A DNA stretch of 64,000 bases. Source: Tetramitus jugosus (Eukaryota > Protista > Heterolobosea). The position numbers and the translations under genes are program-made. The stretch spans positions 424,978 through 488,977 of the forward strand of contig OW569368.1 of the NCBI GenBank assembly GCA_937625935.1. Direction: 5' to 3'. The notes below the pieces were generated by a model that saw only the letters and a list, made by a program, of their open reading frames with translations, ran no database searches and was not told the DNA's origin. This document shows, one piece after another, positions 1 through 64,000 of the stretch (position 1 is its first letter; every line of letters begins with the position of its first letter).

Positions 1-638
1 TGGGAGTGTTCTATCGTCCATCAGCAATGATCTTTTGGGCTCATTACTTTGTGTTGTCAAAGTATGCTGAGCTGTTGGACACTGTGTTGTTGATTGTGAA
101 GAATCCTGAGAGACCAGTGCCATTCCTGCACTATTATCATCATTCTACCGTCTTGTTGTTTAGTTGGTATGCAGAGGAGTATCACTTCTCTGTTGGTTTC
201 TGGTTCTGTATGATCAATGCTCTCATCCATTCATTCATGTACTTTTATTATTTTTTGACCGTAAGTAGTTCGTACTATAGTTACGCAAACAAACACATCT
301 TTTGTTGTTCTGTCTAACATTTGGGTGATTTTGGAATCATTGACTTTGAATTCTTCTTTTGTTTCAACTTCATTCGATGTGTTAGGAATTGGGGTATAGA
401 AATGTTAACCATGGGACAAATTGCTCAAATGGTAGCCGGTATTGTTCTCACTTCCCTCTGGTTCAGAGAGTACTTGAAGACAAAGTCATGTGACTGTACT
501 CGACCAATCGAGATGATTGTTGCCTGTATTTTGATGTATGGAAGCTATTTGTTCCTATTTGTTCGCTTCTTCATCTTGAGATACAGACAAAAGACAAGTT
601 CGAGAGCTCCAACACCAAAAGGTGGAAAGGAGCAATAG
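1..638 (+). CDS. Fatty acid elongase (ELO/GNS1-SUR4), 5'-partial; intron 261-385; apparent frameshift at ~401
   Basis: SKYAELLDT, HYYHH histidine box, NALIHSFMYFYY, QIAQM and MYGSYLFLF motifs; GTAAGT donor at 261, TAG acceptor ending 385, followed by ELGYR. Confidence 0.85.
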
Positions 639-949
639 AAAAACCACGGTATTCCCATATAAGTATACTTATGACCTCATTGTGAGTCTTTGTGTGCATG
701 CGTGCAATTCAAACAATCCCTTACTGTAAAAGAAATCCAAAAAAACATGACATTCACTTTATACCTTTCGATGCTGTCTCTTGGAGGAGATATTGGATTA
801 CGCCTCTCCACACAAAGAACTGATGTTCTGATCAAGGCGAAAAGCTCATTAAAATTAGGTATTTCGCCCTATTCCCATTCTTGATCTCTGAGTCGCTGTA
901 ATTCAATTCCATCACGAACCAGAAAACAACAACACACGTTCTGAAAAAA

Positions 950-1765
950 ATGAAAACAAGTACTTTGGTCTCCACTGCCTCCTGTCTCATCAACTGTGTG
1001 TTGGCACTGTACTTTGACTTTCATGTGTTTTTCAATCCAAATGACAAAACTTTTGTGAGAGACTCCCATGTCAAGCTGTACACTGTTTTCAAGTCATTGG
1101 CTGCCTTTAGCTTTTTGTACCTCTGCCTCCACAATTATCGCCAGAGTGTGCACAAGACGATGGCAAAACTGATTTTGTTGGGCCAGTTTTTGTCTGTGAT
1201 TGGTGACATCATGTTAGCTCTCAGCTATTTCCAAGAAGTGTACTTTTTGATTGGTGGTGCGAGCTTCCTGTTTGCTCACGTAGCTTACATGAGTGCATTC
1301 GTGTCCAATATTCTTCTGTCTCTCAAGAAGGGCCGCGAGAAGGAGAATCAGTCAGGCTCCAATTTACAGTGGATTCGCTACTCGTTCTCGTTTATTTCAG
1401 TTGCGTCGTACTTTATTGGATTTTGCTATGTGATTCCTTCTATCAAGCCAGAATTGACAAGTTTGAGAACATTGGCCATTGCCTATACAATTATGATTAC
1501 AATCATGGTTGGTTTAAGTCCAGCAGGTGAGAACTTGTTTGTTCCTGCGGTTGCAGCTCCAACGACAAACGACAACAAGAAGCAAGCACCAAAGCAAGTG
1601 TTGAACAAAAAGTTTGTTTACCGTGTGGTAGGCAGTTTCTTCTTCTATCTTTCTGACATTTGTGTAGCCAGAAACAAGTTTATTGGAGAGGACTTTATGA
1701 TTAACAAGGCCGTTGGTCTTCCTCTGTACTTTGTCGCACAACTGATCATTGCTTCCTCTCTGTAG
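950..1765 (+). CDS. YhhN/TMEM86 (lysoplasmalogenase-like) membrane protein
   Basis: S-x-x-GD-x-x-L, F-x-x-G-x-x-SFLFAH-x-x-Y, G-x-x-FFYLSD and LPLY-x-x-AQ motifs; multiple TM segments. Confidence 0.85.
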   Translation: MKTSTLVSTASCLINCVLALYFDFHVFFNPNDKTFVRDSHVKLYTVFKSLAAFSFLYLCLHNYRQSVHKTMAKLILLGQFLSVIGDIMLALSYFQEVYFLIGGASFLFAHVAYMSAFVSNILLSLKKGREKENQSGSNLQWIRYSFSFISVASYFIGFCYVIPSIKPELTSLRTLAIAYTIMITIMVGLSPAGENLFVPAVAAPTTNDNKKQAPKQVLNKKFVYRVVGSFFFYLSDICVARNKFIGEDFMINKAVGLPLYFVAQLIIASSL

Positions 1766-2047
1766 AATCTCTCTCATCGGTGGTCGGACAACACTTCACA
1801 TAAATGGCTAACAAACCTCCTCCTACTATCCATCTCCTAAATGAAGCAATTGTCAACTTGCACTCAAAAGCATCCAGATAAGGAGTCACACTCATGAAAC
1901 CTTTGTATTCTTCAACGAATCAAAAATCAAAATAGTTTCGCCGCGAACAGAAGCTTCAACCAGACACGAACGGAGTAAACACAAAGATTCAAACAACGAA
2001 CAAGCAAACAAGTGACGAACAGCCAACCAACCAGATATAACACAAGC

Positions 2048-2806
2048 ATGCAAACAAAGTTTTTCTCAGTCAAGAGACTGGCACAGTTTTATGCCCACCA
2101 TATTGCTAACAATCCACTGAAAACACAGTCGGCAACTGCTGGTACATTGTTTCTCATTGGTGACTTGATGTGTCAAACGATAGAGTACAATACATCTACG
2201 ACGTCGATAAAGAAGGAAACTGGTTTCGAGTTGGATTGGATGAGAACTGCAAAGATGGCTTCGTTTGGTTACTTGTTTGGTCCCGCGTCATATTTTTGGT
2301 ATCGTTTACTGGATAAGAAGGTTGTGTTCAAGTCAGCGGCCAAAGTTGCCGCGACCGCCGCTCCGCTCGCAAGTAAAGTGAGACCCAATGTGAAAACAGT
2401 CGTATCAAAAGTCGTGATTGATGAAATGTTATTTTCTCCGGCGTGTATTGTAAGCTTGTTTGGTTTTGTAACGTTGTTGAATGGCGGTGGATTTGGCGAT
2501 ATTAGCAATAAGCTAAAGAATGATTTTGGGAGGACGTTTGTGAGCGACATGTGTGTTTGGGTTCCCGCCCAAACTGTAAACTTTTATTTTGTTCCGACGT
2601 TGTATCGGGTGTTATTCGTGAGTTTTATCAGTGTGTTTTGGAATTGTTATTTGAGTTTTATGACGAATCGTGTCACGAGTGAGGAGACCATCAGTGGTGA
2701 AGAACAAAAGACAATAGGGGAAGTGGGTATAGAGAAGATTAAGTTTAAAGAACTAGGGAAGGAAACAAATGTAGTGAAGAAATTAGAGCTTTCGACTGAA
2801 CAGTAG
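2048..2806 (+). CDS. Mpv17/PMP22 family membrane protein
   Basis: PLKTQ..T...LF..GD..CQ, D..RT..M..FG, K...DE..FSP and W.PAQ.VNF.FVP...RVLF.......WN.YLS motifs. Confidence 0.9.
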   Translation: MQTKFFSVKRLAQFYAHHIANNPLKTQSATAGTLFLIGDLMCQTIEYNTSTTSIKKETGFELDWMRTAKMASFGYLFGPASYFWYRLLDKKVVFKSAAKVAATAAPLASKVRPNVKTVVSKVVIDEMLFSPACIVSLFGFVTLLNGGGFGDISNKLKNDFGRTFVSDMCVWVPAQTVNFYFVPTLYRVLFVSFISVFWNCYLSFMTNRVTSEETISGEEQKTIGEVGIEKIKFKELGKETNVVKKLELSTEQ

Positions 2807-2925
2807 TAAATGAACTGTTGAATTGTTGAATCACACATGTGTGAATGTTTGTTTGTTGTTCGATTGTTGTGTAGTTTTTATTTACAAATGGGTGTTTGAG
2901 TGAATGCCTTCACCAAAGGGTCTAT

Positions 2926-3747
2926 TTACAAGCCCAAGTTCATATTTTGCATTTGGGACACTGGCACAGAAGTGTAAGTGCTAGTTGTTGTTGTACCCAT
3001 CATTGGAGCAGTAGTCATCATTGTTGGGTTAGCGGTCATCATTGTAGGTGCCGGATTCAGTGGTTGCTGTTGAATGATGGTAGTTGCTGGATGGATTGGT
3101 CCCAACTTGTCATGCTTCAAATCGTGCATGAGCTTGGCGTTTTCCATTCTACCTCCCACTCCAGCACTGCCAGTGTTGAATGCGGCAGCTTCTCTCTTTT
3201 CTCTCTTCTTCCAAGCTCTCTTTTCCTTTCTTGTCAACTTTGGACCTTTGGTGCTATCAAAGGCTGGTGTGGCTCCGGTTTGACCAACGACGACAGGCAT
3301 GGAATAAAATGTTTCATGCAAAGTTTTTTCAACCTCAATAGAAGTTCCTGTCAGACCAGTACCAGTAGTGGCAGCAGTAGTGGCTCCAGTGGTGGCTCCA
3401 GTGGTTGCGATTCCCTTCTTGTTCTTGTTCTTTTTCAATTTCTTTGCTTGTCTTCTACTCTTCCACTTTCCCATCACTCCATGAGCAGGAGCAGCAGTCG
3501 TGGTTGTTGTTGGCGCGACACCAGTTGTTGTTGGTGCTACACCAGTTGTAGGTGGAACACCCATGCCAGTTGCTGTTGAAGCCATCATGGGTTGTTGAAC
3601 AGGAAGGGTAGTTGTGGACAATCTAGGATCCACTCCCTTAACGATACCTGCGTCACTATAGGTGCCGTAGGAAGCGTTAAGTCCTTGCTCTGTGACTGGA
3701 TATTGTTGGAATTGAGTTGTGGTTGGGTTCAAATTTGTTTCGACCAT
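2926..3747 (-). CDS. Low-complexity Thr/Gly/Lys-rich hypothetical protein
   Basis: 273-aa ATG ORF preceded by an A/C-rich 5' leader like those of neighbouring genes; no recognised domain. Confidence 0.55.
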   Translation of the reverse strand: MVETNLNPTTTQFQQYPVTEQGLNASYGTYSDAGIVKGVDPRLSTTTLPVQQPMMASTATGMGVPPTTGVAPTTTGVAPTTTTTAAPAHGVMGKWKSRRQAKKLKKNKNKKGIATTGATTGATTAATTGTGLTGTSIEVEKTLHETFYSMPVVVGQTGATPAFDSTKGPKLTRKEKRAWKKREKREAAAFNTGSAGVGGRMENAKLMHDLKHDKLGPIHPATTIIQQQPLNPAPTMMTANPTMMTTAPMMGTTTTSTYTSVPVSQMQNMNLGL

Positions 3748-4086
3748 TGTTTGCTATTTTGTTTGAAGGTGCAGATGAGTGTATTTCGTTGGTTTGTTGT
3801 CTTTCAAATGTCCCAGAGAGGGAAGTGAAATACTTTTAAATGCCTAGATCCAATGTATTTTCATCCTCCTTATCAGTGTGGATGTCTATTTCGATACCCG
3901 TCGTGTTTCTCCGAATCACCGAATCCTATAAAATTGTGGCGGGTTGACCTTGACTAAAAAAATGCAGGTGGAAAACAAGGAACAAAAACGGTAATCTTTA
4001 CAAATGTGCAAGGTTGACCCGCATGTTCAAAGATTTCATGGATTGAGACTATTTATTATTATTATTTACACTACAACACTAACAGT

Positions 4087-5127
4087 TTACAATCTTGATG
4101 GAGTGTTAAATCGAGTTCCATTTCTCTCATTGGAGTGATTTGGCTTGGCACCACGCACAATCTCAGCTTGAATCAATCCCATTGGGTCATCCTGTGGGAA
4201 GAAGACTTCATTGTTGTTCTCAAGATTAAATCTCTTGAGGTCAAACAAGAAGCAATGCAAGTTTGGCAATGAAATAAAGATGGATTCAACACTGGATTCA
4301 GCCTCCAAAATCAATGATCCCATCTCGTACAGTGTCAACTGAACAGAGTCAGAGTATGTTCCCTTGACTGGATCACCAGCAAACTCTTCAATCAAAATTC
4401 TCATGACAGTTGCAAAAATGCGATCAAAATCAACAATGAAAAACTTTTGAGAAAGGTTGACTGGGAGTTGAAGAGAAGGCTTTCCATCAGCCAACCACTT
4501 CTTGGCACTGGAGATGACAGATGGGCTGTACTTCCAATTGGCAAACACATTGGTTCTCACAATTCTTTCTGTAGTCTCTGGCAATGTAGTAAACTTGCAT
4601 CGATTGAATTTTGTGAAACCGGATTGAGTCGTCTTTGCCACAATCAAGTCCTTGATACCAGTTTCCATCTCCAAATCAGCACCCTTTCTCTCCGTCTTCA
4701 ATGCACAGAAACGAACATAGGGTTGCTTCTTTTGGAAGGCATGATGATGAGGTTGTCCCTTGACAGTCAATCTCTCCCAAATGGTCTCTTCAATCTTGAT
4801 ATCGACACCACTGACATGATCATATGTGGTCATAAAGTGCTTTGCTGTCAATAGTGCAAAATCTTCAATAGGTTGACACTTGTGATGCTTTGCAAGCACA
4901 AAAACAGTATTCTTGACAGTGTCTGTTGGCACAATCATGGAATTGTCACCATAGTAGTAAGAATCACCAAATTGTTCACCGAGGAGCAAGACTTGAACGT
5001 TGAGCTCAACCATCTCATGACGATCTGGGTGCTTGTTGACCTTGACGACACGAACAAGCGATTTTCCGTATTGGTGATTGCCTAGGGAGTACTTTTGAGT
5101 GAGGTTTTGAGTTCTGTTGGTGGCCAT
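4087..5127 (-). CDS. UOX: Urate oxidase (uricase), peroxisomal
   Basis: YGK..VRV, IVPTDTVKNT, KTTQSGF, SVQ.TLY and LPNLH motifs; C-terminal PTS1 SRL. Confidence 0.95.
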   Translation of the reverse strand: MATNRTQNLTQKYSLGNHQYGKSLVRVVKVNKHPDRHEMVELNVQVLLLGEQFGDSYYYGDNSMIVPTDTVKNTVFVLAKHHKCQPIEDFALLTAKHFMTTYDHVSGVDIKIEETIWERLTVKGQPHHHAFQKKQPYVRFCALKTERKGADLEMETGIKDLIVAKTTQSGFTKFNRCKFTTLPETTERIVRTNVFANWKYSPSVISSAKKWLADGKPSLQLPVNLSQKFFIVDFDRIFATVMRILIEEFAGDPVKGTYSDSVQLTLYEMGSLILEAESSVESIFISLPNLHCFLFDLKRFNLENNNEVFFPQDDPMGLIQAEIVRGAKPNHSNERNGTRFNTPSRL

Positions 5128-5373
5128 CTTGTCTCTTGTTTGCTATAGCTACGATTCTTGTTGTTTGTTGGTTTTTCCTTGTGTGATTTGAAGAAGAAGA
5201 GACAGACAACAGCAACAACACTTTTTATCAATGTTTTTTGGGGGCCATGGCAAAAATGGAGCGAGCCTTGTAAGCAAAGACTTTTGACCAGGAAAGGAAA
5301 GAGTAGGCGGACTTTTAGCTTCATCTCCGATTGTCCGGAGAGAAATATTAGTGAGGTGGAATGGTGTCCTTTA

Positions 5374-6309
5374 TCAGTCAATGTCGTCCATGATATCGTC
5401 GTCATGATGTTGTAGCGTCAAAGACTCACCTACTGTTTGGTTAGGCATGTCTTTGTCGGCTTCAGAACTTGTGGCACCAGACAGTGTTCGTGTGTTGGGG
5501 TACACAATGTGGTCAATGAACATGTCTCTGACGAGTTGTCGTGCCTGATCCAGAACGACCGTTCCACCGTGCTCCTCGAGTAAATCCTCCTTCGATGGAA
5601 AATGGTACTTGTCAGTGAGTTTCGAAGCAATATGGCTCAACTTACTTGACTTGACAATGTGAACCTTCTTCAACGACGTGGGATCAATAAAGTTCTTGGC
5701 CAGAGGAAACAACAGCTTGAACAATAGGTTCGGATATAGTACATAGACGGCACCCAGTGTCTCCGGGTAATAATCAGCCACTTTGATGACTCTCCTCAGA
5801 GCCACCATATCGGCATTCGCATCCGTTGCGCCCTCTCGATCCAAAATCATCACCAATTGATCATGAGGAGGCAATGGCAACAAGTACTGAACAGTCTTCT
5901 GAACAAAATAAATGACATACTTCCAGAATCTCTCATGCCCCGGATCTGATCTTTCATCATGCACATGATCCCTCATCTTGTATATGATGACCGGTCGTCC
6001 GAATCCATCCCTGCCATGAACAAACAACTGCCCTGATTGAATATAGTCTGCAACGTCCTTCTTTTTGATGGTATGAGGCTTGAATTCTTGTACCCATGCC
6101 ATACGTTCCCTAAACATCTGCTCTGCCTTACTCAAATCAAACGATCTGGCTCTCAGAAACCGAATGAGCGTGGCCGTGTTCTTGCAATGCACCGGAAAAT
6201 CTGAGTTGAGCCTAGATTTGAGATTCTGAAGGATCAGATCCTCGTCACCTGATAATTGCCTTTCAGCATGTTCATTGCGCTGCACATTCGGCAAGTCATA
6301 AGACTCCAT
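5374..6309 (-). CDS. CRAL-TRIO (Sec14-like) lipid-binding protein
   Basis: LIRFLRARSFDLSKA, G.D..GRPV, YYPETLG and F...K.FIDP...KKV motifs. Confidence 0.9.
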   Translation of the reverse strand: MESYDLPNVQRNEHAERQLSGDEDLILQNLKSRLNSDFPVHCKNTATLIRFLRARSFDLSKAEQMFRERMAWVQEFKPHTIKKKDVADYIQSGQLFVHGRDGFGRPVIIYKMRDHVHDERSDPGHERFWKYVIYFVQKTVQYLLPLPPHDQLVMILDREGATDANADMVALRRVIKVADYYPETLGAVYVLYPNLLFKLLFPLAKNFIDPTSLKKVHIVKSSKLSHIASKLTDKYHFPSKEDLLEEHGGTVVLDQARQLVRDMFIDHIVYPNTRTLSGATSSEADKDMPNQTVGESLTLQHHDDDIMDDID

Positions 6310-6527
6310 TCAGCTTCAGTAAGGTGGCTGTTGACTGTTTTTGTTGTTCTCGCGTGTTTGTTCGCTGCTCCAGTCTCCGATTGATTCCGATTGAACGTAC
6401 GATATTCGCACCCGACATTTGTGCATCACCCGTCATCCTTTTTGTCTCGAAACAGTCCTGATAAAAAAAAAATCAACTTCTCAGCTGTACAACACCCAAC
6501 AACCAACAACAACAACCAACTCACATC

Positions 6528-7952
6528 ATGTTGTCACAACTATTCGGCACGAGCTTGAACAATAACAACTATAGCAGTAGTCCAACTACGACTACTCCCA
6601 CGAATGCAGTCTCCTTTACCAACTTTAACAATAGCTCTTCTGCCTTTGGTAACAACAATAGTAACAGCAGTAACATTTATAGAGTATCACTCACACGTGA
6701 TCACCTTGTCGTGTTCAACACAAATCTCACCCGCACCGCACTGGTGGATGACAACAATCGGAGTTTTTTTGATCCCGACTCAAAGCCCGGTCTTTACGCC
6801 GCTTTGATGAACAAATTGACGGGAGCGGTGGATCAGCAATTGTATGTGTCGAGCTTTGAAAATTTGGAGCACACGGCACTGTTAATCCTGCTCTTGTCGC
6901 GTCACAAGACCACTCTCATAAACAACACAACATCGAATCACAACAATGAAGATGTTCATTTCTTGTGTTTGGCATCCAAGGGAAAATGGTTTACGAGCGA
7001 CGGTTTAAAAATGTATGGCGCACTCGTCGAAAAAATGCAACAAATGTTTCACTATTCGATGCCAAGCTACGGAGAAGCGGAGAATCAACGATTTTTTGCC
7101 ATCTACGATGTGGAGTCCAAAATTTCCGTTTCCAAGCACTCAAGCAAGCAAAGCTTTTCGACGAACAATACGAGCAGCAGCAGTAGTGGATATGAGAGGT
7201 TGCTTGATGAAGAGGATCGTTCATCATCCAAACGATCCTTTGCCTCATCCCCTTCCATTACCAACTCACCTTCATTGTCTTCCTCATTCTCGTCTTCCTT
7301 GACTCCACAACAAGAAGAGGATCCTGACATGATGAACACTGGTATTGAGTTCTTGTATGTAGATTGTCCTGTGACTCTACGCAGAATTCCTCACGTCTTC
7401 CATGAGACTGTGAGACGACTGGAGACTGAGATTGATCAATTGAGAGACAATGTGAATCGAGTCATGACTTGTTTGAATGAATCAATGGAATCAACTGATT
7501 CGCGAAGAGTGCAGGAAGAATGTGAACATGGTAGTGGCAATCCTAGTCATGGCAGTAGTGTGGTGAGTGATGAACCGATTGGAACGATTAAAATGTTTTT
7601 GGGATCGAATTTACCCAATGGTTGGTTGCCATGTTATGGTCAAGTGTTGAACAGGGACGAGTTTGAACAATTGTACAGTAACGTGACATCTAGTCATTAT
7701 CAGTTTAGAGTGTCGGATAAGCAGTTTCGGTTGCCTTGTCTGTGTCAACCACAGTTGCCCATTGTTGCAAGTCCTCAGACTGGTCTTCATCCAATCATGG
7801 AGAATGATCAGTTTGGAGGCATGACTGTTCATGATAGGTACGAGCCAGTGTCATTGGACAGTATACCATATGTGACAACCAGTTCAGACAGAGGCAGCGC
7901 ACAGGTGGATCACGATATGAACAGTGTGTGTTACATTATTAAGGCATTGTAA
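6528..7952 (+). CDS. Hypothetical protein with coiled coil and C-terminal phage tail-collar-like domain
   Basis: PIGTIKMFLG..LPNGWLPCYGQVL....F..LY...FRLP.L and terminal YIIKA match the tail-collar pattern. Confidence 0.7.
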   Translation: MLSQLFGTSLNNNNYSSSPTTTTPTNAVSFTNFNNSSSAFGNNNSNSSNIYRVSLTRDHLVVFNTNLTRTALVDDNNRSFFDPDSKPGLYAALMNKLTGAVDQQLYVSSFENLEHTALLILLLSRHKTTLINNTTSNHNNEDVHFLCLASKGKWFTSDGLKMYGALVEKMQQMFHYSMPSYGEAENQRFFAIYDVESKISVSKHSSKQSFSTNNTSSSSSGYERLLDEEDRSSSKRSFASSPSITNSPSLSSSFSSSLTPQQEEDPDMMNTGIEFLYVDCPVTLRRIPHVFHETVRRLETEIDQLRDNVNRVMTCLNESMESTDSRRVQEECEHGSGNPSHGSSVVSDEPIGTIKMFLGSNLPNGWLPCYGQVLNRDEFEQLYSNVTSSHYQFRVSDKQFRLPCLCQPQLPIVASPQTGLHPIMENDQFGGMTVHDRYEPVSLDSIPYVTTSSDRGSAQVDHDMNSVCYIIKAL

Positions 7953-8075
7953 GAATTAGTATTATATGGTTCCACGAATAACTTGGATGGAATACCAATA
8001 AAAGTGGACAAAGAGATTGATAATAATTGGCTCATTTCGCAGCCATTTGACAAGTAAATAGAATCTTGAATGTTT

Positions 8076-11000
8076 TTATGCGAACAAGTCTTCTCTTTCG
8101 AGAATATTTTCATCATCATCATGCTGTACACCAGGTGTTGGTTCAGCTTCCATCGATGCAAAGTTGATAAAGTGGTGAGGTCGATGAATTTCGTGGTAGT
8201 ACTCCTTTGGTATGCCCAACTCTACATCATACTTCATATTTTCAGAGTGAGCATAAATCATGTTGTAGTTCCAAACATTGTCTGAAGGAATCAAGAAGAA
8301 GCCCATAAACTTTTCACTCAACAACATTTGCGCAGGCTCGTAATAGTTGGTGCTGAATCCAGTCGTGTCCAACATCATTTCTGAATCGGATGCGTTCGTG
8401 TTGACCTTGGCCTTTCTGCCCCATTCGTAACCTTCGGGTGTCAGCTTGAATGTATTTAATGTACAGGAACCAGGAGTGAAGTTGCAAACAACGATGACCG
8501 TTTTCTCTCCCTCCCATTCTTTGTGCTCAGACATGATTCTGGCGTGCATGGCAACATCATTGGGTGAACACACTTTCACATCGACACTTGGTTGTTGGGT
8601 GTGAATCCAGCCAAGTGGCTCCAAATCTTGGAGTAACTCGTGTTGAGGTAATCTGTGTGGAACAGTCACATTCAAATGTGTTCCTCTCTGGGGCACGAGT
8701 GCAATACAGTGAACTTCCTTGACTGATGGTCGATCTTCAGGTGATTTTCCATACATGTAACCCATGATTTGAGTTCTCAGGTCACCAATACTGATAAACT
8801 TCTTCAAAATATTCTTTGGTATGATATAGGTGTAACCTTGTTCTACGTCAGCCAATTGCACTTGTTGATTCACATAGATACGCTTGGTTCTCATGTGCAA
8901 GTTTGTAGCAGAGATTGCTCTCACTCTCCAATCTGTCTTTGATGAGAATGTTTCTTGCTCATAGGCAGAATAAGTAGTAGTGACAATCGCTTCACCAGCG
9001 TTAGTCACTGTTTGAGTAGTGACAGCTGTCAATTGAGAAGCTTCTTTGCTCTGCTTTTCAATCTCAGCAATCTGTTGTCTTTGCACAGAAGGAGGTGCAA
9101 TCTCCATACCCAAGATAATATCACGGATTTCGCTCTGGGTAAGAGACTGGACATTGACATTGTTCTTCTTACCGTAATCAGCTAGAATGAGATCCTTCAT
9201 AGCAACTTCCACCTTGATCCATTCTTCATCAGACAAAGTTGGCCAAATATGATGAGGTTGAGTGATTGTGGCCTTATTTGGCTTCAGAATAATGCGAGTA
9301 CGTTCATGATTCACGTGCAATGCTCTCAAAATGAGAATCAATCTACTGAAGGCTGTGTATGATGAAATACTCTTCAACCAGTCATCATACAAACTGAAGA
9401 TGACCATCTTTGGTTCAGTAGCCTGCAAGATCAAATCACCAAACTTTTCCATGCGCAAGCATGATTGGAATGGCAATTGTAGTTCAGAGCCCTTGATCAC
9501 AATATTAGGGAAGTCAAGCAAATGAACTTCAAGTGGATCTAACAAACCTTTTCTAGTGACGATAATCTGTTTTGGCTGTTCCTCAGGAGGCAAAGAACGA
9601 ATGAGAGCTGCCACTTCTTCAGCAGTCTTCCACTTTGCCAATTGAGTCAATCTCTTCTGGCCAGCCCACACACTCGTGTGAATGATCTTGAGATAAAGTT
9701 GACCTGTTCTTGGATTAAAGATGAAGATGGCTCCGTTAATAGGCTTTGTTGTAGTATTTCCTTCGAATGTCTTGTGGATAGTGAGACGATAAACGTTTGT
9801 ATCATCCACGAACCAGATAATTTGATTGGAGAACAACTCACCATAATTTTGTGAGTTCAAGTGAGGTTCAGTCGGTTCACTGCTGTACAATTGCAAGCCC
9901 TTTCTGATACGCTCTCTGAGCACATACAGCGCAGGATTGGCCTTCATAATCTTTGACATTGCCTTACGAATCAATGGCTTCGAACCAGGGAACCAGTTAC
10001 CAAAGGCACTGTGAATATTGTAAGCGAGATCAATACCGATCATCACACCTGATGGTGATGGATAAATACTCATATTGTCAGTGGTATAGTCCAAAAACTT
10101 TGTTCTGGTGTATCTTTCAATGTCATGAGAGTCGAAATCTCCCCATCTTAATTGAACATCAACCCAATACTTGTTGCTTGTTGCATTGCCGTCATATTGG
10201 TCGCGAGTCTGAGTGATCAATGATGGTTTGGACACTTGCCACTTGAATGCAGCAAACAACAGGATATCAGCACATGAAGAATTCATCTTGTAAGATTTTC
10301 TTGGATGAATCGTTTCCTTTTGGACATGGGCAATTTCAAGTGCATCCAATTGTTGATCGAACACTTGACACAAATCCATAATTACGGACTCGTGAATCTT
10401 TTGCCACAAATGCGCTCTGAAGATCTGGATCAGAGAAATCTTCAACGTTGGAATCTTACCGTGCATGAAGATACCAGTAAGATCCAACTGAACTTGGAAA
10501 CCGACATAAACATTTGCTCTATTAATCGTTGGAGACCACCACAGGGTAAATCTACGATTAGGGATCTGATTCAAACCAGATCTCTGAGCATTAGTCAACT
10601 TCTTGAACTTCATACTCTCTTCAAAACCTGATGCCTTCTCCCAGAAGAGACCCTCCCAAGTGGGGAAGTATGTACCCTTGAACAAGGTGTGCTCAAGAAT
10701 ACCTTCGACACCTCCTAGTGCCTGAATCATATCAGTACGATAATTGTTCAAATTCCACAGCTTACCATCATGTCTCTGATGTGTCCACCAGAATGGATTC
10801 TGTTTCAAGACCTGATAATTCTTAAACTCGGTTCTGACTCTCCAACCTTTATCATAGGCTAGCGTGTGTCTATCCTTTTGGAACAGAGTATTAATTCTAG
10901 GAATACCTCTGTCCCAGGAGTCATCGAGGTCATCAAGTGTCAGCTTTCTGTTTTGAGCTTGAGCATCATTTCGTTTGAGAGCATATTCAGCCCAAACACG

Positions 11001-14000
11001 TTGAGAATCAATGAACTCACTCTCCCAAGGTTGAATATATCTGTACAAATTAGGAATCAATTGACCTTCTTCATGACTCATACCACTTCTGAAATGAGTA
11101 GTACCAACAATTGAAGACTGCTTTGAATATCTCAAATCAGATTGAGGGATCAACACATGACCCATGCTGAGCATACCCAATCCACCAAGTTCTTTAGGTG
11201 TATAGAACACGACCGGAGGGAAACGAGTAGGCATCTTAGAGTTCAAACCAATCTTAACTCTCGTTTGAATCTTGTTCTCACACTTAACCAGCAAGTCAAG
11301 CATTTCTTGGGTGTTAATCACAGCTTCACGGAAGTATGTCATCAAACCAATCAATGAAGTGTTCCACTTGTTGACAATCTTTGTAAATGTTGTACTACCA
11401 GATGCCATCAGAATCATTCTCACACGATTCTCAAAACGTTTCATTGCCTCGTCGCTTACTCTGAGATAGGCTTGGGCAGTTCTCTCCTTTGTTACTTCGT
11501 TTTGTAAACTCCAGACACCATCCTTGTTCGCCATTGCATCTGGGGTTAAAGCTCTAACCTTTGGTAGGATACGAACTTCAAATCCATTCATGTCAAACAA
11601 GAGATTTGGATTATCTTTAGAATACACACTGACGAATGTATCATCCCAATTGAGAGTTGTAATACTACGAGGGAGTCTGTTCTTCATGTCCCAGAACACT
11701 GCTCTTCCAAGATTGACATCATGCTTCATCAATCTCATCCTAGCATCTCTAGGCCAACACTTTTTGTTGTTATAACCAACAATATTTTCATTATTTGGAT
11801 CAGGATGCTCTGTCAGATACTTCTGGATGAGTTCCTTCGCATCTTGGTGATTAAATTTGAAGAGCACATAAATTTGATCGACATATCTAGTATACAATCT
11901 AATCGGATGTCTTGTCTCGATCTTTGTGCTGGCAAATGTCAAGTAGTCATTTGGCGCATTAGGTGGACCAGCAAGTTCACTAGCTCTGTTAAGACCCAGC
12001 AATAACAAATCCATTACAAGTCCATAGAATTGTACAATGAAACTAGAGAATTGCAAACCACGAATTAAACCATAAGAGTTCGTGTGGTTCATATCTTTGT
12101 AGTTCAATACCACATTGTTCTTTGATGTCATGTAATCAGCAATATTGTGATCAACGATCAACCTCAATAATCTGTTCAAAAGAACCAGATCAATCTTGTC
12201 ATACAGCTTATCCAATTTTGTTTGAAGAGAAACCAGGCATTCACCATTAGAGGTCTCCCAGACTTCCTTCAAATTGTTGATTCCTTGACACCATTTGTAC
12301 ACAAGAAGAGGAGGTGGCTCAGTATCGGATGGCTTGATCCAGTTAGGGAATAAGCCACGCTTATCTGCCTCATACCATAGATATTGATCTAAATAAGCAT
12401 CGGTAATCTTCTCAATTGGTTCAACATCATAGACTGGAATTAAATGTGAATACAGATCCATAAACTCGACACCAACTTCCTTGAAGACACGTTGAGTCAG
12501 GATATGTCTCTTAATTCTAGCGAGAGCCTCATGAGGATTGTTGTAAGCTTGTTCAATCAAGCCCAATTCTTCTCTTTGAGATTGGTTGAGACGAGACTTG
12601 ACAGAGTATGCCTCCTTAAGTCGTTCCAACGCAAGAATCAACAACTTAGTATCATGCTTGTATGAGAGTGGGGGGAATGGAATAGGAGAGAATCTTCTAC
12701 TCTCGAGCCAGTGGACAGTCGTTGTATAAATCGCCACAGCTTCCTCAGCACTCACGTATGGTCCATCCTTCAAGTAACTGTACTGTCTCTCTTGTTCAGC
12801 TTTGAACCACAATCGAGTTAATCGACCAAGATTCTTCTTACAGACAGTCTTATCAACTGTAGCGCCACGCTTAATACGCTCTCTATTATAATGGGCAACA
12901 TTGGTCCACCAATCTGCCTTGGCTTTGACATAACGTAAGATAATATTTTCTACTGCTTGTGGCAGAAGCGGCACCTTCCATGGAATATTGGCCTTCCAAC
13001 ATCTCCAAGCCTCTGACAAGTGCTGAAGAATGACACGAGCCTTATTCTGCTTAATATTAGGAGGCATAGTGTCTAAAATATCATACATGACCGAAGCTCT
13101 CAACGCTAGATCAAAGTTTGATTCAACACGCTGTTTTGTTACAGTTTTAGCTACGCCCTTGTTTTGTCTTCCTTCGAATTGACGAGCCAAGAGGTTGCCT
13201 AGCCATCTCTCCAAGAGTGGCACAATACCTCTCATAAAGAACAGCCAAACTCTCCATCCAGGAGCCCAAAAGCCAACACCAGGTCCCTTTCCAACACTAC
13301 CAGTGTTGAATCGATAATAAATCACATGTTTCAAATCCTTACACATTCTAATCTGTCGCATCAATCTATACTTGTATCTGTACATACCAGTCAACTGACC
13401 GACATGAGCAAAAATGTATTGTAGACCATCAGCAAGCTGATATGCCTCAACGTTACCAAGACGATATTGGACATGAGAATCCACAACAAGCTTTGTTAAT
13501 CTCAGAATTTCCCTGCAGAGATGGAACGCGTTTCCAAATCTAGACTTCTTTCTCTCCTTTGTTGTCAGAGTCTTGATCGGCTTCAGATTAAAGTTGTAAT
13601 CGAGATGCAAATAATTCAAGTTCTTTCTGTGAATGAGCAGATTCAACATGTTGTAACCTTGTCGACACACTTGCAAACCGGCTTCCACCCAATCAATCTT
13701 CGTCGTATGGAAGAACTTGGTTTGCTTCAATGTTTTAAATAAGTTAATTCGCTTTGTAGACTTTGGTGGAGTCTTGTGCAATGCGTTCAAAACATAGCAC
13801 TTTAGCAACTTTTGGTAGCTAATCTTAACCTTGACTGGATAATCGGCTGGAGGATGTTCGAGATACCACTTTTGAACCAATGGTACATCTTGAGCCCTTC
13901 TCGTGTAACCAGTCTTGTGACAGAATGGTCTAGGGGCCCAATACAAGTCAATACCTTGTAAAGTATAGCTCGTGAATAGTGGATAGGAGTGCAAGATTGG

Positions 14001-15254
14001 ACTCACATCATCTGGTAGTGTGAACGCTTCTTCATCATCCTCCAATGCTTCTAAATCCTCATCATCCAAACCTATATCCTCGTCCTCCTCATCCAAATCA
14101 CTCAAATAATCCAAATCATCAATGGCAGACTGTGTGACATGAGCTGGAATTGGATTGATAATGGGATCAAACTCGAATGGTTCTGCATCAGGATCCTCAT
14201 TCTTCAAAAAGCACAAATTCGGTGTGTGATACTTTGACAAATGCACACTTCTTGGTCTATCATTGTACAAGTGTGGGAAAGCAACCTTGTACTCGGAACG
14301 AATCTTTTGACGAACAATAATCTTGTGTATATCATTAAACTCATTCCAATCTTCTTCTTGCTGATCCATACTGTCCTTGAACAATGGTTCAAACTTTGGT
14401 CCACCGGGCAATGCCGTATTCAGTGCCTTACTTGTGAAAAAACTCTCCTTATCAAACAAGTACGAATAATTAGAGTCCACACCAATCACATCACTCAACA
14501 ATTGATTACTCAATCGATACAGTGTAGTCATGATTGGTAAATCTAGTCTCCATGATCGATACGACGGTCCATTCACATACTTTGTAAACTGCAGTGGCTT
14601 ATGATCATAGAACCAATCATAGACTGCTGCATCTTCTTCTTCGTCCAACTCCAACTGAATAGGATCCAACGGCTCCACCTCCAAAATATTTTCCTTGTAG
14701 TCCAATGGTGGTTCTTCGTCGTCAAACGGAGGAAACCTCATTCGTTTAAAGTGCTTACGATCACGTTTTTCTCTTCTCATCATGATCCACATGGTAGACC
14801 ACTGTGCAACGTACACTGGTTCAATCACTTTTGGTACTTCATTGACAAAGGTGATAGCTCCAGTAATATGATAGAGAACAGGCACTGTGCGAACAGATTC
14901 CCATGGCATTGGCATATTCTCCAATAGCTTTAGTATGGCATGTGGCATGTACTTTAATGCACCTAAATAAACTCGTTTATCGTTGCGAAAACGACGGTTG
15001 GACATGTCACCATGATCCAATATGATTTGTCTGAGGACTTCAGGTGGCATGTCATGCTTGGGTTGATTTTGTTGTTGTCCTGATTTTTTGCGCTTGTTGG
15101 TGTATTTGGAGTTGTGTTGTGCGAGCCATTTTTGAGCTTTTTGATCCAATCGTTGTTGTTCAGGTGTTTTTTCAAGTTTTTTGTTGGATGATGGTTGTTG
15201 TTGTTGTTGATGAGGCATACCAGGAGGTAATCCTGGCGGTGGTAGGTGACTCAT
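8076..15254 (-). CDS. PRP8: Pre-mRNA splicing factor Prp8 (intronless, no intein)
   Basis: Conserved across its length ([45 protein letters not shown]); likely ATG at 15254. Confidence 0.99.
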
Positions 15255-15466
15255 ATTGTTGTATGAGATGATACAAATAATACCGGTTATGCGATCGCGT
15301 TCTCCACCTTTTGTTTTCGAAAAAAAAATTGTGAATTTCGTTAAAAATGAAACAAGCATGGATCACCAATCAGTTCACTCAAAACAATGAACATTCAAAA
15401 AAGACTGCCGGGCGGGAAAAAAAGAAATTCACACCAACAACAAAAGTGAATAGTCGCGCCTTGAAA

Positions 15467-16615
15467 ATGAACACCACCAACAACAACACCACCAATAATG
15501 AGAATCACCACACTCGTCGTAATGAAGCCACTCTAGAAGAACAACCAGACACCAAGAAGCAAAAAACCTCCAATGATTCACATTCGTCCCCTCTCCCTCC
15601 TAATAATTCTCCGATGCGAAATGGAACCTTCCAAACTAGCAATCTCATCAAAGACGGTGATTTGGTCATTGTTCACATCAAGGACGATGATATTCGACCC
15701 ATCCATGTCAAATCTGGTGAAAAATTCAATTGCGCCTATGGCATGTTCCTCCATGACTCATTCATTGGTCAAAATTTTGGTTCAAAAGTGGTTTCTTCTG
15801 GTCGTTCCAGTCAAACGACATCAGGATTCGTGTACTTGTTGAGACCTAGTCCCCAATTGTGGACATTGGGTCTCTCTCATCGAACTCAAATTCTCTACAC
15901 TGCTGACATATCATTGATATTGAGCATGTTGTACTTGAAACCGGGTAGTAGAGTAGTGGAGAGTGGAACAGGCAGTGGAAGTCTTTCTCATGCGATTGCG
16001 AGGTGTGTGGCACCTACGGGTCACTTGTTTACATTTGAGTATCATGAACAGAGATTTAAGGAAGCAACGATTGAATTCCAAAAGAATGGATTTTCTGATT
16101 GTGTGACAACGACTCATTGTGATGCGTATGAACAAGGGTTCTTGCATCGCATCAAGGAACCACACTCGATTGATGCAGTGTTTCTCGATTTGCCAAAACC
16201 ATGGTTGTGCATCTCTCCTCATGTCAATGCAGTGCTCAAGGTGAATGGTGGACGATTCTGTTCATTTTCGCCATGCATTGAACAGATTCAAAAGACTGCT
16301 GACTGTTTGAGACAATATCAATATGTGGACATTAAGGTTTATGAGATTTTACAAAAGGGTTATACGAACTCGTTTGTTTGCGAGTTGCCAAAGGTTGACT
16401 GGGAAGCTGCAGCAACAGCAAGCGACACAAAGAACAAGAAACAAAGCATTCCTACTGGTAAGAAATCCTCAGACAAAACAGATCGTTTGTTTTTGCCTGA
16501 GAGAGAAATGAGAGGTCACACGGGATACTTGTTGTTTGCCACACGATTCTACGATGTAAGTGATGAACAAGTCGCTCAACTCTTGGCTTCTTCATCGTCA
16601 TCGAACATGCAATAA
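15467..16615 (+). CDS. TRM61: tRNA m1A58 methyltransferase catalytic subunit (Trm61/Gcd14)
   Basis: HRTQILY, ESGTGSGS, DAVFLDLPKPW, SFSPCIEQ and GHTGYL motifs; head-to-head with PRP8, ~210 bp apart. Confidence 0.95.
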   Translation: MNTTNNNTTNNENHHTRRNEATLEEQPDTKKQKTSNDSHSSPLPPNNSPMRNGTFQTSNLIKDGDLVIVHIKDDDIRPIHVKSGEKFNCAYGMFLHDSFIGQNFGSKVVSSGRSSQTTSGFVYLLRPSPQLWTLGLSHRTQILYTADISLILSMLYLKPGSRVVESGTGSGSLSHAIARCVAPTGHLFTFEYHEQRFKEATIEFQKNGFSDCVTTTHCDAYEQGFLHRIKEPHSIDAVFLDLPKPWLCISPHVNAVLKVNGGRFCSFSPCIEQIQKTADCLRQYQYVDIKVYEILQKGYTNSFVCELPKVDWEAAATASDTKNKKQSIPTGKKSSDKTDRLFLPEREMRGHTGYLLFATRFYDVSDEQVAQLLASSSSSNMQ

Positions 16616-16743
16616 AAAAATAATGCAATATGCATATTCTTTATTTGTGATCTTGATGTGCTCCAGTGGAGGTTAACTTTCCTTTTCTGGAGCTCCAGCT
16701 ACAACCAACAAAACACAAACAGACCTCAACAGGCAGCTCGCAA

Positions 16744-17862
16744 ATGAAGTCCAACACAAGTACCGACGACGTAACAATCCACCAAAAGAGAAACAATGGC
16801 AATGAAAATGATAAAGGTGATGTAAAAACAAATGAAATTTCTTCTGTGATTTGCAAGGATATTTGGTCACAAATCATTGAGTTTTGTGACACTCGCTCAT
16901 GGTTGCAATTGAGTTACACTTGCAAAGGAATGAATCAATTCAAATTCAATCGAGTGCTCATGTCCAACAAGAGGAGAAGACTAAAATACTCTTTAAGATG
17001 TCGAGAGATTGAACACTTGTTTCGATTGGCAAAAGGAACATTGTTCAATGTTTGTCTGAGTGGAAATAAGTATTTAACGGATAGGCACTTTCAATATTTG
17101 GAAGGTATTCATACCCTTGACATGAATCGTTGCGATACAATAACAGACAAAGCGTTTACTCATTTGGCTGGTATTCATACATTGGATATGAGTTGTTGTG
17201 AGCAAATCACCAACCATGCAATCTCTCATTTGGTTGGAGTTCACACTCTGTGCATGAGAGATTGTCGTCAAATCACAGATCAAGCTTTTCCTCATTTAAC
17301 TGGGATTCACACACTCAAGATGTCTCGGTGCACACAAGTGACTGATAACGCGTTTACTCATTTAACTGGTATCCACACACTAGACATGAGTTATTGTCAT
17401 CAACTGACAGACAATGCATTTCCCCATCTGGCTGGTATTCACTCACTCGATATGAATAGTTGTGAACAAATCACAGACAAGGCATTCTCTCATTTGATTG
17501 GCATTCACACACTCAAGATGGATGATTGCAGGAATATTACAGACAATGCATTCTCTCATTTGGCTGGCATTCAATCACTATCGATGAGCCGTTGTCGAAT
17601 CACAGACGCCGCGTTTCCCCATTTAACAGGCATTCACACACTTAATCTCAGTTTCTGTGATCAAATTACTGACAATGCGTTTCCTCATTTGGCTGATATT
17701 CACACCCTCGACATTAGTTATTGTCATCAAATAACGGACAAAGCATTCCACTATTTGGTTGGTATCCACACACTCGGTATGAATGGATTCAATCGAGAAT
17801 CGATCACGGAGAAGGCTTTGTTACATTTGAAGGGTATCCACTCTCTGTTGGTCCCAAAGTAA
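16744..17862 (+). CDS. F-box-like + 25-aa LRR repeat protein, tandem paralog 1 (12 GIHTL-type repeats; C-terminal frameshift)
   Basis: ICKDIWSQIIEFCD...LSYTCK F-box-like segment; repeats of consensus GIHTLDMSxCxQITDxAFxHLx. Confidence 0.85.
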   Translation: MKSNTSTDDVTIHQKRNNGNENDKGDVKTNEISSVICKDIWSQIIEFCDTRSWLQLSYTCKGMNQFKFNRVLMSNKRRRLKYSLRCREIEHLFRLAKGTLFNVCLSGNKYLTDRHFQYLEGIHTLDMNRCDTITDKAFTHLAGIHTLDMSCCEQITNHAISHLVGVHTLCMRDCRQITDQAFPHLTGIHTLKMSRCTQVTDNAFTHLTGIHTLDMSYCHQLTDNAFPHLAGIHSLDMNSCEQITDKAFSHLIGIHTLKMDDCRNITDNAFSHLAGIQSLSMSRCRITDAAFPHLTGIHTLNLSFCDQITDNAFPHLADIHTLDISYCHQITDKAFHYLVGIHTLGMNGFNRESITEKALLHLKGIHSLLVPK

Positions 17863-18161
17863 ACAAGATGTAATTCGCCTCAAGAATATGGTCGGGGTTG
17901 GAGCTCAGGTTTATGTCTAGACATTTGAGTTTTACATTAATTGCTATTGTATTGGTTGAAATCTCAGTTACCTCATTTCGTTTGCGGTGGTGTTGTTGGC
18001 ATTCTGGACTCTTAACTCATGTTCTCCTCTCCTACACTTCATTCTAATCCAACTTCCATTCTTGACAAAACGGTCTCCTTTTCGTCAAACTTTCCTTTTC
18101 TTCAAAATCAACTCCTCATAACTTCACAAAACAAAACACGCAGAAGGCAGTCAACATAGAG

Positions 18162-19163
18162 ATGAAAAAAAGTTTGTTTGATAGTGTTGATGACAACAAG
18201 ACTGCCACAATCAAGAGAATGAGAGTCACTGAAAGTGGTAATAATGAAGAAATCATCATTTCAGATGAAATGATTCGTTCTGAACTTTGCAAGGATATTT
18301 GGTCAAAGGTCATTGAATTTTGTGACTCTTATACATGGCTGCAATTGAGTTACACTTGCAAAGGAATGAATCAATTCAAATTCAATCGAATGCTCATGTT
18401 CAACAAGAAAAGAAGACTAAAATACTTTTTGAATGGTCAACTTATTGAACATTATTTTCGATTGGCCAAAGGAACTCTGTTCAATGTTTGTTTGAGTGGG
18501 AACCAGTATGTGACGGATAAGCATTTTCAATATTTGGAAGGTATTCACACACTCGACATGAATCAGTGCAATACAATAACAGACAAAGCGTTTCCTCATT
18601 TGACTGGTATTCATACACTCGATATGAGATATTGCGACCACGTAACAGACAAGGCATTTCGCCATTTAACTGGCATTCATACACTCGAAATTAGTTATTG
18701 CCATCAAATTACGGACAAAGCATTTCCTTGTTTGACTGGCATTCACACACTCGATATGAGTCATTGTGAGCAAATTACAGACAATGCGTTCTCTCATTTG
18801 ACAGGTATTCACACTCTCAATGTGAGTAGTTGCCATCAAATCACAGATCAAGCCTTTTCTCATTTGATGGGCATTCACACACTCGATATGAGTCGTTGTG
18901 AGCAAATTACAGATGATGCATTCGCTCATTTGACAGGTATTCACACTCTCGATGTGAGTTATTGCCATCAAATTACGGATACAGCCTTTTCTCGTTTGGT
19001 TGGTATCCACACACTCAGCATGAATGGATGCAATCAAGAATCGATCACAGAGAAGGCATTATCTTATTTGAAGGGTATCCACACCCTCAATTGGTTTCAC
19101 AGCACACTAGATAAAACTTGCATCAAAGAGGTGGTTGGCACTACGGCTAGGATTTTTTCATAG
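18162..19163 (+). CDS. F-box-like + 25-aa LRR repeat protein, tandem paralog 2 (9 repeats)
   Basis: F-box-like region near-identical to paralog 1; shared downstream motif GGTGTTGTTGGCATT (~17989 and ~19171). Confidence 0.85.
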   Translation: MKKSLFDSVDDNKTATIKRMRVTESGNNEEIIISDEMIRSELCKDIWSKVIEFCDSYTWLQLSYTCKGMNQFKFNRMLMFNKKRRLKYFLNGQLIEHYFRLAKGTLFNVCLSGNQYVTDKHFQYLEGIHTLDMNQCNTITDKAFPHLTGIHTLDMRYCDHVTDKAFRHLTGIHTLEISYCHQITDKAFPCLTGIHTLDMSHCEQITDNAFSHLTGIHTLNVSSCHQITDQAFSHLMGIHTLDMSRCEQITDDAFAHLTGIHTLDVSYCHQITDTAFSRLVGIHTLSMNGCNQESITEKALSYLKGIHTLNWFHSTLDKTCIKEVVGTTARIFS

Positions 19164-19332
19164 AATGTGGGGTGTTGTTGGCATTTTGGGGCTATTAACT
19201 CCTGGAACTACTTCTCATGGAGATGAAGAGAAGTTTTTTGGAGCACTGTGGTTTGTGTTCATCAAGTGCAGTGATCTTCAAGTATCTTAAGTTTTGAAGT
19301 TTAACGCGCAGAAAAAAAAATGATTTGTGTGT

Positions 19333-20164
19333 TTAGTTGTTTTGGTTTGGCATCTTCTTGTACAATGTGCTATAGTCCTTGAACTTTGGAGACATCATGT
19401 CCACTGGGCGTTCATGTTGTTCTTGAACATACTTCTTGTAAGCCTCAATACCATCAACAACAATCTTCTTGGCAACGTCAGGTCCTTGGAATCCAGTCAC
19501 CTTGACAACCTTGTTCTCCAACTTCTTGTAATCTTCAAAGAAAATTTGCAATTCCTTCAACTTGTGAGCTGGCAAGTCAGTAATGTCATTGATATCCTTG
19601 AATTCTGGATCATCAGCATGAACACAGATAATCTTGTCATCACCTTCTCCACCGTCAATCATACCCATGACACCAATTGGCTTGGCACGCAAAAAGGTCA
19701 TTGGTTGAATTTCAACTTGAACAAACACCAAAGCATCAAGCTAACAAGGAGGAGGAAAAAAAATCAAAAATTTTTGTCAACACACGATCCATCATGAATC
19801 GGACTTGCGCAAGAAAAAAAAAGCTCTCTTACACACAAGAACAACAAACAACAACAATAACCACAACATACAGGATCCTTGTCATCACCATAGGTTTGAG
19901 GAATGAAACCATAGTTTGCTGGGTAAACAACAGAAGAGCTCAAAATTCTATCCACTTTGAGCAAACCAGTTGCCTTGTCCAATTCGTACTTGACCTTGGA
20001 TCCCTTTGGAATTTCGATAACACAGTTAAAGATCTCTGGAGCTTCAGGTCCAACTTCGAGGTTATGCCATGCCTAGATATATAAATTTACATAAAAAAAT
20101 GAGTCATTTTTTTTTCACACAAAAACCTGAACAAGATCAGAGCTTTACAACGTACGTGAGCCAT
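19333..20164 (-). CDS. PPA: Soluble inorganic pyrophosphatase (family I); exons 20156-20164, 19872-20072, 19333-19740
   Basis: Splicing GTACGT..TAG and GTATGT..TAG introns gives [11 protein letters not shown]...[14 protein letters not shown]...[21 protein letters not shown]...D.GE.DDKI. Confidence 0.95.
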
Positions 20165-20443
20165 TGTTTATGACGTGAGTGTATTAAACTTGTGGTAGTG
20201 TTGTTGTGGTTGTTTTTTTTTGTGGTTTTTTTATCACACGAGTGAAAATGGACAAGTTCACTTGGGCACTTGCTTGGTGCGGGCAGTGTATTTTTGATTT
20301 ATTTTCTCCTCCATTTTCTCATTCATTGAGGTCGTTGAACGATTCAACTTCTTGATTGAACTTTCACACCGAATGGAAGCTCAAAAAACAAAACGAACGA
20401 CGACAACGAACGGCATCATCTTTCACAGCACATTGACACACAC

Positions 20444-23400
20444 ATGGGCAGGAAGAACAACAAATCCACTGCATCGGCATCGATCCATGCCGAAAACAAC
20501 CAAATGGACACCAAGAGCTTGCACAAGGATGCCGACGGTCACGTCAAATCCATGCTATTCGCCAACCGTAAAAACAAGAATGAACCAACAAGGCGTGAAA
20601 AACGGCGATTAGAGCAAGCAGAAAAGAAACGATCCAAGGCACTTCATTGGGGAAAGACCAGAGGAAAGACTGACACTCAATTCATCTCAAAAATCAATGA
20701 ACAAACCATCAAGGGACTTCCAAAGCAAATTCAAAGCAAAATCAATACAAAAAAACGTTCGAGAGAACAACAGAGTAAGCAATTAAAGGCAAACAAGAGA
20801 GCAAAGGAACAAGAGAGTCGTGATGTTTTTAAAAACAAGGAAGATTTGTTCAGTTTGAGCAATGAAGCTGTTGAAAAATCGGATCATTTCAGTGATGAAT
20901 CAGAGATTGAATCCGATATGGATGATGAAAATGATTTTGGTAGTGGTGGTCCAATCAAGTTATCAAGTGATTTCTTTGGTTATGATTCAGATGACTCTGA
21001 CATTATTGATGACATTTCACCAGAGATGGATCAATTGGACAGCGACGACGATGAAAAATCAAAAAAGACTGGAAAGAAGGAAAATAAGAAGAAGAAGAAG
21101 AGCAAGGGCGGTGATTCTGATGATGAATATGCTCCAGAAGGCAGTGCAGCAATGATTCTCGATGACAAATTCTTTAAAGAGATGGAAGATCGTGAAATGC
21201 CTGATAATCGTTTGATTGAAGAGTTGGAGAAGAAACTTGGGTTCAATAAGAAGAAGAGGAAGCAAAAGAAGGAGGAAGACGATTCAGATTTGGATAAGGA
21301 GTTGGGTATTGATAGTGGAAAGGAGTCGGAGCTTCAAAAGTATGTCAGAGAGAAGCGAGAGAAGAAAAAGGCAGACAAGTCAAAGAAAAAGAATGACAGA
21401 AATTCTGACAATGAAGAAGAGAGTGATGAGGAAGACGATGTTGAAGAGGAGGATTCCGACAATGATGATGGACCTAGACGATTCAACGATGGTCTTGATG
21501 GTTTATTGGATAACCTGGATGAAGATGAAGGAGATGATTTTGGTACTTTTGATCCAGATCTCGCAAGTGATGAAGAGGATCAAAATGATCTTGCAGGTGA
21601 TGGAAATGATGACGTATCCGACTTTATGACAGGTTTGAATTCAGATGATGAAGATGAAGAAGACGAAGATGATATTAATGATGGAATGGATGATTTGGAC
21701 GAGTTTGACAAGTTTGAAATGGGCAGTGAGAACGAACAGAGCGATGAGGACAGCGAGAATGAAGAAGAAGAAGAAGCTTCTAAAGTGACAACATCCATCG
21801 CCGCAGCACCAACCGGAAAGTATATTCCTCCTCATTTGCGCCAAAAGGTAGCAGCAGAAACTTCAACTGAGAAGGGAAATGATAGAGAGAACGATTTTCG
21901 GTATCTGGAGCTCAAAAAGCAAATCAAGCAAATATTGAACAAGGTTGCTTTGGACAATATTGAACTTTGCACGAATCAAGCTCTGTCATTGTACCAAAAG
22001 AATTCCAAGAATGATTTTAGCAAGCTATTGACAGATTTGATCATTGATAGCATTTGTGACAATGTCAATTTGCAGAGTCAGTTTGTGCTTGTTTATGCTA
22101 CTTTTATCACTGCCATTCATAACATTATTGGAGATAATGTCGGATCCGCATTTTTGGAGCGAGTCGTGCACAAGTTTAACGAAATTAAATCGAACAAGCT
22201 GAATGCTACTAACTTATTGATCATGCTATGTCATGTCTATAATTTAGGACTCGTTTATAGTGGTTTTATTTATGGTATTGTTCGAGTACTGTGTGAACAA
22301 TTCACAGAACTGAATGTAGAGTTGGTGTACAAGCTGTTGCAAACATGTGGTTTCCAGCTAAGAACTGATGACCCATCCAGTTTGAAAGATATTGTTGATC
22401 TTGTCCAGTCCAAGGCCGAATCAGACACCAAAGTCAAGGGAGAGAGAATCAAGTTCTTGCTAGACATGATGAACGACATTAAGAACAATAGAAGAAAGAA
22501 AGAGCACGAAGACGACTATAACAAGTATAAGACGCTGAGAAAGGCAATGAAGAATATGCAAAAGAAGCGTGGTTCCAATGCCTCTGAACACACACTCAGA
22601 ATACCCTTCGAGGATTTGCTAAATGCAGATTCAAAGGGTAGATGGTGGATTGTTGGTTCTGCTTGGGTGGGACGTCAGGCAAGCGAAACGCATGAGTCAT
22701 TGGCTAAGTCTGCTCCAACCACACTAAAGTACACTGATAATCTCAAGGTTGCTCTTGAGGGAATCAGCGATAAGAAGATTAAGAAACTCGAGAAACTAGC
22801 AAAGGAGCAAAGAATGACCACAGAGATGCGAAAGATTATTTTCTGTATTATAATGTCTGGTGAAGATTATATGGATGCTTTCCAAAGGTTAGTCAAGTTA
22901 GGCGTTAAGCGAAATGACAGAGAAATTGCTCGTGTTTTGGTTCATTGTTGCTGCCAAGAGAGACAATTTAACGAATATTATGCACTGCTGGCAAAACAAC
23001 TCGCTTCTTTGCACCGAAGCAGTAGTTTAACATTCCAGTATACCTTTTTCGAACAGTTTAAACTGCTGAATACCTTTGCTGTGAGAAAGGTTATTAACTT
23101 GAGCTACTTGTTGGCGTACCTGATCGGAAACAGTGTTTTGTCATTGACATGTTTGAAGGTGGTTGACTTTGAATCGCTCGTGAAGCAAGAGGTCATTTTC
23201 TTCAGACTTGTCTTTATTCATTTATTGCTTGATTATGATGAGGACGTTATTTCAAAGCAATGTTTAAGACTAGTCAAGGTTTCTCATTGTGAATCTCTCA
23301 GAGAGTCAATGCAACTCTTCTTGATGCAATTCATCAAGAGGGAGTTCCGAAGAAGCTTTGTGAATGACTTGTTCACAGTTCGGGATGTATCCAAGAAGTC

Positions 23401-23533
23401 TGACAAGAAATGGCTAAGTCAAAACGAAAAACTTTTGAAAAAGAGAGCAAAGTTGATGAAGAAGGTATTGAATACAGACGCAATCGACTTGCTGCAGGAG
23501 GATGACCGAGATGAAGATTTTGGTGATAATTGA
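20444..23533 (+). CDS. NOM1: Nucleolar MIF4G + MA3 protein (NOM1/Sgd1)
   Basis: Acidic/basic N-terminus; KYIPPHLR, LRTDDP..LK, KGRWWIVGSAW and RM.TEMRK.IFC.IMS.EDYMDAF motifs. Confidence 0.92.
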   Translation: MGRKNNKSTASASIHAENNQMDTKSLHKDADGHVKSMLFANRKNKNEPTRREKRRLEQAEKKRSKALHWGKTRGKTDTQFISKINEQTIKGLPKQIQSKINTKKRSREQQSKQLKANKRAKEQESRDVFKNKEDLFSLSNEAVEKSDHFSDESEIESDMDDENDFGSGGPIKLSSDFFGYDSDDSDIIDDISPEMDQLDSDDDEKSKKTGKKENKKKKKSKGGDSDDEYAPEGSAAMILDDKFFKEMEDREMPDNRLIEELEKKLGFNKKKRKQKKEEDDSDLDKELGIDSGKESELQKYVREKREKKKADKSKKKNDRNSDNEEESDEEDDVEEEDSDNDDGPRRFNDGLDGLLDNLDEDEGDDFGTFDPDLASDEEDQNDLAGDGNDDVSDFMTGLNSDDEDEEDEDDINDGMDDLDEFDKFEMGSENEQSDEDSENEEEEEASKVTTSIAAAPTGKYIPPHLRQKVAAETSTEKGNDRENDFRYLELKKQIKQILNKVALDNIELCTNQALSLYQKNSKNDFSKLLTDLIIDSICDNVNLQSQFVLVYATFITAIHNIIGDNVGSAFLERVVHKFNEIKSNKLNATNLLIMLCHVYNLGLVYSGFIYGIVRVLCEQFTELNVELVYKLLQTCGFQLRTDDPSSLKDIVDLVQSKAESDTKVKGERIKFLLDMMNDIKNNRRKKEHEDDYNKYKTLRKAMKNMQKKRGSNASEHTLRIPFEDLLNADSKGRWWIVGSAWVGRQASETHESLAKSAPTTLKYTDNLKVALEGISDKKIKKLEKLAKEQRMTTEMRKIIFCIIMSGEDYMDAFQRLVKLGVKRNDREIARVLVHCCCQERQFNEYYALLAKQLASLHRSSSLTFQYTFFEQFKLLNTFAVRKVINLSYLLAYLIGNSVLSLTCLKVVDFESLVKQEVIFFRLVFIHLLLDYDEDVISKQCLRLVKVSHCESLRESMQLFLMQFIKREFRRSFVNDLFTVRDVSKKSDKKWLSQNEKLLKKRAKLMKKVLNTDAIDLLQEDDRDEDFGDN

Positions 23534-23565
23534 GCAATACATTAATTTACATTGTTGTTGACGAC

Positions 23566-26193
23566 TTATCTTTTTCTTTTGACGACTGTTTGTTGCTTCT
23601 TCTTTTCTTCTGCTATTTGGTCCTGTAACTTCTGTATGTCTTCTTGGTTTCTCTTTCTCTTGTTCGGGCTAATCTTGCTCACGAACTGTCGATACTTTAG
23701 ATCCACTTTCTTGTACACTGGATCTGTTCGCGATAGAGGTGCAATGAATTCCTCTGCAGTAAGAGGTTGATTGTGTAGCCTTTTCAGCCTTCTCTCTGAT
23801 AATACTTGCCTCACAATTTTGGCAACGGATCCACTAGAGTATCCGCTTCTACTTAATAGACATAACATATGCAGATCAAAGTTGTCTGGCAGCCCCGAGG
23901 GGTGCAGTGTCGATGAAGGATCCTTACTACTCTTGGATTCTTTGAACCATTCCATTCTGGCTCGCACCAACTTGGCCCATATTTCTCGATAACTTGCATA
24001 ATCAGGAAGTACCGTATTAATCATCCGATCGAAGAACTTCTCCCACAACTCTTGATCAGCATCCCAAGGTTCTCTTGAGTTTGCAACAATCAGTATCCTT
24101 TCTCCTGGCTGGAGTGTTTTGTGTTGGACAAGAAGTTCTTTCTTGAGCCTTACTCCTCCCTTCTTCGCTTTACCCTTTCCTTTTCCTTTAATGACATAGT
24201 CGAAATCATCAATATAAATGATGGCAGGTTGCATGTTTCGAGCTACCTCAAACACCATTTTAATCATGTTCGACGTTTCTTTAGCTCCTTCATTTTTCCC
24301 TGCGATGTTCTTTGGAGATAAGTCAAACAAGGTGGCATTCGTTTCGTGGGCCATTGCATAAGTTAGCATGGTCTTTCCTGTCTTTTCAGGACCAAACAAT
24401 AGAATACTCTTGATATTGGGAGCGATTTTCTTATGGATTTCTTCACTTCCAAGAGAGAGAGTGATTTCGGAGATTGTTTGCCGAACCTGACCCATACTAG
24501 GCTGATCCCAACCTTCAAGTAGACCTCCCAATATGTGATGACAGCCCAAATAATTCGATAATTTCAATTTAGGAACCTTCTTAACGATTCCGAGAGATAC
24601 AAGCTCATTCAGAAAAGGTTCAATTGATTTCTTCTCCGGAATAGGTTTTGGTGGTCGTTGAGGTGGTTTCTTTCTTTGCTTCGGATTCCTCGTTTTGGTT
24701 TCAGCTTCGATTTGTAGTTTCAGATTGTTGAGCTCTTGACGAATTTTTTCATCTACCTGTTTTCTTAGTTCTTCTTCGATTCCGTCTGCACCTCTCAATA
24801 GCTTCTGCCGTAGCATCTCACTGTCGAACTTTTGATAGAAATTGAATGGATTATTCTCTTTATCTGTCCATCTCTCGAGAAACAATTGAATAGCTTCCGG
24901 AATATCAAATTGAGTTTTTTCAGGTTCTTCAGGTTGCAGTTTAACTCTTGGGTCGGGTTGAGGTTTTGGAGTGCCTGTTCGACTAGCACTCCGTTGAGGT
25001 GGTTTACTGTCCTTTGTTTCTTCCTTCTTCTTCGGAATGGCATCTGGGGGCAATGATGCAATGTTTTGCATAAATGCCTTCGAACCTCCATCTGCCTCTG
25101 ACGGAAAGTTAGGTATTCCTGATTTCGTGTTCTCTGGATTATCTTGCCTGTACAATACTACTTGTTCGAGAATGGCGTCGTGCATATCTTCCATCATTTT
25201 TGGGCCCTCCTCCTTCACTATTTGCATTCTCATATTAACCGTTTCTTCATTTAAATCCTTGATATTTTCCTTCTGTATCAATTTTCTTCGTGCTTTTGTA
25301 CTTTCAATTTTTTTCGTCATGTTCCTTTCAAATTCCAAATATTCTGATGTGGACTTGTAGGCCATACCTAGAAACTCTGCTTCTTCTCGCTTCATATCTT
25401 TAGTAAGTTTTCTCGCTTGGTATCCTTTCCACAGTTTTTGAACCATGGTGGCTGCTCCGTCTCTATCAATATACATTTCACCCAACTCCACAACTCGCCT
25501 CACTCTTTCCTCTCTTTGTTTCAATTCTTTTTTGAACTTCGCACTCTGTCTTCCCTGCCTTCCTCTTTCGTTTGTTTGAATAATTAAGATTGCTTGTTGA
25601 AGAGTCATTGGAGCTAGAGGTTTCTCTTCTTCGAATGAATCCCACAAGTTGATTGTGTCATCAATATTGTGTCTTCGCATTAGTAAATCGATCAAAATTT
25701 CTCTTCGTTTCACCTCCTTTTCGTTCTCTTCCTTAAAATACCGAGGGATTCTTATCTCTAGCACTTCTGGGGTCTGTTTCAAGTCCACTAACACTTCATC
25801 CATGTCCACGAATTCACCAGAGAGTTCAATGATGGATCTACGAATTTCTAGAATTCTTCCAATCACTCTCTCTAGAATCAACTTGATATCTTGTCTCTTT
25901 TGAGGTTGCAACACTTGATCGTAGTAGTCCTATGGGAGAAGACAACCAATCCAACGGAGTTAATGTAAGGTTCACTCTTCATATGACAATCCCTATTATA
26001 TACAAACCTCTAGCTTATGATAAATGATCAAATATCGTACATAAAGACTTGCCAGGTGATTCTCTTGGAACTTCTTCACTTCCCACTTGTCCTTTGGCAG
26101 CAAACTCGTATCAGGTGGTCTCTCATCCTCCAAAATCTCTCTCAGCTCAACCAACACTTCTCTCAACAGCTCATTATATGTCCTATTACTCAT
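23566..26193 (-). CDS. DRC11: IQ and AAA domain protein, dynein regulatory complex subunit (DRC11/IQCA1); intron 25930-26007
   Basis: MSNRTYN start; LYVRYL..Y.KLE|DYYDQVLQPQKR across the intron; IQ motifs (IQTNERGRQGR, VQKLWKGYQAR); Walker A GPEKTGKT. Confidence 0.9.
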
Positions 26194-26366
26194 TCTTTGA
26201 GCGGTTTCCTGAATTTTAAAAAAGTCCGACACTTGTAGAAAATTTTGAGCGCGAAAATATTTTCGCATCGTGCACAAAAATTGCTGGCAATTGCGCTTCA
26301 AATCAACAATACAATCATCAACCAACCAACACAAGAAGAACAAGACACAAAATCAACAACCATAAA

Positions 26367-27572
26367 ATGTCCATTTTCGATGATCACTATGCCAACAATG
26401 CCGGTGCTGACCACTTGGCTGACATTTTCGGTACTGAAAAAGACAAGTTTGTATCACCAGTTTTTTTTTGCTTGTTTTTTTTTCAATTCAACAAAAGAGC
26501 TAACGAACGAACGAACCTGTACATTTACAGAGTCAACTGTCCATTCTATTGGAAGATTGGAGCTTGTAGACATGGTGAAAAATGTTCTCGTAATCACAAT
26601 AAACCAGCTCTCTCTCAAACGTTGCTCATTCCTCACATGTACCCCAATCCATTGTCCGCTCCGATACTGGACACACAAGGTCATCCACTAGAGTACGACA
26701 AGGAGTTTCTCCAGGAGAATTTTGATGAGTTTTATGAAGATGTTTTTGATGAGTGTTCCAAATTTGGTCGAATCGAAGAGTTGAACGTTTGTGAAAATGT
26801 GGCGGAACACATGCTGGGCAATGTCTATGTCAAGTACAGTAGGGAATCAGAAGCACAGAAAGCGTTGGATGGACTCAAGAATCGATACTATGCCGGTAGA
26901 GTCATGGCACCTGAATTTAGTCCAGTGACTGATTTTAAGGAAGCGAGGTGTAAGCTGTATGAACAGACAGTGTGTGAGCGTGGTGGAAGTTGTAATTTTA
27001 TGCATTTGAAAAAAGTGAGTGATGATTTGGGATATGATTTGTTTGGAGATCGATTCAGGCATATAAAGTACGGTTATGGCAGTGGTAAAGGAGGTGATCG
27101 AAGCAGTGGTGGTGGTAGCTATCATCATCATCGTGATGAACGTGATCGACCCTCTTCGTATCACCACGGTGGTAGTAGTCGTGACTATCATCGATCTTCT
27201 CGATCGAGCAGAGACTATTACTATGATAGAGATGAGCGAAGAAGCAGCAGGAGTGATCGAGATTATCGGGGCAGCAGTGGCAGTAGTCGATCTTCTCGTG
27301 GCAGCAGTCGATCCTCGTATGACCGTGATCGCGGTGACTATAAACAAGGCAGAAAGTACGAAAGCAGTGGAACAGCATCGACAACAACAAGAAGAAGCAG
27401 AACACCTCCATCCAGTTATGAATGGGCCGATACGAGCAACGCAGGACAAAAAAGAAAACGAAATGTCGATTCTCCAGCGACTGATGCATTCGTATCACTG
27501 TCACTTGACACCAATGGCAACAATGACGGTGGAACAAGTAAGAAGATGAGACATCAGGAACATCAAGAATAA
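26367..27572 (+). CDS. U2AF1: Splicing factor U2AF small subunit (U2AF35); intron 26447-26530
   Basis: IFGTEKDK|VNCPFYWKIGACRHGEKCSR.H zinc finger 1, UHM domain, zinc finger 2 (C..GG.CNFMH), RS-rich tail. Confidence 0.97.
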   Translation: MSIFDDHYANNAGADHLADIFGTEKDKFVSPVFFCLFFFQFNKRANERTNLYIYRVNCPFYWKIGACRHGEKCSRNHNKPALSQTLLIPHMYPNPLSAPILDTQGHPLEYDKEFLQENFDEFYEDVFDECSKFGRIEELNVCENVAEHMLGNVYVKYSRESEAQKALDGLKNRYYAGRVMAPEFSPVTDFKEARCKLYEQTVCERGGSCNFMHLKKVSDDLGYDLFGDRFRHIKYGYGSGKGGDRSSGGGSYHHHRDERDRPSSYHHGGSSRDYHRSSRSSRDYYYDRDERRSSRSDRDYRGSSGSSRSSRGSSRSSYDRDRGDYKQGRKYESSGTASTTTRRSRTPPSSYEWADTSNAGQKRKRNVDSPATDAFVSLSLDTNGNNDGGTSKKMRHQEHQE

Positions 27573-27818
27573 AAACTGAAATTGCCAACAGGCACCACAT
27601 GGCATAACATTCCATCACCACAAATAATCATAAAAGAAGATCAACAAGACATCAACTTCCTCCACTACGCGTTATGCATTTTCAATAAAGCAATCCACAA
27701 CAAATATCATTCACAACAAAAATGCTCATGCGCAACACAATTGTATCCACCGATTCAACATCAAATATCGAAAAAAAAACAGCTCGTCTTTCACGTTTAA
27801 AAAAAATCTCTTCATCTA

Positions 27819-28377
27819 TTATGGTGCTTGCGCTTGTTGTTGTGGTTGTTCAAGATTTCTCAAATTAAGTAGCAAATCATCGGTTGCCTTCTTGAACTCT
27901 TGATACTGTTCTTGTTTCAGTAAACCGTCCTTTAACAAATCAGCTTCAATCTGTTGCCTAGCATTCCAAACACGACTCTGAATATATGGACTACCGCCCT
28001 TCTTTGGATCATTAACCGTAAATAATTTTTCAAATGTCGTTTGAACGCGCGTAAAATCAACTTGATCTTTTGTTTTCACTTCTTGTTCAAATCCTAAAAT
28101 TTTGGCGGCTTCTTCAAAAGTCATTGGAGGCTTCTGATTCGTCTTTATTCCGACTTTTTTACTAAAATCAAGTTTTGGTCCATTTTCTGTGATCAAGTAA
28201 GTGGTTAGTAGATCTGTGTGTGTGTGTCATTTGGATGATTCATCATCAACCAAAAAAAAAGAGTGTGAACACAAAACACATACTGGCTGCTTGTTTATAG
28301 GCCTCTCGGAATGATTTGAAGAGGATGGGCGTTAGAACGACGGCCAAACGAATGAGTTGAGGGAGAAATGGTGCCAT
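27819..28377 (-). CDS. PAM16: Mitochondrial import motor J-like subunit Pam16/Tim16; intron 28187-28283
   Basis: Spliced sequence reads KSFREAYKQAA...MTFEEAAKILG...FEKLFTVNDPKKGGSPYIQSRVWNA. Confidence 0.9.
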
Positions 28378-28819
28378 CTATGTGTGTGTGTGTGGGGGTG
28401 GAGAGAAGAGTGTCTCTTGTTGTTGTTGTGTTTTTTTCTTTGAGGTTTTGCGGTACGGAGTTTTGTTTGTGTGTGAACACAAGTTTTTTTGTCTCAATGA
28501 TTTCCCGAACCAGAGTTTTACCGACCGGAAGAAACAACTTCACCTCTCATGATGTTGGTGTTGTGAACCATTGGCCATCGTGTTGGTTTCTGAGAACTTC
28601 TTCCTCTTCTTCCTCATGATTTGGTGATGAAATCCTTTGTTTGTGAGATCTGAACTTTGGTTGACTGACTGGTTGTCTTACGCACATCTAAAAAAATATT
28701 TAGAGCCGGAAATAACATTGACCAATACCATGAGGCACGGTAGTTAAGTTTTCGGACTGAGATCACTCACAGTTCACAAACAATCACACAACCCTTTTGT
28801 AATAGTAATTTCCACAGTC

Positions 28820-29470
28820 ATGAGTAGATTTGGTCTCATTACCAACACATTCTTTATCCTGATCAGTGGTCTGTTCAGTGCCATGTTCAATATTGCATTG
28901 GCAGTGCTGGGATTCTACATTTATGTGCGCCTGTATAACAAGTCCTATGACAATACAGGAAGTTGTAAGGGCTTAGCCATCAGAAGACTATTTTTGGCAG
29001 ATGCGGTTATGAACAGCATTGGTATAGGAATTGCCATCATGTCCACATGTGTTCACATGGGACAATACTACAATGCCTCAAGAAAAGCGTCAGAATATGG
29101 AAATATTGATCGAGAGTTGACAGCCAGTGATCTGGACATGAGAGGAGGCAGTTTGTCCACCAGTCTCAGAGGATGTATCAGTTGTGGCTCTCTCGGTGTT
29201 CTCATTGCTATTTCTGCTCTCTTCTGGGGTAACACACAGAGTTGCAGCAACATATTCCCTAATCAAGTCTATCGTCTCATGTGGTCCTACTTGATTGCCA
29301 ATTATGTCTTCTTGGCATCGATTGCTCTGTGCAGTTGTCTCGTGTGGTCTGGCGTCGGAGCTTACACATCCTACTATACAACAACATCTGGTATTGTCAG
29401 ACTAGAGGAAAAGGAGCCATTGGCACACACCACAAGAACTACATTTATTCGTTCCACTACTGCACCATAA
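28820..29470 (+). CDS. Hypothetical 4-TM membrane protein
   Basis: 216-aa ORF with four hydrophobic segments and Cys residues in the loops. Confidence 0.6.
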   Translation: MSRFGLITNTFFILISGLFSAMFNIALAVLGFYIYVRLYNKSYDNTGSCKGLAIRRLFLADAVMNSIGIGIAIMSTCVHMGQYYNASRKASEYGNIDRELTASDLDMRGGSLSTSLRGCISCGSLGVLIAISALFWGNTQSCSNIFPNQVYRLMWSYLIANYVFLASIALCSCLVWSGVGAYTSYYTTTSGIVRLEEKEPLAHTTRTTFIRSTTAP

Positions 29471-29527
29471 TCGACACACATGTGCTTTCTCCATCACAAC
29501 CAACCTTGTACAAATAAAATGATCGAC

Positions 29528-31618
29528 TTACATTACCATATTTCCATGGGATGATAGTCGATCATAAATAGTCTTAACAAAAAGAGTAAACATACTGTTA
29601 CTATCCGTGTTGCTTAATATCGTTTCGATGTGTCTCATATTGTTGGCATGCTGTGTTTGATTCGATAAAATGTTCATGAAGCGATCATAAACAAACTCAG
29701 AAAAGACTTGGAGAGAGGGAGGTGCCATCTCGCGACTCTCAAATCCATATCGTTGTTTTTCATCTTCGTTCAACTCGAGAGAGTCAAACGAGAATTTTCT
29801 TTCGAATTTAAAGTCCAGCATACGGCGTGTGCTGCACAGGAACATCAAACAGATATGAATAGTTTCATTCATTGTTGGTTGATCTGCAAAGAAGAGTATC
29901 ACTTTGTCAACCTGTTTTTGGAGAACAGGTAAACTATATGAAAGTTGTGTGCGGTTCTCTGACAAGTCTACCCACATTTGTATCTTTTCCATTTTGTTGC
30001 ACAGATTGTGTTCATTCAATGATACAACCAAGTCTATCAAATGAGATACCCCATGTGGATAGTTGAGAGTTCCAAATTGCGTCAAGTGTGGCATTGACCG
30101 AATGAAGCTCTTAAAACCATCTCTCTCCAAATTTGTTGAGTCCAAGCATGCTGTCTCAAGATTAGTGCTCATTGAACAGCTTGGAAAATCAACAAAATTC
30201 GGAATATTCGCAGTGTCTAATTCAATGGTTCTTAGACGATGTAACTTAGTAAAAAGATCCACAAAATTCTCTGTTTCTATAAGTTCTACGCTGTAGGTCG
30301 ACAACTTGAGCAAGTTGGTACATGTCAGTAGTGTTTCAAATGTATCATCATCTAATTCGTCCGAGTCTACAAATTTTACAACAGATATATGATGAAGAAC
30401 GCTGGGTGGTAAATACTGGAACAATGTTGTTGGGCCCTTAAAAATTGTCAAGGATTGAATGTTAGCAAGGGCTGACTCATCACTGTAGTTGCACTCATTA
30501 ATTGATAGTTTTCTCACTCTTCTCCCGCTCAGTTGTTGTAGCAGAGCGTGTACAGTTGCTTCACAATGTATCTGCTTTACACTCAAGCTCGTTAATTGTG
30601 GAAGTACAATAGATGCAAGACGGTCAATATCATCAATCTCTATCGTGTCATCCAATGTATTACGTAAGTGTAAGGTCTCTACATTTTGACCGCAGCAATT
30701 CAGCATTTTCCATAAAAATTCCTGTGGACCAGCAATTCTTAACTTCTTAACTGCAGGAACACTGAAAGATGATGCTTCTAGATCCATCGAATCTGTTTGA
30801 ATCGTGAGATCTACAATATGGCCAGGCAGATTCAGATTCTTCAATGTTTCAACTTCTAGCTCAAGTTTAGTAAGCTTACTCAATTGCATCAACTCATCAC
30901 ACCAGTTATTCCCCTTTGAAGCTTTCAAAGACAGTTGAGTCAATGTTTCTTTGATAGTTGACTCACAAACAATTTGTTTCATGAGATTTTTTCCAGATGA
31001 TCGATGCAAAATCAGAGATAATCGCCGTAGATTCATTTGTCGCAACAACACTGTTCTTGGTGCGTGATCCATGGGGCACAACAAGTGCAAATCCTCTATA
31101 GACGTCGAAACACAATGATCAGCCATGTATTTCATCACATGCACTTCCACCAGTGAACCATTGGACGAAACAAAGCTCAAAGCTCTCAAGTCAGACAATA
31201 CATTCTTCCATGAATGACAATGTAGGGAGGTATGACTCACTGGATTCGAAATATCAATAACTAGCTCCGTTACTTTCAAACTTTCACACCCAAGAATACA
31301 GTTGATCCAAAATTGATTCTTCACATGAAATTTGCTTGCATTGGCTCTCATTGCAAAAGCAATCAAGTATTTTGAAGAAATCAATAAAGAAGGACAAGTT
31401 CTGCTGAGGGGAATGCACTGTGAGTGTTGAGACCAGAGAGCATATGGAGACTCATCACAACAACAACAACCTTGAATAAACGAATAGAAAAAGTGGTTGA
31501 CCAATGAGAGTTGGTGAATGAGGAGAGATGGAGAAAGGAAATGACACACGTGACCAATGAGTTCTTTTGGTAGGAGTTGTGTGATGTTTGTCGTTGTTGT
31601 TGTTGTTTGGTCGGTCAT
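29528..31618 (-). CDS. F-box/LRR-like protein
   Basis: N-terminal LLPKELIGHVCHFL...LSLVNHFF F-box; degenerate LxxLxL repeats. Confidence 0.75.
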   Translation of the reverse strand: MTDQTTTTTTNITQLLPKELIGHVCHFLSPSLLIHQLSLVNHFFYSFIQGCCCCDESPYALWSQHSQCIPLSRTCPSLLISSKYLIAFAMRANASKFHVKNQFWINCILGCESLKVTELVIDISNPVSHTSLHCHSWKNVLSDLRALSFVSSNGSLVEVHVMKYMADHCVSTSIEDLHLLCPMDHAPRTVLLRQMNLRRLSLILHRSSGKNLMKQIVCESTIKETLTQLSLKASKGNNWCDELMQLSKLTKLELEVETLKNLNLPGHIVDLTIQTDSMDLEASSFSVPAVKKLRIAGPQEFLWKMLNCCGQNVETLHLRNTLDDTIEIDDIDRLASIVLPQLTSLSVKQIHCEATVHALLQQLSGRRVRKLSINECNYSDESALANIQSLTIFKGPTTLFQYLPPSVLHHISVVKFVDSDELDDDTFETLLTCTNLLKLSTYSVELIETENFVDLFTKLHRLRTIELDTANIPNFVDFPSCSMSTNLETACLDSTNLERDGFKSFIRSMPHLTQFGTLNYPHGVSHLIDLVVSLNEHNLCNKMEKIQMWVDLSENRTQLSYSLPVLQKQVDKVILFFADQPTMNETIHICLMFLCSTRRMLDFKFERKFSFDSLELNEDEKQRYGFESREMAPPSLQVFSEFVYDRFMNILSNQTQHANNMRHIETILSNTDSNSMFTLFVKTIYDRLSSHGNMVM

Positions 31619-32345
31619 TTGTTGTTGAATTTGTTGATTCTGTGGGTGTGATTTGCTTCAGCGGCCTGAAAACTTGATAAAGCAACAACAAGGTTTTATT
31701 GCTGTGCGTACCAATGGGCACACCCCTCGTCTCCCCACTTCGTGTAATGAACTTTAACATTCCATTGTCTCCAAACAGAACCAACAAAGGGTTTTTGGAC
31801 TGGCTTTCGTTGTAATTATAATTCAACAAACAAATGCCTCTGATATTGAAATGTTTTGGTTCTTTGAATGAAAACTTGACTGTTCCGTCCAAGTGATAAA
31901 TGGTAATCACATTGCTCGAAGTGACTGTGGCCACTAATATTTCATCAATCCCCACTGACTCTTCCGCCACTGCGACATGCGTCAAAGGCTTCGAATGACT
32001 CACAAACTGTTGAACAATTTGACCGTCAGACACATTCCAAAGAATGGCAGTCTTGTCCTTTGATCCAGAAACAACATAGGATCTTGAAGAATTCAGACAA
32101 GTCAATGGTTTAGAATGCCCTGACAACTTGAATTTCGCTTCAGTGATGGAATCTGTGTCCGTGTCAGAAAACTCATGGAGGATGACTGAAGGGATGTCAT
32201 CGTCAAGTCCGATTGCACAAAAATGGCCTTCAAAGGATGAAGTCAAGAGTTTGGCTCTGTAATGGCTTTTGTCAATAGGTAACACTTCCCAGGTTTGTTG
32301 TGCCATGCCTGTTTTTCCTGGGTTGACCTTGTGTTCTTTTGGCAT
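31455..32345 (-). CDS. WD40-repeat protein (3' end uncertain)
   Basis: LSGHSKPLTCL...VVSGSKDKTAILWN and SHSKPLTHVAV repeats. Confidence 0.7.
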   Translation of the reverse strand: MPKEHKVNPGKTGMAQQTWEVLPIDKSHYRAKLLTSSFEGHFCAIGLDDDIPSVILHEFSDTDTDSITEAKFKLSGHSKPLTCLNSSRSYVVSGSKDKTAILWNVSDGQIVQQFVSHSKPLTHVAVAEESVGIDEILVATVTSSNVITIYHLDGTVKFSFKEPKHFNIRGICLLNYNYNESQSKNPLLVLFGDNGMLKFITRSGETRGVPIGTHSNKTLLLLYQVFRPLKQITPTESTNSTTNDRPNNNNNDKHHTTPTKRTHWSRVSFPFSISPHSPTLIGQPLFLFVYSRLLLL

Positions 32346-32503
32346 TTCCTGAATTCCGCGAAACTCCTCATTGCAATCCGAACTTAGAATTGATCGAATT
32401 TGGAAGTTTCAAGCCAGTTAGATTGTTGATCTGATCTTGCAAGCTTTTTGGTGAACCTGAAGATAAGTCAGCAATCAACCAACGAGTTTTCATTTGTATT
32501 GCG

Positions 32504-34384
32504 ATGGAACACCTGATCAACACAGTAAGCCATTGCTTCAATGTGTATAGAAATCCTCACTATTTACTAGATGAGGAGGAGTTGGGGCAAATGATTGACT
32601 CCAGAGGGAGTATACTTACTCGCACAAGACAGCACTATGAATTAATGAAGACATTGATACCTTACTTGTGGCCTAAAGGAAATTGGGGAGTGAGTTTTCG
32701 AGTCATTTTGGCGTTTATGTGCTTAGTATTGAGCAAAGTTGTCAATGTTAGTGCTCCTTTTGCATACAAGCACGCAGTGGATTCGATGACTCGAGATAGA
32801 TTTAGTTTGCCGGTGTTTGCTATCCTAGCATACGGTTTAGGTGCAATCACAAACAACTTTTTAACCAACTTGAGAGATGTATTGTTTGTTAAAGTGCAGA
32901 ATAATGCACTCAGAGAGGTTTCCATTCAGTTGTTTACGCACTTGCACAAATTATCCATCGCTTTTCACCTGAATAGAAAGACTGGTAGTGTGTTGAGAGC
33001 AATTGACCGTGGAACAAAGAGTATTCAATCTGTAATTCAGTTTTTGATCTTTAACATCTTTCCAATCATGTTAGAAGTGCTGTTGGTGTGTTCTATATTG
33101 ATCATTCGTTATACAGCCTGGATCTCTATCGTGACATTTGGATTTGTAACTCTATATGTCATATTTACAATCATGGTAACAGAATGGCGTACCAAATTCC
33201 GCAGGGATATGAACAAATTTGAGAATGACGCAAATGACAGAGCAGTAGATAGCTTACTGAATTTTGAAACTGTCAAATATTTTGGTGCTGAAAAATATGA
33301 GGCTGAGAGATATCGAGAAGCTATCGATCTCTATATACAACAAGCTCAGAAGAGCACGGCTTCTCTTGCATTTCTCAATATTGGACAAAGTTCGATTATT
33401 TCGCTGGGACAGCTATCTGTCAATCTACTTTGTGCTTCTCAAATGTCCATGGGCAACATGACTGTTGGAGATTTTGTGATGATAAACACATTCATTCTTC
33501 AGCTCTATGTTCCTCTTAACTATTTAGGAACAAGTTACCGAGTGATTAAGAAATCATATGTTGACATGGAGAATATGTTTGATTTGTTGAAGGAGCAACC
33601 TGGTGTTCAGGATTTGCCTGATGCTCAGATTTTTGTTCCTAAAGGGGGTGAAGTCGTATTCGAAGATATCAAATTCAAGTACAATAATGATAGTGATCAA
33701 ATGGTACTGAAGGGAGTATCTTTTTGTGTTAAGCCTGGCAAGCAACTAGCCATTGTAGGTTCTTCAGGCTGCGGTAAGACGACGATAAACAAGCTTCTGT
33801 TTCGCTTCTACAACCCAAACTATGGCAGAATTCTTGTTGATGGTCAGGACATTACTCAGGTCAAGCAAGAAACTTTGAGACAGTGCATAGGTATTGTTCC
33901 TCAGGATACCGTGTTGTTCAACGATTCAATCAGGTACAATATCCAATATGGTAACCTTGAAGCAAGTCATGAGCAGGTAGTGCAAGCAGCTGAAGTGGCA
34001 GCAATATTGTCCAAAATTGAAGGTTTTGACGGGGGGTGGGACACACTAGTCGGTGAGCGTGGGACCAGATTATCGGGCGGAGAGAAGCAACGAGTGGCCA
34101 TTGCTCGTGTTGTGCTCAAAGGAACAGAGATTGTCGTAATGGATGAAGCTACAAGTTCTTTGGATTCCGTTACAGAAGAAGTAATTCAACACAAGTTACG
34201 AGAGGTATTCAAAGGAAAGATAACAACGATTGTTTTCGCTCACAGGTTGAGTACAATTGTGGACTCGGATGAGATTATTGTCTTAAATGATGGTGTGATC
34301 GTAGAGCGCGGTACTCATGAGGAGTTGTTGGAGCTAAGAGGTGAATATAGTAGGCTTTGGGACAAGCAGAGCAGGAACCATTGA
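32504..34384 (+). CDS. ABCB half-transporter, ATM1/HMT1 (ABCB6/7)-like
   Basis: FHLNRKTG, DSLLNFETVKYF, PLNYLGTSYR, Walker A GSSGCGKT, VPQDTVLFND, LSGGEKQRVAIAR, DEATSSLD. Confidence 0.95.
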   Translation: MEHLINTVSHCFNVYRNPHYLLDEEELGQMIDSRGSILTRTRQHYELMKTLIPYLWPKGNWGVSFRVILAFMCLVLSKVVNVSAPFAYKHAVDSMTRDRFSLPVFAILAYGLGAITNNFLTNLRDVLFVKVQNNALREVSIQLFTHLHKLSIAFHLNRKTGSVLRAIDRGTKSIQSVIQFLIFNIFPIMLEVLLVCSILIIRYTAWISIVTFGFVTLYVIFTIMVTEWRTKFRRDMNKFENDANDRAVDSLLNFETVKYFGAEKYEAERYREAIDLYIQQAQKSTASLAFLNIGQSSIISLGQLSVNLLCASQMSMGNMTVGDFVMINTFILQLYVPLNYLGTSYRVIKKSYVDMENMFDLLKEQPGVQDLPDAQIFVPKGGEVVFEDIKFKYNNDSDQMVLKGVSFCVKPGKQLAIVGSSGCGKTTINKLLFRFYNPNYGRILVDGQDITQVKQETLRQCIGIVPQDTVLFNDSIRYNIQYGNLEASHEQVVQAAEVAAILSKIEGFDGGWDTLVGERGTRLSGGEKQRVAIARVVLKGTEIVVMDEATSSLDSVTEEVIQHKLREVFKGKITTIVFAHRLSTIVDSDEIIVLNDGVIVERGTHEELLELRGEYSRLWDKQSRNH

Positions 34385-34676
34385 GAATTGAGGATCATCA
34401 GTTTTCACTGTTGAACTCTCAATTTGGTCAAAGCGCTTCTAAATGGAAAAATATATTGGGACCAATATCTTTCGTTCGAAACAGATGAAACTTCAGAGAT
34501 GGAACAAATCAACCGAGAATGTTGATTCTAACATGGAAATCTCCCCTGTGATATAAAACATGTTCCATCCTCATTTTTCTGCAGAGAGGGTCCCCATGGT
34601 GAAACTATTTAACTGGGGTGGTTTTTCTCTCCACACATTATTTTACAACAACATTCACAATTTGTTACTATACACT

Positions 34677-35915
34677 ATGATGAAGAAGGTTATTATTTTG
34701 GCATTGTGCTTGGTTGCACTGTTTGCTCTTTTGAGCTCCACTGAGGCAAGATCTCCACTTGTGGCTCAGATTGAACGCTCTCGTCGATTCAACAACCACT
34801 TGAAGAACAGGATTCACAAGTTGAAGAAGGAGTTGAACACTCTCTCTGATGCTATGATTGAATCATCTCCAAAGGCTGACAACTGGTGCCCTCCTCAAAA
34901 GGACACCAAGACTGATGAAGATATCAACAAGTTGATTGCTTCCATCCAAACTGAAAAGTGCTTGGATGGTCAATTGAGAACATTGAACAACTTCATCAAC
35001 CTTGATTCTTTGAGTTTCACTGGTGCTCAAGCATTGAAGATCATTCCTCAATTCTCTGAGTTTGTCTTTGTTCAATCCGCTGTCATTGACATGTTGAGAC
35101 CAAAGATCTCTGGTATCTACATCTCTGAAGCAGTCCAATTGTTGTCCAAATTGGCTTCTTCTTCTGAAAAGTTGAAGTTGTTGGAATCATTGAAGAACAC
35201 TATTTATGAACTTGTTGATAACAAGCAAGCTCTGATTGACTTGTTCACCTCTCCAGCTGACAAGGCACAAGCAGAACAAATTTTGTTGAATGCCAAGGGA
35301 AGAAACTGCATCTTCGGATCTGTTGATGAACCTGAAGTGGCTATCGTCATTGATGTTTCTGGAAGTATGGAAGTTGTTTTCAAGAAGCCAGATGGAACTC
35401 AACTTGATAGAATCACCTATGTGAAGGAACAACTCGTTTCTTTGATTGCTGGATTGCAACCAAACCAATTGTTCAACATCTATCATTTCTCTGGTGACGT
35501 TAAGATTTGGTCCGATGCTCCAGTTCAAGCCACAGCAGAAAACGTTGAAAAGGCTCTTGCTTATGTCAAGGCTCTTGAAACTAGATGGACTGGTACGAAC
35601 ATTAGTGATGCTCTCAAAGCTGCATTCCAAAAGGGAACTGCCAACTTGAAGGCAATCTACTTGTTGAGTGATGGTCAACCAAATGGCGGAATTACTGATT
35701 TGGCCAGAATGAAGGCTGAAATTGCTCAATGGAACAAACAAAGACAAACTCCAGTTGTTGTCAACACTGTCGCTTTCACCCTTGGACACTACTTGGCAGC
35801 AACTAAGGAGAGTGAAACTGCAGCTCAGAAGAAGAATGCCACCATCTTTATGAGAGGTATCGCTGATGTCACTGGAGGAATGTACAAGATGTTTGATGAC
35901 GGTACTCACGGTTAA
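34677..35915 (+). CDS. Secreted von Willebrand factor A domain protein
   Basis: Signal peptide MMKKVIILAL...; MIDAS DVSGSM, GTN, LLSDGQPN; TATAAAA at ~34552. Confidence 0.85.
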   Translation: MMKKVIILALCLVALFALLSSTEARSPLVAQIERSRRFNNHLKNRIHKLKKELNTLSDAMIESSPKADNWCPPQKDTKTDEDINKLIASIQTEKCLDGQLRTLNNFINLDSLSFTGAQALKIIPQFSEFVFVQSAVIDMLRPKISGIYISEAVQLLSKLASSSEKLKLLESLKNTIYELVDNKQALIDLFTSPADKAQAEQILLNAKGRNCIFGSVDEPEVAIVIDVSGSMEVVFKKPDGTQLDRITYVKEQLVSLIAGLQPNQLFNIYHFSGDVKIWSDAPVQATAENVEKALAYVKALETRWTGTNISDALKAAFQKGTANLKAIYLLSDGQPNGGITDLARMKAEIAQWNKQRQTPVVVNTVAFTLGHYLAATKESETAAQKKNATIFMRGIADVTGGMYKMFDDGTHG

Positions 35916-36279
35916 GAAGCTATGATCGAGTCGAGGAATGCTGTTGTAAAGCATGGATTGATTGATAGACAAGAACTTGCACTCAAATTAGTTCGTCTGT
36001 CTATCAAGAAATAAAACCTCTCCTTTCTTAGAAATTCAATTCCAGACAATTTGAAACTTTGAAACATGATCGTTTCTGTTTTCCGGCCTTCTGTACGATA
36101 CTTTGAGCAGTAGATGATCCCAAAGACGGCGAGAATAATCACTCCAACATCGTTCTCTTTGTTTTATAGTAACGGAACATGTTACTGAAGATGTTGACTG
36201 ATTCATGTGGTATTGATGTTATCATCTTTGAGCGGTAGGAGTATGCCAAGGGCATTGTCGCTTCGCGTTTATTACAAGT

Positions 36280-36819
36280 CTACTTGAAATAAGAATATCC
36301 AGATACACAAGTGTGTATCATTATAGCTAGGAATATCAGTACCATCATCCAGTCCCTGAATTGTTGAGTTGATTTTTGCTCTTGTTTGACGAGGAATGCA
36401 TTAATTTTTCTACGGTAATCATTGATCTCAACATAAGCACTTCTTGAATCATTTCTATCACCAATCTGAATTCGTAACAGATCTATACCTCTGTTGATTA
36501 CAATACTATCAAAGACTGCTAACTTCAAAGTTGGTTCCACCTCCTGCAATAAATTCAGAATATAAGTCGATCGTTGACAGCATCAATAGCAATAAGCTCA
36601 GCATCTATCTCTACTTTTCTTTTCAATTCACCCCAATTAATCTCCAATCCTCTATCAGTCTGTAACAAGTCGGTTTCATCAATTTGAAATGTGCTCACAG
36701 CTTTGTCCTGTAGACTTCTAGTTCTTGGGAACACAACAGCACTACAAAGAACATTGATTTTAACATCATTAGAGATTGTTGTCAAATAATCCGAAAGGCT
36801 GTGTTTTAGGTACTCCATC
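36280..36819 (-). other. Hypothetical tail-anchored protein split into two ORFs (frameshift or small intron near 36550)
   Basis: Two consecutive minus-strand ORFs; the second ends in a TM helix; no recognised family. Confidence 0.35.
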
Positions 36820-37149
36820 GTCGTTTGTTTTCTTGCACAATGACTGCGAAATTGTAACGATCGGGGAACTGGGTTCAGCAACAATAAAAAGTGCCTCTGT
36901 ACAGCCACTATAATAGTACCTGCCTTTTCAGCTCTAATACTTCCTCACTCCGTTCTACACAATTCATGGGAGATAATAAACTTCCAAATACCAACCAAGG
37001 TTACAATCAGAGAATTTGGTTGAATGACCTTCCTGTTTTGCAATGGTGGGAAATTCGTTTTCAGTGTTGACGAGAACGGTTTTTGTTGGAATCACAGACT
37101 GTTTCAACAATAACAATCAAGATTGAATGTCTTGTTTATTTGAATGATT

Positions 37150-38466
37150 TTAATCAGATGAGGCTGCCAAAGTGCTCAAAGTAGGTAAGATCGGATCAGG
37201 TGGACCTGAGAACTTGGTTTGGATGAATGTTTTGATCACACCCTTTTCCTTGGCATCAAAGTACTTGTAAACGAGAGGAATATCCTCCAATTGGAATCTA
37301 TGAGTGAGTATAGTCTTGAAAGCAGTATCCAACTTGCCAGTTTGAATATACTTTGAGAGAATATCTTTCCAATACTTTTGAACAGGAGCTTGACCACCAC
37401 CAATGAAGCGAATACCCTTTTCCATGATACCACCAACATTGACATGGTTGGAGTAAGCAGCATAATCTGCAATCAGTACAATTGTTCCAAATTTTTTGAC
37501 CAATTTGATCATTTCATTTAGTACTTCACTCGAATCAGTCTCCAATCCTACTGCTCTCTCAATCTTGTGCAAGAGAGTTTTAGTGTATCGGAAACCTGCA
37601 CAATCAATTGCTCTGTCGATTCCACCTGGACAAATTTCTTGAATAGTTTTAACTGGATCTTGTTCATCAAAATTGACAGTTTCAACACCGAGAAAGTCTT
37701 CAGCACGCTTCAAACGATCAGGTACATTATCAATGAGGATGATTCGTGAAGCACCCATGATTTTGGCCCAGGCACAGCATAACAAACCAATTGGTCCAGC
37801 ACCCCAGATTCCCACAACATTACCCTTCTCAAAATTTGCTTCTACACATGCATGATAACTGGTACAGAGCACATCACTGAGATAGAGACCCTTCTCATCT
37901 GGAACATCATCTGGCAAAGGTAACAAGTTGACATCTCCGAATGGAACACGAACATACTCTGCTTGTCCTCCAGCAAAACCAGATGTGAAATGGGAATAAC
38001 CGAAGATAGCAGCAAAGCGATGACCATACAGATCATTCATCAATTTGGAATCATTGGTAGTGTCACACATGCTTGATAAGCCCTTCTTACAGTATTCACA
38101 CTTACCACAAGCAATTTGGAAAGAGCAGACAACTCGTTGACCAACCTTCAACTTACACTCAGGTCCCACTTCATCCACTATACCACAAAATTCATGACCG
38201 AGAATATCTCCAGATCTCATCTCAAAAATCTCTTTATGATACAAGTGGAGATCAGATCCACAGACAGTTGTACCTGTTACTCTCACAATGGCATCTTGAG
38301 GTTCAGTAACAGCAGGTACCGGTGTATCAATCACACGAACATCCTTATCACCAAACCATGCTACAGCCTTCATGGTTTCACCCTTGCGAGTTTTGTACTC
38401 GGGACTTGTTGTCGTGGGAATATCACCACTCAATTTCTCATAAACATTACTCAATAGATTTGCCAT
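37150..38466 (-). CDS. Zn-dependent medium-chain dehydrogenase, formaldehyde dehydrogenase-like (YbdR-type)
   Basis: CGSDLHLY, GHEFCG, CGKCEYC...C, GGQAEYVRVP, LSDVLCT and GAGPIG motifs. Confidence 0.93.
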   Translation of the reverse strand: MANLLSNVYEKLSGDIPTTTSPEYKTRKGETMKAVAWFGDKDVRVIDTPVPAVTEPQDAIVRVTGTTVCGSDLHLYHKEIFEMRSGDILGHEFCGIVDEVGPECKLKVGQRVVCSFQIACGKCEYCKKGLSSMCDTTNDSKLMNDLYGHRFAAIFGYSHFTSGFAGGQAEYVRVPFGDVNLLPLPDDVPDEKGLYLSDVLCTSYHACVEANFEKGNVVGIWGAGPIGLLCCAWAKIMGASRIILIDNVPDRLKRAEDFLGVETVNFDEQDPVKTIQEICPGGIDRAIDCAGFRYTKTLLHKIERAVGLETDSSEVLNEMIKLVKKFGTIVLIADYAAYSNHVNVGGIMEKGIRFIGGGQAPVQKYWKDILSKYIQTGKLDTAFKTILTHRFQLEDIPLVYKYFDAKEKGVIKTFIQTKFSGPPDPILPTLSTLAASSD

Positions 38467-38855
38467 ACTGTGTGTGCGTATACAAGTTGTAGATTATTTT
38501 TGTTTGAAAAACCAGTTGTTGGATCGAACCGAACACTCTTATATCTTGTCGATCTGAGATCTATAACCAAAAAACGTGGTCAACCATTATGATCAAATTT
38601 TAGCTGGCTAAGTCCCAAGATGGAAAGAGAAATACCCGTTCCGACATTTTGGTTGTGTGAACGGACCATACAACGCGTATTGTTGATAAAACAAAGCGCC
38701 AAAATTCCAAACAGCTGATTCATCCCTTTTCTTTCCTTTGTTGTCGCACGTGACTAACACCACAGAAACATGGATTCGAGTGAAGAATATGGTAATTGGT
38801 CTAATTAGAACTTGTCAAGTCATAGTTCAACTACTAATGGTATTTATTGGATCAT

Positions 38856-39584
38856 TTATCCAAAGTACTTAACACAAGTTGCATTGCACAAATGTTCAGC
38901 CCACTTTGCAATTGGACATCTAAATCTGTTCTTGGACAAGTTACAGGCTTGCAAGAATGGAGCTGGCATGGCAAGATCTTGAGGAAATCCGGTGAGTTGG
39001 TTACCACTCAAGTCCAAATACTGCAACTTAAACTTTGAGTATAGACCAGCAAAGGAAGATGGCATGACACCAGTGAATGAATTTCCACTGAGGTTTAATC
39101 TAGTGAGTCTTTGAAGCTGAGTAATTTGAGTTGGGAACTCAGTTGAGAAGAAGTTATCAGACAAATCCAATGAAGACAAGCTTTGCAACTCATTGAAAGA
39201 TTTTGGCAAGGTCTTGAGTGAGTTAGACTTCAACAACAAAGTAGTCATTTGCTTCAATGCTCCAAAAGTCTCTGGAATAGCTCCCTGCAACTTATTAGAA
39301 GATAGATCCAGTGCATCTAATCTAGTCAAACTTCCAATCGAATCTGGAATCTTACCATTCAAGTTATTGTTGTGTAATTTCAACTTGGTTACATAGGAAT
39401 AAGCATCGCAAGTAACACCGTTCCACTGACAATAGTTCTTTGACTGCAACCAGTTGCCTCGGTCTTTCCAACTGAAACCATCAGTTTGTTCAAACAAGTC
39501 GCTGAGTGCAATAAATTGGCTATCAAGTGCAAAAGCTGTGTAGAACAAGCAGACAAGGAGCAAGGATAAGAGAACTTTCTTCAT
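38856..39584 (-). CDS. Secreted plant-type LRR protein (LRRNT cap + LRRs)
   Basis: Signal peptide; W..NW....YCQWNGVTC cap; LxLxxNxLxGxIP repeats. Confidence 0.9.
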   Translation of the reverse strand: MKKVLLSLLLVCLFYTAFALDSQFIALSDLFEQTDGFSWKDRGNWLQSKNYCQWNGVTCDAYSYVTKLKLHNNNLNGKIPDSIGSLTRLDALDLSSNKLQGAIPETFGALKQMTTLLLKSNSLKTLPKSFNELQSLSSLDLSDNFFSTEFPTQITQLQRLTRLNLSGNSFTGVMPSSFAGLYSKFKLQYLDLSGNQLTGFPQDLAMPAPFLQACNLSKNRFRCPIAKWAEHLCNATCVKYFG

Positions 39585-40172
39585 TATGGTGTTGGTTGTT
39601 TACTTTTCTTTTTGAGTGCGTGGAACCTTTTAAATCATAGGTTGAGTTCAAACGTGGAAACGAACTAACACAGCTATGGGTAGGTTGAGTGGCATCGCCC
39701 GAAGTGCGACATTCAATATTTGACAACAGGGGGTTCGCACAAGGAGCATTTTTTGGTATCTCCACGGAATGGAGAGAAATGTGACAGATCAAAATTTCCC
39801 AGCTCAGGTCAGAATTACCAGGCGTAACTCCCTGTCGATTCGCCCGAAAAGACATTCGGTACACCTTAATCTAAGATATCCCTATTCTGCTTCGCCACTC
39901 AAGCAAATGACTGTGGTACTCTTTCTTTCTGTAATGATGCTTGTTATAATCCAGCCCAGTACACTTGTCACAATGGACCGTGAGCTCTGTGACTGATTGA
40001 ATGAATGCCTAGTTCTTTTGACACTCACACCAAGTGGCCAACATATGTGTCACCCGTCAAGTCTCCAAGGGTGCAACCAACGTCTGAAGCAAAAAAGTGG
40101 GTTCAATTTGATTCATGAAGAATCGATCATCAATAATTATTCAACAAAAAAAATTAAGGCTGCATCACACGC

Positions 40173-41262
40173 TATGACATCACAACCATCAGTGTCGGAT
40201 ATCACAAATTCCTTCCTGAATCATGATACCTCAAGTCCAACAGGATCTCTATTTTCTCGACCGATGAGTCATCGACCTTCACACTTCTTCCAGTGTGGTT
40301 CATCATTGTATTTTATTAACACACACCACAAACATTCACAATTCGTTCATGAGTTAAACACTGAGACTAACGAGTGGATGACTCCTTATCGCTTAGGAGC
40401 ACTTCATGGACTTGGAGTCAATTATTTCACAATGGCTTCAAGTGGTCGTGTTCGTGGTTGGGATAAGGCTTATTGGTACGGTGGATCAGAAATGTACTGT
40501 TATACACCAATGAACATGCTGATCGAATATGATGACGCAAAAAAAAGTTGGAACAAAGTGGAACCAACAGTTGCCATTGACTCAACTGGTGGTGAGTACC
40601 CGGGTCTTGTTTATTGTCATGCATCAGACTCTCATGGAGATTGTTTAATTACATTTAGTGGATACAATGACCAGGCAGAAGTAGGTGAAGAAACTTACTT
40701 GAATGAGTTGCACAGATTCGATTTTGAATCAATGGCATGGAGTAAAATACCATATGTTGATGGACCGAGTCCTCGCTCCGGTGCATCAATGGTATACTTG
40801 CCAGAACTTGATGCAGTGTTAATGTATGGTGGGAGTGAGAAGTTTGATGAGCTATGGATGTTGAAGTTGAAAGATTACACTTGGAAACAAGTGGTAGCAA
40901 TGGGAAAAGCACCCAACAATCATAGTCTATGTATTGTGGGACTAGATACGAGATTTGTTGTACTTCAACAACACGAAGCAACAAGAGAAATGCAAATCTT
41001 TATATTGAACTGCAAAACTTTGCACTGGCAAATGTATAATACCGGTTTAGTGTTGGGATATTCAGGATTTGCGGCAGTATTTCAACCAAAACTTGACAAT
41101 CTGGAGCAGCTTTTGCTCTATTTGACATTGGGAGATCAATATCAAATCTACTCAATTGATCTATGTTGTTCTAAGATTCCTCAAAAACTATATGAAGCAT
41201 ACCAAAGACATCATTTGTGTGACGTCACAATCCAATACAATAATCAAAGGACATCGGACTGA
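40173..41262 (+). CDS. Kelch-repeat protein
   Basis: YGG/FSG..N.LH.FD.....W Kelch motifs; PSPRSG. Confidence 0.8.
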
Positions 41263-43055
41263 CTCAGTTCAGTTTTTACCGAAAAAATTTGTAAAGGAAA
41301 CTAGTTTACCGACTCTCGTAACAGAATCTCCCTATTTTGAACATTTCCTCTTCTTCCATTTTTGGTGCTCTATTTTCAGAAGCTTACAAAATCATTGTCT
41401 AGGCATGAACTCCTTCAACCAAATTCTGTTGTCTCACGGTATTTCACCAGCTGTTAGTCTTGAATTGAATAATTTGATGAATTTTAGCCATGGTGGCGAT
41501 ATGAAAGTGAAGTTGCAACACCTAAAGTTGGTCAATAATGATGAAGGTATATTCCGTTCTTCCTCTTCCAATTCACATTCCAGTCCAATAGAGGTTACAC
41601 GTAAGTGGATCAAGAGAAATTTGAAAGAGTACAAGCAAACTTTAACATCTATCCAATGTGACAAATTCTCATTAGACACATTGGAGATGATGTTGGATGA
41701 TTTCCTTGCACTGACATCCATTCGAGCCAATCTTCAATTTGGATCATCGATGAATGCCGGTGATTCAATGGGTCAGAGTTTAGCACTCGAAGATTTGGGC
41801 TTGGAGTCCTCAATGGTCACACTGATCGAATCTCCCAGAGTGCATGCACAAGAAGAGACATTAGGTGTAAGGTTGATGAAGAGTCAGTTATCCAACTTGG
41901 ATTTGATGTGGGACAAGTTAACTTGTCGTTAGAAACTTAAAGTTTGCTGTCCCATTCAAGTACAAGAGATCATCCAACAAGAAGGAAAGAACAGATTAAT
42001 CACTGGAATTGAGTGGAAATATCTCTGTTGATGATAATTTTATGGTCAATGCAACACATTAGGTTGTTGACAGACCCGAGTCGAATGAGGTATCCTGAAT
42101 TCGTGTTCAACATTGACAGTACCGTGGGGAGCGGATATTTGCTGTTATTTTAATCTCACGATGTTTAATTGTTCAAATGTTGGATGTGGTCAAGACACTG
42201 ACAAAGCTTCTATGGTCATTAATGGTGTGCAAAACTATCTTGTGTCTGCGATTGCTTATCTTCCATTCTCTCCAAATCCATATCTCCAAAATTGGAATGA
42301 AAGAGGAATGTGATTCATGTACGTTACGACTCTTACCACATTAATCTGATGCAGAAGCAGCGACACACCAATATGTTACTGTTTTTCTTGTCGTAGATGA
42401 AAACATCCGGGCACACTCCATTACAAAGAAATGAAAAAAGTTTTGTGACTTCGCAACAGATTTGCCATTACGATATTGCCCCGGATTGGAAACGCGATTT
42501 TGCTTGAGCATATAAGAATTATGTCCACTGGAAGATGACCATTATGGCTTCACTCTTGCTCTTCTCTGTCACTTCCATCAATACACAGTGCCTCGATATG
42601 ATTCTCAATGCAATGTGGAGGGTGAGGTCCTGAATTTTGAGAGCAAGAAGCTCAGAGTACAAGCCATACCTACCAAGCCCAGACGAACCAAGACCCTTTT
42701 GGCACGTTGTTCATTGGTTGAAGTGTATACCCAACACTTGTTGAAACCAAATGGCGAGTCCCATGTTATGCTGGTTATTGTTAAATGAATGGACATCTTC
42801 TGTAAATATATATATATAGTCCTTACGCATGTAATCATACATATCTAATATCAAAATCAAAACTAATTTTCATTCCAGATGATGATTTGCACTTATGAGG
42901 TCATCATCATGAGAACTATATCCTATCTTGGCGTGATTGGCTTGTTCGAAACAAGGCGGGTTGTTCGCTAAAAGAGGGAAGCATCTACAGAGTTTATCAT
43001 TCATTAATTCACATCTAGAACATCTCACAGTGCACGAGCGCACACAAAGAATTAT

Positions 43056-43595
43056 TTACTTTGGCTGGGAAGTGCCACATCTTCTGAAATCTTCCTTTGA
43101 CGCATGAAGAGCTTTCTTCTGGGATTTCAATGCATTCATTGCATTGATCTTTGCCAAGTTCTCTTCATCTTTTTCCTTCATTTCTTCACTTTTTCTCAAA
43201 ATATCATCGATCATCTTTGGTGATAATCGACTATTGTAGTTAACGATGGTGATATGTTCTTCCTGTCCATTGGTCATATCCTTGGCAGAAACGTTTAGAC
43301 TACCGTTGACATCCAATTTGAAGGTGACCTCAATGTTTGGAACACCTCTTGGTGCAGGTGCGATACCAAACAATTCAAACTGATGCACAAGGTTGTTGTC
43401 TTTGGTCATAGGTCTCTCACCTTCGAACACTCGAATCAAAACACTTGATTGTTCATCAGCATAAGTGGTGAAGATTTGGGACTTGTTGCATGGCATAGCT
43501 GTGTTTCTCTGAATCAACCTGGTCATAACACCACCAGTTGTCTCAATACCCAAAGACAATGAAGCAACATCGAGTATCATCGTTTGTTTTTTCAA
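43056..43595 (-). pseudogene. Hsp70 substrate-binding-domain fragment (no ATPase domain)
   Basis: [49 protein letters not shown]; upstream sequence is not Hsp70. Confidence 0.8.
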
Positions 43596-44415
43596 TTCTT
43601 CTATGTTTGTTAGTAGTTGTTTGATTGTTGGTTCATATCTCTTGATCGTGCCTTCCAGAATGACTTGGATCAGAAATGAGCATTTGGGTGGAAACCAAGT
43701 CTGCTGAGCCGGAATGCAATCGGAAGTATTTTCAAAAAGTTCCTTTCCGTAATTCTGGGAGTTCCATTATTCGTATGCACTTTGATCTACGATATTCCAA
43801 TCACCATATCGCCAACAAACAAAGCCATAGATGTCCATTCATCTCGTTACATTCCAAATCGGGACTCATTTGCGCATCTGAAGAACTTTCATCTAAAATC
43901 TGGGTGCTGTGTGATACTTCCGAGGCAAATGTCATATGTGTACTCAATCAATGAGACGAATTGAGTACTCTTTCTTACTGTCCTTGTTCGAGGAGCGAGA
44001 TGGATGAAGAATCGACAGTTTTGCCCTCGTCATTTTCATCGGACCAAGTCTTGTTGTCAACCGCAGAACAATACCTGTACCTTCAACGAGGGTACTCTTA
44101 CTGTGAGATATAGATATTACTGATCACAGAAATATTTCGGAGGTTTTATGCCATGGTTCTGATTTCATGTCTGGATGGCGAATTGTTCAAGTAGTTATTC
44201 GTGAAACAATGGAATTGCACTCACTCGATTGTATGACATTCTGGTAATCTGCCGCTACAATCCTCTGAAGAACAGAGTGATGTATCGGATATGTTGACTG
44301 TATTTGGTTCAATTGAAGATCAAGTAGATCCAAATTAACTTTATTAGGAATTTAATAAAACGAAAGTGCATTCGGATCGGTAGCTGGTAGATTCATCATT
44401 TCAATAGATTGTTCT

Positions 44416-45714
44416 TTACTTGATCAAGTTCTTGACGGAAGCCTTCTCAGATTCTAATTCAGCAACAGACTTCTTGATCTTTGCCTCTTGACTCTTATCA
44501 AGTACGCCTTCAACAACTCTGACCTTTCCATTTCCTTCACAAATAACTGGAACAGATACCCAGACACCGTTACTTCCAACAATACCGTCAATTGGCAAGG
44601 CCATAGATGTCCAGTCACCTCGTGACTTTCTTTCTTGGGAGAATCCATTGACCCAATCCCTCATGTGCTTAATAGCAGCATCAGCAGCAGAAGCAGCAGA
44701 ACCTAATCCACGAGCTTGAATAATTTCAGCACCACGTTGTTGAACGGATGGAGTAAAAACTTGGTCTAACCACTTGTTGTCAACCAACTCCATGACAGAC
44801 TTGACAGTTCCATCAGCATTGTGAACCTTTGCATGGGTGACATCGGGAACTTGTGTAGCAGAGTGATTACCCCAGATGGTAAAGTTAGAGAGTTGTGTAA
44901 CGTTGACACTAAGTATTTCAGCAACTCGAGCCAAGGCACGTTCATGATCTAATCTAGTCATAGCTGAGAATTGCATCTTGTCAAGCTTTGGTGCATTGTT
45001 TGCAGCAATCATTGCATTGGAGTTTGCAGGATTACCAACAACAAGAGTCAAGACAGCAGAGTTTGCATATTGGTTCAAGAGTTGACCTTGTTTTTGAAAG
45101 ATGACGCCATTGTCTTTCAATAAGTCAGATCGCTCCATACCCTTAACTCTTTGCTTAGCACCAAGTAAGAAAGCATAGTCAACACGTTTCCACATGGTAT
45201 CATTAGAACCGGTTTGAATTTCGTTCATCAATGGGAAAGCACAATCTGCAACTTCCATAGCAACACCCTTGATAGCGTTCTCCATTTCTGGAATATCAAT
45301 CAATCTCAAATTAACAGGTGTATCATAGCCAAACACTTGACCAGTCAAAATTCTTGGAATCAATGAATAAGCAATCTGACCACTTGCACCAGTAACAGCA
45401 ACAGTGACTGGTTGTTTCAAGAATCGAGGTTTTGTGAAAGGATCAATATTAGCGAAACGCAACATTGCTCCCATCTCACAAGCAGATTGGATAGAATAAG
45501 CGAAGGCATTAACATCTTTATCAATCAACACTCTCAAAGACGCAAGATCGACTTGTCTTTGCTGACTCTCCTTTTGTGAAGCCATCAATCTGGACACAAT
45601 TTGAAACACAAGTTGTTTGCTGGTACTTTCTCCCTTGTGGGAGCATGACAAAGTACGGACACCGCCGTATTTTCTATTCTTTGTGTTCTTGATCAATGAA
45701 AGAGCACGTCTCAT
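44416..45714 (-). CDS. MDH: Malate dehydrogenase (cytosolic/type-2-like) with N-terminal extension
   Basis: VAVTGASGQIAYSL, GMERSDLL, VVGNPAN, MTRLDH.RA, WGNHSATQ.PD and VQQRGAEII.ARG motifs. Confidence 0.95.
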   Translation of the reverse strand: MRRALSLIKNTKNRKYGGVRTLSCSHKGESTSKQLVFQIVSRLMASQKESQQRQVDLASLRVLIDKDVNAFAYSIQSACEMGAMLRFANIDPFTKPRFLKQPVTVAVTGASGQIAYSLIPRILTGQVFGYDTPVNLRLIDIPEMENAIKGVAMEVADCAFPLMNEIQTGSNDTMWKRVDYAFLLGAKQRVKGMERSDLLKDNGVIFQKQGQLLNQYANSAVLTLVVGNPANSNAMIAANNAPKLDKMQFSAMTRLDHERALARVAEILSVNVTQLSNFTIWGNHSATQVPDVTHAKVHNADGTVKSVMELVDNKWLDQVFTPSVQQRGAEIIQARGLGSAASAADAAIKHMRDWVNGFSQERKSRGDWTSMALPIDGIVGSNGVWVSVPVICEGNGKVRVVEGVLDKSQEAKIKKSVAELESEKASVKNLIK

Positions 45715-45923
45715 ACCTTTTGTTTGTCTGCACGTCGAGTTCTTCCAAACAAGTACTAAAAAAAATGCTTGCTATCATAACTGCCGTTTATGTTCCATCT
45801 ACCGCGAGTCAGAACTTTCCAGTTTTAGCTTGGATTTGATATTACTTCCAATCAACAAACCAAAGCAGAAAAACATGCATTCCCTTGGAGTACAGTATCA
45901 TGTGAAACATAAAATGAGTTCTG

Positions 45924-46202
45924 AAGTTCCCGAGATTTTCTAAAGTTGCCAGTTGCCCCTTTGACTACTTCGTTTGCCGTTGCCCCACCATGTACTGCTC
46001 TAACATGTTAACCATCTCCAGCATGTCTATCTCCACCATTCTCCAAGATTACAACATGTCTATCTCCACTCAACACATCACTCAACCCCTCCCATCATTC
46101 TTGTATGTCTCTCAGGTACCTTTATAACCCTTTATAACTGTTTCATGTTTCATCCATGTTAGGTAGGGGCAACTGACAACTCCAGAAATCCTGAGGCAAC
46201 TT
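45924..46202. mobile_element. Degenerate MITE-like element with ~38-bp imperfect terminal inverted repeats
   Basis: AAGTTCCCGAGATTTTCTAAAGTTGCCAGTTGCCCCT (45924-45960) versus reverse complement of 46165-46202; internal direct repeat CATGTCTATCTCCAC x2. Confidence 0.6.
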
Positions 46203-47667
46203 TATCAAGTGGGCACATCATAAGAGTCTTCAAGTAGCACACAATAAACCATGTTTAATCGGTTTCATTCTCTTTATTGGTTTCATGTTGTACTCTTCTT
46301 GTTGCCATGCTCCTCCATGCATGATTCACACATTAGAACCTCCACTTCTTCACTGTACTGCACTTGATCATAGCAGAAGAGTCTCTCACATTTGACACAT
46401 TCCTGTTCGCAGCCAGAACAAGACAGGTAACAAAATAGACACTACTTCAACCAACACTACTAACGACAAATCGCACCACTGAGTAGAGAATGTTGATTTG
46501 GTACCCCATTGAGCTTGCATGAGTGAACCTTCTGCTGCATGAAACAGAATCTCAGAATAAAGATCCTTTCTTGAGATAGAGTCTGCCTTCCCAGAATCGA
46601 CAAACTGGAGATCAACCTGAGTTACAATAACTCTCCATTCTCTCCAAGTACGTTGACTCATCTTGAATTTGGATCAAATCACAAATTCACAAACTTAAAG
46701 TATGTCTATTGATGATTGTTTGCACGCATGTTCATTCTAATCGATTTTCTACTGACAGTTATGCGCAATTACTCGGAGAAAATGAAATGAGGTAGTCTGA
46801 ATCATGATAACTTGGAAGTTTTGATTATAGATCGTCCCTTACCTAATAGAGCCATCAATGGTCACAAGGAGCTACAAATGAGTAACTTTGATAATCTGCA
46901 AAGAATGAACAGAGCTAGTTCTTTGATTATATCGTTAACAAGTTCTTCGCTGTCCAATTTGCTCATATCTTTGCAATCTATCCTCTTTAGACAACCCTGG
47001 GTCTGGAATAAAAATTGAGCTAATTGTTCTGCATCTTGAATCTGCAGAATATTACTCAATCTGGTGGACAGAGGTATTTTTCTTGCCTCTGGTGACTGCA
47101 TCCTCTTCCTTTTAATCCATGGTCTTTGAGGAGATGTTCAACTGTCCAAGGTAACAGGAGCATTGCCAGTGATCCGAGTCATCTGATTCTGTATTCTCCT
47201 GCTCGAACAATCCGGTGCTTCCAACGTCGAAGTCTAGCTTCTAGACCACATTGAAAGGAGCATTGAATGGAGTTGAATGGGATGCGTTTGTAGATGAAGA
47301 TCTAACTACCTGTTGCCGAATACCTAACAAGCTCTCCTGGCCAATATTGTTGCTATTGGACAAAATATATGGCTGTTGTTTCCTCAATCCTTTTATCCTG
47401 GTCTGCCTGAGCAAGATTATTGGAGCATTGATGAAATGGAACATGTTCATCTAGTGGGTTGCATTCAAGCTATTGTTGTTAATTGCGAAAAGTTCAACTC
47501 TCTTTTTGTTTGATACTGGGGATGATACCTTGTATGGTCCACTATCTACATTTGAAGAGACGATACTCAACTAGAGTCTGTGAGAGGTTTACCTATATCT
47601 GGATCATAGATATGAATTAGGACAGATTGGAACAATTCAGGATGCATTTTATAGTGATAACGAGAGT

Positions 47668-49742
47668 TTGGCAAGTCAGCATTATAATGCAGGCATACCC
47701 AACAAAGCATTCCTCAAACAATCTCTAACCATTGGAATAGAAGCTTTCGATAACAATTATCGTATGAATTGTACGAGAAGCATGGGTACAATGCTCGTGT
47801 TTATGCTCTCATTCATATCCATTATTTGTATTATTAGTATGGCTGCTCTCGGATTCTACGGCTCAAACATTAGGAGACAAACGAAGACGGCAAGAGATCA
47901 ATCCTTCAAGCAAGTTCATGATTTTATCGATAGTAGCATATCGCAACACACAGTGTCGTCGTCTGCCTTCCAAAGCAATCTCATTAACACGAACAATGAC
48001 CTAAGTGGTGCACTTGAGTTCACATTGCTCATGACGAGATCCATTTACAATGATTCGGACTTTACGATCGATGCCTACTATGGAAACAATAAGGGAGATC
48101 AAGTCGGTGTTATTGCCTTTAATCCTACTTCTCCAGTCGACGTCTACCAATTGTTTGCCAATGAGTCAAGATTCCAACACAACTATCTTCCAAACATCTT
48201 TACAGGATCACTACAAGATGCACTGGCCACCACACCAGAGTTCAACAATACTTCAGAGTGGGATAAGTTTGGAGTATTTTATCAAGCTGCCAATACTTCA
48301 AGAACTCCTTCTTGGACACTATCCTATGCTCAGTACTCTTTCCCTGGTGCTTTGTTCATGTCATTCATCACTCCAGTGTATGATCCAGTGACTAACGTCA
48401 TGCAATCCTTTTTGGGCAGTGATATCTCTACTGAGGCTTTGGCCTTTTACCTAGGAGCAAGCGCAAAAGAGTGGTCAAGTACAGTTGTTATCGTTGAGAG
48501 ATCTACTGGTTTCCTCCTCAGTACAAGTGATCCTTACTTCCAGGTTTACACAAACGACGGTTCTGTTATTGAAAGAATGGACGGAACAACAGGAAGCAAT
48601 GATTTGATTACAACAATGATGACTTACTCGCATAAGACATTTGGGTCAAAGATGGAAAAAGTTAACAGCTGGGCCTATGGAACATTCAGATACCAGGGTA
48701 GAGTCATGCTTTTGAACATTGGTGAATTTAAGGATAACTATGGCTTGGATTGGTTAATTTTGCAAGCTGTACCAAGAGACATCTTCTTCAAGGATTTTAA
48801 GATTGCAATCGGAACAATGGTTGGTTTGACATTTGTCCTTTTGATTGCAGGTGTCGTTATATCCTTTGTGGCATCCATAATGTTCTTGGCACCGCTAAAG
48901 CGATTGTCAGCTCTCGCTGAAACCATCAAGCTGCTAAGATTGGAAGAGGTCGAAAGAAAGTTGGTTAGCGATGTGTCATACTTCTCTGAAATTAGAAGTT
49001 TGCAGAGATCGTTCGGATCCATGTCTCTTCGATTGAAACAATTCAGACAATTCATTCCAGATCACATTCTTGCTGTCATTGAAACTGAAGTAGCTCACAA
49101 GGAAATTCTCAGAGTTGAAACTTTGTCTGCATCTATCCAGAAGGGTTCATCCAAGGAGTCCTCTTTGAAGAGGGGTGAAGTCGAGTTGAATACCATCTCA
49201 GACAGTGTCTCCGATACTCGTTTCTCGTCTCATTCTGCCAATTATCACTCCAAGGATTTAATCGCTAATGCTTTGACTTCTGGTTTGGTGAGTGGAACTG
49301 TATCCGTGTTGACTCTAGAGTTTGATGACTTGTCTGAGCTTTTGGAATCTTATTCAAGTTGAACAAGTCATGGGGAACAAGAATCATTTGTTCTCATGAT
49401 ATTTATCAAGCTGTCAAGGATTCGTTCTTCCTACGTCCTCTTGATACCATTGGTGATGATACCTTGATTTATGAATTGGGAGAAGCAAGAAACACTGATG
49501 AGTGGACCCAGGAGTTGTCACAAGAAGTTTCAAGAGAAACTGATCTCTGGTTCGATTACTCGAGGGCATACAAGTTCTATGAAAAGAGAGAATACGATCA
49601 GGCATATGAAATCTTTAGTGACTACTTGAGCAAACATCCATATGATGTTGTGGCTCAGAAGATGGTTGACCGATCAAGACGAATGACAGAGAATCAATTT
49701 GATGATGAGAGCAGCAAGCAAAAATCAGAAATAAATGAGTAA
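47668..49742 (+). pseudogene. Receptor adenylate/guanylate cyclase (TM-Cache-TM-HAMP-cyclase) with most of the cyclase domain deleted
   Basis: Cache-like PSWT..Y; HAMP PLKRL...SEIRSLQRSF..M...L.QF..FIP; cyclase start VSVLTLEF joined out of frame to cyclase end LNKSWGTRIICS..IY..VKD.F.LRPLD. Confidence 0.75.
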
Positions 49743-50723
49743 TCGACAGTCTTCATAATCAGAAATCAGAATGGGAACATTATCGAACTGATCGGTTGAC
49801 TCCAGAACATCGGTTTGGTTGTCTTGGAACGAAAACTCATTGTGTGATAGATTCTCTATCTCTTGATCAACAGATTGTTGTTGCATGTTCTCGTTGATTT
49901 GATCCTTTAACTCATTCAATTGGTTCTTTGTCTGGGTACATGTAGGGTTTATCTCCAATAATTCCTCACACGCTTTGACTGCTTCATCGAGTTTCTTCAA
50001 AGTTGTGAATATGGTAATGAGAGAACGATAAATGCTGACTTGTTCTTCCTTGTGTTCACCAGGAGAGCATAAATCAAGTGCCTTGTTCAAGAATTCAATA
50101 GCTTTCTCATTCTTGTTCATTGAAGATTTAATCTTGGCCGCAAGCATGAAATCCTTGATAGAGTAATTCGTTTCATCTACTGAAGAACTAATTGACTTAT
50201 CCAAGTAAGTGTCGGCCTTTTCAAACTCTTCCTTACTGAAGAAAGTGGCCGCAAGGTTCCAATAGAGAGTTTCATTGAGGTCCTCATCATCAACAATATT
50301 CTCTGACCTTTTATCATAGGTTGTAAGAGCTTTAGAGCTGTTTCCACTCAGAAGGTAACAAAGAGTCAAAACCTTATTGGCTCTATAGTAGTACACTGTT
50401 CTCGGATGATTATCCTTGTGTCTTCCCTTGCCAATACCTTTCAAGTACAGTTGGGCTTCCTCGTAACGCTCCAATCTAAAGAGTGATTGACCCCTAGAAA
50501 ATGAATCACGTGATTCACTTAAAAAGGCCCACGCATCCTGATCCCCCTGAGTTTTCCGGAGACATTCAGCCATGTTTTTTTCTACCTCACAATGTATTCT
50601 TTTGCTCTCTTTAATGACCTTACCATAGCAATGGATTGCTTTTCCATACTCTGAGAGCTCATAATAACATCTTTTGAGCTTCAGAAAGGAATGAGAGAGT
50701 GTTATGGAAGTACACAGTCCCAA
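49725..50723 (-). CDS. TPR-repeat protein, probably 5'-truncated or degenerate
   Basis: TPR patterns (YGKAIHCYGK, EKAIEFLNKALDL, LDEAVKACEELLEINP); no clear ATG start. Confidence 0.6.
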   Translation of the reverse strand: MGLCTSITLSHSFLKLKRCYYELSEYGKAIHCYGKVIKESKRIHCEVEKNMAECLRKTQGDQDAWAFLSESRDSFSRGQSLFRLERYEEAQLYLKGIGKGRHKDNHPRTVYYYRANKVLTLCYLLSGNSSKALTTYDKRSENIVDDEDLNETLYWNLAATFFSKEEFEKADTYLDKSISSSVDETNYSIKDFMLAAKIKSSMNKNEKAIEFLNKALDLCSPGEHKEEQVSIYRSLITIFTTLKKLDEAVKACEELLEINPTCTQTKNQLNELKDQINENMQQQSVDQEIENLSHNEFSFQDNQTDVLESTDQFDNVPILISDYEDCRLLIYF

Positions 50724-50747
50724 GCGAACCCAGAGTTAATTCGTCTG

Positions 50748-51071
50748 CAGAGTTTTACTGAATGATCCATCGAAGCGTTCGTTTTATAGTCTATCTCAAA
50801 TTTATGTTGTTGTTTGTTGCGAAAATGTGGATGACTGGTTACGAACCAGTTGAATTCAATAAACCAATATTCTGTGAGAGGGAATTATGACCCCTCAGTT
50901 CTTGCCAAGCTGTGAGATAAGATTTCTGGAAGTAGAATGGCAGGCAACAAATTGAGAGAAAAAACTTGCGCTGTTCGATGAGCTGTGATTCAATATTGAG
51001 TTCAACTGAGTCTTCTATCTAGTGAGAGCTAGGACCACTCACGCTTCGATGGATCATTCAGTAAAACTCTG
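50748..51071. repeat. Perfect 31-bp inverted repeat pair enclosing 262 bp
   Basis: CAGAGTTTTACTGAATGATCCATCGAAGCGT (50748-50778) is the exact reverse complement of 51041-51071. Confidence 0.9.
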
Positions 51072-51355
51072 TCCAACAACAAAGAAGCTACAAACAAACA
51101 ACAACATAAGCTGGGAATAAGAAAGAGTGCTGTTTACAATTGTTTATCCAACAAGAATAGGAAAGTTAGGGACATACATGCCCCAGAAAAGGAAGCATTG
51201 CAACGAGGGATCAACCACCACATACAAGATTTGAGTAGAGATGTTGAATACGACAAGAAAGATTCTACCTTTGCTCTCAGTTCGTCGTCAACCTCTAGCG
51301 GAACAAAAAGAATTTCTAATCCTTACTAGTTCGCATTTTACTTTCTCCCTTACTT

Positions 51356-51806
51356 TCAATTAACAGGCATGAGTTGACCTGATTCATCATCATCTGAGGA
51401 AGAATTGCACCAAAACAACAAAAGTCTTTTGGAATTTTTGTTCTTGAACTCAGCGATTGCATAGAGAACACACCAAGTACTGAAGTGGGCAAAGTAAAAG
51501 AAAATTATCCAGTGTGGTTTGTCCTTGCCCATTATCAAGAAAATAATGGCAGTGATGGGTGCGGTCGGTGTGCTCACAATGGACACTAGTGTGCTACGGT
51601 ACCTTTCAATGATACGAGTGCTCCAGTAGTATACTAATGTTTGCCAGTAGTTGGTAAGTACTGTGCCAGAACAGGAAATGGAAACGATCAACTTGCATGT
51701 TCTGAGTGAACTTTTCTTGTCCAACATTGAGGAAGGCACCAGGTACCTTACCCATTGAGACAAACTCGTACAGGACACCACTATACCAGCCCGCAGTCAA
51801 CCTCAA
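51356..51806 (-). pseudogene. CRT-like (chloroquine-resistance-transporter-like) transporter, C-terminal fragments
   Basis: VPGAFLNVGQEKF...VDRFHFLFWHSTYQLL and a later TM segment resemble CRT-like DMT proteins; frameshifted. Confidence 0.55.
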
Positions 51807-52616
51807 CCATTATCACAAGCAGTGAGTGATCTAGTGAATATGAAGTCCGGATTCAATCTTGGTCGATCGTCGGGAAAGATTGTTAAACCAGCATCGTCAT
51901 TGAAACGTAAAACGCTGAATAATTCATTGAAATCCAAAAGTGCGATAGACTCGACTGAACTATCAGAACCTGCAACACCAAACCACAATCATTCTCAACT
52001 ACTATCACAAACAGTGAATGGTCTATCGGAGCCAGCAAATAACCAACAGAACAACCGAAAGCAATCGGTGGCAACACGATTAGCGCTGAAACACAAAATA
52101 TAAGGTCAAAGTCGAGGAAACGACGATGGGGTGAGTGGAATCATGTGGAAAATGAGGATGAGGAAGATGTAGAAGAGGTAGAAGAAGGAGGAGAGCGTAA
52201 GAGAGTAAAGATAACCCCCTCAGGGAAAGTGATTCAATGGAGGGTACCCAACCCCCTTCGGGAGTGAGAGTTGGAAGTGCCAAAAGAAAATACGTCATGT
52301 CTCCTGACTGCATGGACATTATGTATAAGACAGTGAGACACGTGGTATTTTTGTTCAGCAAGAACGAACCAGATGATAACTCGTTGGAGAACGTAATACA
52401 GTATCTTATAGAGCTCATGGGTGGGGATTGATTGGAGGCACCGTTACTGAATATTATTGTTCGTCATTGATGCACACAAACAGTGTGGAGAATATTTGGT
52501 GAACTCTCATCGAGATTTGGTCACAACAAAAAATGAATAAAGACAGGAAATGTGAATGGCCTCTTTACTAATTCCGTGGCTTCTGTTCGACAATCTCAGC
52601 ACTTTGCTGTCTCCCT

Positions 52617-54792
52617 TCAATTCGGCTCTTGCATTTCAACGATTGATAATCTTCCTGCAATCGCTCTTCCATACAATGTAGCGAAATCAGATCTTGAAAC
52701 TTTGAAGCAATAACAATTTCGTTGAACTGGAATTTTGTCAACAACTGATGGCCAGTCCAAGTTGGTTAGTATGAGATAAAATTTTGGTATCGATGCATAG
52801 TTCGCTTCTTTTCGTTCTCCCTTCTCAATCGCATTCATTGTCTTTTCCACCTCTTCTTTGATGAGTGTATTGGTAATTCCTTTTTTGAAAGACTTGGTAA
52901 GCTTCGCCTGAATAAACATGTTCAATGGTGATGGAGGTGGAAATAGAAACACAACATCAACAGCAGCACCATCAGCATTTAAAGCAGTAATCGGTTTCAG
53001 AGGATAAGCCATGTGTGTTTCTGCATATCTGCTCGCAAGCTTGTCACTTATCTGAATTGGAACTTTTGGCAGTTCAATCTTTACCTCATTCAATATGTTT
53101 GGGTAATCACTCAAGCTTGTTACATTCCCAAGTAACTCTGTCATGAACATCTCACTTTTACCCAACATTATAGCACTGTTAATCCTCAAGGTATAGTAGT
53201 AGAGTCCAAATCTTTCGAGGTCTTGCCAATCAATCGGACCCATCAGAATGTCGAGAAGATTCCTCAATGGTGCAAAATACAAAATATTTCGGTTCAATCT
53301 TGAGCAGTAGTCATACAACCATGCAACAGGCAAATCTATTATGTAGTGGTCATTCCCAGCCGACGAAAGAATCACGAATCCTTCATTCTCCAAGTAGTCA
53401 AGCGTTTTTCGTTCTGGTAAACCCACCTCCAGTGGTTCAGTTTTCCTCAATGGGCTTCTTAACGCCCAATAAGATAATATCATTGTAGGATCAGTAACCA
53501 CCCCCAGAGGATATTTTTGGTTGATTTCTAAAATGGTTTTGCTTATCACCGACTCCATCAGCTGTTTAGAAGGACTGTCAAAATTCAAATGAGGGCCACA
53601 AGATAGAAAACAGTTAAACATGTATTCAATAGATCTTGGATGGCCTCCCAGAATGGCACTAAGAATATGACTCCCTACTCTCTGCACAATCGATTGAAAG
53701 TTTTGAAAGTAAGGGAGTTTCATTGCTTTGTCAATCACTTGCTTTGTTTCTTCATATGTCAGTAAATTCATTGGAATCTTATGACTGACGTAAAATGAGG
53801 AAGTAAACACATTAGCAAATTGTACACTACTTGTTCCTGCAAAAAGAACATGTGCAAAAATGTCTCTTTTGCAAAGGAGTGATCCACATTGGTCCACAAT
53901 AAGTTTTAAATACTCCCGTGCCCCAGCATATCTCAAAAGTGAAGTGTATTCATCAACTCCAATGATGATATCACGTTTGTTAGTTTTTTCTAAAATGTAA
54001 TTGACGGCCATTGATACACTCAGAGGAGCATTTAACTCGAGAAACTTGTCAATCACATGTGAGATACAAACACCAGGAAGGAAATGAAAAGCCAAAATTC
54101 TAGCAGCAAATGAAGTGATAAGACGATTCTGAGATTTAGCTTTCTCAATACTTTGGAGTGCAAACCTTTCCTGATCTGTCAGATTGTTCCCGTTATGAAA
54201 TGTCATGTTAACAGTGATCGCATCTTCTAAAAAACGTTGTACTTTCTCTAACTCCTTACTGGAGGTATTCTTACAATATTTAAGTAATACTTTCTGTTGT
54301 TCATAGAGGTATCTCGTTTTTCCTAAACCACCACAACAAGCAATGTATGGTACAGTATTTTGTAATCGATCTGTCAAATTAGAGTTGATTCTATGAGAAA
54401 GATGACCAAGTATTGCCTTTGTTGTTTCATCTCTTCCAACAAATGGTAATTCCAGTGCAATAGTTGAAATAAATGAGGAATATCTTTCATCACTTCTAAA
54501 ACTAGCAATCACTTTATCAATCTCCTCCGTCATCAGCTCTCTCGTTGGTCCTGTCATGTGTGTATACAATGTTAGAAAAAGAGGATTTGTCTGCAATTCA
54601 ATAATTGAGAGATAGACACATACCTTTGGACTCTAAAATCAGGGAGTCTCTTTCTTTTTCAATTCTTTCCATTTCTTGTCTCATCTCATTTTTTTCTTTT
54701 TCAATTATTTCTCTTTCTTGTCTCTCTCTTGCCAATTGTTCCTCGAGTTCTTTCATGCGCCTGAGTACAGTTTCATTCATCCCTGACATCAT
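52617..54792 (-). CDS. Crinkler/RHS-type effector-like P-loop NTPase + restriction-endonuclease-fold protein; intron 54551-54623; 5' end uncertain
   Basis: LPFVGRDE, Walker A GGLGKT, Walker B IIIGVDE, GGHPRSIE, N..GAAVD...FIQAK (PD-(D/E/Q)xK-like); GTATGT...CTAAC...CAG intron restores the frame (ESK-GPTREL). Confidence 0.75.
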
Positions 54793-55199
54793 TATTGCTT
54801 TCTTGTTTCTGTTCTCTTCTTTTTGTTTGATTTTCTTCGCGTTTCGACGCGGATAAACTATTAATAGGAACGATTACAAAAAATGCCTTTTCGCTTCACA
54901 TCGTCGAAGATTTCCTGAGTTCGTTGTACGCCTCTGTAGATTTTTTGTCATAGAATAAGTTTGTCCTTTCATCATAAATCAACACTAAGCTATATCTCTC
55001 CCTGGCATCCGTTGTTGCGACGTCATCAGCGCTACGCAATACACCCCTTCCGTTGGCACCGATTTTAATCAATTGGAAAACAGCAGAGTAAGTCCGATAT
55101 GGTCTTATATAATAGTCTCCGGGGTTAGTGGGCATAGTTCGGATGTATGATTTTTCATCCGGAACGATGAGGCCAAACGATGATGATGTAAAGGGAGTT

Positions 55200-55765
55200 T
55201 GTTACTATCTATCATGTTTGACAGGGCACCATTGATCAGACCGACTAATAGTACATGTACGTTATATGCACGCATCAAAACGCTGTATTATTGTATGTTG
55301 ACTGGATGACTTTCAGAACGAGCACTCAGATTATCCAGAATTGATGAGAATGATCGAGTGAACAGTTGGGTATAATAATTTGGTTCACTGTCTTGGTACC
55401 AACATCCGTTCTATTACAAAAGTAGAAAAGGAATGGAAAGTCGATTTGTTTTCCATGTATATGAATGCTATTGTGAATCAACAAGGTCAAGCGGGAGTGA
55501 TTGACCTTTGAGGTAGGTGGACGATAGATCCAGTCTTCCTTGTTGCAGGCAAGCGTGAATAGATGGAGGAGACGACATAGCATCCACCATAAACAAGCAC
55601 GAATGCACACGAGCAGCTCACCAGAATAAAGTAGGGAACAACTGGACAGGCATCAGTCATCAACTTGAAGAAGATGACCTGGATAACCTCAAGTGCAATA
55701 GTTGCAAGTATCAACAACGCAAATGGAAGTGCTTGGAGGATTGAATCTCTTCGTAGATAGTGCAT
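55200..55765 (-). pseudogene. CRT-like transporter, N-terminal fragments
   Basis: VIQVIFFKLMT....PYF TM1-2 and NQIIIP motif resemble CRT-like proteins; several frameshifts. Confidence 0.5.
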
Positions 55766-56271
55766 TAGGTAGTTAGTACTTTGGTTTTCGTTCTCTTATA
55801 CTATCCTAAAATTTCGTTCATAAACGATGTGAGGACAATGCATACTGGGGGGTTTTGTTCCATGTTAGAATTAGAGGAGATGTCACACACATATCATCTT
55901 GACAGATTAGGTGACCTCAGGTTTTGCCCATGCGTGAACACGTTCGGGTATTGGTTCGCGGAAAACAAGTACTATCGGTATCAACGTGAATTGTGACTCT
56001 CAAGGTCATCTTCTGTGTCATCTCACCAACACACCTTTGTTGAAAGACAAGAAGTATTATCTGAGCCGCCAATCGTCATTCGCCATAGAATTGGAGGAAG
56101 TGCCATACCTCACTAGTTCTCCCCATCTTTTCACACTTTTCTGAGAGGAAATTCTACTGCTTCAACTCACTGAGGCATCATATCGTCATTGGCGTTAACT
56201 TTGTAATTTAGTTCATTCCACCAAAGAAATCACATGCATTAGCCAAGATCAGATAACTCTGCGCCCAGGTC

Positions 56272-57255
56272 CTATGTATCTAGAATCAGTCGATTCCAGA
56301 AAGAAGGACGTGAGCGAGCTGATTCCAGCGTAGGAGGGCGAATAGCTTCCCTGATATCATTGTTGATGCGTGTAATACATGTGTCCAGAGCAATGTAGAA
56401 TGGATGCGAGGTGCCAAGCGCTTTGAAATAAGGGATTCCGATGGATGTTACTAATTTCTTCACAAGTGGGGACACAAAAGCCACCGACTTGTACCGTTCA
56501 GTGTTCTGGAGTATATACGTAATTATGGTGGATATTTTGTCTTGCATGTTCAATCTGTACAGATACACCAATAGCATTCCAATGGTTTCATGGTCAGAGG
56601 AGCTAGAGTAGTAATACGTGCTGCTCACTCTCGAACAATATTGAGTCCAAATGCTATCGACAAGATTGTTACACATGAAATAATCGCTTGGTTGTATACT
56701 TGAACCTATGGTTGTCGGTGCAAGTTCTCCAATAAATTTAACACCATTCTCATACAGCAACAGCTTGTACAGACTACATCCGATTTGAAGATTTGTAATG
56801 CCCAATCCTGGCCTCACACCTGTATCAAGCAATTGTTTGACATGATTATTCCACTTTGTGTTATTAATCTTGAATTGAGAGGGATCCAATTGCCAAGAGT
56901 TACGAACATTGTCATCAAACAGTGTTTCTTCTCGACGACCAAAGGGTGATTTCGATGACACAGCAATAATCTCTTTGGCTTGAGATTCAACAAGAGGTAA
57001 ACTAATCATGGAGGGAATACCATTGACAGTAATGGCCGGAACAGCAAAATCAGAAGACAATACGGAACCAACTGCAAAATCACCTGGTCTCGCAACATTT
57101 GTAAACAAACTTTCAAATCGATCAACAATTCTTTCTTCTTCTTCTCCTTCATCTTCACTATCCACTTCGTCATCTTCATTGTCATCTTCCTCTACTCTGC
57201 TTGTTTGATCTTGTTGTTCCTGTTGTGCTTGTGGTGCTTGTGCAGAAACAGGCAC
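56272..57255 (-). pseudogene. 2OG-Fe(II) oxygenase-like protein lacking the catalytic core
   Basis: SPFGRREETLFDDNVRNSWQLDP...N.KW...LYKLLLYENG ends just where the HxD motif should follow. Confidence 0.6.
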
Positions 57256-57705
57256 TGTAAGGTTTAGAGCAGAAGCTGAAGAGGACGAACTGGGTGCTGC
57301 ATTTACCTCTTCTTGACATGAGTGCTCTGGGGAGCAATGGAAACTTCCTGAAATGGCAAATTTTGCACTCCTTGTTGGGCATCGATTGCCGTGTTAGGAT
57401 CAGTTTCAACAGTAGTATCTGGTTGTTCCATCCTCTTCTTGAGCAGGGATATCCTCCATTGTGTCCAAGGTATGTAAAAAAGTTTCAGCTTTGTTTGAGC
57501 TCTCTGTGTTGTGATCTTTTTTTGGAGTGGCGGAGTTATGGCGGATCAGAAAAAGTTCGTCATCCAGCGTATCGCACAAGAGTCGGTATCATGCTATGAA
57601 TATCTATGTTGGTGACGATCATCCATGATGACTCTACACTGTGGTCCACGCACTTTTTTTCGGGAAATTTGTTGAATCGATCACCAAAAAAAGAAGGCAC
57701 ATCCC

Positions 57706-58745
57706 ATGGGCAGAAAACGAAAGACTGTTATTGCATCAACAAAAGAAGAGTGCAAATTGCCAAGGAAGCGCAAGAGATCTGCTCAAGAAGTGAAAGAGAA
57801 GAATAAACAGCACAAACACACGAAACTTTCACTTGAAAAGACTACTCTACAACAATTGCTGGCATTGAAGCAAAAAGAATATCATGATAAGAGCAATTCT
57901 CAGTTCGTGCATGAGTTATTGAACTGTTACGACGAAGTACAGAGATTGAAAGAGCGGTTAGCAGATGTTCACAAAGCTATTGAAAATCCGAAGTGTATTA
58001 TATGCGAAGCTGCTTGCGATGATTTATTTTTCAATAAGATCGAGCAGCTGGCTAAGGTCCAAAGCAATCCACTGACGGATACCAAACTAGAAGCAAGAAA
58101 TAATGGTATTTATTTTAGAGTTCGTCAGTCAGATCATGCCGAAAAGTCTCAGGTGTCAGAGAAATGGAATATCTATCAGCTGCGTTACAGCATGTTCATA
58201 TTTTACCTGCTAGAATCAATGAAGTTGTTGAAACAGTTCTCAGTGTATTGGGTGTGAAAGTGAATGGACTTTTTCCCTCCCTGCAACAGCATATTCTCAT
58301 CACCCACCGCTATGCAATATATTCAGACATGTTGTTCTATTCTACTACTAGTGACCGACAATTTTGTATCAACACAGACGACTTCAGTCGTAATTATAAG
58401 GCGCATCAGGTAGTAGCACTAACATCCTCCAATCAATCTGGTAATATGGAGCATCATACTGCTGATATAGCTAGAATACCATCCAAGACGGTTGAAGCAA
58501 AAGAAAACTCGTTGTTCGAGATACGTGACTACTTCAAGCGAATACATGAACTGATGAGTGGTCACGAAGATATCGAGAGTGATATATTACTGCGTGTGCA
58601 GGCTAAACAGAGTGATAGATTCATTGTGGAACAGTTGCTCGGTGAGCGCATCAATGATCACCTACAGAAGCATGGAAAAAAGTATTTGATCACTGTTTTC
58701 TGCGCTGCACATATCGCAAATACTGCTGTTGAACTTGCCTGTGGG
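57706..58745 (+). mobile_element. Frameshifted, 3'-truncated DDE-type DNA transposase fragment
   Basis: Basic NLS-like N-terminus and coiled coil, then INTDD..R, QSDR and FCAAH (CxxH) pattern; frameshift near 58150; cut by the MITE/telomere junction. Confidence 0.55.
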
Positions 58746-58949
58746 GGGAGCGTCCAGATATTATTTCTTACGCCCTAGGGAGGGGGTCTGAGAAATTTAT
58801 TCAAATATTTATTCATAGGGGGTCTGTTGATCTCAATCCTAGTAGGATAATTAGTCTAACGGTCGAATTTACAGGAAAATGTGTTATTCAAATTTATTCA
58901 AAACAGGCTGGGAGGGGGTCAGTGGTGAATATAATATCTGGACGCTCCC
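58746..58949. mobile_element. 204-bp MITE with perfect 19-bp TIRs
   Basis: GGGAGCGTCCAGATATTAT (58746-58764) and ATAATATCTGGACGCTCCC (58931-58949); GGG on both flanks; internal direct repeats GGGAGGGGGTC and AAATTTATTCAAA. Confidence 0.85.
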
Positions 58950-60327
58950 GGGGGGTTGGGTTTGGGGATACATAAACCTAGCTCAACCCTTTTTTATTAG
59001 GCCTAATATGGAAGAGGAATGTCTAAATATGGTTTTTGAGTGATTTTGACTTTAGGTTGGGTTTGGACTTCATAAGCCTAAACCCAACCTATAGAGATTA
59101 TGACTGTTTTTAACATTGTCTAACAGGATTTAACAGGATTAAAGCTGTATCGTCTCGAAGAGACGATCGCTCCCTGCTGTAATTAACAGATTTTCTCTGC
59201 AACAGGATTAAAGCTGCAACAGATTTTTATGATAGATTTTTTTCAGAAAAGCATGAGATTAACACTGGACTGCATGATAAGAGACCTGTTTTTTTCAGAT
59301 TTTGGACTGGAATTTTAGACCTCTAGTATTCATTTGAAGCATTAAATCTGTTATTTCTGTCATTTTTTTTGTTTTTTCGGGTTGATTGAGTTGCATTTCA
59401 GTACTTTGACTTTTGATTACCTTGAAATTCTCTTGACTTGATGATTTTCACCAGTTTTAGAGATAATACGGATACATCCTGGATTCCCCAACCTAAGGAA
59501 ACGATTTCCTTATATAGTAATTTTTTTTTGAGATTTTTTATTGCTCTCGGAGCTTCAACAGGATGAGATGAAGAGATCGGCGTGATTTCAACTCGATTTG
59601 AGCTTTATAGGCTCGTAGAGCCGATATATCTGTGCTGTATTAAACAGATTTTTATCGGCAACAGTGTTAAAACTGCAACAGATTTTAGACGACTTTGATT
59701 CTGTATTGGGCGTAAGAGGTACAAGTTAAACATGATTTCTTTGTTTTAAATCAGAGTATTGGGACATTATTTGATCATTTTTCACATAATTTCCGACTAA
59801 AAGTATTTTTTGACTCAGTGTCTTAGTACTTGATTTTTCAGAAATTTGGATTGACTTGATTTAGTGTTTTTCTGAATAGAATCGACAGTTCTTATCTAAT
59901 AATCACTGTAGAATCAGATATTTTATCTATTTAAGAGCCCATTTGATTTAAAATTTTGTCAGATAGTGACATAGTTTGTTTTCCAATTTTAATCTAATTT
60001 ATAGTTGGAATGCCAGATCCAAAGCGTCAGAAATCCAGAGAACTAACTTTTTCTGAGTGACATTTCAGATTTATGATGGAAATCAACTGAGAATCTTTGA
60101 GAAAAATGGTTCTTTTGCGAGAGATTAGCGCTGAAAGAGTGAGAAGCAAAACTTTGTTCTTTCTTGAATGCAGAGTTGAATACCCAGACCCAACCCGTCA
60201 TAACTGAAAAGAAAGAGCAATGATTACTCATTAAACGTGTATTGACTCGCTTGATTGCCTCGAATCCTTCCAGATATGGAATGAGAAGTTTTCGATTTTC
60301 GACAAATACTCATGAATGTCAAGCGAT
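58950..60327 (+). repeat. Internal telomere remnant followed by two diverged non-coding units related to the ends of the YR element
   Basis: GGGTTGGGTTTGGG-GATACAT at 58953-58973; 30-bp exact repeat 59470-59499 = 60347-60376; homologous blocks 59175-59227/59633-59686 and ~59400-59442/59825-59860. Confidence 0.8.
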
Positions 60328-60475
60328 GGGTTGGGTTTGGGTTTGGGGATACATCCTGGATTCCCCAACCTAAGGAGAGCTATTTCCTTATATATCATGT
60401 TTTTTTTTTGCTAGCTATCATTGCACTGGCAGCGTTAGCTGACAGTGCTGAACATCTATATGAAAATTTGAGCTT

Positions 60476-62605
60476 TTATTCACTATCGCTGGAGAGAACA
60501 ATCTCCTCAATATCATACTCCTCTTCACTCTCAGGTTCTACCACTCCCTTATATTGCTCATCCAATTCTCTCTTGAGTCTCTGGTATTTTACCTTGATTG
60601 CTTCAATTTCGTCCTTCTCCTTCTTTGCAAGGACACCTACCTTTCTCTTGTATGTTCCCTCATTCAAAACTAGAGTTGTACTCAACTTTCCTCTCTTCTT
60701 AAATTTCTCTGCCAATTTCTGTGCAACAAATAGTTGAGCTTTCTCATCGGCATAGAACTTTCTTATGAGAGAAGTAGCACCATAAACCCTTTCAATTGAG
60801 ACCTTTCTATCTCTCTTCTTCTCATTAATGTACTGTTGGTCCTTGGCCAACAATATTTTGCACTCAGCAGTTTCCGCCTCTTTCAAGCAGTTTCTCTTCC
60901 AATAGGCAAGCCAAGCAATATCCTTACCACTATCATCATTGATAATTTCATTATCCAAATCAGAATCAAGACTTCTATGATAATCCTTGAAGTAATTTGG
61001 AGGTTGAAGTCTTCTAGCCTTTGGAGCCCACTTCTTTGGCTTTTCACTATTGCACTCATGATAGATGATAGACTGAATGAGGTCAACATCAGTAATATGA
61101 GCATTATCATCAATAGAAGCTATTGGAACATCCTCATCTAAGAATCCCATATCCTTAGCCAATTGACTCAAAGTCCTAAATGATTCAATTCTCTCAGATG
61201 GTTCTTGCAATGAATTGATGGATGAGAAATGTTGAGTAATCCATCTATCATAAGGTTTGAGACTCTCCTTATTCTTCCAGTGAACAAAGGTTGCAAGTGT
61301 ATCAGCTACCTTGTCATCAAACACTCCATTGTTCTCAATTCTGTTTCCCAACAGACAAGTAACAACCAGACCAGATCTCATTGATCTTGTAGAGTACCTC
61401 TTGTCAATAGTTGCAGAGAGACTCTTAATAGCATTACTCATACTCTTGTTAGTCCAAGTAGTAAACTTTCCATGGGGAGTGAACAATGGTTCATCTTGTA
61501 GACCAGGATTCAAAGTGAAGTCACCCTTAATCAAACATTCAGCAGCACTACCTTGCTCAAAAACTCCTCTGATATCAGCCAGGTAAATGAGTAATGAGAT
61601 GTTTGGACACATCTTCAAGTTGACCCAACCAAGCAAGTTCTGTCTCCACACATTAGCAAGTAAAACCTTGTCCTTGACAATCTCCATATCGAGACAAAGA
61701 CGAATCTTGTTGTCAGCAACAATCTTGGTCCAAGTCAAATGTTTCAACTTGACATGTTCAAAAGAATCAGCTCTGAGACCTCTTGCTCTGCCTTGTGCTA
61801 AAACAGCATCCAATCTTGCACCAGAATCAGTTGTTTGATCACATAAGAGTCTTAACTTGACCAAGTCAGGATTCATCAGAGGTTCAACCTTGAACTTGTC
61901 ATTTCCAAACTTTCTGAGTAATGCTCTCAAGGTGTTCTTGATATCAATGGTAAATTCAGCTCTCAAATTTCTATCTCTCTTGGTCTTGTAGAGAAAAGCC
62001 AAAAATCCATAACAGAAAGTACTCTGAATGGTAGAGAACTGATAGTTCTTATCAACCTTGAGCCAATAGAGATACATCATCAAAGTGAGCTTCTTCATTG
62101 GATATGGAGTAGGTTGATACTGGAGGAAGTCTGGAAACTTGGAATCCATCTCTTGCAAGAAAGAAAAGTATCTTCTTTCAGCAAAGATGAACAAATTAAC
62201 AGTAGCAGGAGCATACTGTGTATTGGAGACATTAGCAGTAACAGTAACTGCAGCCTCATTCAATCTTCCCATTTCACCAAGAGAATCAAAAGTAACCTGA
62301 GGGAACAAATCATCATCAGCTCCACCTCTAAAAGAGTCATTGATGTCAGTGAACTCTAGGTCTCTGATGGATCTTGAACTATTGACAGAGTTATTCAACA
62401 GAGTCATCTCAGATTCAGCAATTGTTCTTTCGACTCTAGCCTCCAAGTCATCACCTTCATTGAGTTCAGCCAAGTGACCAAGGTCAAATTCCTCATGATC
62501 ATCCATTTTTTCAAGATCCTTGAACAGTTGGTCAACAGTTTTCTCAAAGGTAGCATCAGCAGGGCAAGCAGCAGCAGGAATAGTAACAGCAGTAATAGCA
62601 GACAT
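60476..62605 (-). CDS. Tyrosine recombinase (integrase family), 709 aa
   Basis: Core-binding-like LMMYLYWLK..KNYQFSTI; catalytic R278 (GLRAD), K313, CP....L..YL, PLF, R407-S-M-R410-SG, W443 and Y452 (Cre-like 9-residue W-Y spacing). Confidence 0.88.
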   Translation of the reverse strand: MSAITAVTIPAAACPADATFEKTVDQLFKDLEKMDDHEEFDLGHLAELNEGDDLEARVERTIAESEMTLLNNSVNSSRSIRDLEFTDINDSFRGGADDDLFPQVTFDSLGEMGRLNEAAVTVTANVSNTQYAPATVNLFIFAERRYFSFLQEMDSKFPDFLQYQPTPYPMKKLTLMMYLYWLKVDKNYQFSTIQSTFCYGFLAFLYKTKRDRNLRAEFTIDIKNTLRALLRKFGNDKFKVEPLMNPDLVKLRLLCDQTTDSGARLDAVLAQGRARGLRADSFEHVKLKHLTWTKIVADNKIRLCLDMEIVKDKVLLANVWRQNLLGWVNLKMCPNISLLIYLADIRGVFEQGSAAECLIKGDFTLNPGLQDEPLFTPHGKFTTWTNKSMSNAIKSLSATIDKRYSTRSMRSGLVVTCLLGNRIENNGVFDDKVADTLATFVHWKNKESLKPYDRWITQHFSSINSLQEPSERIESFRTLSQLAKDMGFLDEDVPIASIDDNAHITDVDLIQSIIYHECNSEKPKKWAPKARRLQPPNYFKDYHRSLDSDLDNEIINDDSGKDIAWLAYWKRNCLKEAETAECKILLAKDQQYINEKKRDRKVSIERVYGATSLIRKFYADEKAQLFVAQKLAEKFKKRGKLSTTLVLNEGTYKRKVGVLAKKEKDEIEAIKVKYQRLKRELDEQYKGVVEPESEEEYDIEEIVLSSDSE

Positions 62606-62709
62606 AGTAACAATATTATTAGTAGTAATAGTAATAGTATAGTGTGTGTTTGTTTTTTGTTGGTGTTTTTTGTCGGTTGGTCGCGAATCATTTTATAGGG
62701 CAAAAAAAA

Positions 62710-62790
62710 ATCTCGGAAGAATCTCGGAAAGAATCCCGCACGCGATCCCGCAAAAAAAATCCACCGCACGCGGATCCCGCACGACGAATC
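62710..62790 (-). promoter_or_regulatory. GC-rich repeat cluster upstream of the YR gene
   Basis: ATCTCGGAA x2, ATCCCGCA x3 and CCGCACGCG x2 within an AT-rich region, 105-185 bp upstream of the ATG. Confidence 0.45.
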
Positions 62791-63200
62791 ATTGAAATAT
62801 CCCGTGAGGAATCCTAACTGACCTTCAACATTTTTACAGTGAACTGGACGTCGCGACTTGGTAGTATGTTGAAGTTGTGCTTTTAGAGATATTCAGCGCA
62901 GGCAAAAATAGTTAGGATGTATTATAAGATGATTCTCAATAGAACACAATGTTATCTACGTACTCTATTGTAAAGAATGAGAAAGCAACATAGAATGACG
63001 GAGGGTGCAACTCCCGAAAATATTTCGAAGGGCAAAAGAGTATAAAAGTGAATCTCTGATGCACTGATCGAAATAAACCAACAAACTCATTAAACATAGA
63101 TAAAGAAGGTTAATTTTTGAAATCTGGGTGAAAAATAGACAGAGAAATGTGTTGGTAAACTTTTTGAGTTTTTAGGTAGAAAAAAAAAAATTGAAGTCGA

Positions 63201-64000
63201 TTTGGGTTTGGGTTTGGGTTTGGGTTTGGGTTTGGGTTTGGGTTTGGGTTTGGGTTTGGGTTTGGGTTTGGGTTTGGGTTTGGGTTTGGGTTTGGGTTTG
63301 GGTTTGGGTTTGGGTTTGGGTTTGGGTTTGGGTTTGGGTTTGGGTTTGGGTTTGGGTTTGGGTTTGGGTTTGGGTTTGGGTTTGGGTTTGGGTTTGGGTT
63401 TGGGTTTGGGTTTGGGTTTGGGTTTGGGTTTGGGTTTGGGTTTGGGTTTGGGTTTGGGTTTGGGTTTGGGTTTGGGTTTGGGTTTGGGTTTGGGTTTGGG
63501 TTTGGGTTTGGGTTTGGGTTTGGGTTTGGGTTTGGGTTTGGGTTTGGGTTTGGGTTTGGGTTTGGGTTTGGGTTTGGGTTTGGGTTTGGGTTTGGGTTTG
63601 GGTTTGGGTTTGGGTTTGGGTTTGGGTTTGGGTTTGGGTTTGGGTTTGGGTTTGGGTTTGGGTTTGGGTTTGGGTTTGGGTTTGGGTTTGGGTTTGGGTT
63701 TGGGTTTGGGTTTGGGTTTGGGTTTGGGTTTGGGTTTGGGTTTGGGTTTGGGTTTGGGTTTGGGTTTGGGTTTGGGTTTGGGTTTGGGTTTGGGTTTGGG
63801 TTTGGGTTTGGGTTTGGGTTTGGGTTTGGGTTTGGGTTTGGGTTTGGGTTTGGGTTTGGGTTTGGGTTTGGGTTTGGGTTTGGGTTTGGGTTTGGGTTTG
63901 GGTTTGGGTTTGGGTTTGGGTTTGGGTTTGGGTTTGGGTTTGGGTTTGGGTTGGGTTTGGGTTTGGGTTTGGGTTTGGGTTTGGGTTTGGGTTGGGTTTG
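63201..64000 (+). repeat. Telomere (TTTGGG)n
   Basis: 800 bp of TTTGGG with the G-rich strand running toward the window end; TTGGG variants at ~63951 and ~63992. Confidence 0.97.

Follow-up and report, generated by a model that had tools for sequence, protein, structure and literature searches.

In yeast, Y' elements form tandem arrays of discrete units at chromosome ends, with short telomere-type tracts between them; they carry a gene for a DNA enzyme and are spread and homogenized between ends by recombination or break-induced replication. These elements are 5 to 6 kb long, encode a helicase, and are not known to have a nucleotide-precise fixed tract joined to unrelated flanks. The endonuclease (EN)-less Penelope-like elements Athena and Coprina attach to chromosome ends via short reverse-complement telomere repeats at their 3' ends (PMC8557442).

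Here we analyze a protist chromosome whose last 5 kb is three units piled successively on a worn tip (Table 1). The window, by which we mean the whole 64-kb stretch of DNA that was analyzed, lies at the right end of C25, one of the 56 contigs of a 26.35-Mb assembly. The complementary telomere repeat opens all 20 of the left contig ends that were fetched, indicating that the contigs run from telomere to telomere. Our analysis covered 40 of the 112 chromosome ends of the assembly. In a set of 21 ends chosen irrespective of their unit-2 content, interstitial G-strand tracts in telomere orientation were detected within the last ~6 kb of every end (mean, 1.9), while the first 55 kb of the window, which served as an interior control, contained one such tract. 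Since these tracts are present in 21/21 unbiased ends, stacking is the rule in this genome.

Table 1. Parts of the terminal stack and of its immediate surroundings, in window coordinates
Feature	Position	Strand	Remark
MITE-like inverted-repeat element	58746..58949	.	19-nt arms, 100% complementary
Telomere-like tail before unit 1	58950..58967	+	Inner 12 nt match the family tail
Unit 1	58968..59469	+	First ~500 bp of a non-coding family; outer end truncated
Hairpin/palindrome in unit 1	59149..59167	+	8-bp stem; in the block common to units 1 and 2
Unit 1/unit 2 junction	59470..59474	+	5-nt microhomology, GGATA; without a telomere tract
Unit 2	59470..60326	+	857-bp copy without the outer ~122 bp of the family
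Unit-2 counterpart of the conserved hairpin	59607-59625		In the same shared block
C-strand-like telomere motif ACCCAGACCCAACCC	60182-60196		Conserved in the unit-1 and unit-2 families, ~290 bp before the outer end
Telomere-like tail of unit 3	60327..60348	+	22 nt; TGG at 60327-60329 is the microhomology with the unit-2 breakpoint
Unit 3, recombinase carrying	60349..63200	+	2854 bp
Gene for a 709-aa predicted Crypton-type tyrosine recombinase	60476..62605	-	Intact; transcribed towards the centromere
Terminal telomere, (TTTGGG)n	63201..64000	+	800 bp at the end of the window

Two non-coding families and a recombinase unit

The stack begins directly after a MITE-like element, which is its innermost neighbor and the final non-stack sequence; the old chromosome end lay immediately beyond it, and copies of this element with 90-91% identity are located near ends C8L and C47L. 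A first-pass annotation of this DNA had proposed three units in the same orientation, each starting with GGATACAT. We found this motif on the plus strand at 58966, 59470, and 60347, as proposed, and the 64-kb window holds one further copy, at 23385 on the minus strand.

Unit 2 represents a non-coding family with a full length of 972 to 992 bp (about 0.98 kb), whose copies contain no open reading frame (ORF) of more than 88 aa. Near-full copies number at least 40 and were identified on at least 38 of the 112 chromosome ends, i.e., about one third. All are next to contig ends and in a single orientation, a distribution that goes well beyond what chance would produce: minus-strand matches all lie less than 3.1 kb from a contig start, and plus-strand matches all lie near a contig end wherever the length of the contig is known. 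Full-length copies have identical left and right termini on differing flanks. No other copy matches the one in the window with more than 87% identity. Alignment of the window copy to full-length relatives indicates that it stops ~122 bp before the true end of the family; the AAGCGAT sequence at this point is thus an internal breakpoint and not a terminus.

The family of unit 1 is likewise non-coding, measures about 1.2-1.35 kb, and shares its right-end module with unit 2; neither unit contains an ORF longer than 88 aa. We aligned unit 1 to copies at C4L, C6L, C7L, and C14L. Its matches in the genome show 81-83% identity, rising to 95% over nt 1-262 at C23L. A recombinase-type unit at C17L has exactly the first 24 nt of unit 1 at its own left end, an example of how left modules, bodies, and right modules have been shuffled among the unit families. 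The first-pass annotation was also right that units 1 and 2 share diverged internal sequence, a block of ~100 bp with 74-86% identity. A palindrome with 8-bp arms and a GNA center is the top conserved internal feature of several non-coding families, and ~45 homologous blocks were found at other ends. The palindromes of the unit-1 and unit-2 families are distinguished by one compensatory G-C to U-A change, and wobble pairs occur on both strands; a single compensatory pair and wobbles on either strand are compatible with a function of either strand, as RNA or as DNA.

Units 2 and 3 have an exact 30-mer in common at their left ends, and their similarity extends over ~95 nt that include a hairpin and a T-tract (Smith-Waterman z about 30 against shuffles), in agreement with the shared left end described previously. 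The shared right end that accompanied it in that description did not survive comparison with full-length copies of unit 2: over the last 340 bp of unit 3, their similarity is no higher than that of shuffles (z 0-1.6), and AAGCGAT is internal. Similarly, ACTCATTAAAC, described as a right-end feature ~100 bp before the telomere repeats, does occur at 60226 and 63085, but in full-length copies of unit 2 it lies ~225 bp from the end. The right 335 bp of unit 3 are a second, different right-end module, which is terminal at at least 10 other ends. Units 1 and 2 had been taken for non-autonomous relatives of the tyrosine recombinase (YR) element; with only the left-end module in common and with unrelated bodies and right ends, this reading is not supported.

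Unit 3 recurs with 100% identity on another flank at C28R. The 709-aa protein that it encodes gave a weak Pfam match to a SAM-like N-domain (E 0.019), and its ESM features score 0.96-0.97 to the NDC10_II, DUF3435, and Phage_integrase clusters; its sequence displays the motifs RARGLR, RSMRSG, and KPYDRW, and a PDB sequence search with the recombinase produced no meaningful match. Judged by these language-model features, the protein is probably a Crypton-like tyrosine recombinase. Contigs from an oligo-dT RNA library, a metatranscriptome labelled with another organism code, cover 60505-62629 only, i.e., the recombinase ORF, with 98-99% identity; the strandless contigs of this small library contain no part of units 1 and 2 and none of the unit ends. 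The confinement of these contigs to the ORF suggests that the recombinase gene is transcribed.

The recombinase gene is not tied to one place in the stack. The first-pass annotation had put the autonomous copy at the most distal position; this is not a rule, since at C19L a unit with a 68%-identical recombinase paralog lies proximal to a unit-2 copy. At C15L (L045, 872-4189, minus strand), a 4-kb terminal unit contains ORFs of 318 aa and 778 aa, both directed towards the telomere; the longer protein, of 778 aa, is homologous to the window's recombinase (29% identity; E 9e-46). Uniform gene orientation was considered as proof of retro-copying and was rejected, since the C15L homolog faces the telomere; the coding units are thus not simply retro-copied mRNAs.

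All sound copies of the unit-2 and unit-3 types lie within ~3 kb of contig ends, and the only deeper ones are decayed fossils on C50 and C49. Left parts resembling that of unit 3, with 91-92% identity and decayed telomere-like tails, are found on C50 (L054, C50:19637-23105) and C49 (L053, C49:312327-316461). The copy on C50 is 21 kb inside, and both are cut off and followed by unrelated sequence without a telomere tract. These decayed left ends have the appearance of earlier chromosome tips that became buried. Freshwater and groundwater metagenomes also contain parts of units 2 and 3, which indicates that close relatives live in the environment; an exact-pattern scan of a metagenome contig collection for the left-end 24-mer returned 0 matches.

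Inherited tails and truncated junctions

At the left ends of unit-2- and unit-3-type copies, a consensus tract, (T)GGGTTGGGTTTGGGTTTGGGG, is matched over 20 to 24 nt and then gives way to unrelated flank at 18 of 27 junctions, and at these 18 the boundary falls at the same position within 2 nt. The irregular outermost GGGTT repeat of this tail is kept across subfamilies that are 10-17% diverged. The variants of the tail track the unit subfamilies, and the subfamily of C16L and C47R has a different one. Telomere remnants had been reported before two of the three units; tracts do precede the GGATACAT copies at 58966 and 60347 (at 59470, what precedes the motif is not telomeric), but what was called a remnant is mostly the unit's own tail of 21 to 22 nt. 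A constant tail might also be taken as a signature of telomerase initiation. We rejected this reading because telomeres that began de novo at other ends have heterogeneous start points and because the tail variants follow the unit subfamilies. A long recipient tract, 87 nt that merge in register into the tail, was found at C10R, the only such case.

The tail is predicted to fold back on the unit that it precedes. Of 24 left-end types, 11, unrelated types among them, have a C-strand-like motif, [AC]AACC, at a distance of 16 to 26 nt inward from the tail, compared to 5% in controls (binomial P about 1e-8), and folding of the tail onto this motif is predicted with z values of -3.0 to -3.6 (for unit 3, -26.7 kcal/mol and z -3.6). 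An Rfam E-value scan of 58600-63300 revealed no ribozyme or other convincing RNA family near the tail. The sole match, to the Listeria RNA rli52, was dismissed as chance level (28 bits, where the gathering score is 70; E 0.33).

The unit-1 family runs on as ..TACGGATAAAAT.., unit 2 begins with GGATACATCC, and the window reads ..TACGGATACATCC.., which places the joint between units 1 and 2 within a 5-nt microhomology, with no tract. The joint between units 2 and 3 lies in TGG, three nucleotides found both in the sequence of the unit-2 family and in the tail of unit 3. Outer-end truncations of unit-2 copies were mapped at 488, 634, 652, 809, and 857 bp, in each case followed by a tail and another unit or by telomere; the left end of a unit is essentially always complete, and the outer end is variable. 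Identity to the nearest relatives drops from the tip inward, from 100% for unit 3 to at most 87% for unit 2 and ~83% for unit 1. The two window junctions are thus truncation points, each with a microhomology of 3 to 5 nt, and they fit the successive capping of eroded ends, with the youngest unit outermost, and not the insertion of cassettes by a recombinase. The units recur at many ends, and their breakpoints match the boundary between the tail and GGATACAT, so that the successive tip additions in one orientation proposed in the first-pass annotation are supported.

The window junctions were read in assembled contigs and are known from contigs alone, a point in favor of local tandem duplication or of an assembly artefact at a repetitive tip. 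We nevertheless regard either as highly improbable. No two of the three units come from the same family, and every one of these families has many copies at other ends with the same boundaries; freshwater metagenome contigs start exactly at 59470 and 60347; and a metagenomic copy of unit 3 is truncated at another point and then followed by a tail and another unit.

The same junctions bear on the proposal that the array is YR built or integron-like. In such a scheme, the YR would recognize the left module, excise circles or cut at the edge of the tail, and move cassettes, with the non-coding units as passengers. It is consistent with the presence of intact Crypton-type recombinase genes, the ORF of which is found in RNA-library contigs, in several unit types; with the inverted-repeat features of the 95-nt left module common to units 2 and 3; and with a left terminus that is cut-precise, some joints consisting of a full-length right end plus a tail (C35R/C50L). 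However, both window junctions and most others join truncated units, which site-specific recombination would not do; at the two window junctions, the joining is by microhomology. The flanks of the units have no target sequence in common, and the tracts are not variable, as would be expected for integration into telomeres of ~800 bp. Unit 2 and the recombinase unit have no common right end, and the stack position of the recombinase varies. Most of the unit-2-capped ends that were read have no recombinase gene in the 3 to 8 kb of sequence examined per end (C19L has one). Finally, the precise junction is 21-22 nt away from the candidate core and not inside it. We consider a recombinase-driven origin of the array quite improbable.

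The model that we favor, with somewhat better than even confidence, sees the region as terminal-addition units stacked in the order of their arrival. The units have nucleotide-precise ends on both sides, the proximal one formed by a built-in tail of 21-22 nt that is predicted to fold back and the distal one receiving the telomere. At this chromosome, the tip would have eroded or broken just past the MITE (58949), and a copy of unit 1 would then have capped the break. Unit 1 would have eroded to ~500 bp before a copy of unit 2 capped the remainder via the GGATA microhomology, and unit 2 would in turn have lost ~122 bp before the recombinase unit capped the end, very recently, via the TGG microhomology. 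Telomerase would have lengthened the new tip.

Copying between ends and the first attachment

Among the full-length copies of unit 2, there are four groups that are 100% identical and located on different flanks. In the first ~25 basal telomere repeats of C7R and C10R, TTTTGG variants form one and the same complex pattern, and the ends of the group C27L, C27R, C44L, and C47L have basal telomere variants in common along with the same 100% identical unit 2. In addition, mosaic units exist (e.g., C40L compared with C8L and C48L), and two-unit stacks have been copied whole onto differing flanks (C6L = C34R and C20R = C40R). These identities demonstrate DNA-level copying of a unit together with the basal telomere between ends, by recombination or break-induced replication. 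The basal TTTTGG variants (L024, L023, L021, L020, L019, and L018) are a usable marker for end-to-end copying.

It is conceivable that the template was always DNA, as the copying of whole multi-unit stacks and the common telomere variants could indicate. In a purely DNA-based, Y'-like scheme, eroded ends with few repeats would invade the interstitial tract of another end and be extended by break-induced replication, with the involvement of neither RNA nor a recombinase. The 100% identical units with the same basal telomere variants on different flanks, the mosaic units, the transfer of whole multi-unit stacks to different flanks, and the 87-nt recipient tract of C10R, in register with the tail, are all in line with this scheme. 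However, it predicts recipient repeats of variable length upstream of the tail, and 18/27 junctions instead abut unique sequence. The preservation of the outermost GGGTT repeat across subfamilies 10-17% diverged argues against it as well, as does the unit 1/unit 2 junction, which uses 5 nt inside the unit and has no tract. In our judgment, a scheme of this kind is rather unlikely.

A candidate enzyme for an RNA-templated route is encoded in the stacks. A reverse transcriptase (RT) ORF of 601 aa, with a weak RVT_1 match and rotifer-type RT features, is present at C17L (L047, 1857-3662) and C3L (L033, 1609-3414), with a 159-aa remnant at C9L. Units 1-3 and the RT unit have no 3' module in common apart from the telomere-like tail. 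Ends C3L, C9L, C10R, and C17L all have, within the RT ORF, a hairpin and after it a short telomere-like tract. The terminal telomere of C3L begins at this hairpin/telomere-like tract site.

The position of 18/27 junctions at the same point of the tail, on unrelated flank, suggests the use of a template that physically ended where the tail has its outer edge. Going from the observed families, precise ends, polarity, truncations, and microhomologies to the event itself, we infer that the first attachment was most likely RNA templated, in the style of Penelope elements; taken within the overall model, we hold this with a little less than even confidence. The confinement of the RNA-library contigs to the recombinase ORF, the negative ribozyme scan beside the tail, the telomere-facing recombinase homolog of C15L, and the lack of a 3' module common to units 1-3 and the RT unit weigh to some extent against this route. 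The likely template would be a minus-sense unit RNA ending in CCCAAA-type repeats, which would be reverse transcribed from the 3' end of the chromosome, and the enzyme for this first attachment would be the endonuclease-less Penelope-type RT resident in the same stacks. On the RNA-templated reading, the recombinase gene would be the cargo of one unit type and not the builder of the array. The findings as a whole correct the idea of the recombinase as array builder.

An additional role for the recombinase at the left-end module is doubtful but would have consequences of its own. This module, with its 22-nt tail, fold-back stem, and GGAT/ATCC repeats, is a long-shot candidate for a site nicked or cleaved by the resident Crypton-type recombinase, which would create the end of the template. 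If this were the case, whole terminal cassettes would be copied or transferred to telomere-less ends, and healing based on a DNA recombinase would exist beside telomerase.

Comparison with known end-building systems

In this telomerase-positive protist, 21/21 unbiased ends are built of stacked add-on units, and the cap found most often is a non-coding unit of 1 kb that brings its own telomere-like tail. The genome thus offers a natural system in which telomerase, end-attaching elements, and inter-end recombination act jointly. The junctions preserve a record, in the form of the tail, microhomology, truncations, and telomere variants, from which the order and mode of past healing can be read, and the cis elements defined here (tail, fold-back, palindrome, and two right-end modules) are candidates for roles in end protection or mobility.

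Several likenesses tie the stacks to Athena, Coprina, and the rotifer Terminons. As in those systems, the units are strictly terminal and form head-to-tail stacks in the same orientation with telomerase repeats at the tip; reverse-complement telomere repeats are proximal (3'), and outer truncation is followed by the next addition (PMC8557442). In contrast to EN-less Penelope-like elements, units 1-3 encode no RT, with unit 3 encoding the recombinase only, and the RT ORF resides in other units of the stacks. No hammerhead ribozyme was found beside the tail in the Rfam scan of 58600-63300. Furthermore, two of the window's units are non-coding and one carries a tyrosine recombinase, and DNA copying between ends is demonstrable here.

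The analogy to HeT-A/TART stacks, also drawn in the first-pass annotation, holds for the architecture: in Drosophila HeT-A/TART/TAHRE arrays, as here, the tips arise from successive end-on additions, and HeT-A, a non-autonomous member that relies on RT in trans, offers a further likeness. Unlike the Drosophila arrays, the stacks described here have telomerase repeats, attach by a telomere-like tail, and have neither a gag nor an RT ORF in units 1-3; there is no terminal poly(A), and a run of A10 is situated ~55 nt inside the unit.

With yeast Y' elements, the stacks share the occurrence of identical copies, including the adjacent telomere repeats, at different ends. They differ in that the flank junction is sharp at 21-22 nt and does not reflect variable telomere homology, C10R alone having a long tract, in that the units carry no helicase, and in that there are many modular families, most of them ~1 kb long and non-coding. 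The unit-3 recombinase appears Crypton-like by its features. Non-autonomous derivatives of a Crypton or other YR element would nevertheless be a poor description of the non-coding units, given the disparity between left ends (z about 30) and right ends (z of 1.6 or less), the absence of interstitial insertions, and junctions that are truncation points. An integron cassette array differs in that here the recombinase lies inside a unit, at variable stack positions, and the window units are truncated and are not complete cassettes.

Membership in none of these groups (Penelope-like elements, HeT-A/TART, Y' elements, Crypton derivatives, and integrons) is a fit for the units, and a literature search found no published description of such units. 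Set beside the known systems, what is new here is the combination of non-coding families, a precise inherited tail with a fold-back, a modular mosaic, the microhomology junctions of the window, and evidence for spread at the DNA level.

Follow-up and report, generated by a model that had tools for sequence, protein, structure and literature searches.

We analyzed a window of 64,000 nucleotides that forms the right end of a 489-kb contig (C25) of Tetramitus jugosus, whose genome of 26.35 Mb is assembled in 56 contigs. The last gene before the telomere in this window encodes a tyrosine recombinase (YR). It lies in a discrete unit of about 2.85 to 2.9 kb (60328 to 63200) that consists of a telomere-like seed, a 3' module, the gene, and a distal module, with remnants of older terminal units beneath it. 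The features are as follows:

58952-58967, plus strand: older telomere-like seed, heading an inner non-coding unit (58968-59470)
59472-60329 (C25:484449-485306), plus strand: copy of the T-unit (a 1-kb non-coding terminal unit), T-unit positions 1-871 of 990, 83% identity
60328-60347, plus strand: seed GGGTTGGGTTTGGGTTTGGG, 20 nt, the proximal boundary of the YR unit, at which identity with the copy on contig C28 begins
60348-60441, plus strand: proximal (3') module, 94 nt, 80% identity with the T-unit, its first 59 nt up to 90%
60423-60448, no strand assigned: 26-bp palindrome with 11-bp arms and a 4-nt center
60476-62605, minus strand: YR gene, 709 aa, a stop-free open reading frame (ORF) with its 5' end toward the telomere
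62606-62864, minus strand: region upstream of the YR gene, peculiar to the A-type unit here, with GATCCCGCA-type repeats; RNA contigs end at about 62629
62865-63200, plus strand: distal module, 335 nt, with 81 to 85% identical copies near the ends of 11 other contigs
63201-64000 (window end), plus strand: terminal (TTTGGG)n array, in regular register right after ...GTCGA

The YR unit is placed exactly between GGG and TTT of the telomeric hexamer. An earlier note on this DNA had described it as bounded by telomeric sequence on both sides and as free of reverse transcriptase (RT), terminal inverted repeats, and long terminal repeats. Both descriptions held: the 20-mer and the array from 63201 enclose the unit, a genome scan gave no match to the RT domain RVT_1 inside the window, and no long terminal or inverted repeats were found within 60340 to 63205, where just low-complexity A/T runs occur. 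Two telomere-like tracts were observed in the last 5 kb, against 0.005 expected from shuffles. The proximal module contains a telomere-like foldback, GGTTTGGGG..TCCCCAACC, and a run of ten T residues (60400 to 60409). Nine copies of the palindrome are present in the genome, every one beside an A-type YR gene, and two of them carry symmetric changes. Several copies of the distal module directly abut the telomere array, where they head units with differing contents. Between seed and telomere, the unit on C28 is 99.9% identical to this one; ahead of the seed, the two sequences are unrelated. We considered a large segmental duplication and rejected it, because the identity between C25 and C28 ends at the seed.

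The stop-free ORF, a Cre-like predicted fold, and RNA contigs all agree with the earlier description of an intact 709-aa tyrosine recombinase as the last gene. An AF2 model of the YR core (residues 118 to 485) had a pLDDT of 87.9. The Foldseek comparison suggested in the earlier note was run against the PDB, and its top 47 matches were Cre, XerH, XerA, IntI, lambda Int, or the Cre-derived Tre; the best was Cre (E 2e-7), with TM scores of 0.45 to 0.67 for the Cre matches. This relationship was detected by the fold search alone, as a profile of the YR family matched no PDB sequence. The proposed catalytic residues proved to be conserved in an alignment of 25 sequences: R278, R407, R410, and Y452 in at least 90%, K313 without exception, and position 443 as either W or H, with H in four relatives. 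R407 occupies the place of H in the YR catalytic set R-K-H/R-R-H/W-Y, and the RxxR and W-to-Y spacings agree with those of Cre. The sole Pfam match of the window YR itself was a weak one to Phage_int_SAM_4 (E 0.02). PF00589 was matched by 5 of 21 relatives (best E 4.5e-6) and NDC10_II by two (E about 1e-5), and the nearest clusters in a language-model atlas were NDC10_II and DUF3435. The fold, the motifs, the PF00589 and NDC10_II matches in relatives, and the NDC10_II and DUF3435 neighbors together identify the protein as a YR.

Contigs from one oligo-dT RNA run cover 60505 to 62629 of the gene, with depth climbing toward its 3' end, where AATAAA overlaps the stop codon. Strain differences in the ORF are mostly synonymous (20 of 27, the other 7 being non-synonymous). 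The RNA contigs and this pattern of differences indicate that YR function has been retained. The gene encodes an intact, expressed, and active-looking, probably Crypton-like recombinase, with activity predicted from its sequence and model. No protelomerase was among the 50 listed fold matches, and the chromosome ends here are (TTTGGG)n arrays (roughly 0.6 to 0.9 kb where the entire array was covered) rather than the hairpins by which a protelomerase would be recognized; of the palindromic site at which such hairpins are formed, the 26-bp palindrome is the one counterpart here.

The YR family is rare, with 53 representatives among 1.8 billion proteins, and all of its named members are from Naegleria or Willaertia. 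The earlier note had called for mapping of all copies, to see whether each is flanked by telomere and in the same orientation. Copy counts were drawn from search tables and 70 loci in a genome with 112 chromosome ends. The unit does recur at other ends and the family is restricted to telomeres, with at least 45 of the 50 matches in the T. jugosus genome no more than about 11 kb away from a chromosome end; orientation is not uniform, one subfamily occurring both ways. The seven Willaertia and Naegleria homologs examined are all located in the outermost 10 kb of a contig, and homologs in Willaertia, N. lovaniensis, N. gruberi, and three metagenome lineages adjoin (TTTGGG)n or sit at contig ends. 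The subfamilies differ widely (25 to 40% identity), many copies are decayed, and the N. gruberi member carries a chromodomain. B-type YR units have two ORFs, of which the upstream one encodes a coiled-coil protein with no known domain. RVT_1 was absent from the loci examined; other terminal units gave weak matches to it, located in ORFs that reach 1,273 aa and lie a few kilobases from chromosome ends with their 5' ends distal. Literature searches on telomeres of the TTTGGG type and on the subtelomeres and YRs of Naegleria turned up no account of this family. Known here from Heterolobosea only, it is specialized for chromosome ends.

The T-unit carries the same 20-mer seed and 3' module as the YR unit, without a YR gene, and has at least 43 copies in the genome, all at chromosome ends. 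Its proximal end is constant, and its distal truncation points fall at 990, 871, 860, 808, 647, 628, 547, 489, and 393. The copy beneath the YR unit has no seed in front and is missing its distal ~120 nt. We considered that the T-unit might be a read-through copy of telomerase RNA. A further candidate, the 3' untranslated region (UTR) of a Penelope-like element, was rejected, as T-units lie distal to RT remnants and no T-unit match was found where the 3' ends of those units are expected.

In the majority of 24 T-unit junctions, an identical 20-mer and module adjoin unrelated flanks, and seeds are mostly joined to non-telomeric, eroded ends. Even at locus L066, whose recipient end retains 58 nt of telomere repeats, the module is preceded by a complete copy of the irregular 20-mer. 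The terminal units are stacked one upon another, and inner YR units are cut on their distal side, as in the inner copy on C28 and the fossils on C49 and C50; in contigs from other samples, YR units break off at 62130 and 61549, where another seed caps them. Beyond the newer unit, the distal portion missing from the older one was never found. Because older units are truncated and the missing part is absent beyond the newer unit, we infer that units are added at the end rather than inserted.

With a discrete unit, a fixed seed, unrelated flanks, distal truncations, stacking, and a telomere-restricted family all directly observed, the explanation that we tentatively prefer, at a little under an even chance, is that terminal units, the YR unit included, are added serially onto deprotected chromosome ends, that the addition is templated by RNA, and that the YR unit is mobilized in trans. 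The kinds of unit involved would be the A-type YR unit, the 1-kb non-coding T-unit, the two-ORF B-type YR unit, and a Penelope-like RT unit. The fixed 20-nt telomere-like end of the unit itself would be copied onto any available DNA end, telomerase would cap the new tip, and erosion would later trim that tip ahead of the next addition. The template would be a unit-length, C-strand-sense RNA ending at ...CCCAACCC, and the RT that uses it may be of an endonuclease-less Penelope-like or a telomerase-like kind, on the pattern of Athena and Coprina; this RT would also mobilize the YR unit in trans. More speculatively, the YR might act on DNA after addition, in exchange, excision, or resolution of terminal units between ends, with the conserved 26-bp palindrome or the telomere-like foldback as candidate sites.

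Overall, the terminal units most resemble endonuclease-less Penelope-like elements, of which reverse-complement telomeric repeats at the 3' end are a hallmark (PMC8557442). Athena, Coprina, and Terminons attach to ends with the 5' end outward, undergo distal truncation, and stack with short telomeric tracts between them; Terminons also carry extra ORFs (PMC8557442, PMC5537684). When the window unit is read along the coding strand of its YR gene, it ends in reverse-complement telomere repeats, and A-type YR units share with Penelope-like elements these 3' repeats, the outward 5' end, the distal truncation, and the stacking. B-type units depart from them in orientation. Unlike Penelope-like elements, the window unit has no RT, the search for a hammerhead motif was negative, and B-type genes lie on the opposite strand. 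Several results weigh against an RNA template. Neither a hammerhead ribozyme nor any other known RNA was matched in Rfam (E of 5 or less) within 57000 to 63300, the RNA run shows the ORF only, without the seed and 3' module or the distal module, and B-type genes would be antisense to the supposed template, with one subfamily present in both orientations. Moreover, plain end-to-end copying also occurs: a truncated and healed copy at one end of C13 recurs at the other with 100% identity across 2,849 nt.

Alternatively, the unit might be a YR-only DNA element, Crypton- or TATE-like, that is excised as a circle and integrated by its own recombinase at the hexamer in telomere arrays, with T-units as non-autonomous partners. 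The position between GGG and TTT would suit such an element, as it is the same relative position at which TATE of Leishmania inserts (GGG^TTA of the telomere repeats, forming tandem clusters; PMC6681497). However, the proximal tract is a fixed 20-mer where a variable piece of telomere array would be expected, and most often it borders on eroded, non-telomeric DNA. In favor are a YR that is intact, expressed, and subject to purifying selection, a family that is always telomeric in several genera, and the chromodomain of the N. gruberi member, which is reminiscent of heterochromatin-targeting integrases. The 94-nt end common to the T-unit and the YR unit and the telomere-like inverted repeats at the unit ends, which could be recombinase sites, also accord with integration, yet one and the same architecture is shared by units whose contents are unrelated, whose proximal modules differ, and whose several YR subfamilies are just 25 to 40% identical. 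Integration is also at odds with the absence of an older unit's distal part beyond the newer unit. The circle junction predicted in the earlier note, with the distal module joined to the seed, was not found in four runs, which is weak evidence as contigs only were searched. We consider this origin unlikely, and the crossover at the hexamer into telomere arrays envisaged in the earlier note is poorly supported, given a unit-borne 20-mer that sits on eroded ends and also occurs in units without a YR.

The earlier note knew of no described equivalent, but telomere-associated YRs had already been reported in TATE and in endogenous nimaviruses (PMC6681497, PMC10871703). TATE (Leishmania braziliensis; VIPER-like, DIRS order) has a YR allied to Cryptons, as the window unit probably does; both have a host in Discoba, and both are stacked or in tandem at telomeres at a fixed hexamer position, GGG^TTA for TATE and GGG^TTT here. 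In TATE, gag-like and RT/RNase H ORFs accompany the YR and terminal repeats are present, whereas the window unit has one ORF, no RT, and no such repeats, and its proximal telomeric tract is borne by the unit itself. No named kinetoplastid protein was among the matches looked up. Cryptons are interspersed, are thought to move via circles, and have 4- to 6-bp crossover repeats (PMC3212892). As in Cryptons, a single YR ORF encodes the only enzyme of the window unit, there is no RT, and the two ends can be read as a short direct repeat; NDC10_II and DUF3435, which lie nearest to the window YR, represent the Crypton kin Ndc10 domain 2 and the "Captain" of Starships. Unlike the interspersed Cryptons, the copies here keep to chromosome tips, where they look as if they had been added rather than inserted. 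Endogenous nimaviruses (majani-, pemoni-, and whispoviruses) have telomere-repeat-specific YRs linked to their integration at (TAACC/GGTTA)n telomere-type repeats of the host and are thus likewise tied to such repeats, but they are 300-kb crustacean viral genomes with the repeat motif on both sides, and their YRs have arm-binding and zinc domains and are reported to be distinct from Cryptons (PMC10871703).

As unlikely as the excised YR-only element is an ordinary subtelomeric gene family, in which telomerase would heal eroded ends, break-induced replication from interstitial telomere tracts would follow, and the YR would have either a passenger's place or that of a host gene whose role is unrelated or domesticated. 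Yeast Y' elements are, like the units here, multicopy terminal units with one large ORF that are copied between ends, and short interstitial telomere tracts separate the members of a Y' array. The Y' ORF codes for a helicase, and the elements spread through homologous recombination, whereas most joints here lack telomeric homology on the recipient side. The shared ends of C13 and the decay of many copies fit a Y'-like history, but the unit boundaries lie exactly at the seed in copies on different chromosomes, and the conservation of modules at either end of the units points to a dedicated mechanism. Arrays healed de novo begin with irregular GGGTT-type repeats like those of the seeds, so telomerase could have made part of the seed, which counts against templated addition as well; against a Y'-like history, however, the 20-mer has one fixed length and is intact even within a longer recipient tract.

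Attachment of units end-on by the YR itself, in a topoisomerase-like capture, is improbable: cleavage of the donor at the seed boundary, with the YR retained on the C-strand 3' end and ligation to the 5'-OH of a deprotected end, would suit homology-free joints that begin at a fixed nucleotide of the unit, a family strictly bound to chromosome ends, and the 3'-phosphotyrosine intermediate of YRs, which a foreign 5'-OH can resolve, but the seed boundary is not positioned like a YR cleavage site relative to inverted arms, several different modules occur in T-units and other units, and the YR subfamilies are very divergent.

To our knowledge, the telomere-targeting mobile elements known so far are either RT dependent or giant viruses. 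Small YR-only units that keep to chromosome tips throughout a whole protist lineage would add a third route to telomeres. It is possible, though we think it unlikely, that Heterolobosea have a DNA-level system for rebuilding chromosome ends, conserved since the ancestor of Naegleria and Willaertia, in which the YR family and its non-coding partners are attached end-on to telomere-less tips and the recombinase catalyzes attachment or exchange. Such a system would do with a YR what retrotransposons do at the telomeres of Drosophila. The stacked units would form a layer-by-layer record of end loss and repair in these genomes, and with a fixed 20-nt seed on non-homologous ends, the mechanism of joining can be tested directly. 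In addition, the family provides a natural recombinase with putative sites that resemble telomere repeats. The lineage includes Naegleria, the genus of the brain-eating amoeba.

The window forms the right end of a 489-kb contig, in a genome of 26.35 Mb and 56 contigs whose telomere-repeat match count is consistent with arrays on essentially all contig ends. Beside its array, across ~595 nt of non-coding sequence, lies the gene for a tyrosine recombinase (YR), which belongs to the outermost layer of a stack of terminal units.

58952: older telomere-like seed, followed by a 0.5-kb unit, the innermost of the stack
59472-60329: T-unit (~1-kb non-coding terminal unit) that has lost its final ~120 nt
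60328-60347, plus strand: seed, a fixed telomere-like 20-mer GGGTTGGGTTTGGGTTTGGG, preceding the YR open reading frame (ORF); the outermost layer runs from 60328 through the YR unit to the telomere
60423-60448: 26-bp palindrome with 11-bp arms and a GTTA centre, just past the YR mRNA end
60476-62605, minus strand: YR ORF, 709 aa, uninterrupted
63201 to window end, plus strand: (TTTGGG)n array

Neither terminal inverted repeats nor long direct repeats were found in the YR unit (seed, proximal [3'] module, YR gene and distal module), and a genome scan for reverse transcriptase (RT) gave 0 matches inside the window; the earlier note's description of a telomere-flanked, intact YR ORF lacking these features stands as written. 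Contig 28 carries a copy whose 99.9% identity begins at the seed's first base (60328) and extends to the telomere; before 60328 the two sequences are unrelated. The YR unit is thus discrete and bounded at the first base of its seed. A unit on contig 18 opens with the same irregular seed; its YR protein is only 62% identical, yet its length is nearly equal (2855 versus 2852 nt).

Pfam gave only a weak SAM-like match for the 709-aa query, and a YR family profile found no match among PDB sequences. Among 21 relatives scanned, five matched PF00589 (best E value, 4.5e-6) and two matched NDC10_II, a Crypton-related domain of Ndc10. An AlphaFold model of residues 118 to 485, built from 21 sequences, had a mean pLDDT of 87.9. 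When this model was compared with the PDB by Foldseek, as the earlier note had proposed, the YR fold was recovered: the top 47 matches were all Cre, XerH, XerA, IntI or the Cre-derived Tre, with an E value of 2e-7 to Cre and, across the Cre matches, TM scores of 0.45 to 0.67 and coverage of both domains. In a 25-sequence alignment, R278, K313, R407, R410 and Y452 show little or no variation, and position 443 is W or H, the usual variation in the superfamily. A language-model search placed the YR core closest to NDC10_II and DUF3435 clusters. From these sequence and model comparisons, we call the protein a Crypton-like YR, possibly a member of Crypton proper.

Contigs from one oligo-dT RNA run of a related strain span 60505 to 62629, the YR ORF, with depth climbing toward the 3' end of the gene; in the same run, the seed, the 3' module and the distal 570 nt were all without coverage. 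The YR mRNA is therefore shorter than the whole unit. Because RNA contigs cover the ORF and 20 of the 27 listed differences from the window are synonymous, we conclude that the YR gene is expressed and under purifying selection.

When 1.84 billion representative proteins were searched exhaustively with a profile, only 53 relatives came back; those with an organism name all belong to Willaertia magna, Naegleria lovaniensis or N. gruberi. The tree has several deep lineages with local expansions, a shape that resembles a mobile family and is unlike a single-copy host gene. Mapping of the genomic copies bore out the telomere association: of the 50 matches in Tetramitus jugosus, at least 45 are no more than ~11 kb from the end of a contig, against a chance expectation of ~5%. 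Farther in are two decayed fragments, at 15 and 21 kb, and a 30-aa scrap in a contig interior; for one further match no end distance is available. The two fragments, fossil YR units of 90 to 92% identity (L043 on C49 and L044 on C50, respectively; L numbers are examined loci), are distally truncated and carry stop codons and seeds decayed by point changes, and an rve-type integrase fragment (L008:2482-3303, plus strand) adjoins the one on C49.

The same placement is seen in other species. In Willaertia, the distance to the contig end is 0.1 to 9.8 kb for all five paralogues. The gene of N. lovaniensis and a (TTTGGG)n array are 6 kb apart; that of N. gruberi has a contig end at 6.5 kb and, 400 nt upstream of the gene, an interstitial telomere tract. 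In three metagenomic lineages, the gene is 1.1 to 2 kb from terminal (GGGTTT)n. Contigs of W. magna and N. lovaniensis terminate in (TTTGGG)n (L071:9823-9878, L073:13723-13957), so the entire Naegleria/Willaertia group, near which T. jugosus belongs, has this hexamer as its telomere repeat. The N. gruberi homologue (XP_002676414; L074:6001-8766) has a C-terminal chromodomain (PF00385; E value, 4.7e-10), a domain likewise present in integrases targeting heterochromatin. A 4-kb contig in another project's assembly (GCA_037189345.1; L032) carries (CCCAAA)n together with a YR gene of 43% identity; its probable source is a heterolobosean contaminant or resident of that sample.

The ends of the YR unit recur on other units, indicating that terminal units are modular, with a seed and proximal module, a cargo and a distal module. 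The 94 nt adjoining the seed have 42 matches, the great majority ~1.7 kb from a contig tip and always in the same orientation. These 94 nt open the T-unit, which is non-coding and ~990 bp long; every one of its copies, at least 43 in number, sits at a chromosome end. The distal 335 nt occur near the ends of 11 other contigs; several copies abut the telomere array directly and head units with other contents. Several module types are present among terminal units. A second ~1-kb non-coding kind (L025:2461-3478, in flipped orientation; also L019 and L029) has a distinct seed, which ends in GGGTTG, and a distinct proximal module (TCACATATCGG...). B-type units pair a YR gene with a coiled-coil ORF, both pointing toward the telomere, and one YR subfamily occurs in both orientations. 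The upstream ORFs (L014:3233-4189, minus; L015:242-1207, plus; L019:3076-4134, minus) encode ~320 aa without known domains; on contig 41 (L017), this ORF is fused to the YR in one 1107-aa frame.

Terminal units appear to arrive by addition rather than insertion. Most of the 24 T-unit junctions join an identical 20-mer and module to unrelated, non-telomeric flanks, in many cases the distal side of an older unit after erosion. At some joints, recipient telomere repeats are kept (58 nt in one case, 4 to 6 nt in three). Because the irregular 20-mer is intact even there, it belongs to the unit, and copying would begin from a fixed end of the template. Proximal ends stay constant, whereas distal ends have been cut back at many different points and are capped by telomere or by the next seed; YR units on contigs of other samples are cut at 62130 and 61549 with another seed as the cap. 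At the loci examined, what an inner unit has lost distally was never encountered on the far side of the outer one. With age, layers of the stack become internal, as in the C49 and C50 fossils. A polymerase jumping to a template 3' end, or ligation of a defined end, would fit. Arrays capping truncated sequence (L011, L013, L063 and L066) start irregularly (GGGTT, GGGGTT or GGGT), which apparently marks de novo healing; those on full-length unit ends start in regular TTTGGG register.

We tentatively favor RNA-templated terminal addition, with the unit mobilized in trans, although we hold it at slightly under even odds. Read along the coding strand of the YR gene, the unit ends in reverse-complement telomere repeats, points its 5' end outward, is truncated distally and stacks with short telomeric tracts between units, as do the endonuclease-less Penelope-like elements Athena, Coprina and Terminons (PMC8557442, PMC5537684). 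This shared behavior, together with weak RT matches in long ORFs a few kilobases from several ends in the orientation of the YR unit, is the reason for our preference. Against it, a search of 57000 to 63300 found no hammerhead ribozyme, the RNA run shows the ORF only, B-type genes face the telomere with one subfamily in both orientations, and plain copying between ends also happens. Such copying is seen on contig 13, where the two ends (L011 and L012) match at 100% across 2849 nt, including a 3'-truncated B-type YR gene and its healed junction; the truncated frame continues open into telomere repeats. As a general explanation, break-induced copying between chromosome ends is unlikely, since it requires homology, which is absent at most joints. 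The earlier note's model, crossover at the hexamer within telomere arrays, is poorly supported, as it predicts variable proximal tracts and complete inner units, the opposite of the fixed 20-mer and truncated inner units observed.

That note also knew of no described equivalent, but two precedents exist: TATE of Leishmania, which encodes a YR and clusters in tandem at a single position within the telomeric hexamer (PMC6681497), and endogenous nimaviruses, which have telomere-repeat-specific YRs (PMC10871703). TATE and the window unit both place a YR at telomeric repeats; the window unit differs in being YR-only, without RT. Literature on TTTGGG telomeres, Naegleria subtelomeres and Naegleria YRs yielded no description of this family. 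New here are a YR-only terminal unit without RT, an entire heterolobosean YR family restricted to chromosome tips, unit ends common to YR units and abundant non-coding units, and joints pointing to end-on addition.

Two candidate sites for the YR can be proposed. The 26-bp palindrome may be a site of recombinase action or of RNA termination; it has nine genomic copies (the window, C18, two on C28, C49, C50, C22, C11 and C21), each beside a YR gene of the window's kind (A-type). The second candidate is a telomere-like foldback at the proximal end of each unit, in which the seed pairs with an inverted partner. We infer that the YR may act on terminal units at the palindrome or foldback; recombining these sites across chromosome ends could exchange units, remove them or insert them anew. 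The palindrome in the contig 18 unit is identical to that of the window despite the 62% protein identity, and those of C11 and C21 carry symmetric A>G and T>C changes.
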